Source of the DNA: Novakomyces olei
Lineage: Eukaryota
NCBI GenBank assembly: GCA_016906335.1
Contig: JADEYG010000007.1
Span: forward strand, 744,001-808,000
DNA: 64,000 nt
Reading direction: 5' to 3'
Below the pieces are notes generated by a model that was not told where the DNA came from, did no database searches, and saw only the letters and a program-made list of their open reading frames with translations. This document shows positions 1 to 64,000 of this stretch, one piece after another. The position numbers and the translations under genes were made by a program. The stretch's first letter is position 1, and each line of letters begins with the position of its first letter.

Positions 1-28
1 AATGTATTTGGTTTCTAATGTGACAAGA

Positions 29-2244
29 TCGAGCCGGAGCCTGAGTATATTCAGCACCGAATTTCGCTCTTTGAACGGCTAAAAGCGGAGGCTGATGCAG
101 AAATTGCGCAAAAGCCGCGTGAAGAAATTGTCGTGACTCTTCCAAGCGGAGAGACTCGAGTTGCAAAATCATGGGAAACAACGCCCTTTGAGATTGCGTC
201 ACAGATTAAGAAAAGTTTGACTGAAACCACAGTAATTGCAAAAGTGGATGGCCAACTTTGGGATATGCTGCGTCCATTGGAGGCTTCTTGTACTCTAGAG
301 TTTCTGGATTTTAATCATCCAGAGGGAAAACGTGTGTTTTGGCACTCGAGCGCCCACGTCTTGGGAGAAGCTGCCGAACTTCACTATGGCTCACATTTGT
401 GTATCGGGCCTCCAACGACTGAAGGGTTTTTCTACGAAATGGCAATCAAAGATCGTACAGTGAATCCAGCTGACTTCGGCGATCTCGAGACCCTTTTTCG
501 CGACGCTACAAAGCAAAAACAGAAATTTGAACGTTTGTTAGTGTCCAAGGAAAATTTGTTGGAAATGTTCAAGCATAATCCTTATAAACAGCACATAATT
601 AAGGATAAGATCCCTGACGGCACTTCTACTACCGTTTACCGTTGTGGGCCGCTTATCGACCTGTGCCTTGGCCCTCATTTGCCCCACACTGGCCGGATCA
701 AGTCCATGGCAGTTATGAAGGTGAGTATAGAGAAAATATAATATTTTTGTTAGATTGAACATGGTGCTAATATACAGAGCTCTTCATCGTACTTTTTGGG
801 CGATGCCAACAACGATCAGCTGCAGCGAATCTACGGAATTAGCTTCCCCGACAGCAAGCAAATGACGGAGTACAAAACTTTTCTGGCGGAGGCAGCAAAA
901 CGTGACCACCGTAAGATTGGCCGTGAGCAAGAACTTTTCTTTTTCAATGAACTTTCGCCTGGCAGTTGCTTCTTCTTACCCAACGGAACCCGGATCTACA
1001 ACAATCTAGTGAATTTGATGAAGGAGGAGTACCATAAACGAAAATACACTGAGGTCATTACACCAAACATGTATAACGCCAAGCTCTGGATGACTTCTGG
1101 TCACTGGCAAAACTACGCGGAGAACATGTTTTCCTTCGATGTGGAAAAAGAAAAGTACGCACTGAAGCCGATGAATTGCCCTGGCCATTGTGTCATCTTT
1201 GGACAGCGTGACCGATCTTATCGTGATCTACCTTGGCGTGTAGCAGACTTTGGTGTATTGCACCGTAACGAGTTTTCGGGTGCTCTCACTGGGTTGACAA
1301 GGGTACGAAGATTTTGCCAGGATGATGCACATATCTTTTGTACGCACGACCAAGTTGGCCAGGAAATAGAAGGCTGCTTTGATTTCCTCAAGCATATTTA
1401 CGGAATCCTAGGGTTTACTTTCAAACTTGAACTATCCACTCGCCCAGACAAGTTTTTGGGTAACGTTGAAACATGGAATGCGGCAGAGAAGCAGCTCGAG
1501 GATGCACTGAACAAGTTTGAGATGCCTTGGGAGCTAAACCCGGGCGATGGAGCTTTTTACGGCCCAAAGGTGAGTGGAAATGGAATAAAAGAAGAAAGAG
1601 AATGGTGTAAAAATTACAAATTTACGATTGATAAAACATGATTTACAGTCTATGTGTCGGAATTACTAACCAGCCAATTTTTAATTTTTACAGATTGATG
1701 TTAAGATTTCTGATGCACTTAATCGTGAGCACCAATGTGCTACTCTGCAGTTGGATTTCCAGCTGCCAGAGCAGTTCCAGCTGGATTACTATGCACAAGA
1801 CGGCCAAATGAAGCGTCCAGTCATGATCCATCGCGCTATTCTTGGCAGCGTGGAGCGCATGATTGCCATTCTCACCGAGCACTATGGAGGAAAATGGTAA
1901 GAGAGACAAAAAAGATCTTTACTAACAACAGGCCCTTTTGGCTTTCACCACGACAAGTCATGGTTGTCCCAGTGGCACCCAAGTACGAGGAATACGCACA
2001 GGCTATTCAGCAGCGGCTGTATGACGAAGGATTCTTTGCGGAAGCTGATTTGAGTGATAACACGCTGCCCAAGAAGGTTCGTTCTGCCCAGCTTGGTCAG
2101 TTCAATTACATTTTGATTGTGGGTCAAGAGGAAATGGACGCAGACGGTGTAAACGTACGTAAGCGTGACCATGAGTCTCGTGATCTTGTCAAGACGGACG
2201 AGTTTATTGCCCGTTTGAAGGAGCAGCGGCAGGCACGAGAGTAG
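29..2244 (+). CDS. THS1: Threonyl-tRNA synthetase, 5'-truncated by the window. Exons about 29-720, 778-1569, 1694-1896, 1932-2244.
   Basis: TGS domain, HSSAH editing motif, [37 protein letters not shown] and anticodon-binding domain. GT..CTAA(C/T)..AG introns join the ORFs in frame. Confidence 0.96.
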
Positions 2245-2705
2245 CTTGGAATGAACATATATTACGGGTAAAGTATAGATCCAAGTGGACGGCAGTTAAC
2301 AGCTATTTATAACAGAGTTTGAACAAAGTCGAGTAGATTAAATTTGCCTGTGATGAATCAGCTAGCTGTCTATTAGACATGGTGCCAAGTAAAATTTGAT
2401 CATAGAACTCTGTGTCTGGCGAGCGGGCGCCGATACACTTGTGAACTAAATCATAATGAACTATAAACAATTTGCGTATCAGTGTTGTGTTATCAATTTA
2501 CTTTAACGAGCTTGTAAAGTTGTATGTAACACTGTTTGGGATATTGCAGAGCAGTTCTCGTCGACACATATAATTTTTGTGTGTCCATACAGGTCCGTTA
2601 TATATTAATTATATACCACCGTTCTTATTGATTATCGAGATTATCAACCGACGAGTAGACGTCTTTTCGTTATTTAACACCGTGATCCCCAGCTATCATC
2701 GTCTA

Positions 2706-2721
2706 TAACCCTAACCCTAAC
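2706..2721. repeat. Interstitial telomere-like repeat TAACCCTAACCCTAAC
   Basis: About 2.5 copies of CCCTAA upstream of the BAR-PH gene. Confidence 0.7.
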
Positions 2722-3037
2722 ACTATTCCATAGCCATAATTTTAACAGATTAGATCCAGCCGACATTGTTAGACAATACTTGCCCATATATACAAGCAAT
2801 TGGCATTGTTTACACCAATGATGTCAATTGCCGTTTGCAGTTGTTTGCTGGTAAATATTCGGCGGGCCACTAATTGTGCGCGGGGGAAGTATTATATTTA
2901 TATAGCGATAAAATACCAATACATCACCGAACAATAACGGCTTCAAGGATCAAGAGGCGAAAAATTAAAATTGATAAAAATATACGGGAAAAACCTGTTA
3001 ATTCTTGCCGTCTGAAGGGGACTCGCCGTGCCTTTAA

Positions 3038-6000
3038 ATGAGTTCACCGTCGCCGTCTCCGTCACCGGCACCGGCCGCTCAGAGCGCCGGCTTACAATCC
3101 AAGCGAAGTGTTTCACGACGCAGTTTCAACTCGAACAATAACAATAATGCTAATAATGTTAATAATGGCAATGCCAGTGGAGGAGGAGAAAAGCAGTCTG
3201 CCATTGCTCGGCACTCGTCGCTCGGCCGAAGATCGTCATTGGGACGGCACTCGTCGCTCGGGCAACGGTCTACCGTTTCGTCATTGGGCCGACGTTCCTC
3301 GCTTAAAGGCATAGACAATGCAAACGGACGGAGTATCGATAACCCTGACTCTGTGTACTTTAAACCTTTGCCAGTAGGCAGCGATCCTGCCAGTATTTTG
3401 GCACAAAGGTTCGTGGCCTGGCGTAATGTGCTGACGGATTTGATTGGGTACTTTGACAATATTGCGCAGTTGGAGATTCGCAAGGCTACTGACTTGCAAA
3501 AGATTGAGCAGTCCTTTAAAATACCATATGAGGATTACGAATTCTTTTTGCACGATGGAGGGATTCAGGACACGGGTAAAGTTCTCAAGGAGGCCATGCA
3601 GTTCCAGCTGGCAGAGTCTGCTGATTTTACACAACATATAACAGACACAATTCTGCCCCTGCTGCGAGAAAAACGTGGAGATTTAGTGAAAAAAGTTAAA
3701 ATAATCCGCTCGCTTAGCTCTGTGTTCAAGGATCATCCGTACGTACAGGCGAGTGATGCTACGCGTAAACAAGTTGGCAATTTGGGTGAAGCTCTGGCTT
3801 CTTGGGAGATGAACCCGGAACAAGTTGTCCCAAGAACTGACCCCTTTCTGGCTCGATTGGCGGTTGAAAAGCAAGTACTGGCTTCCAGTCAGGCAGAGCA
3901 TGATTTGCAAAGTGCCTTTCTCGATCTACAGCGTAACGGACGTAAGCTGGAGGTGGCTATAGTGGAGGCTATTCAGAGCGCCTTCAATGTTTACCAGACT
4001 GGTCTGCACGAAGAGGCTACACGAACAGTCGAGCTGTCTGAGCTTATGAAGAAGAACGTTGATTCTCTCCCACCAGACCGGGAATGGACGGCCTTTCTTG
4101 CCCGGGATCCGGCTTTTATTGAGGATGACTTGCCCTACAGACAGTTTGAACAGCTAGAGTACCCTGGACAGCATCATGTGGCAGTAAAGGAGATTCGTAA
4201 GGGTGTTCTTGAGCGCAAATCCAAGTACTTGCGCTCTTACTCGAGAGGCATTTATGCTCTGTCGCCTGCCGGGTTCTTGTACGAATTCAAGCCAACCACT
4301 GAGCAGCAACAGCTCTATTCTTCTGCGCCTGTAATGGCCCTGTTTCTGCCAAGATGTACGCTGGGAAAGCATGCAGAAGAGGGAGCTGCTTCTCATAGCT
4401 TCAAGATCAAAGGGGCCGATGAGTTTAGCACGCTAAAAAGCCAGCATACTTGGGTTTTCCGTGCCGAAACTCACCAAGAAATGTTGGAATGGTACGAGGA
4501 TATACGAAAACTTAAAGAGCTGCCCAATTTATCTTCAAAGCAGTGGAACGAATTCCTCCAGAGTCATCAAAAATCGGAAGAAGATTCCGATGTTGAACAA
4601 GACGAAGCGGACGAAGTTCCGTTTGCTCCGATCCAAGAAGAGCCAGAAGATTTTACTACGGCTGGAGAAAGAGCCAAATCTGTTGAGCCTCCTCGCAGTG
4701 ATATTGATGTTGCCTTTAGTGACGAGGCAGCTCAGCACATCGATTCTGATGCCTCTGAAGAAGCAGTTACTGGACCAGGAGCAAAAGGATTACAAGAGTC
4801 TGCAGGAATTGCAGCCGCACCCGGACTAGAAAAGAGTCAGGAGGAGAATATGGCAGGGAAGACTGGCACAGGATTTGGAGACACAGCTGGTGCGACTAAT
4901 GTTGAAGCAAAAGAGACCAGCCTTCCTGATGAAAGGCAGTTTAGTACTGAACAAGATAAGAGTACAGGACCAGATGGAGCCGCCTATGCTCAAGCTCAAG
5001 GGTCAAGTGGTCGTGGAGAAATAATAGCAGGCGGAGCTCTAGCTTCTGCTGGAGTTACTGCTGCGGCCTTGTCGGCCAACAAAAGGGAAGACAAGCCTGA
5101 AGAAACTATAGCAGAGGCAGAGCCAAAGACAAATGATTCTGCTGACGTCAATGGAAATAACAAAAACTCCATCTTTTCTAGTGCTGTTGCCGTGGGACAG
5201 CACGAGCCTGAGCCTTTGAACGCCCGTGATTCTTATGTGAATTATATACCAGGAACAAAAGAGCCTGTAGATGAGTCTCAGGAGGGGAAGGAGCTGACTG
5301 AAGAAGAAAAAGGGGGAGAGAAAGAAACAGGCTTAAAAGAGATTGGAGCGGGAGCGGGAGCCGGAGCAGTTGCTGGTATTGCTGCTAACGAGGCAGGCAA
5401 AAACAAAGACAAGGCAGAACAACTTGGCGCCCCAGAAACAGCTAAAGATGCTGAAACAACCGAAGAACCTGAAGCAAAAGAACCTGAAACAAGTAAAGAG
5501 CTTTATGAGCCTACTGCAAAAGAACCCGATTCTAAACCCGTGGAAGAAGAAACTTCTAATTCAATGGGAAAGTCAGGACCCTCAAATGAGCTAGACAAAG
5601 CTGAAGACTCAAAGCTGACAGCAAGCGATTTTGATGAGGGCAAAGAGAGTGCTATTCATCGACACGATTATGCTGAGGATGCACTTTTGGCTGGTGCAGC
5701 TGGAGCTACAGGAGCAGCAGCAGCTTCTGCAGTCGCGCGAGACGCACCTGAAACAGACAAGCAAAAGGATAAAGAGCCGACTGAGAAGAATACAGATAAC
5801 CCTGACCTAGGAGGGGAAAAGCAAGCTGCTTTGCCTGTGGAAGAGGGGAAACCGAGCCTCGTAAACAGACCGTCTTTCTTGTCGCTTCGCCCGGAGGAGC
5901 TGAATGCAAGTTCGGAAGAATTGAGCTCAAGCTCAGTCGGACAAGGATCAAGCCTGCCCTGGCGAAGCTCTCGAAATGTTTCTACCCTTTCTAGGCCTTA

Positions 6001-6139
6001 TGCTAAGGCCTCGAGTTCACGGGAACAGTTGTCTGTGGAGGAGTCAATTAGAGAAGCAGTTTTGGAGGCACCGGAAAACAATCCCAATTCTCACGTTTTT
6101 CCAGGTGTCTTTCCGACAAAGAGCAATCTTGGCGAGTAG
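3038..6139 (+). CDS. Slm1/2-like BAR-PH domain protein with a long acidic low-complexity tail
   Basis: Helical BAR-like region (LAQRFVAWR..LIGYF), PH domain (GVLERKSKYLRSY..WVFRAE..MLEWY), E/A/K-rich C-terminus, intronless ORF. Confidence 0.85.
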   Translation: MSSPSPSPSPAPAAQSAGLQSKRSVSRRSFNSNNNNNANNVNNGNASGGGEKQSAIARHSSLGRRSSLGRHSSLGQRSTVSSLGRRSSLKGIDNANGRSIDNPDSVYFKPLPVGSDPASILAQRFVAWRNVLTDLIGYFDNIAQLEIRKATDLQKIEQSFKIPYEDYEFFLHDGGIQDTGKVLKEAMQFQLAESADFTQHITDTILPLLREKRGDLVKKVKIIRSLSSVFKDHPYVQASDATRKQVGNLGEALASWEMNPEQVVPRTDPFLARLAVEKQVLASSQAEHDLQSAFLDLQRNGRKLEVAIVEAIQSAFNVYQTGLHEEATRTVELSELMKKNVDSLPPDREWTAFLARDPAFIEDDLPYRQFEQLEYPGQHHVAVKEIRKGVLERKSKYLRSYSRGIYALSPAGFLYEFKPTTEQQQLYSSAPVMALFLPRCTLGKHAEEGAASHSFKIKGADEFSTLKSQHTWVFRAETHQEMLEWYEDIRKLKELPNLSSKQWNEFLQSHQKSEEDSDVEQDEADEVPFAPIQEEPEDFTTAGERAKSVEPPRSDIDVAFSDEAAQHIDSDASEEAVTGPGAKGLQESAGIAAAPGLEKSQEENMAGKTGTGFGDTAGATNVEAKETSLPDERQFSTEQDKSTGPDGAAYAQAQGSSGRGEIIAGGALASAGVTAAALSANKREDKPEETIAEAEPKTNDSADVNGNNKNSIFSSAVAVGQHEPEPLNARDSYVNYIPGTKEPVDESQEGKELTEEEKGGEKETGLKEIGAGAGAGAVAGIAANEAGKNKDKAEQLGAPETAKDAETTEEPEAKEPETSKELYEPTAKEPDSKPVEEETSNSMGKSGPSNELDKAEDSKLTASDFDEGKESAIHRHDYAEDALLAGAAGATGAAAASAVARDAPETDKQKDKEPTEKNTDNPDLGGEKQAALPVEEGKPSLVNRPSFLSLRPEELNASSEELSSSSVGQGSSLPWRSSRNVSTLSRPYAKASSSREQLSVEESIREAVLEAPENNPNSHVFPGVFPTKSNLGE

Positions 6140-7254
6140 TATAAGGCAAATTGCGTTCGAGAATATCCTCTATTGCCGGTGAGACGAGGGTTGTAAGAAA
6201 ACAAGCCGGTTTGTGTGTTTTGGATTATTTATTTTGCAGACAAGTGCCGATTGTATTTTTGAAGGGAGAACGGCTATTAGTCATTCTACAAAGAATAGGA
6301 GGGAGGCCAATTTTCGCGCATAAAGAGGTTATATTATCGTTTACGAGCCAGAGAGCAATGGTCAAGAACGGTACTATGACACTTATTGTGGACGTGTTGT
6401 ACGATAGTTAAACTCGATTATTAGTAACATTAGTATTTTTAATTCATGTCTTTTCACAAGTAATCGTCCTCGCTACAGTGAACCCCACGCCTTGAAAACC
6501 CTGACTGAAATCAATAATGAAACACAGAAAACCCTGTGCAAGTCTATATGCGGAGACTAAAAATTTCACAGCCATTTTCCCGCATACGTGAACCGGTCAG
6601 CCTTTAGATCAATAGGACGTCCCGGAAACCGCGGAGAAGTGGGTGAGCGGCGTTAGTGAGACGCCTTCAAACTCAGAGAGGCATCTTTAAACCGCCTTGT
6701 CGAGTTGATCATAATACAAGGTTTCTGTGCGCGACTAAAACAAAAGCTTTCTATTATTTTATCCCTCATTTCATTACTATCTGTGCTACGCCGTCTTTTT
6801 AGAAAGAGCGGAGCCACTACGATAAATTTGTATTATACGTTGAAGTAGTGGAAATTCCTGTGGTATCAGAGTCGAAACTATACATTCGCCTGTGATTAGG
6901 CTTGTGTGAGAGGAGGTATTAAGGTATTTAAAATTGCTTTCTTTTCCTTTGTAACTGGGGGAGCACAGTAGCAAGTTTAAAGTTTCTTAATACCTGACTT
7001 TTCGATCTTTTCGCAACCTTTAGTTTTGCGCAGCAAAAGAGACAGGCGTACAAAGCGTTCAATAAGAACAATTTAGAAGGCGAAACCTCGTGTGTAAAGG
7101 CATAATCTGTATTAAGCCGACGTATCATATTGAGCTTGTACTTGATCTGTTCGTTGTGGGCCAAGGCAACACTGCCTACCGAACACTAGGAAGATTCATT
7201 TAATCCGGATTTGTTATATTAAATTCTAAAACGAAAAGCAATTGTATTTTCGGG

Positions 7255-10200
7255 ATGGCGAATAGTTCTGCTCTTGCGGAAATCGATTCGCTCTTGCAAG
7301 CGCTTCTTGTCGCTAAGCCACCAGGCGTGTCTGGCAGCAAAATATCACGTATTACCGATTTATGTGTACAGAATGTCCAAGTATGATATGATCCCCCTAG
7401 ATTATGCAGGTCTCAACCTGTTTATGAAAATTCCTTTTCTCGTCGGTACTTTATACGAATTTTTATTTTTGCTTTTCCTCCTTCTCGAGGTGTTTTGTGA
7501 TGTTTACGGTCGCCATGAGCTTTAGATTTGATACTCTGAAGTAAAATAAAAAGAAAATTACACTTTTAGCAAAATCGGGAGACAGATTTACCGGCTCTGG
7601 ACATGATGCTCTTGTATGTTTCTTTTATTATGGACTTTAGGTGTTGATAATATACGGCTGAGACTTCACGCTTGTTACATAAGTTGGCAATTTCGCGTAG
7701 AAAGTGTACTGACTCGTTTTGCCTTGTCCGTCTAAGCTGCGATAATCTAGCTCAAATCTGGTCAAATAATATTATTCGACAATGGCGACCGTTTATCAGT
7801 TTTCATGTATACTTCAAGTTTTGTATTGATATGCATAACACCGGCATTATCTTTATTTAACTCTGAAAGCATACAACCTTTTTCCTGTCAGCTTTTTTTC
7901 TTGTTCCGAGACTCTTCATGATTGATCGTATAAAGTGCCGACAAAGACCCTTAAATATCAATAAATTTTGCTGACTTTTACAAGGATAATGCGCGGATTG
8001 TGTCCCAGATTTATACGCATTTCAAAAAGACGCCAGGCACTCATAAATTGGGAGCTTTGTACGTTGTAGACTCGATAGCACGTACGTGGCAGGAACTAGC
8101 GCGAAAGAACGGCCAGGACCTTAAACAGCCTCGGGATGCTTCTTATTCCGGCGGACTTAAGCGTATTACTGAGTGCATTGAGAGCTTGATGAATGATATT
8201 ACTCAAAACGCTCCACAAGATCAAATGGTAATCAAAAACATTTATGCAATTTTATTTTGGAGCTTTGCTCTATATTTTCGGTGAAGATACTACCGTTTGT
8301 TTTTTTCAACGCCTTTTTTCCGTTCATATGAGCAGTCAGATCTAACGGTTTAGGAACGTATCAGAAAGCTGGTAGATATTTGGGACAAGGCAGCAACTTT
8401 CCCGGCCGATGTAATTGCCAATATCCGCAGAAAGCATTTTCAATCCCCGCCGCCGTCGACGACTCCACCAATTGCGGCTCCGCCAGTGGATTCAACAGCA
8501 GGTACGTTACTCGAGCTTTGAATTAAAAGAGCATTTAATTTCAACAATAAATTAATATCCGAACAAACATTTTCTACTTTAATTTTGTTTACGCTTTATC
8601 GATCTGTGTATTTACATTTGCATTATACTTGATTCTCTTTATCAGAGACGCTATTGAAGAGTACTAACAGTATAGCCAAACCAGATACGGCTTCGATTCT
8701 AGCAGCTTTGGCCAGTATTGCCAAGCAGCCAAGCACAACACCAGCTCCAGCGGCCAAACCAGTTCAGGCTCCACCTGCCGCAGCTCCTGTAGCGGCTCCT
8801 ACCGCAGGAACTGCAGCTTCTCCACTGGCAGCTCTTCAGGCAGCTCTAGGCGGAAGGCAGGCGAGTCCCTCGATGCTACAGCCTTCACAGCCCTCTCAGG
8901 CTCCATTTGATGCTGGAGGATTAGGTGCCTTTATGAACAACAATCAGTTCCCACAGCAGTTTCCTCCTCAGCCTATGGCTTCCAACCCAATTTCTCCGCC
9001 TGCAGCAATAAATGCTCCAGGAGGCAATGGAGCCCTTAATCCTCAACAGATTCAGCTGATCCAAGTGCTTGTTGCCCAAGGTGTTCCTGCCGACAAAATC
9101 CAGGCTATAATTGCCTCGACAATGACGCAGCCACAACCAAGCAATTCTGGATTCGCATCTAGCCTTCCTCAGGCAACAAACTCTGGAGCTTTCAATGCAA
9201 ATTGGAATGGCGATGCTCAGCGAAGGCGATCTCGGTCGCGGTCTCCGCCTTATAACAGAGGCCGTTCGCCTATGCGCGATAGAGGTGGTGGAAGAAGGTT
9301 CCGGTCTAGATCACCCCCACCTCGAGGAGAAAGGAACCAGCAGCCTGGTGTTGTTTCTGATATGAAAAACACAGAGGCGCGTCTCTACCAACATGATCCT
9401 TCAATACCCCCGGGTCATATTCGTGTCTACTCCAGGACACTTTTTGTTGGAGGCGTCACAGAAAGGTGAGATTTAATTTGAGTATAAACATGAATGATTG
9501 TTTATGCTAGAGCACATATAATTTTTCTTGTTTATTATTTATTATTTATTATTTATTATTTATTATTTATTATTTATTATTTATTATTTATTATTTATTA
9601 TTTATTATTTATTATTTATTATTTATCAGTTACAAGACCCAGTTTATTTATGGATAAAAGTACTAATACACTAGTGTGGATGAGCAATTGTTGCGCGAGT
9701 TGTACGGCCGTTTCGGTCCAGTGCAAAGTATAATAGTCGGCCATGGACAAAGGCATGCTTTTGTGAAACTCCATCGACGCCGTGATGCAGAGACAGCGAG
9801 AAATGCGATGGAAGCGTATCCCGTAAACGATACGATTCTAAGGGTATACCAAATATCATTTTACAGTATTTTGTTTGCCGTGTTCATTTTATTCTAGATT
9901 TTAATATTTACATTCATTGCTTTATATTTATTAAATAAATTTTGGTTTTATTTATTTGCATATATTATTATTTATCTTTTTTTTCATGTTACAGCGATAA
10001 TCGAATCTTTATTATGGTTTAGTAAATCCTTTTGCAATACTAACGTCAGACAAAATGGGGAGTCGGATTCGGGCCGAGAGATTGCAGCGATTATACGACA
10101 GGAATCAGTACAATTCCGCTCAGTGCCCTAACGGACGCTGACAGACGATGGATGCTATCGGCCGAGTGGGGCGGAACAGGAGGGCAGCCTTTGGAAGAAG

Positions 10201-10514
10201 GGGTTATTGTAGAAGAGCCAGATATCGAAATTGGCTCTGGAGTCAGTTCCAAGGCAATGAGTAAACGAACTGGCCGTGGAGGTGGTCGCCACCAGGGCTC
10301 CAGGCGCGGAGGAGATGACTCGAGATCTTCAATGCCGTCTTCTGGAATGGATATGCCTTCTCAGCACCAATCGTATGGTTCTACGGGAGCAAGTCTACCG
10401 CCTTTCCCAATGATGCCTTTGCTCCAGGGACTCACTGGCTCCTCGGGCGCTCCGGGCACTCAGAGTCCCGGGTCTGGAAGTAATTCGACGCCTTTGCCGC
10501 CGTGGCAGCGGTAG
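7255..10514 (+). CDS. seb1: Seb1/Nrd1-family CID + RRM transcription-termination factor. Exons about 7255-7380, 7985-8227, 8354-8501, 8676-9465, 9675-9843, 10050-10514.
   Basis: Spliced translation gives CID motifs (KPPGVSGSKI, HKLGALYVVDS, KLVDIW), an RS region, and the RRM SRTLFVGGV..RHAFVK..TKWGVGFGPRDCSDY..WGGTGG..VEEPDIEIG. Confidence 0.92.
9531..9626. repeat. (TTATTTA)n microsatellite inside a seb1 intron
   Basis: About 13 near-perfect 7-bp units, directly visible. Confidence 0.9.
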
Positions 10515-10650
10515 TTTTGTTTCAGGACTAATAATATTTAATTTGTGATAGTATTCAGTCTAATTTAATCAGTTTTGGGTCAATTTTGGCAAGTAGAATA
10601 AATAATAAATAAAAATAATGAACAATAAATAAAACTAATAAACAATAAAC

Positions 10651-10651
<1 letters not shown>

Positions 10652-10687
<36 letters not shown>
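10652..10687 (+). repeat. 36-nt poly(A) tract within an AATAAA-rich region between convergent genes
   Basis: Homopolymer run preceded by several AATAAA copies. Confidence 0.9.
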
Positions 10688-10688
<1 letters not shown>

Positions 10689-10755
10689 AAAACAAAACAA
10701 AAAATCTATTGATTGTTCAAATTTCATGTCAATGTAATTCAATTAAATAGTCAAG

Positions 10756-11502
10756 CTAGAGTATAGGCGTGTCGGCGGGCACCATTTGGCTCTCGCGATT
10801 CTGCAAAATCAAAGTCTCTCGAGCCCAGGTATCCAAAGCCCGGCACTCTGCAGAGAGAGCCGAATGTACTCCCAAATCATACGGGACAAACGCGTCATTC
10901 TCGACGCGTCCAACACGAGCAATACGCGTCCGGCCTTTACGCGATCCCAGTGTAATAGACCCACGAAACCTGCTGGCGCCCACGTCCGATATGAGCAGCA
11001 CGTCGAGGGCACGTGTGCTCGCTAAACGGGAGCCCAGCTCGTCGCCCCAACAGGCACAGGGCATTCCATAGTGCGAAGCGTCAGCGAGAACGAGTTTGGT
11101 CAAAGTGACTCGCTCATTGCCGACGTTTGTCCGCACTTGCATTGACAGTGGGCGAGTACAGACGACGGATAGCACATTGAATGAGCCATTGCCCACGGCC
11201 AGAGCGACTCGGCAGAGTGGGGTCACATTTGAGACTGCTTCAGTTGCTAATGGCTCTCTGTTATAATCGTGAAACGACGCGTCCCACAGGTCGGCCGCCT
11301 CAAGTACAGCCTCTTGCACGTGTGACTCCGTCAGCTGACGCCAAGAGGGTACAGCTTCATCCGCCAGTGCTCGCGAGCTTGTTTGAGCTGGCAAAGTTAG
11401 AGGACTGTAATCGCGCAAATTAGCTGCCGCCCATTGGCCGACGGACGCGGGCGACGGGGCTCCCGTCAGTAGAATTGTACAGCGAGCAATTGCAGTTGGC
11501 GT
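10756..11502 (-). CDS. Putative OB-fold nucleic-acid-binding protein (fungal SHLD2/RPA-like); start codon probably non-AUG
   Basis: OB-like motif order (NVLSVV..LTKLVLADAS..CACWG..DVLLISDV..FRGSI). The frame extends upstream through ILLTGAP, with no in-frame ATG 5' of the OB region. Confidence 0.55.
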   Translation of the reverse strand, partial: TPTAIARCTILLTGAPSPASVGQWAAANLRDYSPLTLPAQTSSRALADEAVPSWRQLTESHVQEAVLEAADLWDASFHDYNREPLATEAVSNVTPLCRVALAVGNGSFNVLSVVCTRPLSMQVRTNVGNERVTLTKLVLADASHYGMPCACWGDELGSRLASTRALDVLLISDVGASRFRGSITLGSRKGRTRIARVGRVENDAFVPYDLGVHSALSAECRALDTWARETLILQNRESQMVPADTPIL

Positions 11503-11519
11503 AGATTGGGATTGATTAA

Positions 11520-11806
11520 TAAATAATAATATATAATGAATAAATAAATAAATGAATAATGAATAATGAATAATGAATAAATGAATAAATGAATAAATGA
11601 ATAAATGAATAAATGAATAAATGAATAAATGAATAAATGAATAAATGAATAAATGAATAAATGAATAAATGAATAAATGAATAAATGAATAAATGAATAA
11701 ATGAATAAATGAATAAATGAATAAATGAATAAATGAATAAATGAATAAATGAATAAATGAATAAATGAATAAATGAATAAATGAATAAATAAATAAATAA
11801 ATGAAT
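11520..11806. repeat. (AAATGAAT)n 8-bp microsatellite, about 26 perfect units plus degenerate flanks
   Basis: Directly visible; fills most of the gap between two divergent genes. Confidence 0.95.
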
Positions 11807-11874
11807 CATGAATCTCATGATTTCGCCGTTCATATGACACAGGTTTGAAGCTCCGAGGCGATACGTGTCACAAA

Positions 11875-12342
11875 ATGAACATCTCCGAGCGGCAAATGCT
11901 CGAATTTTATAATATACATTTTTCAGACGCTGCGCGGACTGCGTTTATTGAGCGATTAACAAATGGCCAAACAGAACGAGAGCAAGAAAAAGTTGAACGT
12001 TACCCAGACGGAACCGTTCGCACTCTGACCGATGAGCAGATTGCCTTTTTCCGTCAATCAGAGTTGAGGCAGCGTGAACGTGAAGCGGCCAAGTCGGAAA
12101 TTCCGTTTGACCAAAGACAGCAACTTGCACCGAATCAGCGTCAGGCAGTTGAAGAGGAGACACGAGCTGGAGAAGCGTTACCAGCCCACAAAGTGTGGGA
12201 CACTAGAGTCTACATGGACGCACTTTACACTGTGGAAAATATGGACCGAGTAAGAGAGGCCGAACACGAGCTGGACGACCAGTTTGCCATGCTGCCGAGG
12301 ACAGAGCGGCTGCGATACTGGCCAGTGGCGGCTATAAGATAG
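11875..12342 (+). CDS. DUF3807-like fungal protein
   Basis: Motif YPDGTVRTLTDEQIAFFRQSE; first ATG at 11875. Confidence 0.7.
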   Translation: MNISERQMLEFYNIHFSDAARTAFIERLTNGQTEREQEKVERYPDGTVRTLTDEQIAFFRQSELRQREREAAKSEIPFDQRQQLAPNQRQAVEEETRAGEALPAHKVWDTRVYMDALYTVENMDRVREAEHELDDQFAMLPRTERLRYWPVAAIR

Positions 12343-12461
12343 ACGAAATAACGCCATATTGATTGGTCTAGTCAAAGTATCAGTGTATTATTACCTTGCT
12401 GCCGAGCGAAAAGGGCTTTTGATGGCAAGAGCTTTTGGAGAAAAGGGCTGCTCAAACACTT

Positions 12462-13607
12462 TTATTCAATCTGGAATAGAGAGCCACGAGGCCCGCAACC
12501 TGATCGTACTCGATTTTGCGTGGCACTTTGTTTTACTGTGCAGTGTCTATATACACTTTGGCTTCAACGTCATCATAATGATTGAAAAAGCCAGCAAACA
12601 GCTTGCACGCATTTTCCACGTCAGCTACGCCTGCCATTTCACGCACAGAGTGCATTGACAATTGCGGGTTGCCCAAGTCGAGCGTCCGGATCCCTGTTAA
12701 TGCTGCTAGTCTGGCGATTAGAACAATGTGAAATTGAAAAGGAGATTAAAGTTTAAGAGAAAAATTGTTCGGGAAAAGAGAGAGTAAGCTTAGAATGAAT
12801 AAAAAATATTAAAAAAATATTAAAAGATCAGAAAAAAGTCCATATAATAAGCCTACCCTGGACCGATGGTGGAGCCACACGAAGAGTCATTGCGGACGAC
12901 AAACAATTGCAGTTTTGTTTTTGACGCTTCTGCTACCTTTTGCAGCAAAACGATTCCCGGACTATTGGTGACGTACCGTTGGTTTGCATTGATTTTGATT
13001 ACAGTGCCCTATAATATTAAGTGATGGGCTATTAATGTGTGACAGTACCTCATTCAATCGTGGTTTATGCTCGCCCTCGTACTTTGAGGCATACTGCAAA
13101 GTCAGTCAAGTTTACAGGATTCACGTACATTAGGGTGAACAGCGTGAGCCATGTCTGCGCTTATAACAAAACTGCGAGCCATTGATTGTTCAAACAAAGG
13201 TGCAGGATCAGATTTTGGAGGGATCGAGTTGTACACACGTTGCAGACTGGCTATTAGCAATATGTAATTAAAAGTCTAGAATCTTACGTGGCAGGCAAGA
13301 AATTAGAAGCAGCGCCTTGTGCAGAAACAGATCCAATTTCTTCGTGGTCAAAGCAGGCAACAACGTGAACGCTTTTATCTTGCTGATCACTGAGAGAGTC
13401 AATTAAACCTGTTACAGCACAAAACGTCATCCCCAAATTATCCAGACGCTGGGAGACTATAAACTCGTCATTCAGTCCGAGAAAAGTGGGTGCCTGTGTG
13501 TCGTACAAAATGAGTTCAAAGTCTTTGATATTTGAAATGGCTGACTGTTAGCGTAAAAGTTCATTCCTTGTTTTGTTTTATTTAATTTATTTTCATAAAT
13601 AAACAAA

Positions 13608-13638
<31 letters not shown>

Positions 13639-14453
13639 ACTATTGGCTTATTTCGTCTCTAAACTTTTCCAGCTTACCAGTTTCCAATTGATCAGCAACA
13701 AGTTTGAGGAGGGGTATAGGGTGCCGGCCTTCTACGGCCAAGTCATCTTGCGGTATCTTCACGGGCTCTTCCAGTTCCAATTGCGCCGATACGAGGCCTG
13801 CAACGGGCAGCAGTTGCGTCTCCTTGTTGAATTCAAAGCTGGTGTTTGCCTCTCGATTGAGATGAATTGCCAGCGTAGGTATACGTACAACTAGACGAAT
13901 GTTAGCACGCTCATACATCAATCTGCCTCGTGCGGCTGATAAGATCAATCATGTAAAAAATAAAAATAAACCCCACTGGCTCTTTGCCCAACACATTTGC
14001 CTTACGCGGTTTATCAATTCGCACAAGCCTTTGTACTAATGCACCATTTTCCTCAACGATAACGCGGCCCGCGACACTGAGGTCCCGATCAAACCAAGTG
14101 TGCCAAAGGCCGCCGCCATAAGTCTCCACTGCAAGCTGAATATAGCCTTCCGCAAGCCGCTTAGAGTTTGGCTTTAATCGCAGCGTGGGACTGTCTGTGT
14201 GTGTGCCAACGACGGCAAACCCGTGCTCGTGGTCAAAGCCCTTGCCAACTACAAAGGCGATTATGCTGCTAGAGTTGCGAGTAACATAGTACCGTCCTCC
14301 CCGCTGCAGAGGCGGCCAGGTTTTAGCCTCAGAAAGTGCGTGGAACCCTGCTTGGTCCAGGAACTGGCGGACACTCGCCGTTGCATGGTACGGAGATACC
14401 GCGCTCTTGGCAAAGTCAAGAAAACGCGTACAGTACGCCCGTGTTTCCGCCAT
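12462..14453 (-). CDS. APE4: Aspartyl aminopeptidase (peptidase M18), multi-exon
   Basis: SPYHA, GTHTDSP, HTWFDRDL, LAIHL, RLDNL, FDHEEIGS, DMAHAVHPN, CGSTIGP and LSMHSVREM motifs across spliced exons. Confidence 0.93.
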
Positions 14454-14519
14454 AGACCGTAGGAAGGTGACGGCACTGCACTTTTGTGTATTGTGGACAC
14501 TTGTTGGTGTAAAGTGCAG

Positions 14520-14720
14520 TTTTGTACAATTTAAAGTGTGTTCAATGTAAGTGTGTACAATGTAAGTGTGTACAATGTAAGTGTGTACAATGTAAGGTTT
14601 TACAATTTAAAGAGTGTACTTTGCAAGTGTCTACGATGTAAGTGTACATTGCAGGCCTTCTACGATTTAAAGTTTGTACAATGTAAGGTTTTACAATTTA
14701 AAGTGTGTACAGTGCAAGTA
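14520..14720. repeat. Degenerate 15-16 bp minisatellite, consensus TGTGTACAATGTAAG, about 13 units
   Basis: Three perfect consecutive units at about 14552-14596 and diverged copies on both sides. Confidence 0.85.
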
Positions 14721-15037
14721 CTGTCTAGTACAAAGGGCTGTAAAGTGTAAATATTGTACAGTAGAAGTACGGTGCAAGTGCCGTACATAATAGTGCAAAG
14801 TATCTCGCAAACATCGAATTTACCTTGTAATAACAGGGTGGGTACATATGAAGTACGACAGCTGAAATGACAGCGGCGGTAAAGTACACTCCACTTTATC
14901 GGCAGGTAATAACGGCGTAAAGTACGGACTCGGTCGGCATAACGTAGCACGTACAATATTAAGCAGTGTAATAGGCAACATTCAAGTTAGGAGGCCACTA
15001 TCCCAAATCTGGCAAAAAAGTATATAAACGCGGGGAA

Positions 15038-17201
<2,164 letters not shown>

Positions 17202-17333
17202 TAGTGTTATTGCAATATACTGATGATTAAGGCGCCTAAAATTTTAAATATAATATAAATCTAATCTCACGAATAATGAATATAGAGAGCGGATCCTTTA
17301 ATATGTACAAAACACGGCCTCCTACGCCAAACC

Positions 17334-19579
17334 CTATTGCTCAATTAGCATATTTCGAAGATCATCGAGCCGCCGCCTATTATTGTATAGAGACTCATCG
17401 AATATCCAGCCATTCACGTTCGAGACCCAAGCTCGTTCCTGTGATCTTTCGTGCTGAATCCAACTGTGATCGAGTTCAAACTCATTTCCCACGGCAAACT
17501 GACCAGCGGCATCGCTTGACGCCTGAGGCTTGAGGATCCGCGCCCCTGTTTTGGCGTTTACAATGAGGTAGTCATCCTTTAAATCTTCCAGTCCCTCAAA
17601 AACATCCTGAACAAAATCCTGAACAGTACTAGAATCTCCATTTTTTGCACACGGGACCCACCGCAGTTTAACCGGGTCAAAAATCATTGAGCCGCAGGAT
17701 TTCGGAGCCAAGGGTTTCCCTCCTCCACTTTTACCACCTAAATTTGCAATCAAAGCAGGTCTTGTTGGCTGTTTGACTGCAGCAGCAAAGCTTCTCCTTA
17801 ACGAATCTTCACCTTCCCATCGTCTTGTTTCCGTATTGTACTTCATACTCCCTGAAGTCTTGGGAATCACATGCATGTCCTCCTTTCGTATCAGCCTCGG
17901 CTGTTTACGAACAGGTGCCATATTTTGAGGCGATTTTCTCAAGGAATTAGAAGCTGCAGAGGTAGAGGCAGAAGCAGAAGCAGAAGCAGCTGCTCTTTCT
18001 GCATTCTTTTGAGCAGTGCATTCGGCTGCTCTTCGGCTACTCGCTGTCGGCTGCAAAAACTGCCTTGATTTCGTTGTTCTCAAAGGCCTGTTCGCCTGTT
18101 GACCAAAAGAAGGCGGCTGTGGTTGAGCCAGCGTATTGCTAGAGACTTTACTGCCCAACTGGAAATTGGATCCCGCCTTTTTCAGCGACGGGCTCTTCAA
18201 GTACCGACGTTCTTCCTCTGGCGAAGCACTTAAATCCTCGATTGAGGTTAGTGAGTCTGTTAATCCCTCGGCAATTTGCCACCGTCTACCGCTTATGCGT
18301 AAGGATTTTTGCTGATTCGAATTCTGCTTCAAATCTTCACCAGACGCAATCCGTTTAGCCTTTGTTGGACTTGATGAAACGTGGTGTGAGGAAGCTGCTC
18401 CAGCTCCACCTGGGAGAAAGGGCTTGGAAGGTGAGGATCTCAGCTTCTGGGGACTGCCTGGGGCTGACGATAGATGCTGCACTGACGGCTGTGGCCTTAA
18501 CATAAAAGTAGAAGGTCTGTGAGAGACTGTACCTTGCAGTGTTTTCGTTAGCGAAGCTGATGGGGCAGAATTAGAAGACGATGCTTTTCTCACAGAGCTT
18601 GTCGTAGCGGCAGGGGCACTGCCAGGCTGAGAGTAATGGCCCTGCACGGGCCTTGAAGGTTGAATTGTTTTTAATGAACCCATTTTTTCAGACATCATTA
18701 CGTCAAAGTTATTGACTGACGGCATCTTTCTCGCTTTCAAAGTAGCCTCAAACGAACGGGCACTCGATATCTTTTTGAGCCTTGCTTGAGTAAGCGTTTT
18801 AGAAGCGTCTTCAAATTCGACCCCAGCCGCCTCGTCGTCCTCCGAGTCCTCTTGGAAACGTACAGTATTGTTATTGCTGCTTCCTACTTGATCTCCGTCC
18901 CAAATCGAATGGTCTTGCTCATTGTCACGATTACTTTTGGCTTTAGATAGCATTGCCTTTAGATCAAACGTGCCTTGAGGCAGATCGAGACCGTTGGATA
19001 CGCTTTCATCGTCCTCGCTATCGAAAAAAGTCGATAACGAGGACGCTGAGCTTGTATGGCCGTGCATGCCCCGCAGTACCCCGGCCTTGCGGAATCCCAG
19101 ACTGCCTTCTTCAGAGCTGAACCCATCATCAAAAGCTGTTTCTGCTTGTTTCTGCACGTGTTAGTTGATGCCTAAAATTAAACAAAATAGACGAGGGAGA
19201 CGAGCAGAAAGAGTAATAGAGAAACGATAAAAAAGGGGCAAACGCAGAGATTAATGGTAGGGCAAATTAATGGTAAGGCAGATTAATGGTGGGAGAGCAT
19301 ACTTGTGGCGAATGGCCAAGGCTGTCCTTTTCCTCTGGAGCAGTAGAAATAGATAAACGCGAAAGGTTCAGTGCCGCTCGCGATACAGACTTGGCGCCGT
19401 TATCAAACGCGTCGAACGCGTCTTCGTCCTCGCTTTCGGTCCACTTTGAAAGGTCAGCTGCTTTTTGGCCCGCGCGTTTCAGCCTTGTTGGCCTTGCGTC
19501 TGCAGTTGTTAGCGACGTGCGTTTCGTGTGCCGTTTGCTTGTTACCATTCTCAATAAAGTCCTCAGAATAGTCGTCCAT
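17334..19579 (-). CDS. byr4: Byr4/Bfa1-like cytokinesis (SIN/MEN) GAP scaffold. Exons about 19579-19546, 19499-19303, 19151-17334.
   Basis: N-terminal MDDYSEDF, Ser-rich linker, and twin C-terminal repeats MKYN..RRWEGE and RPALIAN..MIFDPVKLRWV..DVFEGLEDL. Introns restore the frame. Confidence 0.75.
19250..19296. repeat. Three imperfect 16-bp units (RATTAATGGTRRGGCA) in a byr4 intron
   Basis: gattaatggtagggca / aattaatggtaaggca / gattaatggtgggag. Confidence 0.65.
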
Positions 19580-20072
19580 TGAGGCAATTTAACTATGACA
19601 CCAAAACTGCTGATCGTAAATGTCGCGTTTGTCCCGGGTCCTTTGAGGCAATTGGCGTATCGCAGCAAATGCCGCCGTTTCTCTCGCCGACCAGAATTGC
19701 GGTGGCTGAACGCGCGCGTACTGATTGGCAATTATACTCAATATTATAATATGAGGCGTGTGTTTTATACTCGTTTTATATACTCGTATTATACTATACA
19801 CTCCTACTTTATTATAGACTCGAAACATTATAAACTCCGCTTTATGTTACACACGGGGCGAATTATGTTGTACACAACTTTGAGCCTATAAGAATTATAG
19901 CTCAATGTTCGTGCGGGCTTATATTCACGAGATTATTCTGTCTGCGTGATGTGAAAGCAAGGATTATTTATTCTAATAACCCTAACCCTAATAGTGTACA
20001 GGTTCTACTCTAGCCAGCTTGCGTCGAGGCCATCTGGTGATGGGCAGTATGGCGACAAGTGAATGATATTAT

Positions 20073-21034
20073 ATGAAGCTGACTGCGCTCAAGGCCCGCA
20101 CATCTGCGTCAAGGCTCCTGGTAGCCGGTCGCACTCTGCCACCTGACGGCGTCGTATTAACTGCCACAGATACTGAGCACACGTACTATATTGAAGGTGA
20201 GTGTCTGTTTAACTCGAATGAAGCTCAAAAGTTAGGCGACCATGATACAATCCTAAAGTGGAAAAGGGAAACGTTTGATGGCAGCGACAAGGAATTTGTT
20301 GAACTTGTGCGTGCGTTATTCACAGAGCACGTAGAACCTACACGCGCCGTGGATATACGGTTCCAAGCTAGAAGAGGAGCTGTTCAGGTAAGAAAGGAAA
20401 AAGCAGCCATTTTCATGATACGGGTCAACTAAGTTTCAAGATAATTATGACTAGTGCGAGTGGCAACGAGCAAACGTTGCAGGTAGGGCCTACAGCTTCA
20501 TTATAGAGCTCAAGCAAAACAGTTACGGGTCGGTGTGATAGAGATGCAGCTGAATGACGAGCTGAGAGCGCCTCTGTTTGATTGGATAGTAGAGGATCTT
20601 GATACTATGAGGACGGATAGTGTATGGAGCAACTGCACATTTACCAATCTAACTATACAGACTGCTCGTCGTGGTGTATCCACCCAAGACGGCGCCTTGT
20701 TACTACGCGAAATGGAAGAATTCAACGCGCGACGTGAGCCTGAATTGATCAACAAGGTACCCCTCCCTTTCAAAATACCTTATTTCACTCTTTTTAATAT
20801 TTTACTTTTTAAATCTACAACAAATAATAACATTTCCAGTTTGTTCAAGTTTTAAACGCCAAAAAGAAACGCATTCGACAGTTGGAAGCAGAGCTGAACC
20901 CATTACGCGCTAACGCGTCTGATACTGAGGACTCGGCGGATACTCCGCATCCACGAAAATCCTCTTCACCCACTGAGTCAGTTAGAAAACCGTCGCCCAG
21001 TCCATCTGACGGATCTGATTCAACAAACGAATGA
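20073..21034 (+). CDS. XRCC4/Lif1-like NHEJ protein, 4 exons
   Basis: Beta-rich head domain followed by a coiled coil with spliced ELINK|FVQVLNAKKKRIRQLE, resembling the XRCC4 ligase-IV-binding helix; acidic Ser-rich tail. Confidence 0.65.
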
Positions 21035-21440
21035 TACTCGAGTACTTCACTGCACAGATTCTTTTGGTCCATCAAAACATTGGCGTCATTATAATGACAG
21101 CATTCGTTATCGCTAATTCTCCTATAATAACTTATATTTAAGAACAGTCATCTAAATTAAATACTTTAATTAAATCAGTCATACTATCGATAGAATGCTA
21201 GATTAATGACTAGATTAATAATAATAATTAATGAAATATTGCTAAATACTCAGATCAGTAAACAGAGCAGAGGGCAGCAGTCAGCGTCAAGGTGAGGCTC
21301 AAAAGCACCAATGCCAGAGCCAACCTTTGGCCGAACTTACCAGCGCGAGAAGCAGCATTGTACCTGAAAATCAAAGGAAAATTTGATACAAAAGGGGACG
21401 AATTTTAAATTGAAGGGGTAATAAATTGGCTAGTTTTGCG

Positions 21441-23978
21441 ATGGACAAGTCTGTGTTTGACAGCCGACTAGACGCGATTCTGACTCTAATACCGCTTGAT
21501 CCTTATGTGCCTCCCGGTGGGAGCTCAGATTGGGTCTCGTACTTTAAAGTGACTGGAGCAGAAGACTGGGAAATTGCTTCGCGTAATAAGCACTTGTCTA
21601 TTCACACGGGTAATGGAGACACCAGTTCAGACAACACACCTCCTTTAACTCCGGCATCGGCAGCAATGCTTCCAACGACTCCCAAGAAAAATGCGTCTGA
21701 GCCACAAACGTCAAAGAGCCCTGCACAGCGGAACGGAGTGAATCAACATAAAAATGTAGCAAAGACAGTAGTCGACAATGATATACAATCACGGTCTCCT
21801 GGCAGCAATTCTATTCGGCCAGGTGCGGCTACACCTGATCCGATAAGCCCGACACTGCCATCTGCAGTGCTAAAGGGACTATTGACACCGGGACCAGTGA
21901 GTCCCTCTTTGCCACAGTGGGCAATGCCAATAAACAATGGCAGTGCTCAGTCGCCTTTTGGGCCGGAAACTGTACTGCCAAGTGAGGGGATTTCTAAACC
22001 AGGGGATGAGCCATCAGTGACGAAAAATAAGTCCAAACCATTACACGGTGAGAGGGTGAGATCAAGCACGGATTTGACGGACGGTCAACAAGACCAATCA
22101 AAACATAAATCGAAACGGATAAAACTTGAAGAAAGGGATGACAATTCTTCGAAAAGAGCAGTGGATACCGATCCTAAGGAGCCACAAAATGTATCAGCAC
22201 GGGAACAGACAGAAAAGGAAATTGCAAAAGCACATTTGGGGATGCGCAAGTCAAAGATAATCGCTCTTAAAGTCAACCAAAGAGCGCTCGCTCAGGTCTT
22301 GACTGGTGATAAAGGCACTGATAGACACTCTGGCTCTTTTGCGAGTGGCGAAGGCAATGAGAAGGATGGGAAATCACAAAGAGTCGAGGACAAGGCCAAT
22401 AAGACGGGCGAAAAATACGATAAAGGTGAAGATGTACGGAATTCTGTTGAGCCAAAGCCAGAGTCTGCTGATATAAGGGAAAACTCTGAAAAGGCTCAAT
22501 CATTCGACAAGAGGAGACAAGTGTCTGGGAAGCGGGAGCCTTCTAAAACGACAAAAGCTGACGATGGCCAGTCAATGAACGCGAACCAGTCAACTGAAAA
22601 CAAGTTGTCCTCCGAAAAGATAAATACAAGTGCAGCGCAGTCGACAGGCTATTCTAAACCCAATATGCCCGACAAAAAATCTGGGTTTGACAAGAAATTA
22701 TCCTCCAAACCTCGTTCTCAAGATAGTTCTACGAGGGAAAATAAAGAGTCTATTGCTATGGAAAAACCTCTGGAAAGAAAAGATGTGCCTGGTAGCCAGT
22801 CGTCATCTTCTAGTGCCGAGTCCATTGAAGGGAAAGAGCCTGCTATGGCGAAATCGCTTTCGATTAAAGGAGCTGCTGACCGAGCAAGACAACAGCAGTT
22901 GCCGGATAAGAGTCTAGTGAACAGTCCATCAGTCTCTGATAGCGAGTTGGTCTCTGTACAAACACCAGTTGCTCAAAAGTCTGCAAATATATCTCTAAGC
23001 GAGTATCAAAGAGGAAGAAAACGTACTACCAGCCAATCTTCGGAACAGTCTAAAGCTTCTCCAACCTGCCAGTTAGTTGAGGATCGTCGGAATCAGGAGC
23101 AGCCATGGGACATTGGAAAACCTAAACAGAATCTATCTACTATTTTCTACGAGTATGCTAACTGCTTTGCTTTATTCTTTCCTTTACAGCCACTCTGTAA
23201 CAAGGCAATTGGTTGTTTTTATTCAGACAGACGCTTTATTTAACAAAAATTGATTTCATTTGTCCTTTGTTTGGTCTGGTTTAATTTGAGTCGAATCGGT
23301 TGGATTTTTTCGGCCTTGTTTTTGTAATTTGTCTGTCTATAGTCATTACATTTAAATTCTTCTAACGTATTCAGATATCATGGCATTGCCACTGAGCTTA
23401 AGCGAAAATACGACAAGAAGCATGACGAATGTGTGCTTTTCGATTCGCTCTTATGTTACGCAGTTGCTTACACTGCGGGTAACCATTCCGGGGGAATAGG
23501 AAATCTTTTAGATTTTTTCCGGAGATATGTACCGCTGGACTCTTTTAGGGAAAGCATTCGTTTATGGCTGAATCAGCTGTTTTCGACTCTCTGTTTGTGG
23601 CATATTAATCATCTGAACCTCATCTTGGCGGACACTTGCAGAAAACTAGAGAGTGTCGATAATGATCAAGCAAAGCTGGCAGAACTCCAAGACCGATTAC
23701 TGAAGCAGACAAAAGAGTTAACTGTGCACTGGATCAGGTTGCAGAGAGCGAGTAAGATTGGCGCAGACTTGCACAGGAATTATCTGAGCCAGCACTCTCC
23801 AGAGACGGAGAAGCTCATGTCGCAAATGGCACAGACTGATCCAATGATTCCACAGACGAACGTGACTTCGATAGACCGCTTGCTCAGAATGTCTCTTACG
23901 TATCTGGACGAGCTTAAACTCCGTGAAAAGGGAACACAGGCTGCTTATCGTTACGAGGCAGCCAAAGCGTTGCGATAA
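21441..23978 (+). CDS. Ebp1/AFF-like protein: long disordered region and a helical C-terminal domain; intron 23153-23375
   Basis: Spliced C-terminus reads EYHGIATELKRKYD..LFDSLLCYAVAY, resembling the AFF C-terminal homology / S. pombe Ebp1 C-terminal domain; PLDPYVP near the N-terminus. Confidence 0.5.
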
Positions 23979-24315
23979 ACACAGTAGAAAAAGGACGGAT
24001 TGTTTTACTTGGTAATGCTAATGATTATTGCTTTGATTGATTTGTAGGTTATTTTTGTAGAATGGAGTGGATTGTTGCAAGCAAATACTGAAAAGCGCTG
24101 CCTTTGATGAAAACAATAAGAATGGTATAATAAATAATAATAAATAATAATAAATAATAAAATATAATATAATAAAATATAATAAAATATAATAAAATAT
24201 TATTATTATTTATGAGATAATTATACTTGCGTCTTAATGTATCAGCAATAGGAGAGGAATTCTACCGTATTAATAAATTATTTCGTACATGTAACTTCCT
24301 ATTACAGACTGATGT

Positions 24316-24323
24316 GCACGTGC
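24316..24323. promoter_or_regulatory. E-box GCACGTGC (Pho4-type bHLH site) upstream of the VTC gene
   Basis: Palindrome about 285 bp upstream of the VTC ATG, just after an AT-rich tract. Confidence 0.45.
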
Positions 24324-24607
24324 GGCATTAGTTGGCTATCTCGACGCAGCTGTCAGGAGAAAACTCCATCACACTTTTTTTTTAAATTGATTTTGTTTGA
24401 AAAGTTGGGGACCGGTAATTTGCACTTAATACGAGGAGGCAGCAAAGTTGGAAGAAGGACGGCAGTTACATCTTATCGGCATTTGATCCTTCTCGACTGC
24501 CTTGCAAGGATCTGCTTTCCCGGTGCTTGAACCTCATTGGCATTTTGCCAATATTACTTTTGCGCTTGCCTCTTAATTGACCCAGCTTCAAGTGAGCAAT
24601 TGAAGTG

Positions 24608-27006
24608 ATGCATTTTGGAGCAAAGCTTGAAGAGTCTATTTATCCACCGTGGAAGGATAAATATTTACGGTACAATGAGCTAAAAGATCTACTTCACGCG
24701 GATCAGCCCGCAGAGAAATGGACAGAGGCGGACGAGGAAAAATTTGTCAATAATATGGACGCACAACTTGAGGAAATTTATGGCTTTCAAACAAAAATGT
24801 CCCATGAACTGGACTCGCGAGTGGAGGACGCGGATCGTCGGGTAAGGCAGTATATTAGGTCCAAAGGCACCGTGGACGGCTCAGGAAACAAGTCAGATGA
24901 AAATAACAAAAAATCAGGATTAGGAAGCTCTACGGATGAGAAGGGTATAATTTTCCTGCTTGATTCTATCATGGAAGATATTAAACACCTTGAGCGGTAT
25001 AGCCAGATAAACTTTACCGGTTTTTTCAAGCTAGCAAAGCGCCATGACAAGTTGCACCCTAAATACTCGGTTAAACCACTGCTTAAAGTACGTCTGTCGG
25101 CCTGCCCATTTAACTCTGATGATTATTCTCCACAGCTTTACCGGCTATCAGAACTATATGCGGCCATATCCGACAAGATCAGTGTGCCCCTGAGCGATGC
25201 AGCAAGAGCACCCCGGGGTTCAGAGGCCAGTGCCGATGGTGAGACTAAACATACCCGTAAATTTTGGATTCACCCTGAAGACGTGATGGAGGTGAAAACG
25301 TTCATTCTCCGGCGACTCCCCGTACTCGTTTTCTCTGGAACTGCCTCTGAATCTGGAGACGCTAGAGGCTACGTCCCGGATCCACTAATCTCTTCACTGT
25401 ACTTGGACAATAAAGACTTTGGATTGTACAATGACAAGCTGAGCAAGGCCCCTAATGCCCTTTCTCTAAGGTTACGCTGGTACGGAAAAATTGAGGATGG
25501 CAAGTCTGATATCTTTTTGGAACTTAAACGCGCCGAGGCCAGTGGGGACGCGGATATCTTTTACACCGAGCACCATATTCCGCTCCGAGAGAAATCAGTA
25601 CAGGGTTTTCTGACCGGTGACAAGGCAGCGGCAGACGCTGTTGTAAAGAGATTGGCAGAGGGACGACCAAACGAAGTGGAGTCTCTCACACAACTGGTCA
25701 ATAATGTACAGAACATGATTGTGGACTGGCGATTGCAGCCAGTCTTACGTGCAGTTTACCAGCGGACAGCCTTCCAGATCCCTGGCGACGATAGTGTTCG
25801 GCTTTCGATTGATACAAACCTGTGTTTTATTAGAGAAGACTCCTTTGACACCGATTTGCCCATTCGTCGGCCCGACGAATGGCACAGGGCCGACTTGGAC
25901 GGAATGGAGTACCCCTTTGATCGGCTGAGACGTGGAGAAATTTCGAGGTTCCCCTTTGCCGTGCTGGAAATCAAAACTAAAACTGCCGCTGGCAAAGGTG
26001 TCCCCCGCTGGATTAAAGAACTCGACTCTAGTAAGCTTGTTAGGGATGCTACCGGGTTCAGCAAGTACGCTCACGGTGTTGCTACATTGTATGATCGTTA
26101 TGTAAACTTGCTGCCCTTCTGGATCAACGATATGGAGACGCACGACTCTGCTAGCGATCAAGCCAGGCGTGGTGGCAAACAGCAGGAGACTCCTAATTTA
26201 CCCCCTAAGCTGCTGATCCAGTCTCCAAGCAGTGAAGCTTTAAGAAACGAGCGGAATTCATCTACTAGCCTTGCTAGCCGACATGGGTCTGGTGCAAATG
26301 ACTCTCAATCAAAAGGCAAAGGGAAACCCGGAAAAAGCGTTGCTCCGGTTACAGTAGATGACGAGGATTCGGATACGGATTCTGCAGTTGAGGATGAGGC
26401 TCACGATGGCCGCGAAGATGATGGAATCGGCAGGGCAATGAGGATGGATACTAGCATGAAGTTTGGACTGTCCACTATTCCCAAGATTTTTAATAGGAGA
26501 GCGATGAACGTTGCAATGTACGGAGCTCTACCTCGAGCGAAACATGTAGAAAATGCAGCAGCTCCAAGGGTCGAGTCTAAAGTCTGGCTGGCTAATGAAC
26601 GTACGCTTGCAAAATGGCTTAATACTACGGCCTTACTGTCCACGCTTTCTCTTGGGTTCCTTAATACTGCTAGAGATGGGGCGACTATTAGTATTGCCTC
26701 CGCCTACCTCCTTTGCAGTCTGGCCCTGGGTGTTTGGTCAATGTACATGTTTCACCGGCGTGTTCGCTGGATCCGGGAGAGCAGTTCCCGGCCAATGTGC
26801 GATATTGTGGGCCCGATAGTACTGACGTTTACGCTACTTTTGTTTTTGGCGATTAATTTTGTTTACAAGGTATGTGCAATAAATGGGCGAATGGCCAATG
26901 CCTGTTTTACTCTATTCATTCTCTGTACTTCTTTTTATGGCGGTGATGAGCTAATCTTTAGTATCGGCAGCACAGACAGCCCGGCGGTATCCTGTACCAG
27001 GTCTAG
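24608..27006 (+). CDS. Vacuolar transporter chaperone subunit, Vtc2/Vtc3 type (SPX + VTC + 3 TM DUF202); terminal intron 26870-26961
   Basis: MHFG..W..KYLRYNELK (SPX), RKFWIHP, LRLRWYG, RTAFQIPGD, FSKYAHG and KVWLANERT. Confidence 0.9.
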
Positions 27007-27667
27007 CTGTACCAGGTCTAGTTGCTTTGCTGGACAGCAGGGCTGTATCATATTAAACCCTAAGATCAACATAAAACCCTAATCATAACCCTAACCATAA
27101 AATCTGCCATCTATAATACTATTTTCACGATCTTATTTCGAGCAACTTGGATATATACGAGTATTGATAGACTATGACTGATAAATTAATGTGCTGATAA
27201 TCTTCATAGTTACTTTACCGTTGTGCTACCAAGTTAAGTGGTACCTTGTCTCACTGTAATAAGGACAAAAGTTCCAAGTAAAAGCAACATTGCACATGTG
27301 GTTCTTGCTTATTGCAGGTTAGGCGGTTCACCTCCCCCTTCGCTGCAGTCTGCGTCTAGTACTTTTCAAAGACTGATGAAGGCCAATTGCAGTAGATGGA
27401 GACGAGGTGAATCTGCAGCTATCGAGTATATCTATGCTGAACGGTCAGTGCTTTTATTGGCCCCTGGATTGTTACAAAGTTGCCGCCGTACTTGACCAAT
27501 TAAGACTGGAAGGTTTGGCACTTTGCACCTGTGCAATTACAGTCGTGCTTGATAAGGCCTCAGACTCTTTTGTGTCTGCTTGCTTGATTATTCAATCACG
27601 CCTCCGTCTCTTTTTGGCCGAGTTGACAACGGTACATAGCTGCCGACCTTGTTCCTGCCTTTGCATT

Positions 27668-27772
27668 CTAACTCTTTGCATTTAACTCTTTGCATAAACT
27701 CTTTTCATCAGCTCTTTTCATCATCTCTTTTCATCAGCTTTTTTCATCAGCTCTTTTCATCAGCTCTTTCCA
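27668..27772 (+). repeat. 13-bp tandem repeat CTTTTCATCAGCT (about 5.5 units) preceded by two AACTCTTTGCAT units, just upstream of the ELL ATG
   Basis: Directly visible. Confidence 0.8.
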
Positions 27773-27828
27773 TTTGTCACTTGGCCTTTTTCTTCCGATA
27801 ATCGTGCTCCGAGTCTGTTTCAGCGACA

Positions 27829-29940
27829 ATGGATGTCAAGGACGGGGCCAAAGTCGTAAACGAGGAAGAAAGTGCCATCCCCTTTGCACATATAATCAAG
27901 CTGGGTCCAGAGCACATTGATCAAATCGTGGCAAATTCTGGAAATCTTTTTATTGAATTTCCTTCCTTGCCCTCGCAGGGTACATCAAACGCGTCTGCAA
28001 GTGCCCAGCAACGTGACCTGAACGGCTCTGTACATTTTGGATCACATTCGTACTCGTTCAATGCAACAGACATTTCTGGCAAAGGGCAGGGCAGCAATAG
28101 TCAGCAGGGCACAGAGTACCTGTACCGCCTAAACGCTCGAGGAAACCAGTTGAGGCACGTTTACTCTGCCAAACGCAGGATCAACGTTGACCGGAAACTG
28201 AGTGAGGTAAAGTCGCTAAGGGCAAGAGCGAGTACGGGCGCGTCCAATGTGAGTGCCGGTGGGGAAAGAAAAGTACAGGAAGTTGAGCACGCAAGGCGAC
28301 GGGATGGTAGTTTAGTGGCCCATAAGCTGCAGAGTGCCAGTAGTGCAGGTGCAGTGTCGAGCAGTACTGGTAATAATGGCACGGGGCCCGTGGCAAGTCC
28401 AGTTGCCTCGCCCAACCCGCACAGTATTGGTGGCATTTCGCGTGCAAATTTGCCCAGGTCACCTGCGAATGCAGTCACGCCAGGTTCCACAAGCTCTCCA
28501 ATGAGGAATACTGGCAAAAAGCCCACGGGCAGGCAGCCCAAGGGGATGCTGGACGCCGGCCTTGTCCCGCGGATTACACAGATCCTGGCTGGAGGCAAAA
28601 TGAAAGAGTCACAGATCTTTGAAAGGGCAAAAGCGTCTGCGTCGGCGATTATAAAGATTCTCGAGTCAATCGCGGTCAGACAGGGAACTGATCCGGAAGA
28701 GTGGTGCTTGAAGAGTACGGCTACACTTAAACGCGGGGACAATGGCCAGTCTACACCGAGAAATAATAAAATCAAAGAAAGTGGAGGCAACAATACTAAT
28801 ACCAATAACCCTTCCAAAACCAATGCCACAGAGAACGATGCCGGTAATAACGTATCCGGCAAAGATGAATTAGCGACGTGTGCAGCGGTCGCACCGGCTC
28901 AGTCTTGTCCGCCTGTGGTATCTGCAAAAGTCTCACCGGAAGACGATCCGCCTCAGTTGGAAAAGGCGGCTGTTTCGCCAAAAGAAGCTAAGCCTACTGC
29001 GCCTTCCAAATCAAAGGCTGATGGCGGTGGCGGTGATGTAAAGGATGATGGAAGCAGTGCTCTGGCATCTAAATCCCCACAAAAAACAGGTCAAGTGCAG
29101 AGCAAGTCGGGACAAAGTTCGGGAACGAAAACTATAACTGATGTTAAAGACCATGACCATCTCGCACAGGAAACCAAAAGGCCAATCAAGCCTTTGGCAG
29201 CAGAACAGCCTACAAAACTTGGTGCAAAGCAGGAAGAAATCTTGGCCAAAAATCCTAACCACGAAACAAGTCCAGCAGGCTTGCAGGATAAGCAAATTGA
29301 AGGGCTACAAGTTGCGAATGGGCACAGAGTTAGCCGTCATGAGAACACCCAAAGAAAGGAATCCGATGCAAAGACAAACGGGCTCGAAACTGTCCAGGAA
29401 GCTGAGAAAGCTTCTGCCAGTGACAATAAAAGTATAAAGGAGAGCGAATCATTAAAGAAAGGAGCTTCAAAGAACGAATCCACGAATAGTTCGAGAACAA
29501 AAACTAGTTTGTCACCGGCAGTATTGGATCCACAAAACATGGAAAATAGTAAGGAAGATGGAGGCTCAAACGGAGCCGTGTACAAGAATAAAAGCTCTGA
29601 ATTATCGCCTTCAATACGGACGAAAAAAGGCGGCGATGAGCTTCCTTTACCTGAAGCCAAAAGAATAAAACGTAGTGTCTCGTCAGGCACTAGTAATACT
29701 TCAACTGCCCAAAATCACGCTGAAAATCTGGATGCCAGCATTACTGAAACAATAACAAAGTTCAAGTCTTCGTATTCAAAGTACGTTAAATTATACGAAA
29801 AACTAAAACAGTTCAAGGGGGACGAACAGGAACGGAATAAGCTGCGTAGCTCCTACTTACAGTTGCACAGAGATATGGAAAGATGGAAGCGGAGCATTTG
29901 GGAAGCAGACAACCCTTTAGCGACTACAGCTCAGCAATAG
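27829..29940 (+). CDS. ELL-like RNA polymerase II elongation factor
   Basis: N-terminal beta domain, central winged-helix-like segment (RITQILAG..ILESIA..W.LK), and C-terminal occludin-like helix pair FKSSYSKYVKLYEKL..LQLHRDMERWKRSIW. Confidence 0.65.
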   Translation: MDVKDGAKVVNEEESAIPFAHIIKLGPEHIDQIVANSGNLFIEFPSLPSQGTSNASASAQQRDLNGSVHFGSHSYSFNATDISGKGQGSNSQQGTEYLYRLNARGNQLRHVYSAKRRINVDRKLSEVKSLRARASTGASNVSAGGERKVQEVEHARRRDGSLVAHKLQSASSAGAVSSSTGNNGTGPVASPVASPNPHSIGGISRANLPRSPANAVTPGSTSSPMRNTGKKPTGRQPKGMLDAGLVPRITQILAGGKMKESQIFERAKASASAIIKILESIAVRQGTDPEEWCLKSTATLKRGDNGQSTPRNNKIKESGGNNTNTNNPSKTNATENDAGNNVSGKDELATCAAVAPAQSCPPVVSAKVSPEDDPPQLEKAAVSPKEAKPTAPSKSKADGGGGDVKDDGSSALASKSPQKTGQVQSKSGQSSGTKTITDVKDHDHLAQETKRPIKPLAAEQPTKLGAKQEEILAKNPNHETSPAGLQDKQIEGLQVANGHRVSRHENTQRKESDAKTNGLETVQEAEKASASDNKSIKESESLKKGASKNESTNSSRTKTSLSPAVLDPQNMENSKEDGGSNGAVYKNKSSELSPSIRTKKGGDELPLPEAKRIKRSVSSGTSNTSTAQNHAENLDASITETITKFKSSYSKYVKLYEKLKQFKGDEQERNKLRSSYLQLHRDMERWKRSIWEADNPLATTAQQ

Positions 29941-30288
29941 GGTTTGGCATATCTAGACAGGTAATGATGAGTGTTTGGAATATGCGGATCATGAATAGGC
30001 TGTTGCTCCTGCTTAATTATTTATTGATTTAAATTCAACTTTGTTTGACTATAAATAATTTGAATTTATGGCATGATATTTCTATTTGTGAAAGTACAGA
30101 AAAAGGAATGAAATAAATTTGGGCATACTGAATGTATTACTAAAAGACTTATTAAATAATACGAGGGAAATGCTGGGCACACAAATTGTTGTGTATATTT
30201 TTCTTTAATAGAAGACAAGATCTATACTAAGAGCCGACGTCGATTAGCTCAAATGATATATTTACATTACTAGACTAGTCACGGACGT

Positions 30289-31725
30289 TTATTCCGCCAA
30301 ATGTGCATAATCTGTCTCCTGTAATTTTTGGTTGAAAAACTTTTCGAGTTTTGTTGCGTTCTTAAAGTAAGCAAGATTGGACAAATATTGTTATCGCGCC
30401 TACCTTATAATACGGAGTGCTTTCGTCATTATACGTCCTGCAGTTGTTGAATACAAGCCGGCAATCATAACAAAAGGACTCTACGGAATCGTAAGCATCG
30501 TTTTCCAGCTTATGTTCTATAGTCGAGAGATCTGCCGAGTTAACAAAGGAGCAAATATTGCCTGCTTACCCATAGGCTCCTTGATAACATCATAATAATC
30601 TTGAACAATAGACTTATCCACCGGTGCTAAAAACGCCCAGGCGGATGGATGATTTTGCAATTCCAAAAGGATCATTTGCAAGACACCATAAAAGGGTTTC
30701 CGTTTGGGCCTGCGGGCACTTTTACTACATTAGCCAAGACCAACCAAAAAAAAAAAGATAGAATAGAATGAATAAATAAATAAAAATTAAATCGAACACT
30801 GAAACACAACGAGGCACTTACAGTTTATCCATTTCCTCTGACCACCCTGCTTCCACTGTATATGGTTAGCATTATTCAAAATTCTTATTCAAAATGCGAT
30901 TGAAGAAAGAAACCTTACATATTCCAGGTACGTCTGCCGGTTTAAAACGGGTCCCTTCCCGCTTGAAAGCCTTCAATCCGGGATATACAATATTCGAGCG
31001 GGTATATTTGTTTATTTGCTCTTGAATAGCAGCCTTTTGCCGCGCCAGTATGACGTTAGCAGACAAGTAGCGAATACGCGGCAGCATTGTACACTGCATT
31101 AAAGTCCCCCCCTCATAATCCTTGATATAGCCCATCCAGATAGATCTATCGAGGCTAATCTCCTTTGTAAAGCCCTGTTTGCGAAAGTACCCAATTGCGT
31201 AATTATCAGCGTATGTTAAAAAGTGCATTATTGGCGAAGTGCCTTTAACATAATCCTTTAGATGATTCATAAGGTGCGCGCCATAGCCGCGCACTTGCTC
31301 TGTAGACGAAATTGCACAAAACACAATCTCTGCAAATCGCCTATGGTTAAACGGACGGTAAGTTATCCCACCAACCACGGTCATTGGCTTCTTCACGATC
31401 GCCATAGACAAGTGATTTCGATCGTATATTAGACGTGCAATATACTCGCGAGGCATCTTTGGCAATTGCTTCATAAATATGTTTTTTAAGCCCGTGAGAA
31501 TTATCAAATTGTCTCTTGAATTGTCGTTATTAACCACCCAAAATTCTATATCGCCCTTGCGCTCTTCTGTAGCCGCGGGCTTTTCGCGCACTGAAACCCC
31601 ATCTTGTGTAACGTACGTGGCTCTTGACTCGTCATCGCCAGTTTTTTGCCGCTTTGCACTGGGCTCTTGGAGATGTTAATTGCGAACCAATTTATAGTAG
31701 CTTTACCTGCTTCTTCTTGGCTCAT
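30289..31725 (-). CDS. GCN5: Histone acetyltransferase Gcn5 (GNAT + bromodomain), multi-exon
   Basis: [45 protein letters not shown]; bromodomain [26 protein letters not shown]. Confidence 0.97.
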
Positions 31726-32274
31726 GCCGCCGAGTGCCTATTAGCACATTACCACAGAAATTGCTTCAAAGTATCAGCAATTGTTTGGATAAGTGTGCCA
31801 CCTGTGGGCGAGATCAGCGTGTGGAAGAATTACACTATAATTATCGAAGGATTACTCAATATTGAACCCATATTTTAAGCAGCAGTACCGTGAATAATTG
31901 TAGGACAGAATATAACGGCAGTGCGGAGCTAATTATGGAGTAGAATAGATCAAACGCAGACGGGGCCCGTCTGTTTATTGTATACGATAATAATACCGTT
32001 GAATGACGTATATAAAACAGGGCAAAACCCGTCAAGATGGTTATGTCAGGCTAAAGGAAACCTCTGATAAAGCTGGCAAATTGAATTACAGACTAATTGA
32101 TAGTACTCGGCTCTTGATGCCGAAAGGTCCAGTAGAATATTGTGATTGCTGGGATTCGCTCGTTTGTGTCGTAGATTCTGGTTGGCAATGCTTCTTGCTA
32201 CCACGATCATAATGATAATTTTTATGGCAAAATTAATCTATTTATTTATTCTATGAACATTACGGAGATTTTTG

Positions 32275-32495
32275 AATATTTTATATTTTATATTTTATAT
32301 TTTATATTTTATATTTTATATTTTATATTTTATATTTTATATTTTATATTTTATATTTTATATTTTATATTTTATATTTTATATTTTATATTTTATATTT
32401 TATATTTTATATTTTATATTTTATATTTTATATTTTATATTTTATATTTTATATTTTATATTTTATATTCTATATTTTATGTTTTATATTTTATG
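32275..32495. repeat. (TATATTT)n 7-bp microsatellite, about 28 units
   Basis: Directly visible upstream of OST5. Confidence 0.95.
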
Positions 32496-32544
32496 TTTTT
32501 ATTTATTATTTATTATTTCGCTTTTCTATATCACTCCCAAGCTC

Positions 32545-32886
32545 ATGTCACTTCAACAAGCCTGGACTCAGGCCGGTGCTCGGCGCAATGTCGACTTACC
32601 GCCGTACGCGCTGTATGCTTTTCTTACCGTCCTTTTGGCATTTGTCTTTGGTGTTTCGTTTGTCCTGTAAGTCTTCGTACTCATTGCCTTGCGTGCTATA
32701 TTAAACATTAATGCTCTATGTACAGTTCAGTAACGAAGAAAAGTACGGGCAGCAGGGCGACTAGTTTTGCGTGTGCAGTTCTGTCCAGCATTTCAGTCGG
32801 GTATGTGCAAAAGTGCAGTGCTGTAAAATCTAACCCGCAGGTTTGGCGCTGTCTATTTTATGGGCGCTGCTGGAGTTTACGTATAG
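32545..32886 (+). CDS. OST5: Oligosaccharyltransferase subunit Ost5/TMEM258, about 81 aa. Exons 32545-32666, 32725-32800, 32841-32886.
   Basis: Two hydrophobic helices; spliced C-terminus SSISVGFGAVYFMGAAGVYV* matches the family's GVYV ending. Not present as a single ORF in the track. Confidence 0.8.
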
Positions 32887-33087
32887 CCGTTGGCGTAAGG
32901 TATAGGGCGGCTGAACGTGTTTGCAACGGGGGATATACGGCGGCACAGTCAGATTCGCGATACAAAAGACTAAATTGAGTTTATGTATGATCAAATTGCA
33001 GATTTAGTCCACAATTGGCTTTGGCAGTTTGCCACGTGTAATTGTGATTATATAGTTGTAAAGCCACAGTTTAAGACGTGTACATAG

Positions 33088-33144
33088 ACGCGTAATAGTC
33101 TATGAAGATAGAGAACGCGAGCACATTAAAAAGACGTAACGCGG
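33088..33144. promoter_or_regulatory. MCB-like elements (ACGCGT, ACGCGA, ACGCGG) in the rad1 promoter
   Basis: Three ACGCG cores within 60 bp, about 100-150 bp upstream of the ATG. Confidence 0.5.
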
Positions 33145-33241
33145 CTGATGGATTCTGTACTTTAGCATTTAACCAAAATTAAGTGTCTGCGCTTTAGGTG
33201 TCTTACAATTCGTGCTCTTCGCGTCATTTGGATACCTTTAA

Positions 33242-34610
33242 ATGGCCACTGAAACTGACGCGGACAATAATGCTAGTTTTCACACTGCAAACAGACAGGG
33301 CAATGGTTCAGACGAAAAGCATGTGGTACGTTACCGCAGGTTTGATTATCTACACGATCGCAAAATCTGACTCTAGATTCTGGACGCTCTTGCTTTCTCT
33401 GTTAAACTCGTCTATGAGGCACTCCGCTGCCTGGCAATAAAGCCAACATGCCACATGCACGTGTCTGCCGCAGGTTTACGGCTTGCTGTAACTGAAGCAA
33501 ACAGTCTTGAGTGTAAGCCGCGATACATTTCCTCTATTTTCTCTATTTTGCTCATTAATGGCCCTTGATCCTAAAGGATTTGGCTTCAGCATTGGCTTTG
33601 GTCGTCAGTGTGGCTAATAAAAGGCAATGCTTTTCTCGGGCACGAGATATTTGCAAAATACCAATTTGCAAAAGACGGGCCTGTGGTGTTACAAGTCTCA
33701 CTCAAGGCTTTACTCGGCTGCTTGAGCGTATTCGGGCTCGATACGCGGGAGAAAAGCTCGCTCGTGGATTCTGCTTCGGTTTTTCGAAACTTGGCGGGGT
33801 CATGCCGGTTTTTTCTGGCAACAGACGATCAGCTAAAGATAACGTACGCTTTCCGTTTTCGTGCGTGTCCTTTTGTATTTCGTTATACCTGGAACCATTC
33901 AAACGATTCATCAATGGACATTTTATTTTTTAGGATTTCTGCTTGCCTTCTTGCTTCATCTACTCTAGTGCCTTCTTAAAGAGTACTGCTCCTTTAATGT
34001 TGTTTGTATTACAGCTCTGCCTCGTTTCAACCACAATATCTTACCTATACAGTGTGGAGGAGGCGGGCATAGTAACAGTGTGCGCACTAACGTCCTACCA
34101 GCCGGAGGCTGTAGAGGAAATCCCCTTTGACGAGGACCAATTGGCCTTTAAAATAATTTTAAAAGTAACGAATTGATTTTTTGTTCAATGGCTATTTATG
34201 TATTTATTTACCGTTTATCTAACGTCTAGAGCGACTGGTTATTGGACGCATTACAGGAAATTGAAAGTGCTGGCGGTGCAAACATTGAATTTGCAGTGAG
34301 TCCGCAAGCGCCCAACCTTGTTATTGCTACAAGCGGGTCTCTGTACAGTGTTCGGCTCGAGTACCCTGATGCGCGTTCGCGAACGGTGCTTGAAACTTTT
34401 GCTTGTGAGGGAGCGACGCGATTCCGCTACCCGTGGTCTCTTGTCCGGCATACTTTACGGGCTGTTGGTGCAAGTACAAAGGCGAGTCTTCGTGTTGATG
34501 TGAATGGCGTCATGAATTTACAGCTTATGATTGTTTCTTCGGGAAACTCGGCAGCAAAGACGTTTGTAGAGTTTCGAATACTGCCGTGCTCGGAGGAGGA
34601 AGACGGTTAG
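33242..34610 (+). CDS. rad1: 9-1-1 checkpoint clamp subunit Rad1 (S. cerevisiae Rad17), 5 exons
   Basis: Spliced translation YEALRCL..GLRLAV..AFLGHEIFAKY..LLGCLSVFG..EEAGIVTVCALTSY..WLLDALQE..KASLRVDVNGVMNLQLM..FVEFRILP. Confidence 0.85.
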
Positions 34611-34926
34611 GGCTGACGGTTGTACGCGAGTGCCGTGTCGAGTTGGGTACTGTATACTTTGCGCAGTTGCTTACTGTTTCGATATTATATATGAGCTGTT
34701 GCAGTATCTGTGGGGCAGATACTCATGCGGGTGCTCAGTCATCAATTAAAAAGAATTGTAAAAGAGCTAATGCTCTAGCATTGCTCTCAACGTCAAATTG
34801 AACGAGACAATGGTATCTCAAAACTTTAGAGATATTTCATTTAAATAAAAAGTTAAAATGCGATTTATTGAACAAATTCTATACGATGCCGTCATCTTAC
34901 CATGGCACTGTTTGGGTATCTACTCG

Positions 34927-37900
34927 TTAAAGCACATCCGCCACGGGAAAGAGTTCAATGATGCTTTTCTGTTCTTCATTACGACTTACCCGGTAGAAAT
35001 GGTCGCAGTATTCCGGGCAATTCATTAAACGGATAAAGTTTTCGTCATCTAGAGTTAGTATGGTTCAGGATCAAAATCGTACATGTAAACATATACATGT
35101 ACATATTTATTGATGCGTTTAATTGATTATTCAATTTCGGTTGGTATTTCTTTTTCTTCTTTTCTTCCTTTTTTCATTTCATTATTTCATTTTATTATTT
35201 ATTTATTCATTTTATTATTTATTTATTTATTTTATTCCCTTTTTATTATCTTTTACTCCTTACGCGTAATAACAACCAGTTGAAAGTTGGACTGCCTTCT
35301 CCGGTTTTCAACAACTTTAGCCAATGATTTAGCAAGGCTTTCAATGTTGTCCACATCAAGATTCGTAGTCGGTTCGTCGAGGCACAAGATACCGCACTGA
35401 ACACTAAAGCACTCGGCCAGAGCAAGTCTAATAATTATACTGGCCAGTACCTTTTGCCCTGCACTGCATCTGCCACGCATATCTAGCTCAGCGCTTCCCT
35501 TAACCATGCAAACGCGGTAGTTGTATGAGCGGTTGCCCCGTGCACCTTCGCTGTCAGAGCGGATCAGGATAGAGTCAACGTCCGTTCCGCAGTAAGTGTC
35601 CTTCCACAACTCGTCCAGGATCCGATTGACCTGGTCCATCTTCACGCTGTGGTACTTCATTATTGCATTGTCCAGCGCTTTCCCGTACTTTGCCAGATCG
35701 TCGTTGGCTTTTTCTGCAGTCCGCAGCTTTATCAGCTGAGCCCGGTATACTTCTCCAGCGTCCTTGTACTCGGTCGCTAGCTCTTTTTGCAGCCGGCGCA
35801 GCTGGTCGTCCATCTGCTTAACCTCTCCAAGAAACCCGGCACGTTTGGCGTTCAGCAGGCCATACGCATCTCGAAGTTCTTGAGAAAGGTGCTGGAACTG
35901 TGCTCGGTTCCGCAGAGCTTGTGCCTCGTCGTGCTGGGCAATCTCCTTGACCAGCGAGTCCCGCTCTGCCTCGAGCCGCTTGTACCTCAAACTGTCCGCC
36001 AAATTGCGCTCAGTGGCCCAAAGGCTGTTCAACTGCTTCTCCGTTTCACTGTACTTTGCCGAGTCTTGAGTAATCAGCGACTGCAAGTCGTCAACTGCAC
36101 TCTGCGCTTGCCGTACAGAGTCGTTTGACTCCTGTACCCGCTCTTTGCCTCCAATGTCCCGCTCAAAGTCTTGAATCTGTTGCTGCAAAGAGTCCAGCCG
36201 CATCACTATTTGCTGCAGCTTTGCATGCTCTTTTGTAGCTTCAGCCTGCCGTTTGTCAGCGGCTTTTTTGGCCTCTTCCACCAAATGCTTTTGCTGGTTC
36301 AAACTCTTTTGCACCCGGTCAAACTGCTCTTCTGCTGCTTCGATCTCTTGCAGGCTTGATTTAGCCGCTTTTTCGTGCTCAGCGATACGATCAGCCAAAA
36401 GCTGATCGTCACTAAGCCTATGCTCCAGGTCTGAGATTGTGAGCTGAATGTCCCTCCGCTTGTTGTCCTTGGCAACTATTTCTTGCCGAATCGAATCCCT
36501 CTGCGCAGTCAAAAGCTCAATCTCGGCTTTAGTGGCTTTTGCTCTGGCATTGCATCTTTGTATGGCAGCATGCAGCTGCTCCGGGTCTGAAGCTGTGCCA
36601 AAGGAGGCCAGCTCGTTACGCAGAGACTGCAGTTTATCGCCCAGGCCCTGAACCGTGTCCCAGTCTTTTATGCCAGACTCTATTTGCTCTACTATTAGCT
36701 GCAATTGCTGCAATTTTTGGCGCTCTTTTTGCTCTTGTTCCTGTAAGTGCTTGACCTTTTCCACACTCGCCCGGCCTTCAGCTGCAACATTATCCAGCTC
36801 CTGGCGCGCTTTAGCCAGCTGGTCTTGCTGTCTGGAGCGCACTAGTGACTTGTAAACAGGCTCAATCTCCTGTGCCACTTGCAAATCCGTTTTTACCGAG
36901 GCAATTTGCTGTGAAAGCTGGGCTTCGCGAGACGGTATCTGCTCAATACGCGCCCCCACAATACTCGTAAACGCAGACTTGTCCCCGTCTGTATCAAACT
37001 TGCGCTGGCAAAGGGAACAGCAGTTGCGATCGCCAGCAATGTCCAGTGCTTGAGAAAACCAGGAAACGGCAAAGTTTATGCCCTGTAATTGGCCGTCCAG
37101 CTTGTCAAGTTGGGCCTGCAGTGACGATTGGATCCCGGGAAACTCTTCTACAGAATCACAGACTTCTAATATCTGCCGTTCCCAGTTGGACTCGTCCGCC
37201 TCCAAGGCCGCGACTTGGGTCTGTGCTTGCTCCCTGTACACTGCAGTTCGGGCAGCATTGTCATTGGCCTCCTTCAGGCTTGCCACTGTCCTATCAACAT
37301 GGGCCTGGCACTCTTGAAGGTGCTGCTTGGCGGACGGTAAAAGCTGCTTCAAGTTTTCGCTTTTAATTTCTATTTCAATGGGTCCCACCTGGTTTGCCCA
37401 AGAGTCGTTCAGCAATTCAACGGTTTTGTCTACATTCTGCTGAGCCTGGCTCAAACTGCTTTCCTCCACCGAGATCCGTGTCGTCAAGGACTGATCCCGT
37501 CCTAGGGTCGCAAGTTCGCCATTGAGCATTTCCAATTCGTGCTCACAGCCCGAAAGCTGTGACTGCTTTTCTCGAATTTGAGAGTCGTGCAAAGAGTCTT
37601 TAAGTGCTGTACGTGCCTGTTCAAGCGAGCCCTCGAGCTCTCTCACTTGTCTCCTTCTATCCGTGATCGACTCGTGGGCCAGACGAGTATCCAGCTTGGC
37701 CCTTTGCCGTTCCAGGTCTTTTACCTGCTCTGTAGCCTCTCTCCAGCGAGTTCGCGCTGAAGATATTTGCTGTTCAATCACAGACGCTTCGAGAGCAAGC
37801 GCCTGCAATTTATCCTGTGCTTCAAACAAACGCCGACTGTCCTCTGCCTTGAAGTCGGCCAGCTTCTGCTGAGCCAATGTCTCTTGCTCTCTCAGCTTTA

Positions 37901-39062
37901 AGGACCCTTCTGCCACATCTAATGACTCGTCCCCTAGCGATGCATGAATATGCTGGCTCAATTGCCGCAATCGAGCCGTGTACGCTTCGTAAGCGGCTTC
38001 GGCCCGGCCATGCTCCGACTGAGCATGTGACAATCGGGTCCTCGCCTCTTCGAGTCGCGATTCATTTTGAGCAATAGACCGTTGCAAGACAACATTTTGA
38101 TTCTTACGCAGCTCCATACTGCGAGCAAAGTTGTCACGCTCCCTTTCCAAATCAGCCAGCGAAGTGTCAGGGTTTTCTGGGAGTTTCAAGTCGGATGCAA
38201 TCAAGGATTCCATTGCGTCAGTTATGGCGCGTACTTGATTACGCAGATTTGCCAGGCTGGCTAGTGTATGCTCAAAATCCTGGTTTGATCGGAACAATTG
38301 CTCTTGCCGGTCTGATGTCTCCTGAATTTGTTCTTCCACGGATGCTACCTGCGCAGTTAATTCATCAATTTTGGCGGACGTCTCTTTTGAATTCTTTTCT
38401 ATCCGTGCCGCCCTATCACAGTCAGTGCGATAATGAGCCAGAGCAGCTTCGTCAATTTTGACTTGTGTAATCTGTTCTTTGCGTATAGCCTTTATCTGAT
38501 CCAGAGCCTTGGCATACCGCAGGGCCTCAAAGATTTCGTCAAACTTTTTTTTCAATACTCCCGGCTCAGAGAGTGGCCAGAAAGAGTCCTCTTGATGGCA
38601 AAAGATGACATTGTCGAGTACAGCGCGTGAGACTCCGAGCGAACGCGGGATCAACGCATCAAGCTCAGCACACCGGCTCGATATAGCCGATCGTTCTCCG
38701 TTACGTATGACTACTAAATTTCCATCCAGCGTTTTCTGCTGACGCGATGATTTCTTTACAGAAAGCTGGAGCGACCTGGTACAAATCATACGAGCGCCAC
38801 TTGTATTGTTAAAGGACAGCTTTACCTGCGCATAGACGTCCTTCTCCCCGCAGATACTGGGATCATGAATAAATGCACCGTTTCGCGAGTTTGGTGGTAG
38901 ATCTCCCGTTGTCGCGTACTTTAGACATTCGATAATCGTAGTCTTACCCGACCCATTGTGGCCCACAATAAGGGTCAGCGGACTGAAAAACTGGATAGTT
39001 TCCCGCGTGCGGTGGTCAAACGACCTGACCCCCATTATACTGAGTTTGTCGAAAGACGACAT
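34927..39062 (-). CDS. RAD50: Rad50 SMC-like ATPase; one intron near the 3' end, splitting ITHD
   Basis: Walker A GHNGSGKT, FCHQED, coiled coil with zinc hook CSLC, signature CSAGQK, Walker B LDEPTTNLD, spliced VITHDE. Confidence 0.97.
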
Positions 39063-39303
39063 TGTGATCGGCCGTCTGATTCAAAGGCGGTAAAGACGAA
39101 AATTAGCGATAAAAAAGTAGGGGGAAAGGGGGGAGGAGATATTTTAAAATGCAGCTTCAAGATATGAGACACTTAATGAGCCAAACAGCCGACCGAGCCA
39201 AGCTCAGCACGGCTAAGCTTGGCCTTTCTGCTTTGCTCTCTGCCTGTGCAATAAGCACTGCTCAGCAAATGAAATATCAGAAAACCCTAATAATTGGATT
39301 TTG

Positions 39304-39364
39304 GTCACGTGACTATATAATCTAGAATTTTGGTAGCGTAAACGGCTGACTCACATCCCGCGTA
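39304..39364. promoter_or_regulatory. Motif cluster in the divergent RAD50/GH5 promoter: GTCACGTGAC, TGACTCA and CGCGT
   Basis: Perfect 10-bp palindromic E-box at 39304-39313, AP-1/Gcn4-type site at 39347-39353, MCB-like core. Confidence 0.4.
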
Positions 39365-39697
39365 CGTACGTGTGTATGTGCGATAAGGTTAGTGGTTTGA
39401 GGCGATAAGACAATTGCGTAAATAAACGGCACAAAAACTAATCAATCGCATGGAATTAATGGGAAAGCGAGCAATGACCCTGAAGAAAATGCGGAAACCT
39501 AAAACCTAAACCCGAAACTTACAGAAAAATACAATGGAACAAGTACAATATGAATTACAAAGCCCTTACCATTGCCCGTGCGTGGGCAAACACCTGTATG
39601 TGAGAGCAAAGCTGGTTCTTATCCAAACTCTATTGCTGTATCATTAGTATATAAAGTCTCCTGGCGCTCGTTGTGTCACAGCGCGTCTTAATCAAAT

Positions 39698-40945
39698 ATG
39701 CATCGATTTCTCTACACAGTTTGGTGCCTTGTATGCCTCTGGCAATGTACTCTTTGCTCATCTCTTTTACGAAGAGACTACTTTTCGAAGAGTGGACAGA
39801 AAATTCGCGGCATAAACCTTGGTGGATGGCTCATCGTTGAGCCACTCATAACACCATCATTGTTCGAGAACAACAACGCCGTCGATGAGTATACCCTGTC
39901 ACAGGGAATGTGCATTTGTCAAAGAGAAAAAGTTTTTAGAAATCATTACGAAACTTTTATTACGCAGCAAGATTTTGTCGACATCAAGGAGTATGGGTTC
40001 AACTTGGTGAGAATTCCTGTAGGCTACTGGGCCTTTTTTAGAAAGGACCGTGACCCATTTTCACCCGCTTCTCAAGAGTATTTGGATAAGGCAATTGATT
40101 GGTGCAGAGAATTAGGCCTAAAAGTCTGGATCGATCTTCACGGACTGCCCGGGTCACAAAATGGACTTGTAGGCTCTGGTCGTAGTGGTCGTACTCGTTG
40201 GAACAGAGAACCTTACGGGGAAACTAAAACAATTGTAAAGACAATTATGGAAAAGTACAGTCGAAACGAGTATGAAAATGTCGTTGTAGGCATTGAAATA
40301 ATGAATCAGCCAAGATTACACGTACTTGGCTCTGATAATGTAGACAATTTTAATCGACATTCATACGATGTTTTACAGTCTTACAAGCCAAAAAACATTA
40401 GTTTTGTTGTGCAGCAAGGCTTTGTGTCCTCGCACACCTTCAGGGCCGTGACTTTTCAGGCCCCTTTCATGAAAACTATACCGAATTCAGTGCTCGATAT
40501 CCACTCCTATGTCTGTTTTGAAGAAGAATTGATGGGGACACCGGTGGATCGAGTGGTTAAATTGATTCGCCTGAACGGATACACTTTCAAATCGTTCGAG
40601 GAATCGGGTGGCCAAATTGTTGTAGGTGAATTTTCGTCGGCATTGAATGACTGTGCTCTTCATCTATATGGTAAGAATGTTGGAAACATTTACAATGGCA
40701 CTTTACCTGGTATTAAGCATGGCTTCGGATCATGTGATGGTGAGAATGATCTTTCCCTGTATCCAGAGGAGAAGAAGAAGCAAATGCGTTTATTCACAGA
40801 GGCACAAATGGACGCGGCTGATATGGCTTCCGGTTGGATTTTTTGGACGTACAAGACAGAGAACGAGTCGACCTCAGGTCCATGGAATTTTAAGGCCCTA
40901 GCACGTGAAAAAATTTTCCCTTTGCCTTTTGATAATCGTCTTTGA
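39698..40945 (+). CDS. Secreted GH5 exo-beta-1,3-glucanase-like protein (Exg1 family) with acid/base Glu replaced by Gln
   Basis: Signal peptide and RR site, IRGINLGGWL, VRIPVGYW, IDLHGLPGSQNG, GIEIMNQP, VGEFS, GWIFWTYK. Confidence 0.9.
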   Translation: MHRFLYTVWCLVCLWQCTLCSSLLRRDYFSKSGQKIRGINLGGWLIVEPLITPSLFENNNAVDEYTLSQGMCICQREKVFRNHYETFITQQDFVDIKEYGFNLVRIPVGYWAFFRKDRDPFSPASQEYLDKAIDWCRELGLKVWIDLHGLPGSQNGLVGSGRSGRTRWNREPYGETKTIVKTIMEKYSRNEYENVVVGIEIMNQPRLHVLGSDNVDNFNRHSYDVLQSYKPKNISFVVQQGFVSSHTFRAVTFQAPFMKTIPNSVLDIHSYVCFEEELMGTPVDRVVKLIRLNGYTFKSFEESGGQIVVGEFSSALNDCALHLYGKNVGNIYNGTLPGIKHGFGSCDGENDLSLYPEEKKKQMRLFTEAQMDAADMASGWIFWTYKTENESTSGPWNFKALAREKIFPLPFDNRL

Positions 40946-41347
40946 GCCGAAGAATTGCACCGCAAAAAAGGCGCTCCAGATTTGCCCACTAGTGCTGAGG
41001 AAGCATGATGGGTTCAACGTTTACGATGCTTCCTCGTATCAATGGCCTTTGACCTTGGAAATAGCTATTATACAGCTTTGTAACTGACTCGATCTGCAAT
41101 TTCTATCTATACATCAGCGCAAAGTTTAATTTATTTATTGATTTGTTGATTTATTTTTTGTGGCCATCAATCATTATAGAATCGTAATTATCGACAATGC
41201 TATATATATAATTCGAGAGCATCGACCCAGACCCTTCTCATTCCCAAGAAAACCATACATCCTCCAAAACTATTCATATTTTGGAAAGAATGAACAATAG
41301 AGAAGCAATAGAAATGAATAAATAAAATGAAGGCAATAAAGTATAAA

Positions 41348-43330
41348 CTACGAAAGAAAATCCCGATGTAGGTTTACAAATGCCGCTTCACACACGCCAA
41401 GATCCCCCAGCTTGTTCATCATAACATTTGTTTGTTGTGCTAGCCGTTCCAGCTGTGAAACTGGGCTCTTGCCCTGCCATATTAAAATGGCTGAATTAAC
41501 GGATTCCGCTAAATTTTGACGTTCTGAAAAATTCAGCAGGTACCCAGCAGCACTATACTCTGGCTCAGCATATCCCAGGAGCCCAAATACTTCGGTTAAT
41601 GCTCCAGCGTACTCTTTGCCACCATATTCACGATTCAAAGTTTGTCCATAGAGCAAAGCCTCTTGTAAATATGTTGAATCGACACCCCTTGCTTGAACTT
41701 GACTGTCATTTTCCTCACTTGTATCCAGTTGCATACTGTCACCAGAACCGAGCCCAGGCCTTGCGTCTGAGGCAAAATTCATGCGTGATTTGATGCCTGC
41801 CTCTTTTCTGCTGCTATCTGTTGTTTGACGAACAAGCTCAATCAGCCTGTGTACCTTGAGACGGAAAATTACAGCCTCATTGACCTCGGAAAACCCCGGA
41901 TAAGCACTTGTAGTCAGTTGCATCGCACTGTCCATATCGCCAGCAATTATACATTTACGGATCTCGTGACGCATAACTGCATCAGCATCGTCTTGATCAT
42001 TTATGCTGCTGTCCATATCGACATCGTTGTCAGTGTTGCTTCCAGCTATAAATGCGCCTTTAGCCGAGTCGGATTCTGTCACCAATTCTGCCCTAAAAGC
42101 TTTCTCACTATCGATAAAGCCGTTGTGCGACATGTACGACTGAATCAGAGACCTAACTCGATTGTAGAGTACCTGTTGAGTGCGCAGGGAAGCTCTATTG
42201 CCACTGCCATTGGCAATCTCAGGGTTAGGCCTCAATATTCTTTGGTAGATCGTCTCTTTTTCCCGGCGAATATGGCCGTCGATATCGTATGCAAAAGGCT
42301 TTGAACCAAAATTTGCGAGAACATGCTCACCCAGTGTCTTCATTCCGACTGCCGGGTAAAGAGTGCCCGTAATATTAGTAAATGTATTACCCAGGAAGAT
42401 CCCGTTCTTAGTGAAAAACCCTGTCCCTGTTGAAAAGTCTACACCGCACCCAACGACATCGCCCGTAGTAAACTTGGGTCCATAGGGCTTTCCCTGGCCC
42501 TGGCAGCAAAAGGAATGGCCATCGTCTCCGTGATAACCCCAGGAATCAACTTCCCAGCCAGGCAGGCGATCAATGGAAACGTTCTTTGTACAAAATCCTA
42601 TTCCAATATGGCCCTTTGTTCCCTTTGAAACGATCTGAACTTCAAAGTAATAAATGCCACACTGCCAGGGCATTGGCTTGTCTGCACGGGCACAGCCGGC
42701 ATCTCTTTCCAGGCCCTCATTGGACCCGATAAACCGGACTTCCAGTCCACTGCCAATCACCTCCATCAATTCACATTTGTCTTTTGCGTGCCAGCGAGAG
42801 GGAAGGGCTAATGACGATTTCTTGTCCCGTAAAGTGTCTAATTTTGTTGCACTTGAAGGCGCTTTACTCACAGCTTTAGACTGGTTCGCAGCCTCGTTTG
42901 CCTGACTGAACAAAAGCCGTTGTGTGTAGCAAGTTTCCCGTAAATAAGAAGGAATTACTAGTCCATCAACAGCAGTCGGACTCTCGCCATCCCAATATGC
43001 TTGGCGATGCTGGTGCTGGCGATGGGATCGGGACTGCTGATCGCTCAAGGTCTGTTGTGGCTGTGGTTCATACTGCGAACGTCTCCCACGTTGCAAAGAG
43101 CCATTTTGTCCTTCACCCTCCATTTGCTGTGCCCCTTGCTCCTCCTCCTCTTCGTCTCCCGCTTGATTTAGCCCTCGTCCAGCAATATTTCTTGGTTCTC
43201 CAGTACCAGCTACGTCTTCCTCCTCCGATTCGCTGTCGCTGCAAACTACTTCGTGACGTGAGAACCTCATCCTTGTTCCGTTACGTGATCTGCCACCAAG
43301 AAAGGAAGCTAAAGATGAGGTTTCTCGCAT
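41348..43330 (-). CDS. RanBP9/10-like GID/CTLH complex subunit (SPRY-LisH-CTLH-CRA)
   Basis: YYFEV, RLPGWE..SWGYHGDDG, GDVVGCG, NFGSKPF, LisH YMSHNGF, CRA FGLLGY..AESVNSAIL. Confidence 0.9.
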   Translation of the reverse strand: MRETSSLASFLGGRSRNGTRMRFSRHEVVCSDSESEEEDVAGTGEPRNIAGRGLNQAGDEEEEEQGAQQMEGEGQNGSLQRGRRSQYEPQPQQTLSDQQSRSHRQHQHRQAYWDGESPTAVDGLVIPSYLRETCYTQRLLFSQANEAANQSKAVSKAPSSATKLDTLRDKKSSLALPSRWHAKDKCELMEVIGSGLEVRFIGSNEGLERDAGCARADKPMPWQCGIYYFEVQIVSKGTKGHIGIGFCTKNVSIDRLPGWEVDSWGYHGDDGHSFCCQGQGKPYGPKFTTGDVVGCGVDFSTGTGFFTKNGIFLGNTFTNITGTLYPAVGMKTLGEHVLANFGSKPFAYDIDGHIRREKETIYQRILRPNPEIANGSGNRASLRTQQVLYNRVRSLIQSYMSHNGFIDSEKAFRAELVTESDSAKGAFIAGSNTDNDVDMDSSINDQDDADAVMRHEIRKCIIAGDMDSAMQLTTSAYPGFSEVNEAVIFRLKVHRLIELVRQTTDSSRKEAGIKSRMNFASDARPGLGSGDSMQLDTSEENDSQVQARGVDSTYLQEALLYGQTLNREYGGKEYAGALTEVFGLLGYAEPEYSAAGYLLNFSERQNLAESVNSAILIWQGKSPVSQLERLAQQTNVMMNKLGDLGVCEAAFVNLHRDFLS

Positions 43331-43965
43331 ACCGGGCCACTGCCTGAGATCGATGTAATGTGCTAATCTACGGAATCAAGCCGGCACAAGATCTTTCTCC
43401 AAATGCAAATAACCCAATAGGATTACAGCTTTCGGCGAGGCGGGAACGTTTATCTCTGGAAAGAAAAAATGAAAAGAAAATGTTGTGAGAAATGTAAAGA
43501 TAGGCGGTAAATAAGCCTAGACTGTGGCAGCCAGAAAGCTGTAAGCGCTACTGCACCTGAGCCTTTGTGGGATAGCTAAAGGCAATCAGGCTTGATTATG
43601 CCGAGTTTCCGTACAAGCGAATCAGCCTTCCACAGTTTGTAAGCAGACGAGGTAGAATCTCCTGATAGACGCTCGGCAACTGAGCTTGATTTGATCACCG
43701 GTTGCAAAGCTGCAAAAGAGACCTGGAAAAAGTGCGTTTGTGAAGCTGGCAATATCGTGGATCAAACAGAGCTGCCGTTCAGTAATCGGAAACGTAATGA
43801 GCACGACAAAAGGCCGCTGTTTGCGCTGTTAGAGCGGGAAAAGACAAATCGTCAGATACACTAGCAGCGGCCAAAAGTATGATGTATGCAGACCTGAGAA
43901 CTGATCTTTAATATCCGTCTTTGTGGGAGTATTGAATTCGTCCTCCGAGTCCTATTAATGACCAC

Positions 43966-43977
43966 CGGATTCGAACC
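43966..43977 (-). promoter_or_regulatory. Isolated Pol III B-box-like motif GGTTCGAATCC
   Basis: Consensus B box on the minus strand with no surrounding tRNA cloverleaf; a second GGTTCGAATC is at about 44488-44497 in the BPL1 intron. Confidence 0.4.
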
Positions 43978-44435
43978 GTCGACACGGTGAACACAATATA
44001 TTCAATAAATATATATATGTCCAATACAATATATTTTCAAAAAATATAAAGCCAATATTCAATGCGAGTCCATTAATATACTCGTGCATGCAGAAGATCT
44101 TCTGGAAAAATACGGCCTCTTTTTCATGTATGAATATGTATCTGATTAGCAATCACGTACGACCAATCCATATGGCAGAATAATTAATAAAATATAAACT
44201 AAGGCTCCACCACGTTGAATATCTATAATACATTAAAGCACGCCTCTACCAAACTATGGCACTTGTACTATCAGTTCTTATCGATATTCATCGTACTATT
44301 TGGCTCGTATGTACTAAGCCTTATCGTACATAGAGAATTGGCCATTGGTTTTGAATAGCGAAAATCTAGCAATTTACGCTCACGAGCCCGACACTGGCAT
44401 CAACGTCGAGGGCAATGCTGGCGTAGCCGTGCAGC

Positions 44436-46651
44436 ATGAACGTTCTGGTCTATAGTGGTATGAAAGATACAAGAAAGAGACTTATCAGGTTCGAATCGGC
44501 ACCGATTAAAACGGCCAATTGAAAAAAGACAGCAAATAAGAGCTGTAAACTTACACTAAACTTAATCAAAATCGAATCCAAGAGCTAACATCTCCAGGGA
44601 ATGGCACTTCCGCCAGCGCAGTTGCGCGCGCAATGGAAATGGCCAGTGAGATATTCACACCTCACTATCTGGTTCGTAAGGCAACGGCTGATTTGCTACG
44701 TGATGAGCCCTGGCCACTCGACACAAGAGTGCTTATAATCCCGGGTGGCCGAGATATGCCTTACTGTGAGGATTTGAACGGCCCTATAAACAATCGTATA
44801 CGTCGGTTTGTTCGCAACGGTGGTGTCTACGTGGGCTTTTGTGCCGGTGGGTACTTTGGTAGTGCGCAATGTATATTTGAACCTGATCAAAGTAAGCATA
44901 CAATCATCGGAGACCGGGAGCTCGCTTTTTACCCTGGCGCTTGCCACGGTGCTGCTTTTACCGGTTTCGTATACGATTCCGAGGCAGGAGCACGTTGTGT
45001 TGATATGCTTCTGGGTAACGGTGAGAGTATTACTGCTTATTGGAACGGAGGCGGTGTCTTTGAGGGAATAGAGGGGAGCTCTGGTGAATCGTCTCAAATC
45101 AAGGTACTGGCCTACTATGGAGACAAGGAACCGGTCAAACCCAATTTAAGACCTTCATTACCAGATCGGCCGGCGGCCATTGTGCGCTGCAAAGTAGGCC
45201 AGGGCTACGCCTTGCTTACAGGTCCACACCCAGAGTACATTGGAGTACGAATGTCCCCAGAGCATTTGGATAATCGCGTGCTAAGGGCAATTGCTCATGA
45301 CGATGCCAGGCGACTAGAGTTCATGAGGGAGTGTATGGCTGATATGGGTTTACGCACAGGCGAAAGAGGGACAATTGATCAAAAGCTGACGGGGTTGCGT
45401 ATGGCTTCAGTGCCGTCAGCCATTGCTGAATCCATTTATTCTGAAATGTTAGAAGAAGGTCGAGTAAAAGGAGCAAGTGGGCAATGCTATTTTCGAGGCC
45501 CAAGTGACGTTTTCAAGATCGAGCTAAATAATGGAGAAAAATGTGACAAGTCCTTGTCAGACTCGATAGACGGGATAACGCAATTGTCACTGTCAGAGGA
45601 CTCGAATGATTCTGAGGATGATGTGCATGATTCAATAACTATCAGCAGAGTAGACTCTTCTCGGCCTGTCGACGGGTTCCGAATGGACGAGTACTTTTCT
45701 ACATTCAAAGAGCAGACACCGTCCAACGAGACTCGGGGAAAGGGCCAACAACAAATAGGGCAAGTCATAGTTCACGGCAATGTTGTGACTTCAACGCAAA
45801 ACCTTTTGGATCGTAATCAACACTTTTCAAAGGTCCTACCTCACGGAACTGTCGTAGTTGGAAGGCAGCAAACTGCCGGGCGAGGGCGCGGAAATAATGT
45901 ATGGTTATCGCCGCCAGGACTGTTAGCCTTCTCCGTCCTACTGAAACATGATCCAAATTTTTTTGCAACAGCGCCCGGTCATGCTATTGTATTCCTTCAG
46001 TACATCGCTTCCCTAGTAGTTGTGGAAACAATAACAAGTTACGCTCCTGGTTACGAAACCTTGAACGTCCGTATCAAATGGCCCAACGATGTTTATGCCA
46101 GTCCTCAGACTGACGGGCCAGGCAAAGCCCCTGAAAGAGCTGGAGCAAGCTTCAAGTTTCAAGGCCGTGAATATTATAAAATGTCTGGAGTCCTATTGAC
46201 CTGTCATTCGAGTAGTGATGGAACATCTATCGTTATTGGCATTGGCATTAACATGCTGAACGCTGCGCCATCGGCTTCAGTTCAAGATCTCGTTACACGA
46301 GCAAACGCAGCTCGAAAGGCGGCAGGTAAGCCGCTCTTGCCGGGAATTGAACTCGAGACTTTTTTGGCAAAAGTCCTAGTGAGACTGGATCATTCATACA
46401 ACAGGTTTTTACGGCAAGGCTTTGCTCCTTTCAAGGATGAATACTACCGGCGGTGGCTGCACAGTGGCCAGCGTGTTAATCTACTGGATAATGGCGGTGT
46501 TGATGTCGTTATTGAGGGTATTGATGAGGCAAACGGGCTATTGCTTGCACGTCAAGTGTCTGATAATCCGCGAACAAATGGCCGCATTCACACTTTACAG
46601 TCGGACGGCAATTCTTTCGACATGATGAAGGGTTTGATACGGCTAAAGTAG
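44436..46651 (+). CDS. BPL1: Biotin-protein ligase; intron 44458-44597
   Basis: MNVLVYSG|NGTS, PGGRD..GFCAGGYFG (BPL_N), STQ, QTAGRGRGNNVW, IKWPND, DGNSFDMMKGL. Confidence 0.95.
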
Positions 46652-46911
46652 GTGTTTTTAGACATGTAGATTGTTCAAAGGACTGCAGGTTACGTTCAAT
46701 TAATATTTTATTGAAATATTTTTATTAGAATTGAAGAATAAATACATTGTAGATCATTATTCGTTATCTAGCGACAGCTCAATGTCTACTTATCGCATGA
46801 CATAAAATAGAATTAAATAGTAAAGGACAAGAATTGTAAGACAGCCTAAAACTATTAATAAATAAAAACTGCAGTACGTCATATGTTGTTTAGATGCCAC
46901 GATAGTTTCGT

Positions 46912-47224
46912 ATGGACGTTACTGCAGCAGAAGACTTGCGAGGAGCCTTCGTTGTGGTGCGACTCAAAAACAAAACTGCGTCTGTCGATGGTTACTTGTA
47001 CAATATTGACTCATTGTCTGGCACTACAATACTGCTGGCTCCCGAACCGGATGCGGGCAAATACAGATTGCAAATAATAATGGCCGACTCGCTATGGCAA
47101 ATCAGACGTAAGCTCAGGTTTTAAAGGAACCAATTCTAACCTTGTAGCTTTGGATGTTCCGCACCTTGAAGTGGCAGAAATGTCGCGAATTTTGGCTCTT
47201 AATTTTGGGATAGAAGAAACGTGA
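46912..47224 (+). CDS. Small Sm-fold protein, Gemin6-like; intron 47108-47147
   Basis: VVVRL..VDGYLYNIDSLSGTTILL..LQIIMADSLWQI fits the Sm1/Sm2 pattern of Gemin6; canonical GTAAGC..CTAAC..TAG intron. Confidence 0.55.
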
Positions 47225-47940
47225 CATACAGTGAGTGCTTCCACCTGAGTATACATTAAGGCTGCGGGACAGTTCAGCAAACGTTATTATTAAAGATGTC
47301 CCTAATGCCCTTTTATTCGAATCAGTTGCATTGAGTTTGCTAGTACCGAATTGTAATGCAGCACTTTTCTAAAGACCTTTGGATTGGTCGCATACGGGTT
47401 CGCATACGGGTTTAGATTTTGTAAGCAATTATCGCCTTTGGAACAACGCAACTTTGATGGATAATTGAAGTTGTTTTCGTGTGGCATATTGAACTGCGAA
47501 TCGCCGTTGTCTTTGGGATACTTATTGACTTGTACAAGGTCATGAGTCTCAGCTTCAACGTGTTTCAGCTTTTGCAGATACCATATATTATTAGCGCTAT
47601 TTAGTTTACGCGTTAATGATGCAATTGTGGCTACGGCTTGGCTGATTTTATGTACTATTAGACTCAAAGATCTAATTGCGCTCACAGCATTGTTGGGCTC
47701 AGGAGATCATTTAAGAAACTCTAGATTTGCTTATTGTCTGCCCGTCCTTCTTTCATATTGCTTATATTGCTATAATAATCATAATAATAATAAAATTATT
47801 ATTATCAAACCCTACATTTGTAATATTGTAAGGTTCCGTAGGGTAATTCTCTCTGTTGTCCGCTGCAAGGAATCAAGTTATAATGCGAATGCGGGCATTT
47901 CAAATCTAAATCCCTTTCCTCACCCAATAAATCATTGAAA

Positions 47941-49046
47941 ATGCCGGCAGACGGCTCCGACCGTAGGCTTACAGTAGTCTTGCGTATCGCAGGATCACGT
48001 TTAAGGCCATTTGCAGAGTCGTTTTCTTCTACGGGCGGTGCGGGAGTAACGCCCTCTTCTCCGCTCACCGAATACGATTTAGATTCGTCTCGGGCTAATG
48101 ATGACGCTTTGTCGGACACAAGCGGCGTTCTTGCGCAGGCTCCATCCGATGGCGGCAGTCTTGCTGCCAACTTGAAAAGATCAGCGAATAAACAGAAAAA
48201 GACGCGTCTCCCTCATGGAATGGGGCCCAAAGCTATCCGCAAACGATTACGAGATGAGCGTGACAGAGAGGCACGTGAAGCTTTTGCTCGAGGCGATATG
48301 TAAGGATTTAGTAGTGTTTATCTAGGCCTTTGGGGTTCTATTGGTTTTCAGAAGCTTTTGAAGAATTTAAACATTAATTATTTTGTTTTAATTTTGTTTT
48401 ATTTTATTTTATTTTATTTATTATTATTATCATTGTCATTGTCATTATCATTATCATTTTTATTTATTTTTTTTTTTTTTAGTTCCTTTCATTTCGCTTT
48501 CTTCTTTAAGGTCAATTCAGTTTGTTTGGCAAAGCTAATGACAGTACCGAGGAGGAAATGGAGAATATTATTCGCAAGCCCTTGCGGCCTGGAAGCACAA
48601 AGTTTGCAGAGCAAAATCCGCACGCGGCCACGGCTTTTCTGTTCGGGTTACAGACTCCTAGTAAGACGGAAAAGGAGAGTCACCGACATAGTCATTCTAC
48701 AGGAGGCACGCCAGTACCGAGTGTTCCAGCTGCGACAAAAAGCAGCAGCAGCCAGTCACGTAAAAAATTCACTGGTGACTCTGATGCCTCCATAGTTTTG
48801 GCCTCAGGTGCGTCTGCGACTTATGTCGGTCCTCCAGTAGCAAAACTGGTAGCGGAGTACAAGACAGCTATGGCAAATATGTGGATACCTCAGGCTACAG
48901 GAAGCAATGCTTCTGCAGGCGGAGCAATACGAGCCAATTTAGATCGATCTGGGAAAAAGTGTAGGTCCTGGCGGTTGAAACGATTAGAAATTCCGAATGT
49001 GACTGGCTCAAAGTGGCAGCTTCCGGCGTGGGAGGCAGGTCGATGA
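47941..49046 (+). CDS. INO80 complex subunit Ies4-like; one intron starting at 48300
   Basis: N-terminal TVVLRI..LRPF and C-terminal LDRSGKKCRSW..IPNVTG..WQLPAW, typical of fungal Ies4/DUF1711. Confidence 0.7.
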
Positions 49047-49419
49047 TGTGACAAGTTTTATTTTCCAAAAAGGACGATAGCGTTCCTCTAAAATTAAAGG
49101 TGGGATTTGAGGGAATTGAAAAGGGTCATGAATAGAGACTGTCATCATGTTTTTGAATCAATCCCAAACTCTAAAGCATTGTAGCTATTCACTCGATCGG
49201 AAACAAGCATGATTCATCATTAATGGCGGCCACTACAAGCACCAGGGTAAAATAATCTACGTCACAAGTCGCCTTTTAAAGAAACGAAAACGAAATTATA
49301 TATGTTTATTCAGTGGGACCAGACTGTGCGGAGACGAAAAGGGTATGAAAGCAAATCAACGGCAGCGACTGGTCAGATTTATACACAGGCCGCGCGTTAG
49401 TTATATATATAATTCGAAT

Positions 49420-50238
49420 CTATTCGTCGGCCTCACGATAACGCCGCATCAGAAGCCGCTTGTACTCTGCCGGGTTTGAAGACCAGAGATCAGCAGCCTG
49501 AGCGTTGAGAGGGCTGTTGTTATTTGGTTCGCCAAGAAGGCTCTGCAGTGAAAGCAGAATAGTCTGCACGTTATACACAGCGGACCATTTTTCCTTGAGA
49601 ATATCGAGGCAGATGTTTCCGGCCATATCGACATTCGGGTGCCACATTGGAGATGTGAACGTGATGGTGGGTGCCGTATAAGGGTATGATGAAGGGAAAT
49701 TGATTGCAATTTTGAACACGAGTCCCTCATAGTACTAAAAGTTAGATTTAATCAACAGGGAAATAACCACGGCACTGCCCTGCAGAGAAGGAAAGAGTGG
49801 AACTAAATGAGTAGAGAATAAAGTTAAATTTATAAAATACTGTAGCAGAAAAATTTGCTAAAATCTGGTACAAAAATTAGGAAGATTATAAAAAAGCAAG
49901 TAGAAGGGTGCGCAAGACAGGCCTGATAGACGTAAATGTACTCTTATGCAAAAGCATAAAACTGCAAAGTTCGGTATCAAAACATACAGTGCCAGAAGGG
50001 CCTTCAATAGTACCAGCCCAGGACAAAAGGTTCCCATCGGCAGACGGAAAAGCAGAGACTCCCGGGACAGCGGACATCTGTATTCAATTAGAAATGCTCT
50101 AGACTTGCTTCCCCGTACCATGAGAGACATGAGCTCTGACTGCAACCGCTTTGTGACATTATGGCCGCTGGGCACAGCAGTCTGTTCGGACTGTAGCTTA
50201 TGATGAGACCGAGTAGGCAAATTCGTAGAGGCCTCCAT
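49420..50238 (-). CDS. UBC11: Ubiquitin-conjugating enzyme E2-C, 3 exons
   Basis: [46 protein letters not shown]. Confidence 0.92.
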
Positions 50239-50306
50239 TCTCGTTTAGATCTGGATACTGGCTCGTATATGCACGTTTATTGTCGTATGGCTAATGGAGC
50301 GGCGGT

Positions 50307-50358
50307 TTGTTTAGTTTATAAACAACTTATTTGAAACCCGTTGCCCGCGTGACGCGGG
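50307..50358. promoter_or_regulatory. Inverted forkhead-type sites (TTGTTTA..TAAACAA) and palindrome CCCGCGTGACGCGGG in the UBC11 promoter
   Basis: Directly visible 70-120 bp upstream of the ATG. Confidence 0.45.
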
Positions 50359-51324
50359 TATGCGTTTTTGGCCAAGTAATATTTGGGCAGATATTGTAAT
50401 TGAATAGCTGCCCCAAGTAACTTGTCTGGCGGGCGGTTAAAAATTTATTGTTATTCTTATTATTATATTATATTATTATATTCTTATTATTATTATAAAT
50501 GCACAATAAATGTACACTGTTGCGTTATTGAGTGTTTTATTAAAAGTTGTTCGTTATACACACACGGTATCTGCTCTCGGTGCCCTTGTTTTTCAGGTAT
50601 ACAGCTCATACTGAGCAAAAATTGGGCTATAACTTTTACTTTTCTCGTACCCAGGTACGTTCTTCAGCTGCTGTTTAGAGTGCTTACTTTATGTGTCATC
50701 GTATAAGCATAGAATTCTGTCTGCAAATGAGGGCGATTCTAATGCAGATTCTTGTGCAATTATGTACACCTTTGTGTAGAACAGTGATACTTGCAATACA
50801 CCTGTAATCATACATTGTCATCTTTTGATTACTTTATTCCTTCGTTATTAATTTATTCCTTCCTTACTCTAATCCTATTCTTTTATTCCTATTCGTTAAT
50901 CCCTCTTCCACCATTACTTGTAGATTCAGTTCAGGAACCAGAGAAAATCTCTACCGACCACAAATCCGATAGTTCCGAAAACGGTAATCCGCTTATTAAA
51001 TACTCGGCAGTCCGACCCAGTTGAGCGCCACATTTTGTGTGTAGTGCAAACGACTTTTAGGACCGGAATAGAGTGTTTTGGCGGGAAGGCCAAAGTTACG
51101 AATATACAAACCGCTCTGCAGTATTCGCTGCAGCAATAGTGGACGCCTTTGAGCTCTGTAAATATATTTTCGTTAATAAAACCTATTTTTAAATAATTTT
51201 TCCTGTATTCTGTAAGGGCGCCATCGATCCATTTTCCACTCTGCTCTATTATTATTATGTGTAGCGAGCGCGCGTATATATTAATTCTTTGCCGATAGCG
51301 ACGGCGTTGGAGGAAGAGTCCGTT

Positions 51325-53423
51325 ATGGATCGTAGGGCGACCGGCGGCGGTGGCGGCTTCAATGCTGCACCGTTATCCGGAGGCGCTTTACTATCAAAGG
51401 GCAATAATCAGGATACTGATCCGCACCCTGATGGTGGTCGCGGCAGTACGCTAGACTCGCTGTTTTTCCAGACTGGCGGCTCTGAGAGTTTACCTCTGGA
51501 AGAACAGGCTGAAGGCAGCAGCGGCAGTGGCAGTGGCAGTGGAGCTCGGAGTGGGGGTCTTAGTGGGGGACTTAGTGGGGGTCTCAGTGGGGGTCTCAGT
51601 GGGAGCAGTGGGAGTTTGAGTGGGAGCAGTGGGGGGTTAAGTGGGGCTGTCAACGCCAGCGGGAGTGGGAGCAGTACTGGTGATCCTATACAGCCGCTAT
51701 CTGTGACTGTGCCCCTCGAGTCTAATCGTACTCCCGTCGAAGCTCCTCTGCGAGCCACGAGCGACTTTACTCGCCGGCGAAACTGGTCAAAGGTACGGGT
51801 TTGCATTGAAAACTTTTCGAGTCGCTTTTGCACTTGTACAATATATTTCTTGGTCTTTGCCCGCTTCAATTTTGGTCTGACTGTTTACCGTGCTCTGCGT
51901 CTTTGTCGTTCCTGTTTAATGATCCGTTTTTATTTTATTTTTTATTTTTACTTTTATTTTTATTCTTATTTTTATTTTATTTTATTTTATTTTATTTTTA
52001 TTTATTTATTTATTTCAATTTTAATTTTTTTACTGTGTGCCGTTCGTTCTAACGTTAGGACATTATCCACGACCTGGAAGATATCATTCACGTCTTTGTG
52101 CCGGATGGTACAATCCGCTACGTTTCGCCAGCGTGCCGTCGCGTCCTGGGCGTACCCGAGTCCGATATGCTTGGCCGTAATATTACAAGTTTCGTACACA
52201 GCGACGACTACGCTGCCTTTGTTTCCTGTATTCAGGACGCGCTCTCCACAAAAAGGCCGTTTGTGACTTATTTAAGGTACACTTGCCGTAACAGCAGCCA
52301 CGTGGTAGTTGAGTGCCGAGGCCATCCGTACTATGAATCCTCTTCCCAAGCATCAGGCTCGAGCACAGCTACCCCAGATTCTGCTGAAAAGTCGTCGTCG
52401 GCAGCAGCAGCCGCAGCAGCAAACAGCAACAGTAATAATCCTTCAGAGCAGACTTTTATATTTATGAGTGCCCGTGTATACCCGACAATCAGCACTTACC
52501 TTCTCGATACCTTTCTCGAACTCAAAATAGAGAACGAAAGGCTGCGTACAATAATGCGACGGTTAAGAACACCCGACGGTTACTCTTCAGCCGCCGCTAA
52601 ACCCCACGAAGCATATTCTTTAGGTGGCAGAGAAGGAGAAGGGCAGAGCAAAATGTTACCTCCTCGAGGCAGGCCGGCCAATCAGCCGGCGGATCTCAAT
52701 AATGCCTCCTCCTCTTGCTCCGCAACAGTAGCAGGTACTGCTTTCTCACCTTCTGCGTCTTTTACACCTGGACAAAAGTACGAAGACAGTGCAAATGTCT
52801 TTAATGGCAGTGTTCCGTCTCAGTATGATATGCACACGGCTGTTTCAAGCAACGGGTCTTCTTCCTCCATCGGGACACAAGGCCCGCAAGGCGGCTCTTC
52901 CAGTCCCGTGGCTGTAATAACAATGGACGGGCATATTGTCCCTCTGTCCCCACGGACATCACAGTTTGGTCATGATCCGAATCAAAGTCTGTCTTTTGCT
53001 TTCAACAACTTGCAGAGCCGCAGAACTCCTACGTACAATGCTCCCATTGCTTACTCAATGTCGTCTCCTTACCACAATGTGAATGAAGGAGGCATGTATG
53101 AGGCTTCTAGTACGAATACTGCTGCAAATGTGGCGGGAAATGCGGCAAATAGTATCATGAATGAGCCTCCGCGAAGGAAAAACCGGAAACTGGCAAACTT
53201 GGATGTTGAAGAGTACGTTTGTACTGACTGTGGTGCGACTGAATCGCCAGAGTGGCGTAAAGGGCCGAGTGGAGCAAAGACACTGTGCAATGCTTGTGGA
53301 CTGCGTTGGGCCAAACGGCAAAAGAAGCTGAAAAGGATGAATGCTGAACGTACTGGCGCGGGAGTGAACTTGAACGGCGGAACTTCAACCAGCGGATCTG
53401 ATCGTGACAGAAGATCGAACTAG
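51325..53423 (+). CDS. wc-2: White collar-2-like PAS + GATA zinc-finger transcription factor; intron 51793-52058
   Basis: DFTRRRNWSK|DIIHDLEDIIHV, PAS domain (YVSPAC..FVHSDD), LDTFLELKIENERL, CTDC..SPEWRKGP..LCNACGLRWAK. Confidence 0.85.
51549..51648 (+). repeat. Coding 12-bp and 9-bp repeats encoding (SGGL)n and (SGS)n in the WC-2 N-terminus
   Basis: AGTGGGGGTCT(T/C) units. Confidence 0.75.
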
Positions 53424-53952
53424 GTGGCGTGTTTAATCCCACTACGACAGTGTTTAGGCTTGTCTTCTCGTCAGCTTCTATTTTACTTGTGGCAGTATAC
53501 TTTTACCGATACGCGCCTATTTATCTTGCAACCCTTTTCCCATGTTACTATCGAGCCCTGACAGTTTTTGATACCCAATAGCTCTGCTGCGAATACGTTA
53601 TTACGTACTTTCTTTGCATTGGTCGGTGTTATACACGTTGAACCCTTGTATTTATTTGATCATATCCGTCCATGTACTTTTATATTGAGCCTCCTGTGCT
53701 CGCACTCTATGAAAAGAATAAATTATTTTTTTTCCATACTGGCTCTTGCCCATTAATTGCTGCGTGTACGGGATACATTCGCGATTGACCTATAGAGAAT
53801 GGAATAGCTTCGGATATATGTACATTATTTTCCCGTAATAAAACTATTCGGGTCCTGGGTCTTTTGCCCTTGTATTTACGTGCGCGATATTCGACAGGTC
53901 AAGATTGGATATTAATTTACAATAGCAAAGAAGCCATCGGAGCCGGTACGCA

Positions 53953-55865
53953 TCAAGATTGCATTGTAGCCGTCCCCAAATACACAGGCGAATGGCCTTC
54001 CGGGGTATATACAACATCAGCACACTTTAGCGCCAGAGCCTTGGCAGTTAGCAATTAAAATAATATAATAAATATAAATAAATAAATACCTTGAAAAAGC
54101 GCCGCCATTCTAAAGGGTCGCCGATATCTTTAAACATATTTATCGCAACGAGTCCAGAACCAAACTCGGAAATCTCTACTGAGCCATCAAGCTGTAGGCC
54201 ATGAGTATCATTATGCTGGAGCGGTATTTTACAGAATAGTGCGGCAGAGTCTGCCGATAGTGGAGACGAAGGCATACTGAAACGTACAGCCAGAGAGGAC
54301 AGAGCATTTGCTATCGTCTGCAACAAAATCGGCAGAGGCGCATCAGACAGAAACCGCGTCATTCTCGTTGATGGAACTACGTCAGCGAATCGGCGAGCTT
54401 GTTGAGTAAGCGATTCCACATATTCCGTAGGCCGCTGGGAAAATTGAGATAAAAAGGCAGCGCCATCAGGAACGGAGCTTTTAGCAATATCTTGTGTATA
54501 TTCGAGCACAATATCGTCATTGGGGGCGGGTGAGATTTGCAGGGTCATACTGGCGTCTTGGGACGATTCAGACGATCCGTCCACTAGAGCAGGAGGAGCT
54601 ACAGCTGCTGTTTCTCCCGCAAAAGACGAACTTACTTGCTGGCCAAGATCGACATGGAGCCTTTCCAGCAGAGAGGCGCCGAGTGCTAATGGGTCTCGTG
54701 CACGGTTTCCGGTGCCGATTAGAGGATTGAGCCGTTTAACCCAAGGGTGAGCGTCTATTTCTGCCATTGAAGGCCGGGCAGCGGCATCAATCGTGAGAAT
54801 ACTGTCCAAAAGATCACAGAGCCTTTCATCAACAGCTCCGCTTTGCTTCAAAGAATGAGGGTTACGTACATGAGAAGCAAAATCTGGATCGTCCGGTGTG
54901 GGATGAGCCCACGGTGTACAGCCAAAGAGCAATGTAAATAGCACTATTCCACACGACCAGACGTCGACTTTTTCTCCATCGTAACCTTCTTCAGAGCACA
55001 GAATCTGGAATTAGCATTGTTGAAAGGATCAAAGTTAAACTGTTATGGGTTCAAGCTTGTATTTTTCATTTTTCTTATACTTTTATTTTTGATATTTATA
55101 TTTTGCTTCGTATTTTTTTTATAAAATTTTTAATTTTAAATTTTTTAATCCCATTCTTCCTTACCTCTGGGGCAACATAAGGAGGACTTCCGCAAACTGT
55201 GTTCAAGAGACGCGTCTTGCCCCGATGGCGGAACAAGCTTGCAAAGCCAAAATCGGAGACTTTAAGCATTCCATCATGTAGCAGTATGTTTTCAGGCTTG
55301 ATGTCTGTACGTTAGATGAAGCAATATAATATAGAAAGAATTGCGCAAGCACCTCGATGAGCTACACCCTTGCTGTGTAGAAAAGACACTCCGGCGATAA
55401 GCTGCCGAAAGAACAAGTGGCCAACATCAGGGCTGACGCCTATATCAGGTTCTAAGCCAAGTTAGCAAGCATTATACTGACAGGGACAAATCGCACCAAT
55501 TTTATCAAACAAATCTCCGCCTTGTGCCCATTCGAGTATTATCCAGCGCATAGTGTTGTTCTCCGAGGAATCGATAAAGCGGATAATATTCTCATGATTA
55601 TTGCAGAGCTTATGTAGCATTATCTCTGCTTTTGCTTGCACGGCATTGTATCCTGGTGACTTTTGCTCTTCCACTTTATCGATGAATTTTACCGCCCATA
55701 CTTCATCGCTTGTCTTGCTCCGGCACAAGTGCACTCTTGAACCGGGTTAGAAGAATCAAAGACCTGTAAAACGACTTACGACGCATATCCGCCTGCGCCT
55801 ATAGCAGCGCCAAAATAAAAAGGTAGATCGGGCGTAAGAAGCCAACGGTCTCCTTTGCGTGACAT
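53953..55865 (-). CDS. CHK1: Checkpoint kinase Chk1, multi-exon
   Basis: [51 protein letters not shown] and KA1 motif [11 protein letters not shown]. Confidence 0.93.
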
Positions 55866-55963
55866 GTGATGGTCTATGTTTGGGTATAAACAAACAATTG
55901 CACTTATTATCTTTATAATTCTCGTGTTTCATATATAATTATAGTCTGTACTTTGCAACGAGT

Positions 55964-55969
55964 ACGCGT
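55964..55969. promoter_or_regulatory. MCB element ACGCGT upstream of CHK1
   Basis: Exact match about 100 bp upstream of the ATG. Confidence 0.4.
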
Positions 55970-56255
55970 GCGTACCTAAATAACTTTGATATTTGTACAA
56001 AATAATCTGATAATTGATATTATAGGTGATTGCACAATACATTAATGCTTAATATATAACCCTTGCACTGGACCTAACTTTGCACTGGACCTTACTTTCC
56101 GGAACAGCGAGCAGCACAATAAGAAAAATAAAAGATAAAGCAACATTACAGCAGGTGTCATGAGCCACATTGCGATAGAGCGACAAATAATATGTGCGTA
56201 ATAATTAATGTATATAGTATACACTGTTGGCCAACAATGACGAAACGACCCCACA

Positions 56256-57434
56256 ATGACAGAGGAATATTTGTCAAAGTGCGATAGCCGCTCGTCAGAC
56301 GGAACGGCGCACGAGCTGCTGGCGATTGAAGGCACAACTATTGCGCTTATTCATGAAGGCAGCAAGCATGAGCGTGCCCGCGGTACGCTGCACGTGCTCG
56401 CTGCTGAAGGCGGCAGCAATGGCAATGACAATGACAATGACATCAGTGACTCTTCGTTGTCAGCGCTAGTTTTGCTTTTGCACGTGGACGACGGCTTTGA
56501 TTTGGTCCTCGAGCGGACGACGCCTATTTACTTGAAGCCTCCACAGGGCTACCTTGTACCTTACACGGCTATTGAAGGCTCCTTTCTCGAGCTTCAGTGC
56601 CCTTTAGCAGACATGGAGACTCTGGCAACACTGGAAACTTTGCTGACAGAGTACGCAGCGCTGATGGACACTTCGCTGCGCAATACTGTAGCCCTTATGG
56701 ACTCTGAAAGTGGGGCACTGGTGGGCACTTTGGACACTAAAGTAGACGAAGACGAGAGTCTCCGCGACGCAAATGGTAAAGATCCCGTCATTGTCCAAAT
56801 GGACCAGGCCGAAGAACACGCGCACGTGACCGCTGCTACGGGGAGGGTAGAGCGAGCAGGCGATTATATAGCTTATGGCGTAGTTTTGGGTGCAGAAAGT
56901 GTGGGCAGTATGTTGAACACGGCAGCAAAAAAGTACAGAGACCGAAGGGCAGAGCAACAGCCAGACAGGAAGCCTGTACAGTTTAGTGAAAACACTCGAG
57001 CCCGGGCTCGTCGTATTTACGCACTGTCTAACCGGCTCGTCCACGTCTCTGACCGTACTTTGGGCGCTGTTAGACGTGCAGCTAGTGCGGCTGGAGGAGC
57101 TTTTGGTCGAGACATTTACATTCCCTCCGCTGCCTCGTCCTCGCGAATGGGCCAAGGCCTGACGGCCGTTTCAAAAGTCTTTGATGGGCTCCATGAGGCT
57201 GCGGTATCACTGAGTGCAGATGTTAGTACGGCACTTCAAACAGCAGTAGAGGCGCATTATGGCGAGGAAGCAGGCGCAGTGTCTCATGATGTTGCTGGCG
57301 CTGTACGTAACGTTGTTCTCGTCTACTATGACGGTATTGGCGTACAACGTCGTGCGCTTTTAAAGGCTGCTGGAAGGGGAGTAGTAAGAGGCCGGACGAA
57401 TAAGGGTCATGATGTATTCATGGCGGCCTCTTGA
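56256..57434 (+). CDS. Spartin/senescence-domain protein
   Basis: N-terminal PH-like region; C-terminal amphipathic region with FDGLHEAA..VEAHYGEEAG..RNVVLVY.DG.GV.RRALLK. Confidence 0.75.
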   Translation: MTEEYLSKCDSRSSDGTAHELLAIEGTTIALIHEGSKHERARGTLHVLAAEGGSNGNDNDNDISDSSLSALVLLLHVDDGFDLVLERTTPIYLKPPQGYLVPYTAIEGSFLELQCPLADMETLATLETLLTEYAALMDTSLRNTVALMDSESGALVGTLDTKVDEDESLRDANGKDPVIVQMDQAEEHAHVTAATGRVERAGDYIAYGVVLGAESVGSMLNTAAKKYRDRRAEQQPDRKPVQFSENTRARARRIYALSNRLVHVSDRTLGAVRRAASAAGGAFGRDIYIPSAASSSRMGQGLTAVSKVFDGLHEAAVSLSADVSTALQTAVEAHYGEEAGAVSHDVAGAVRNVVLVYYDGIGVQRRALLKAAGRGVVRGRTNKGHDVFMAAS

Positions 57435-57525
57435 TCATTCTGAGGTTGAGGGGGGTTTGTACATTAGGCTTGTGTTGAGATATGTGTTTGATTATAATGT
57501 TATTCTCTGGGAAATAGTCAAAGAT

Positions 57526-57568
57526 AGAGCTGCGTCAAATTAGAGCTGCGTCAAGATAGCTGCGTCAG
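57526..57568. repeat. Three tandem AGCTGCGTCA units (CRE/AP-1-like TGCGTCA core)
   Basis: agagctgcgtcaaat / tagagctgcgtcaaga / tagctgcgtcaga. Confidence 0.7.
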
Positions 57569-57976
57569 AGGTACAAAACGCTTGTATTATTATCTGCGTC
57601 CTAACATTGTCGCGTATATATAAAGTTAGATAGGCGACTTATACGGAATATCAAGGTTACTTTAACGACCCGCTCGATAAATTTGGCAAGTATACCTTGC
57701 CGCTGACAGGTACTGTAATAAAGTCCCGGCAAAGTACCAAAAGTACCCAATGTGCTGTCCCGCGTAAGACATAAATGTGTCCAACGTTACATTTATGTAT
57801 GGCACAGTACTCACAGTACCGATAAATGTACGGCTAATCAGGGCCAAAAAGTAACACATTTTAATCAGTAACTGCGTCTACCGCCACGCCAATGATCGAC
57901 CACATGATCATGTTACCGCACACGGCTGAGCCATAATGAATCATCCAATTGAGTGCGACCCAAGTCTTTAAGCTCA

Positions 57977-59943
57977 ATGGCTCCTCGCCGGCGACCTTGC
58001 GATGCCTGCCGTAACCGCAAATCGCGGTGCGAGTTTGATGGAACGGAACCGCGATGCTGTCTTATGTGCCGCTTCCACTCTACCGAGTGCACTTTCCACA
58101 AAGACCCACCGCCCCGACCTGTGCATGCGAAGAAATGGGCTCATGGCGAGTTCACTGTCCCCATTCTGTCCTCCTCCTCCTCTTCCAAGAAGGCATTTAT
58201 GGCTACGGCTTCTGTCCGTGAAGCGGTAGATCGCGCTTCCGTAACTTCATACAACTTGAGTCGTGCTAAAGTACCAAGTTCCCTACTCAATTCGAACTTG
58301 GGACTCAACAACGATCAAAGTGTCCACTACATTGGCCACACTCACGCTCTAGCGCCGCCTACTTTTTCATTCGCGCCCTTTCAAGAAGGCCAAACTGAAC
58401 TTGGATCGCGGCTGAGTGTCCGCCAAGTACAAGCAAACACCACGTTTCTCATAGCCGCAGAATCAAATGAGAATCGTGCACGGGTTGCAGTTGATCTGAC
58501 GGCTCTTGATGCGATTATTCAGCCTTATGCTGCCGACTTGACTCGTGTATATTTCGCCCGAGTGCATCCTTGTTTTCCCCTCGTGGACAAGCACGTTTGG
58601 CTGGAAAAAACTGAGAGAAATCAGGCAGAAATTTCACCACTTTGCCTGGTGGGCATGTACGCAGTCGCCCTGAAATGGTGGGATCAGGATGCGGGGCTAC
58701 GAGAGCAGAAACGGCGGCCAGATGAGGCCGCACTTCACGCATTAGGGGACCGTTTATTGTCGGAAATGATGTGCGAGCCTTTTGCTCATTTTTCACACGT
58801 ACAGGGGGCAGCATTAATACTGCTTGCCCGGCAGGGAGAAAATGTTAGTTGGGCACAATTGTCTCTGATTGTGGCCAAAGCCAAGCAGCTGGGACTCCAT
58901 CTCGACTGTGAAGCCTGGAGTATTTCTGTGTGGGAGAAGATGTTACGGCGCCGGCTGGCTTGGGCACTTTATGTTATAGATGCTTGGTACGCTCTAGGAC
59001 TGGGGATGCCGCCTAATATATCGGAATCTTGGTGGCACGTACGCGTGCCCCTGCAATCAGAGTTTTCAATTCACGGTGATACAAGTGAGCAGGAGCATAT
59101 TGCTTACTTGGTGTTTTTGCAGCTGATCAACCTGAGTCGGATTGTTGCTGCTATTTGTCATACAATTACGTACGTATTTTAATTGGTCTTTTTTTTTAAA
59201 AATTTTATTTATCGATGATTATCTAGTATGATGCTAATTAAAGCGGAGCAACGATGGAGACTTCAGGTGTCGCGAGTCTCGAGCTCGATGCCTGTGATCG
59301 GTTTCAGCAGCGAATGAACGACTGGTTTCACAAACTTCCGGCTGCCTTTTGGGACGCTGATGACTTTGCAGTCCCTATAAAATCGTTACAATTATGTTTT
59401 GTTGCGGTCAATGTTGTTATTGGAAGGCTATTGTTACAATCCTCTGGAAATATGCACGCAGAAACACAGAGAATGTGTCGCGAATCGGCTCGTCGACGCG
59501 TACTTACAGTTATTGAGTTTATGCGTAGTCTAAGAAGCATTAAATCTGTGCAAGTCTTTTGGTACCCCGGCGTTGAACACTGTGCCTTGCTGGCTGGATT
59601 GCTGGTTCACACAATGCTTGTCACTTCTATCACTTTGGAGGAAGCAGCCTGGTTTCGTGCCTGTTTACAAAACTTTAGCACTCTTTTAAATGACCTTTGT
59701 GAAAGCAATGCTGGGTTTAAACTCGCACAGGCTCGATTGGATCAGATTACCATGTACATTTCGCAGGTAAGCGACGAGCAAATTGTATCCCGGCAAGAGC
59801 TGGCTCGAGCTCTATGGTCCACGATTGTAGACGGGATTAATCTTAGTCCAGACGGATTGAATGCAGGAGCAATAAATTTGAACCAAGAGCAGGTCGAGCC
59901 AAACCAGGATGAGGTTTCCTTGAGCCAGGATGAGTATTTGTAA
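57977..59943 (+). CDS. Zn(II)2Cys6 transcription factor with fungal TF domain (Dal81/TamA-like); one intron near 59170-59226
   Basis: CDACRNRKSRC..CLMC..CTF, YF.RVHP.FP, LGLHLDC..W....WEK.LRRRLAWALY. Confidence 0.88.
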
Positions 59944-60225
59944 ACTGAACGAGTATATCCTGGGAGTTTTCGTCGCGACTTTGAATCTGCACGAATGCTT
60001 ATTGACTAGCAAAAGCTGTTGATTGTGCTGAATGAGCATTTCGAAATTTAAACAGATTTTTTTAAGAGAGCTTTGATAGGCGTTGTACCAATATTAATTA
60101 ATAAAACACTTGCAGTAATGCTAAACCTCACAGTGTAAACATTACTCAAGCCATGAAAAAACGTAGACATAAATTGGACATAATTCAAGCTAAATAATCT
60201 AGACAATCATAATTATGAATGAAAA

Positions 60226-61144
60226 TCAAGTACAATCCCGGCGCGGGGGGAAAGCGAGCCAGCTGGCGGCAATGGCGGCCTTCAAAGAGGCAGCCAGCCA
60301 AAGCACAGACGCAAGTCCTACCCTCCGCTCTATCCAGCCACCACAAACAGCTCCGACAAAGGCAGCCAGAGCACCGGCGACTCGGCGATCCCGTTTTTCA
60401 TTGTGGAGAGAGAATATTTGAGCATCACTGGTCAGATCGTTATATAAACTAGTAAGAACAGTGGTAGGCAATTCGTTAAACCCGAGGACACGGCTCGAGG
60501 CCACCTGCGCACCAAACTGAACAGACAGCATTGGAATAGCGATACAAATTCGCTCGTTGTATAATCGGAAACGAGGCGGGATAACGCCGGTTTGTACCAG
60601 GATTGCGGGTATAAATATAAGCAGACTTTGCAGCAAAAACCCGAGGAAAAGGGAGCTTCGTCTTAAGGGGCCCATCCATCGTGATAAACGGGAAAAGGTA
60701 AACGATCCCAACATGAACCCGGGAATAGCGATTAAAGCGTGCAGCCAAAGCCGAGGATCGTCCTGCGGCATTCGCGCTGTCCCGATACCAAGAAACACAG
60801 TGTTGCCTGTTGCATATTAGAATACGAGCCGCAACATAGACATTGACTATAAAAAGCTCAATCAGAAAAGCAATAGTGCACAGTAATCGGCAGTAAATCA
60901 GTGTCAAAGCCTACTTTTCCCGAATATTTGAGCGTCAGAAAGCAGAGCGTGCAAGATCAGAATTAGTATTACCTGTTTGCATTCCCGTAAAGACAGAGTA
61001 GGAGGAAAACATGCCAGCGTCTACGAGACAGGTGATATAAAAGCAGAGCAAAAGCGCGATATAGCCATGTTTAGGATCAATCGATTTTTGTAGCCATATT
61101 TCCCCGCTATCATTGCTCTCCTTTGATTCGCTGGCAGACGGCAT
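60226..61144 (-). CDS. DUF1275/YoaK-family membrane protein, 2 exons
   Basis: LVDA..F....VFTGMQT|GNTVFLG, Q.G.Q..SR.LG..ELPTTVLTSLY.DL..D; multiple TM helices. Confidence 0.85.
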
Positions 61145-61792
61145 TCAGGGTCTTTAACTCGACAAGTCTATAACAAATTAGCGATTAGCGCGGCCGCAGC
61201 TTACCGAGGACCGATCCTGAAATGAGAATATTGAAATTCAGAAAGCGCAGTGACAGATTTCGGTGGTTACGCTATCTGTCGCGCGGCAAAAATAATCCAT
61301 CATGCCCACACAAGATTGCTTGAAAAAACGAAAGCGCTATTATAGTATTATCGAGACAAAATATTAGCACATCGCATTTAAGCATTATTAATTATTAACA
61401 AGTATAAAATATACTGGATCATCACTTAATGTATCGATGGATAGAGATACAGACTAAATCTGTGACTAAAATTTGGCAGTTGGAAGGACAAGTGAATCGT
61501 ATCTATTCTACACAATCGCAATCTATTTGGAAACCTGAAGCAGTCTGAACAATACAAGTCTTAACCCATAACCCTTACCTTGCTATCGCGTACAAATCTA
61601 TCTAGTCTACATTGTGTATACATATATATACCCAAGTATATCTCCAGCGCACATCGGGCAAGATCGGTCATTGCTTTGGCAATTGAAGGCCATTTCTCGT
61701 TTAGCCGTGCTTTCTTTGCCTCGAGATTCTTTTGCCTCTCCTCTGCTGCCCTTAGAGTCCGAAACTTTATATCCTTTCGCCTTTCTACCGCT

Positions 61793-64000
61793 TCAGAACT
61801 CCAGCTGGTAATCCGTATCGAGAAACGGCTCGCAATCAGCTACAGACTGGCCCAGAATCTCGCAAAGCATGCTTGTAATATTCGGGTCAGTACGAGCATC
61901 CACCAGTTTCTCTGTATCAAGGGAATCAATCTTTTGTCTCGGCGGCTGTTTCCCCATAGTCCACCCTGTAGACATAAACGCTTCTGAAAGCAAAGAGAAA
62001 TTGTCACTGAACGGCTTTGCATCCGGCCACCTGTCGGCCATTACACTGAGCAGGGAAACACACCGAGTAATTTGTGGCATTATCCGGTGAATAACGTCAA
62101 AAAGCCTCTCCTGATCCTGGCTCCAGAGGCAGTAAAGTAGAGTAATCCCAGCTCCATATATGTGGTGAAGCGTGTAGTAAGTATGCCTTAAATATCCATT
62201 GGATTGCATTATTTGAAACAGGTTCAGCATCTCTGTTGCTGCGGAAACAACACGGAAGACTTCGTCGCTAGTTGTGCTCCCGTCAATTAAGGCATTTCTG
62301 CAGAGTGTAAAAATCGTATTGTGATAAACGAGTCCCAGTGTGGAGTAAGGGTCCCCTCGCAGTAAGGAAACGTCCAAGTCTCGCGGCAATTCTGCCCAAA
62401 CTTGATCTAATTCTCTAATAAAATGCTTGCGCTGTTCTCGTCTTTCCTCGATTCCACCGTCGGCCCTTTTACACAGAAAGCTCTTCACTAACCCCTGCCA
62501 CCGGCGAAGCCTAATGGTTGCATTGAATATTTGAATAGCAACACTATCAACACTCGTATACTCTGGCAACCAAGGATCAGGCAGGCAAGCGTCAATCTCG
62601 TCATCTGGGATCCGTGTTGGTCGACCCAGTAGGAAAGTATCACTGCGATCAAGCGCATAAATTGAATAAAAAAGCCGATTCCGTTGATCAACATCAAGTC
62701 TTGACCAATGTAACCGGTCCCGGTGCAATGAGGCATCTCTATGTAAACCTTGCTGCATGGCAGTGTTGAGCGACATGCCCACTAGTCGCCAAAGGCTCTG
62801 GCCGGATCGGCTTTGCAGGCTGTAAACGGCCAGTAAGAAAAGCGCCTGCACGCATAGAGTATCATCTCGTACAAGCACCGGGTCAATGTACCTCAGTGCC
62901 GACATGTAAAAGGCTCGTGAACTGTACTTTGCATGGTAACTGAAATGTAAAGGCTCCATAAATTTAGCGCCAATGGCCCACACCATATAAACTTGGAACA
63001 AATCTTGTGCTTGAGCTCCGTTTCGGAGTGTTTGTACATTTGCTAGACGTTGAGCAAAAGCATGACGATCAAGTATGGGGTACTGCCAATGAATCCAGGC
63101 GAAAAAACTCTCTACCAGCTCTTCAGAGTGAGCAGGATTAGGGATAGGAGCCTCTTTTACCTGGCTTTTATATATACTATCATACATCCTGTACTCGGGC
63201 TGTGAATCAACTGGGAGGGGCACCTCCATCTGCAATGTCTTCCCAAGCACTCTCGCAAAAGTTAGGCCTGAAGACGAGCCCATGAAATGATGTTCGCTAG
63301 AGGCACTTAGAGCTAAAAGGCCAACACCTGACGCGATCTCGTCATACTCGTGCGAAGGCAGAACCATGCCCGAAGATTCGGCTGAAACTGATTCCGGTGA
63401 CTTTTCCGATAGACTTTGTCTGGAATCTAGTCGCTGTACTTGCCCAGGCTTTGATCCCGGGGCCGAGCCTGATATATGTCTTGATCCTAATTGAGACTCG
63501 TAAGTTTCATGTTTTGCCAGTTTGGATACTGGCTCTTCTGCACTTTCAGGCGCAGCTGTAGTTGGACCGTTTTCTTCTGCTCCTGTTCCTCCTGCAGCTG
63601 CCGCTGGAAGTGCAATAGAAAGCGACACTCCCGAGTCTGCAGCTGCAAAATGGTCCAGCACTAAATCCGGTCTGTATACATGCAACGATTTTTCCAGTAG
63701 AGCGACTCGTTCTTCCAGAGACTGAACGTATCCGCGCGGATAAAGCCGTTCCGAGTACGGATCTTCCATAACGCAGACCAAATTGGCCCTTCGGCACGCG
63801 GAGCAGCTGAACGTGGGTTAAACAAACCGTAAAGATAACGCATTTGTAATAAAGCAACATCCAACGAATTCAGGCGTAAAAAAAAGAATTGAAAACATTG
63901 GAGATGATTATCCATAATGACTTACGATGGTACTTCACCGTCGCACTATCGCGATAAAAAGCAAACGCATTAGTTACAATTAAACTTTAAGAGGCAATTG
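61793..64000 (-). CDS. Zn(II)2Cys6-type transcription factor (Ppr1/UaY-like); 5' exons extend beyond the window
   Basis: End of the zinc cluster (CSACRRANLVC), PRGYVQSLEERVALLE dimerisation coil, GSSSG, FF..IH..YPIL, GLHRD..RNRLFYSIY.LDR..LGRP. Confidence 0.85.

Follow-up and report, generated by a model that had tools for sequence, protein, structure and literature searches.

The window, a single stretch of 64,000 nucleotides of DNA, contains an exo-glucanase-like gene of glycoside hydrolase family 5 (GH5) in which the catalytic acid/base Glu reads Gln. This raises the question of whether the substitution is genuine, and what a protein that carries it could still do. Our analysis showed that the Glu-to-Gln swap is genuine and rare, and that the paralogue which carries it is specific to the lineage and otherwise well kept. 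We tentatively favor the reading that the product is a secreted, folded binder which no longer cuts ordinary glucan.

The gene is an intronless open reading frame (ORF) of 415 codons whose sole Pfam family match is PF00150. It is flanked by a RAD50 gene on one side and an SPRY/CTLH gene on the other, with a biotin ligase gene further out.

39648..39655 (+): TATA-like box TATATAAA, a candidate read by eye, about 45 bases 5' of the ATG
39698..40945 (+): Exg1-like GH5 (subfamily 9-like) ORF, 415 amino acids, intronless; AlphaFold2 mean pLDDT 89, TM 0.83-0.86 against fungal Exg structures
39698..39775 (+): putative signal peptide (about residues 1-20), then a dibasic RR (residues 25-26), then the mature domain

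By descent the protein belongs to GH5 subfamily 9 (GH5_9, Exg1-like), as it has the PF00150 barrel and its closest solved structures are those of fungal Exg. The fungal GH5_9 exo-beta-1,3-glucanases include Exg/Xog1 of Candida albicans (1eqp, 1cz1, 3n9k), Exg1 of S. cerevisiae (1h4p), and AoBgl of A. oryzae (8z2w), and 3N9K is the GH5_9 representative in Table 1 of PMC3526467. The window protein resembles these enzymes in sequence (33-36% identity), in predicted fold, and in its N-terminal hydrophobic leader. The AlphaFold2 model, built from an alignment of the window protein with 77 of its 120 best homologs, suggests that an Exg-like fold is kept, although it leans on these homologs and is not proof of folding by the window protein. 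The initial annotation had described the full ORF and the signal peptide as intact. The frame is indeed open, but the last Cys of the family is missing, and the leader is judged by eye and by hydropathy (2.25 across residues 4-14). The RR that follows it may be a Kex2 site. The GC3 of the gene (0.42) lies inside the range of its neighbors (0.42-0.56) and is uninformative about selection.

40304..40312 (+): Asn203-Gln204-Pro205, with Gln (CAG at 40307-40309) at the place of the acid/base Glu
40313..40315 (+): Arg206, adjoining the NQP motif, at the position of Exg Leu194; Arg in 0/120 homologs

The NQP swap that had been reported for this GH5 exo-glucanase is real. Gln204 aligns, with no gap nearby, to the acid/base Glu192 (NEP) of C. 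albicans Exg, which is described as the proton donor (PMC10304600), and the alignment places no other Glu at this position. The motif GIEIMNQP had been read correctly; in full it occupies 40289-40312, whereas the interval given for it, 40295-40312, covers EIMNQP. The column of Gln204 holds Glu in all of the 120 best homologs. We also pooled the best 120 of 2578, the best 120 of 585, and the best 150 of 4224 matches into 345 distinct proteins, and found Glu in 342 of them, Ser in one, Thr in one, a gap in one, and Gln in none. The search for NQP in relatives that had been proposed thus returned no case among these best matches. Likewise, our literature search, whose coverage was incomplete and mostly without subscription papers, found no natural NQP fungal exo-glucanase.

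The proposed confirmation of the CAG was obtained from Logan contigs of two runs in two studies (X1, depth 1091; X2, depth 4.4), which show no other letter at codon 204; it holds as far as contigs, not raw reads, can tell, and each run is possibly the source of the window DNA. Another run (X3, depth 2.6) covers only 151 bases, identical to the window and outside codon 204. None of the runs listed for this DNA was an RNA data set, which counts neither for nor against expression. A sequencing error behind the CAG is unlikely.

To describe the pocket, residues were mapped by hand from the alignment of the window protein with Exg.

39839..39841 (+): Glu48 kept, the residue that binds glucose (Exg Glu27)
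40166..40174 (+): Exg Phe144-Asp145-Asn146 replaced by Leu157-Val158-Gly159; one half of the Phe-Phe clamp gone
40415..40417 (+): Gln240 in place of a near-invariant Asp (Exg Asp227)
40502..40519 (+): His269, Tyr271, and Phe274 (Exg His253, Tyr255, and Phe258), all kept
40568..40570 (+): Arg291 in place of a Cys whose presence follows that of the C-terminal Cys in homologs
40628..40630 (+): Glu311, the nucleophile (Exg Glu292), kept
40667..40690 (+): Tyr324 and Ile331 in place of near-invariant Exg Asn305 and Arg312
40844..40846 (+): Trp383 (Exg Trp363), kept
40941..40958 (+): T run, stop at 40943-40945, then an out-of-frame vestigial EPKNC tail

PMC10304600 lists eight GH5 core residues, and the window protein keeps seven of them (R105, H148, N203, H269, Y271, E311, and W383; in Exg, Arg92, His135, Asn191, His253, Tyr255, the nucleophile, and Trp363), so the nucleophile in VGEFS is intact, as had been noted. 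Exg Glu27, Phe229, Phe258, and the Cys300/Cys326 pair are also kept. Unlike Exg, the window protein is changed at the near-invariant positions F144L, D145V, N146G, E192Q, D227Q, N305Y, and R312I (Exg numbering), with one Trp-to-Tyr elsewhere, and it has lost Cys275 and the C-terminal Cys. The Phe144/Phe258 clamp is incomplete, with Leu157 at the first position, but Phe274 is kept at the second. In the alignment, the protein lacks two defining features of active GH5_9 enzymes, namely the acid/base Glu and the full Phe-Phe clamp. Two further motifs, NGLVGSG and DIHSY, had been presented as altered pocket motifs, and both read as stated. However, we rejected DIHSY as a pocket lesion, because it retains the invariant D267, H269, and Y271 and its two changed His are variable in homologs (89/120 and 69/120).

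We estimated whether the changes are concentrated in the pocket. With a pocket list from one paper, 4 of 16 pocket positions were changed versus 4 of 38 others (p 0.17, not significant). With a wider list, the counts among 54 near-invariant positions were 7 of 20 versus 1 of 34 (p 0.003, and p 0.009 and p 0.019 at looser thresholds); this list consists of residues named in three docking papers, including PMC10861550 and PMC11201426, and was chosen post hoc, after the changes were known.

The ORF ends with FDNRL, five codons short of the near-conserved last Cys of the family. In the frame shifted by +1 base, the end reads EPKNC, which resembles the C-terminal P-x-x-C of Exg1, and a contig of a further run (X4) has one T fewer here than the window allele. 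Because EPKNC lies one base out of frame and X4 is without the extra T, the last Cys has been lost by the window allele. The likely partner of this Cys, Exg Cys275, is Arg291 in the window protein. In the 120 homologs both Cys are present in 108 and both absent in 11, and the one discordant case is a truncated sequence. This pattern suggests that the two form a disulfide whose paired loss is tolerated. We rejected the early stop as proof of decay, since the two Cys are also absent together in those 11 homologs.

The host genome (G000, 14.3 Mb in 15 contigs) gave 12 matches at 8 loci for Exg-like sequence. A canonical Exg1 with all 20 invariant pocket positions intact is found at G000:C3:1670646, so the NEP paralogue that was to be looked for does exist beside the window gene. 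In the tree, which took in seven of the genome's own and 36 of the 120 outside sequences, the window gene groups with the copy at C1:181416 and a broken copy at C4:548121-549100 (99/98); the branches of all three are long and attraction is possible. The three copies also share HGLPGSQNGL, a Phe after the nucleophile position, and AQMD.

The C1 sister (L002:1465-2721 (+), in G000:C1, match 181416-182618) has an open frame of 419 codons with a leader, and a galactokinase gene comes next. It keeps NE at the acid/base but has Lys at the nucleophile, and it has lost the equivalents of Exg Glu27, His135, Tyr255, and Trp363. In total, 16 of its 20 pocket positions and 6 of 34 other invariant positions are changed, with the C-terminal half aligned less surely. 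The sister is likely a pseudo-enzyme, and a clearer one than the window gene; its core is largely kept, and given that its pocket-biased changes occur in an open frame, the clade already holds a likely pseudo-enzyme. The C4 copy (L009:674-1740 (-), in G000:C4, matches 548121-549100) keeps NEP and has Gln at the nucleophile. It is broken by one frameshift and in-frame stops, and its N-terminal part is not recognizable. The window, C1, and C4 genes are therefore lineage-specific copies that each lack one catalytic Glu, but C1 and C4 have lost the nucleophile instead.

The loss of F144 (Leu157) is common to all three copies, and the change of D145 to Val (Val158) is common to the window gene and C4. 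Because they are shared with sister copies that keep the acid/base Glu, Leu157 and Val158 predate the Gln. Judged from the alignment, part of the pocket remodeling is older than the Glu-to-Gln swap and not tied to it. For the same reason, the argument that several coordinated pocket changes vouch for the Gln does not hold.

A second paralogue pair with Gln/Pro/Thr-rich tails was also observed in the genome. One copy (L004:1456-3006 (+), at G000:C7:35202) is intact with both Glu, and the other (L005/L012, at G000:C1:1133460-1134597) has a frameshift and a stop. Two of the six secreted-type Exg-like copies of the genome are broken.

The estimate of dN/dS that had been suggested could be approached with the X4 contig, a single contig of 403 bases and depth 3.2 that matches 40724-41140, covers the last 73 codons, and leaves codon 204 outside. 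In the coding part it differs from the window by six silent changes and one replacement (pS 0.157, pN 0.007, P 0.0004 under neutrality), and the non-coding divergence, 0.152, is near pS. Six of the 36 differences, near the ends, are unlisted; if all of these were replacements, pN/pS would be 0.30 and P 0.03 in the worst case. The silent changes are bunched, with five of six in the last 17 codons (p 0.008; that part alone, P 0.003), so the contig may be a mosaic. The result is a hint of recent purifying selection near the gene end. It rules out a pseudogene that has long been neutral, whereas a lesion of recent date would still fit. We rejected the contig as a paralogue, because it continues into the window's own downstream DNA, which is single-copy in G000. 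X4 is labeled as a food metagenome, and the divergence of its contig at neutral sites, about 15%, points to a relative of this isolated lineage that has yet to be sequenced; the habitat label rests on one thin contig and is not niche evidence.

No orthologue of the window protein was found: no match exceeded 39% identity among the best 120 of 2578, and none stood out among the best 150 of 4224 representatives, with at most 41% over the full length. For the C1 sister, full-length identity stayed at or below 36% in the best 120 of 585 matches. A scan of metagenome contigs for relatives gave 131 pattern matches and no relatives, and the ESM Atlas search gave ordinary Exg clusters only. The terminal branch of the window gene is 1.12 changes per site. 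The SPRY/CTLH protein next to it (41348-43330, -) has its best named matches in Pneumocystis and Saitoella at only about 50% identity. Thus the host is a deep ascomycete without a close annotated relative, probably of the Taphrinomycotina, and this agrees with the absence of orthologues.

Of the readings considered, a pseudo-enzyme that binds remains the likeliest, though we hold it with less than even confidence. The window gene would be a lineage-specific Exg1 duplicate whose product is still secreted and folded as a barrel but does not turn over ordinary O-glucosides. The deep subsite would hold a terminal beta-glucosyl unit through the kept E48, R105, H148, N203, H269, Y271, E311, and W383. 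Gln204 would be unable to protonate the sugar leaving group or activate water, and beta-1,3-glucan cutting would therefore stall. The outer pocket (Exg F144, D145, N146, D227, N305, and R312, all changed) would have been rebuilt earlier, and the protein therefore probably prefers another ligand than Exg1 does. Its likely job would be binding: at the cell surface it would cap or mask the ends of glucan, or glucosides, with the intact Exg1 alongside doing the cutting. The sequence, the alignment, the paralogues, and the predicted fold are direct results; from them, the case for a loss of activity is strong, and that for secretion, binding, and any role is weak.

Little or no glucan hydrolysis by the window protein is highly probable, because the same swap engineered into the GH5 enzyme RBcel1 (E135Q) is reported to impair both catalytic steps and, even when the substrate is an activated one, to leave a kcat of 0.219 x 10^-3 per min (PMC8900817). 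The RBcel1 variant binds cellotriose in crystals (PMC8900817). Together with CelC E140Q (PDB 1ceo/1cen), it carries the substitution seen here, in the same family, and such engineered variants trap sugars in crystals: they bind and barely cut. However, these are endoglucanases that were mutated in the laboratory and whose cleft is normal in other respects, whereas the window protein is natural.

GH5 proteins without the full machinery are a known and recurring kind, described in PMC3526467 for Rsi24C-GH5 of Clostridium thermocellum, subfamily GH5_30, and a GH5_1-derived group in Xanthomonas. Rsi24C-GH5 has lost its acid/base and binds cellulose (PMC3526467). The window protein is like this kind in its (predicted) GH5 fold, its incomplete catalytic machinery, and its long branch. 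In contrast, Rsi24C-GH5 and the Xanthomonas group come from bacteria, where they are joined to further modules, and GH5_30 is a separate fungal subfamily, while the window protein is stand-alone, predicted to be secreted, and in the Exg1 group. The section of PMC3526467 on non-catalytic GH5 proteins names no GH5_9 case.

A binder is favored by the kept fold and deep subsite, the concentration of changes in the pocket under the wider list, the intact Exg1, the sister pseudo-enzyme, and the recent constraint. Several points count against it. The nucleophile and its helpers outlived 1.12 changes per site and were lost in C1, which suggests that catalysis was selected until late. The half-lost Phe-Phe clamp argues against good beta-1,3-glucan binding. 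The one-paper pocket list was not significant, the X4 contig is single, thin, and off codon 204, and no orthologue was found. The initial interpretation is thus partly supported, and its pseudo-enzyme is retained; its coordination argument, its definition of myrosinases, and its effector fared less well, and we found nothing in support of an effector.

It had left recent decay unweighed, though two of six copies are broken, and this explanation is a serious possibility. The protein would have been an active glucosidase with a remodeled outer pocket until lately, and the Glu-to-Gln swap would be a young loss of function, confined to this strain or species, in an early pseudogene. Gln204 (CAG), Arg291 (CGC), and the extra T would each be one step from the family state, unlike the pocket changes V158, G159, Q240, and I331, which would need at least two. 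The one listed replacement relative to X4, Asn413 (Asp there), seems to be derived in the lineage of the window, as does the early stop, and the rest of the catalytic machinery is intact after a long branch. However, there is only one replacement in about 151 replacement sites relative to X4, and any relaxation must therefore be recent and confined to a small part of the branch. Moreover, 33 of the 34 non-pocket invariant positions are kept, and the paired Cys loss in 11 of 120 ordinary homologs means that the short tail need not be damage.

It is unlikely that the enzyme was repurposed in the manner of a myrosinase or a glycoligase, in which Glu311 would attack a glucoside that carries a good leaving group, and an outside base such as ascorbate, or an anionic acceptor (thiol, carboxylate, or phenolate), would then free the glucosyl-enzyme. 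Its Gln/Glu pair is the same as in classical myrosinases (PMC8836197), the TGG1-6 type of family GH1, which also have a (beta/alpha)8 barrel. The nucleophile and its neighbors R105, H269, and Y271 are kept, the outer pocket has been remodeled, and the Arg206 that adjoins the Gln has no counterpart in the 120 homologs; basic residues have been described for glucosinolate binding in atypical myrosinases (PMC8836197). However, classical myrosinases are plant GH1 enzymes that require ascorbate and act on glucosinolates, while the window protein is GH5 and matched only PF00150. With respect to basic residues for sulfate or ascorbate, Arg206 is gained and the equivalent of Exg Arg312 is lost, a mixed picture rather than a plain rise in basic character. 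The sisters share part of the pocket change yet keep the acid/base Glu, no link to a glucosinolate niche was found, and the engineered GH5 swap impairs both steps (PMC8900817). The statement that Gln defines myrosinases has to be withdrawn. Rice has no known myrosinases, and its GH1 genes Os4bglu14 and Os9bglu33 carry Gln (PMC1781453), while atypical myrosinases keep Glu (PMC8836197). According to these two sources, Gln at the acid/base is neither unique to myrosinases nor needed. A natural glycoligase, in which an Exg1 descendant reached the myrosinase solution independently and splits or transfers activated glucosides, with its sister made a pure binder by nucleophile loss, seems improbable.

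That the protein is a normal exo-glucanase, with the CAG an error or another carboxylate acting as acid/base, is very improbable: the CAG is known from assembled contigs of runs that may both be the source of the window DNA and Glu200 lies four residues upstream of Gln204, but two studies agree on the codon, one of them at great depth. Glu200 is also found, together with Glu204, in 105 of 120 ordinary homologs, and the AlphaFold2 model puts it in the strand that precedes the motif. The equivalents of Asp145 and Asp227, which are close by, have been lost rather than gained.

Should the Gln prove to be old and retained, the window protein would be a natural mutant that binds but barely cuts in the best-studied fungal exo-glucanase group, and together with its nucleophile-less sister and the intact Exg1 it would offer a three-way comparison of the change from glycosidase to binder in one genome. 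If activated glucosides are turned over, myrosinase-like chemistry would have arisen independently in a second family and kingdom, and the protein would offer a natural scaffold for a glycoligase. If recent decay is true, the gene is an ordinary dying duplicate.

Other features of the window were noted in passing. The RAD50 ORF (35253-39062, -) ends with LVVITRKE directly after the Walker B region, which is probably an intron boundary rather than a truncation. A low-complexity tandem repeat at 32253-32711 produces a spurious ORF made of FYILYFI units. At 57977-63769, as judged by eye, a small membrane-protein gene (60226-60771) is located between two genes that resemble fungal transcription factors, one of them with a Zn2Cys6-type start.
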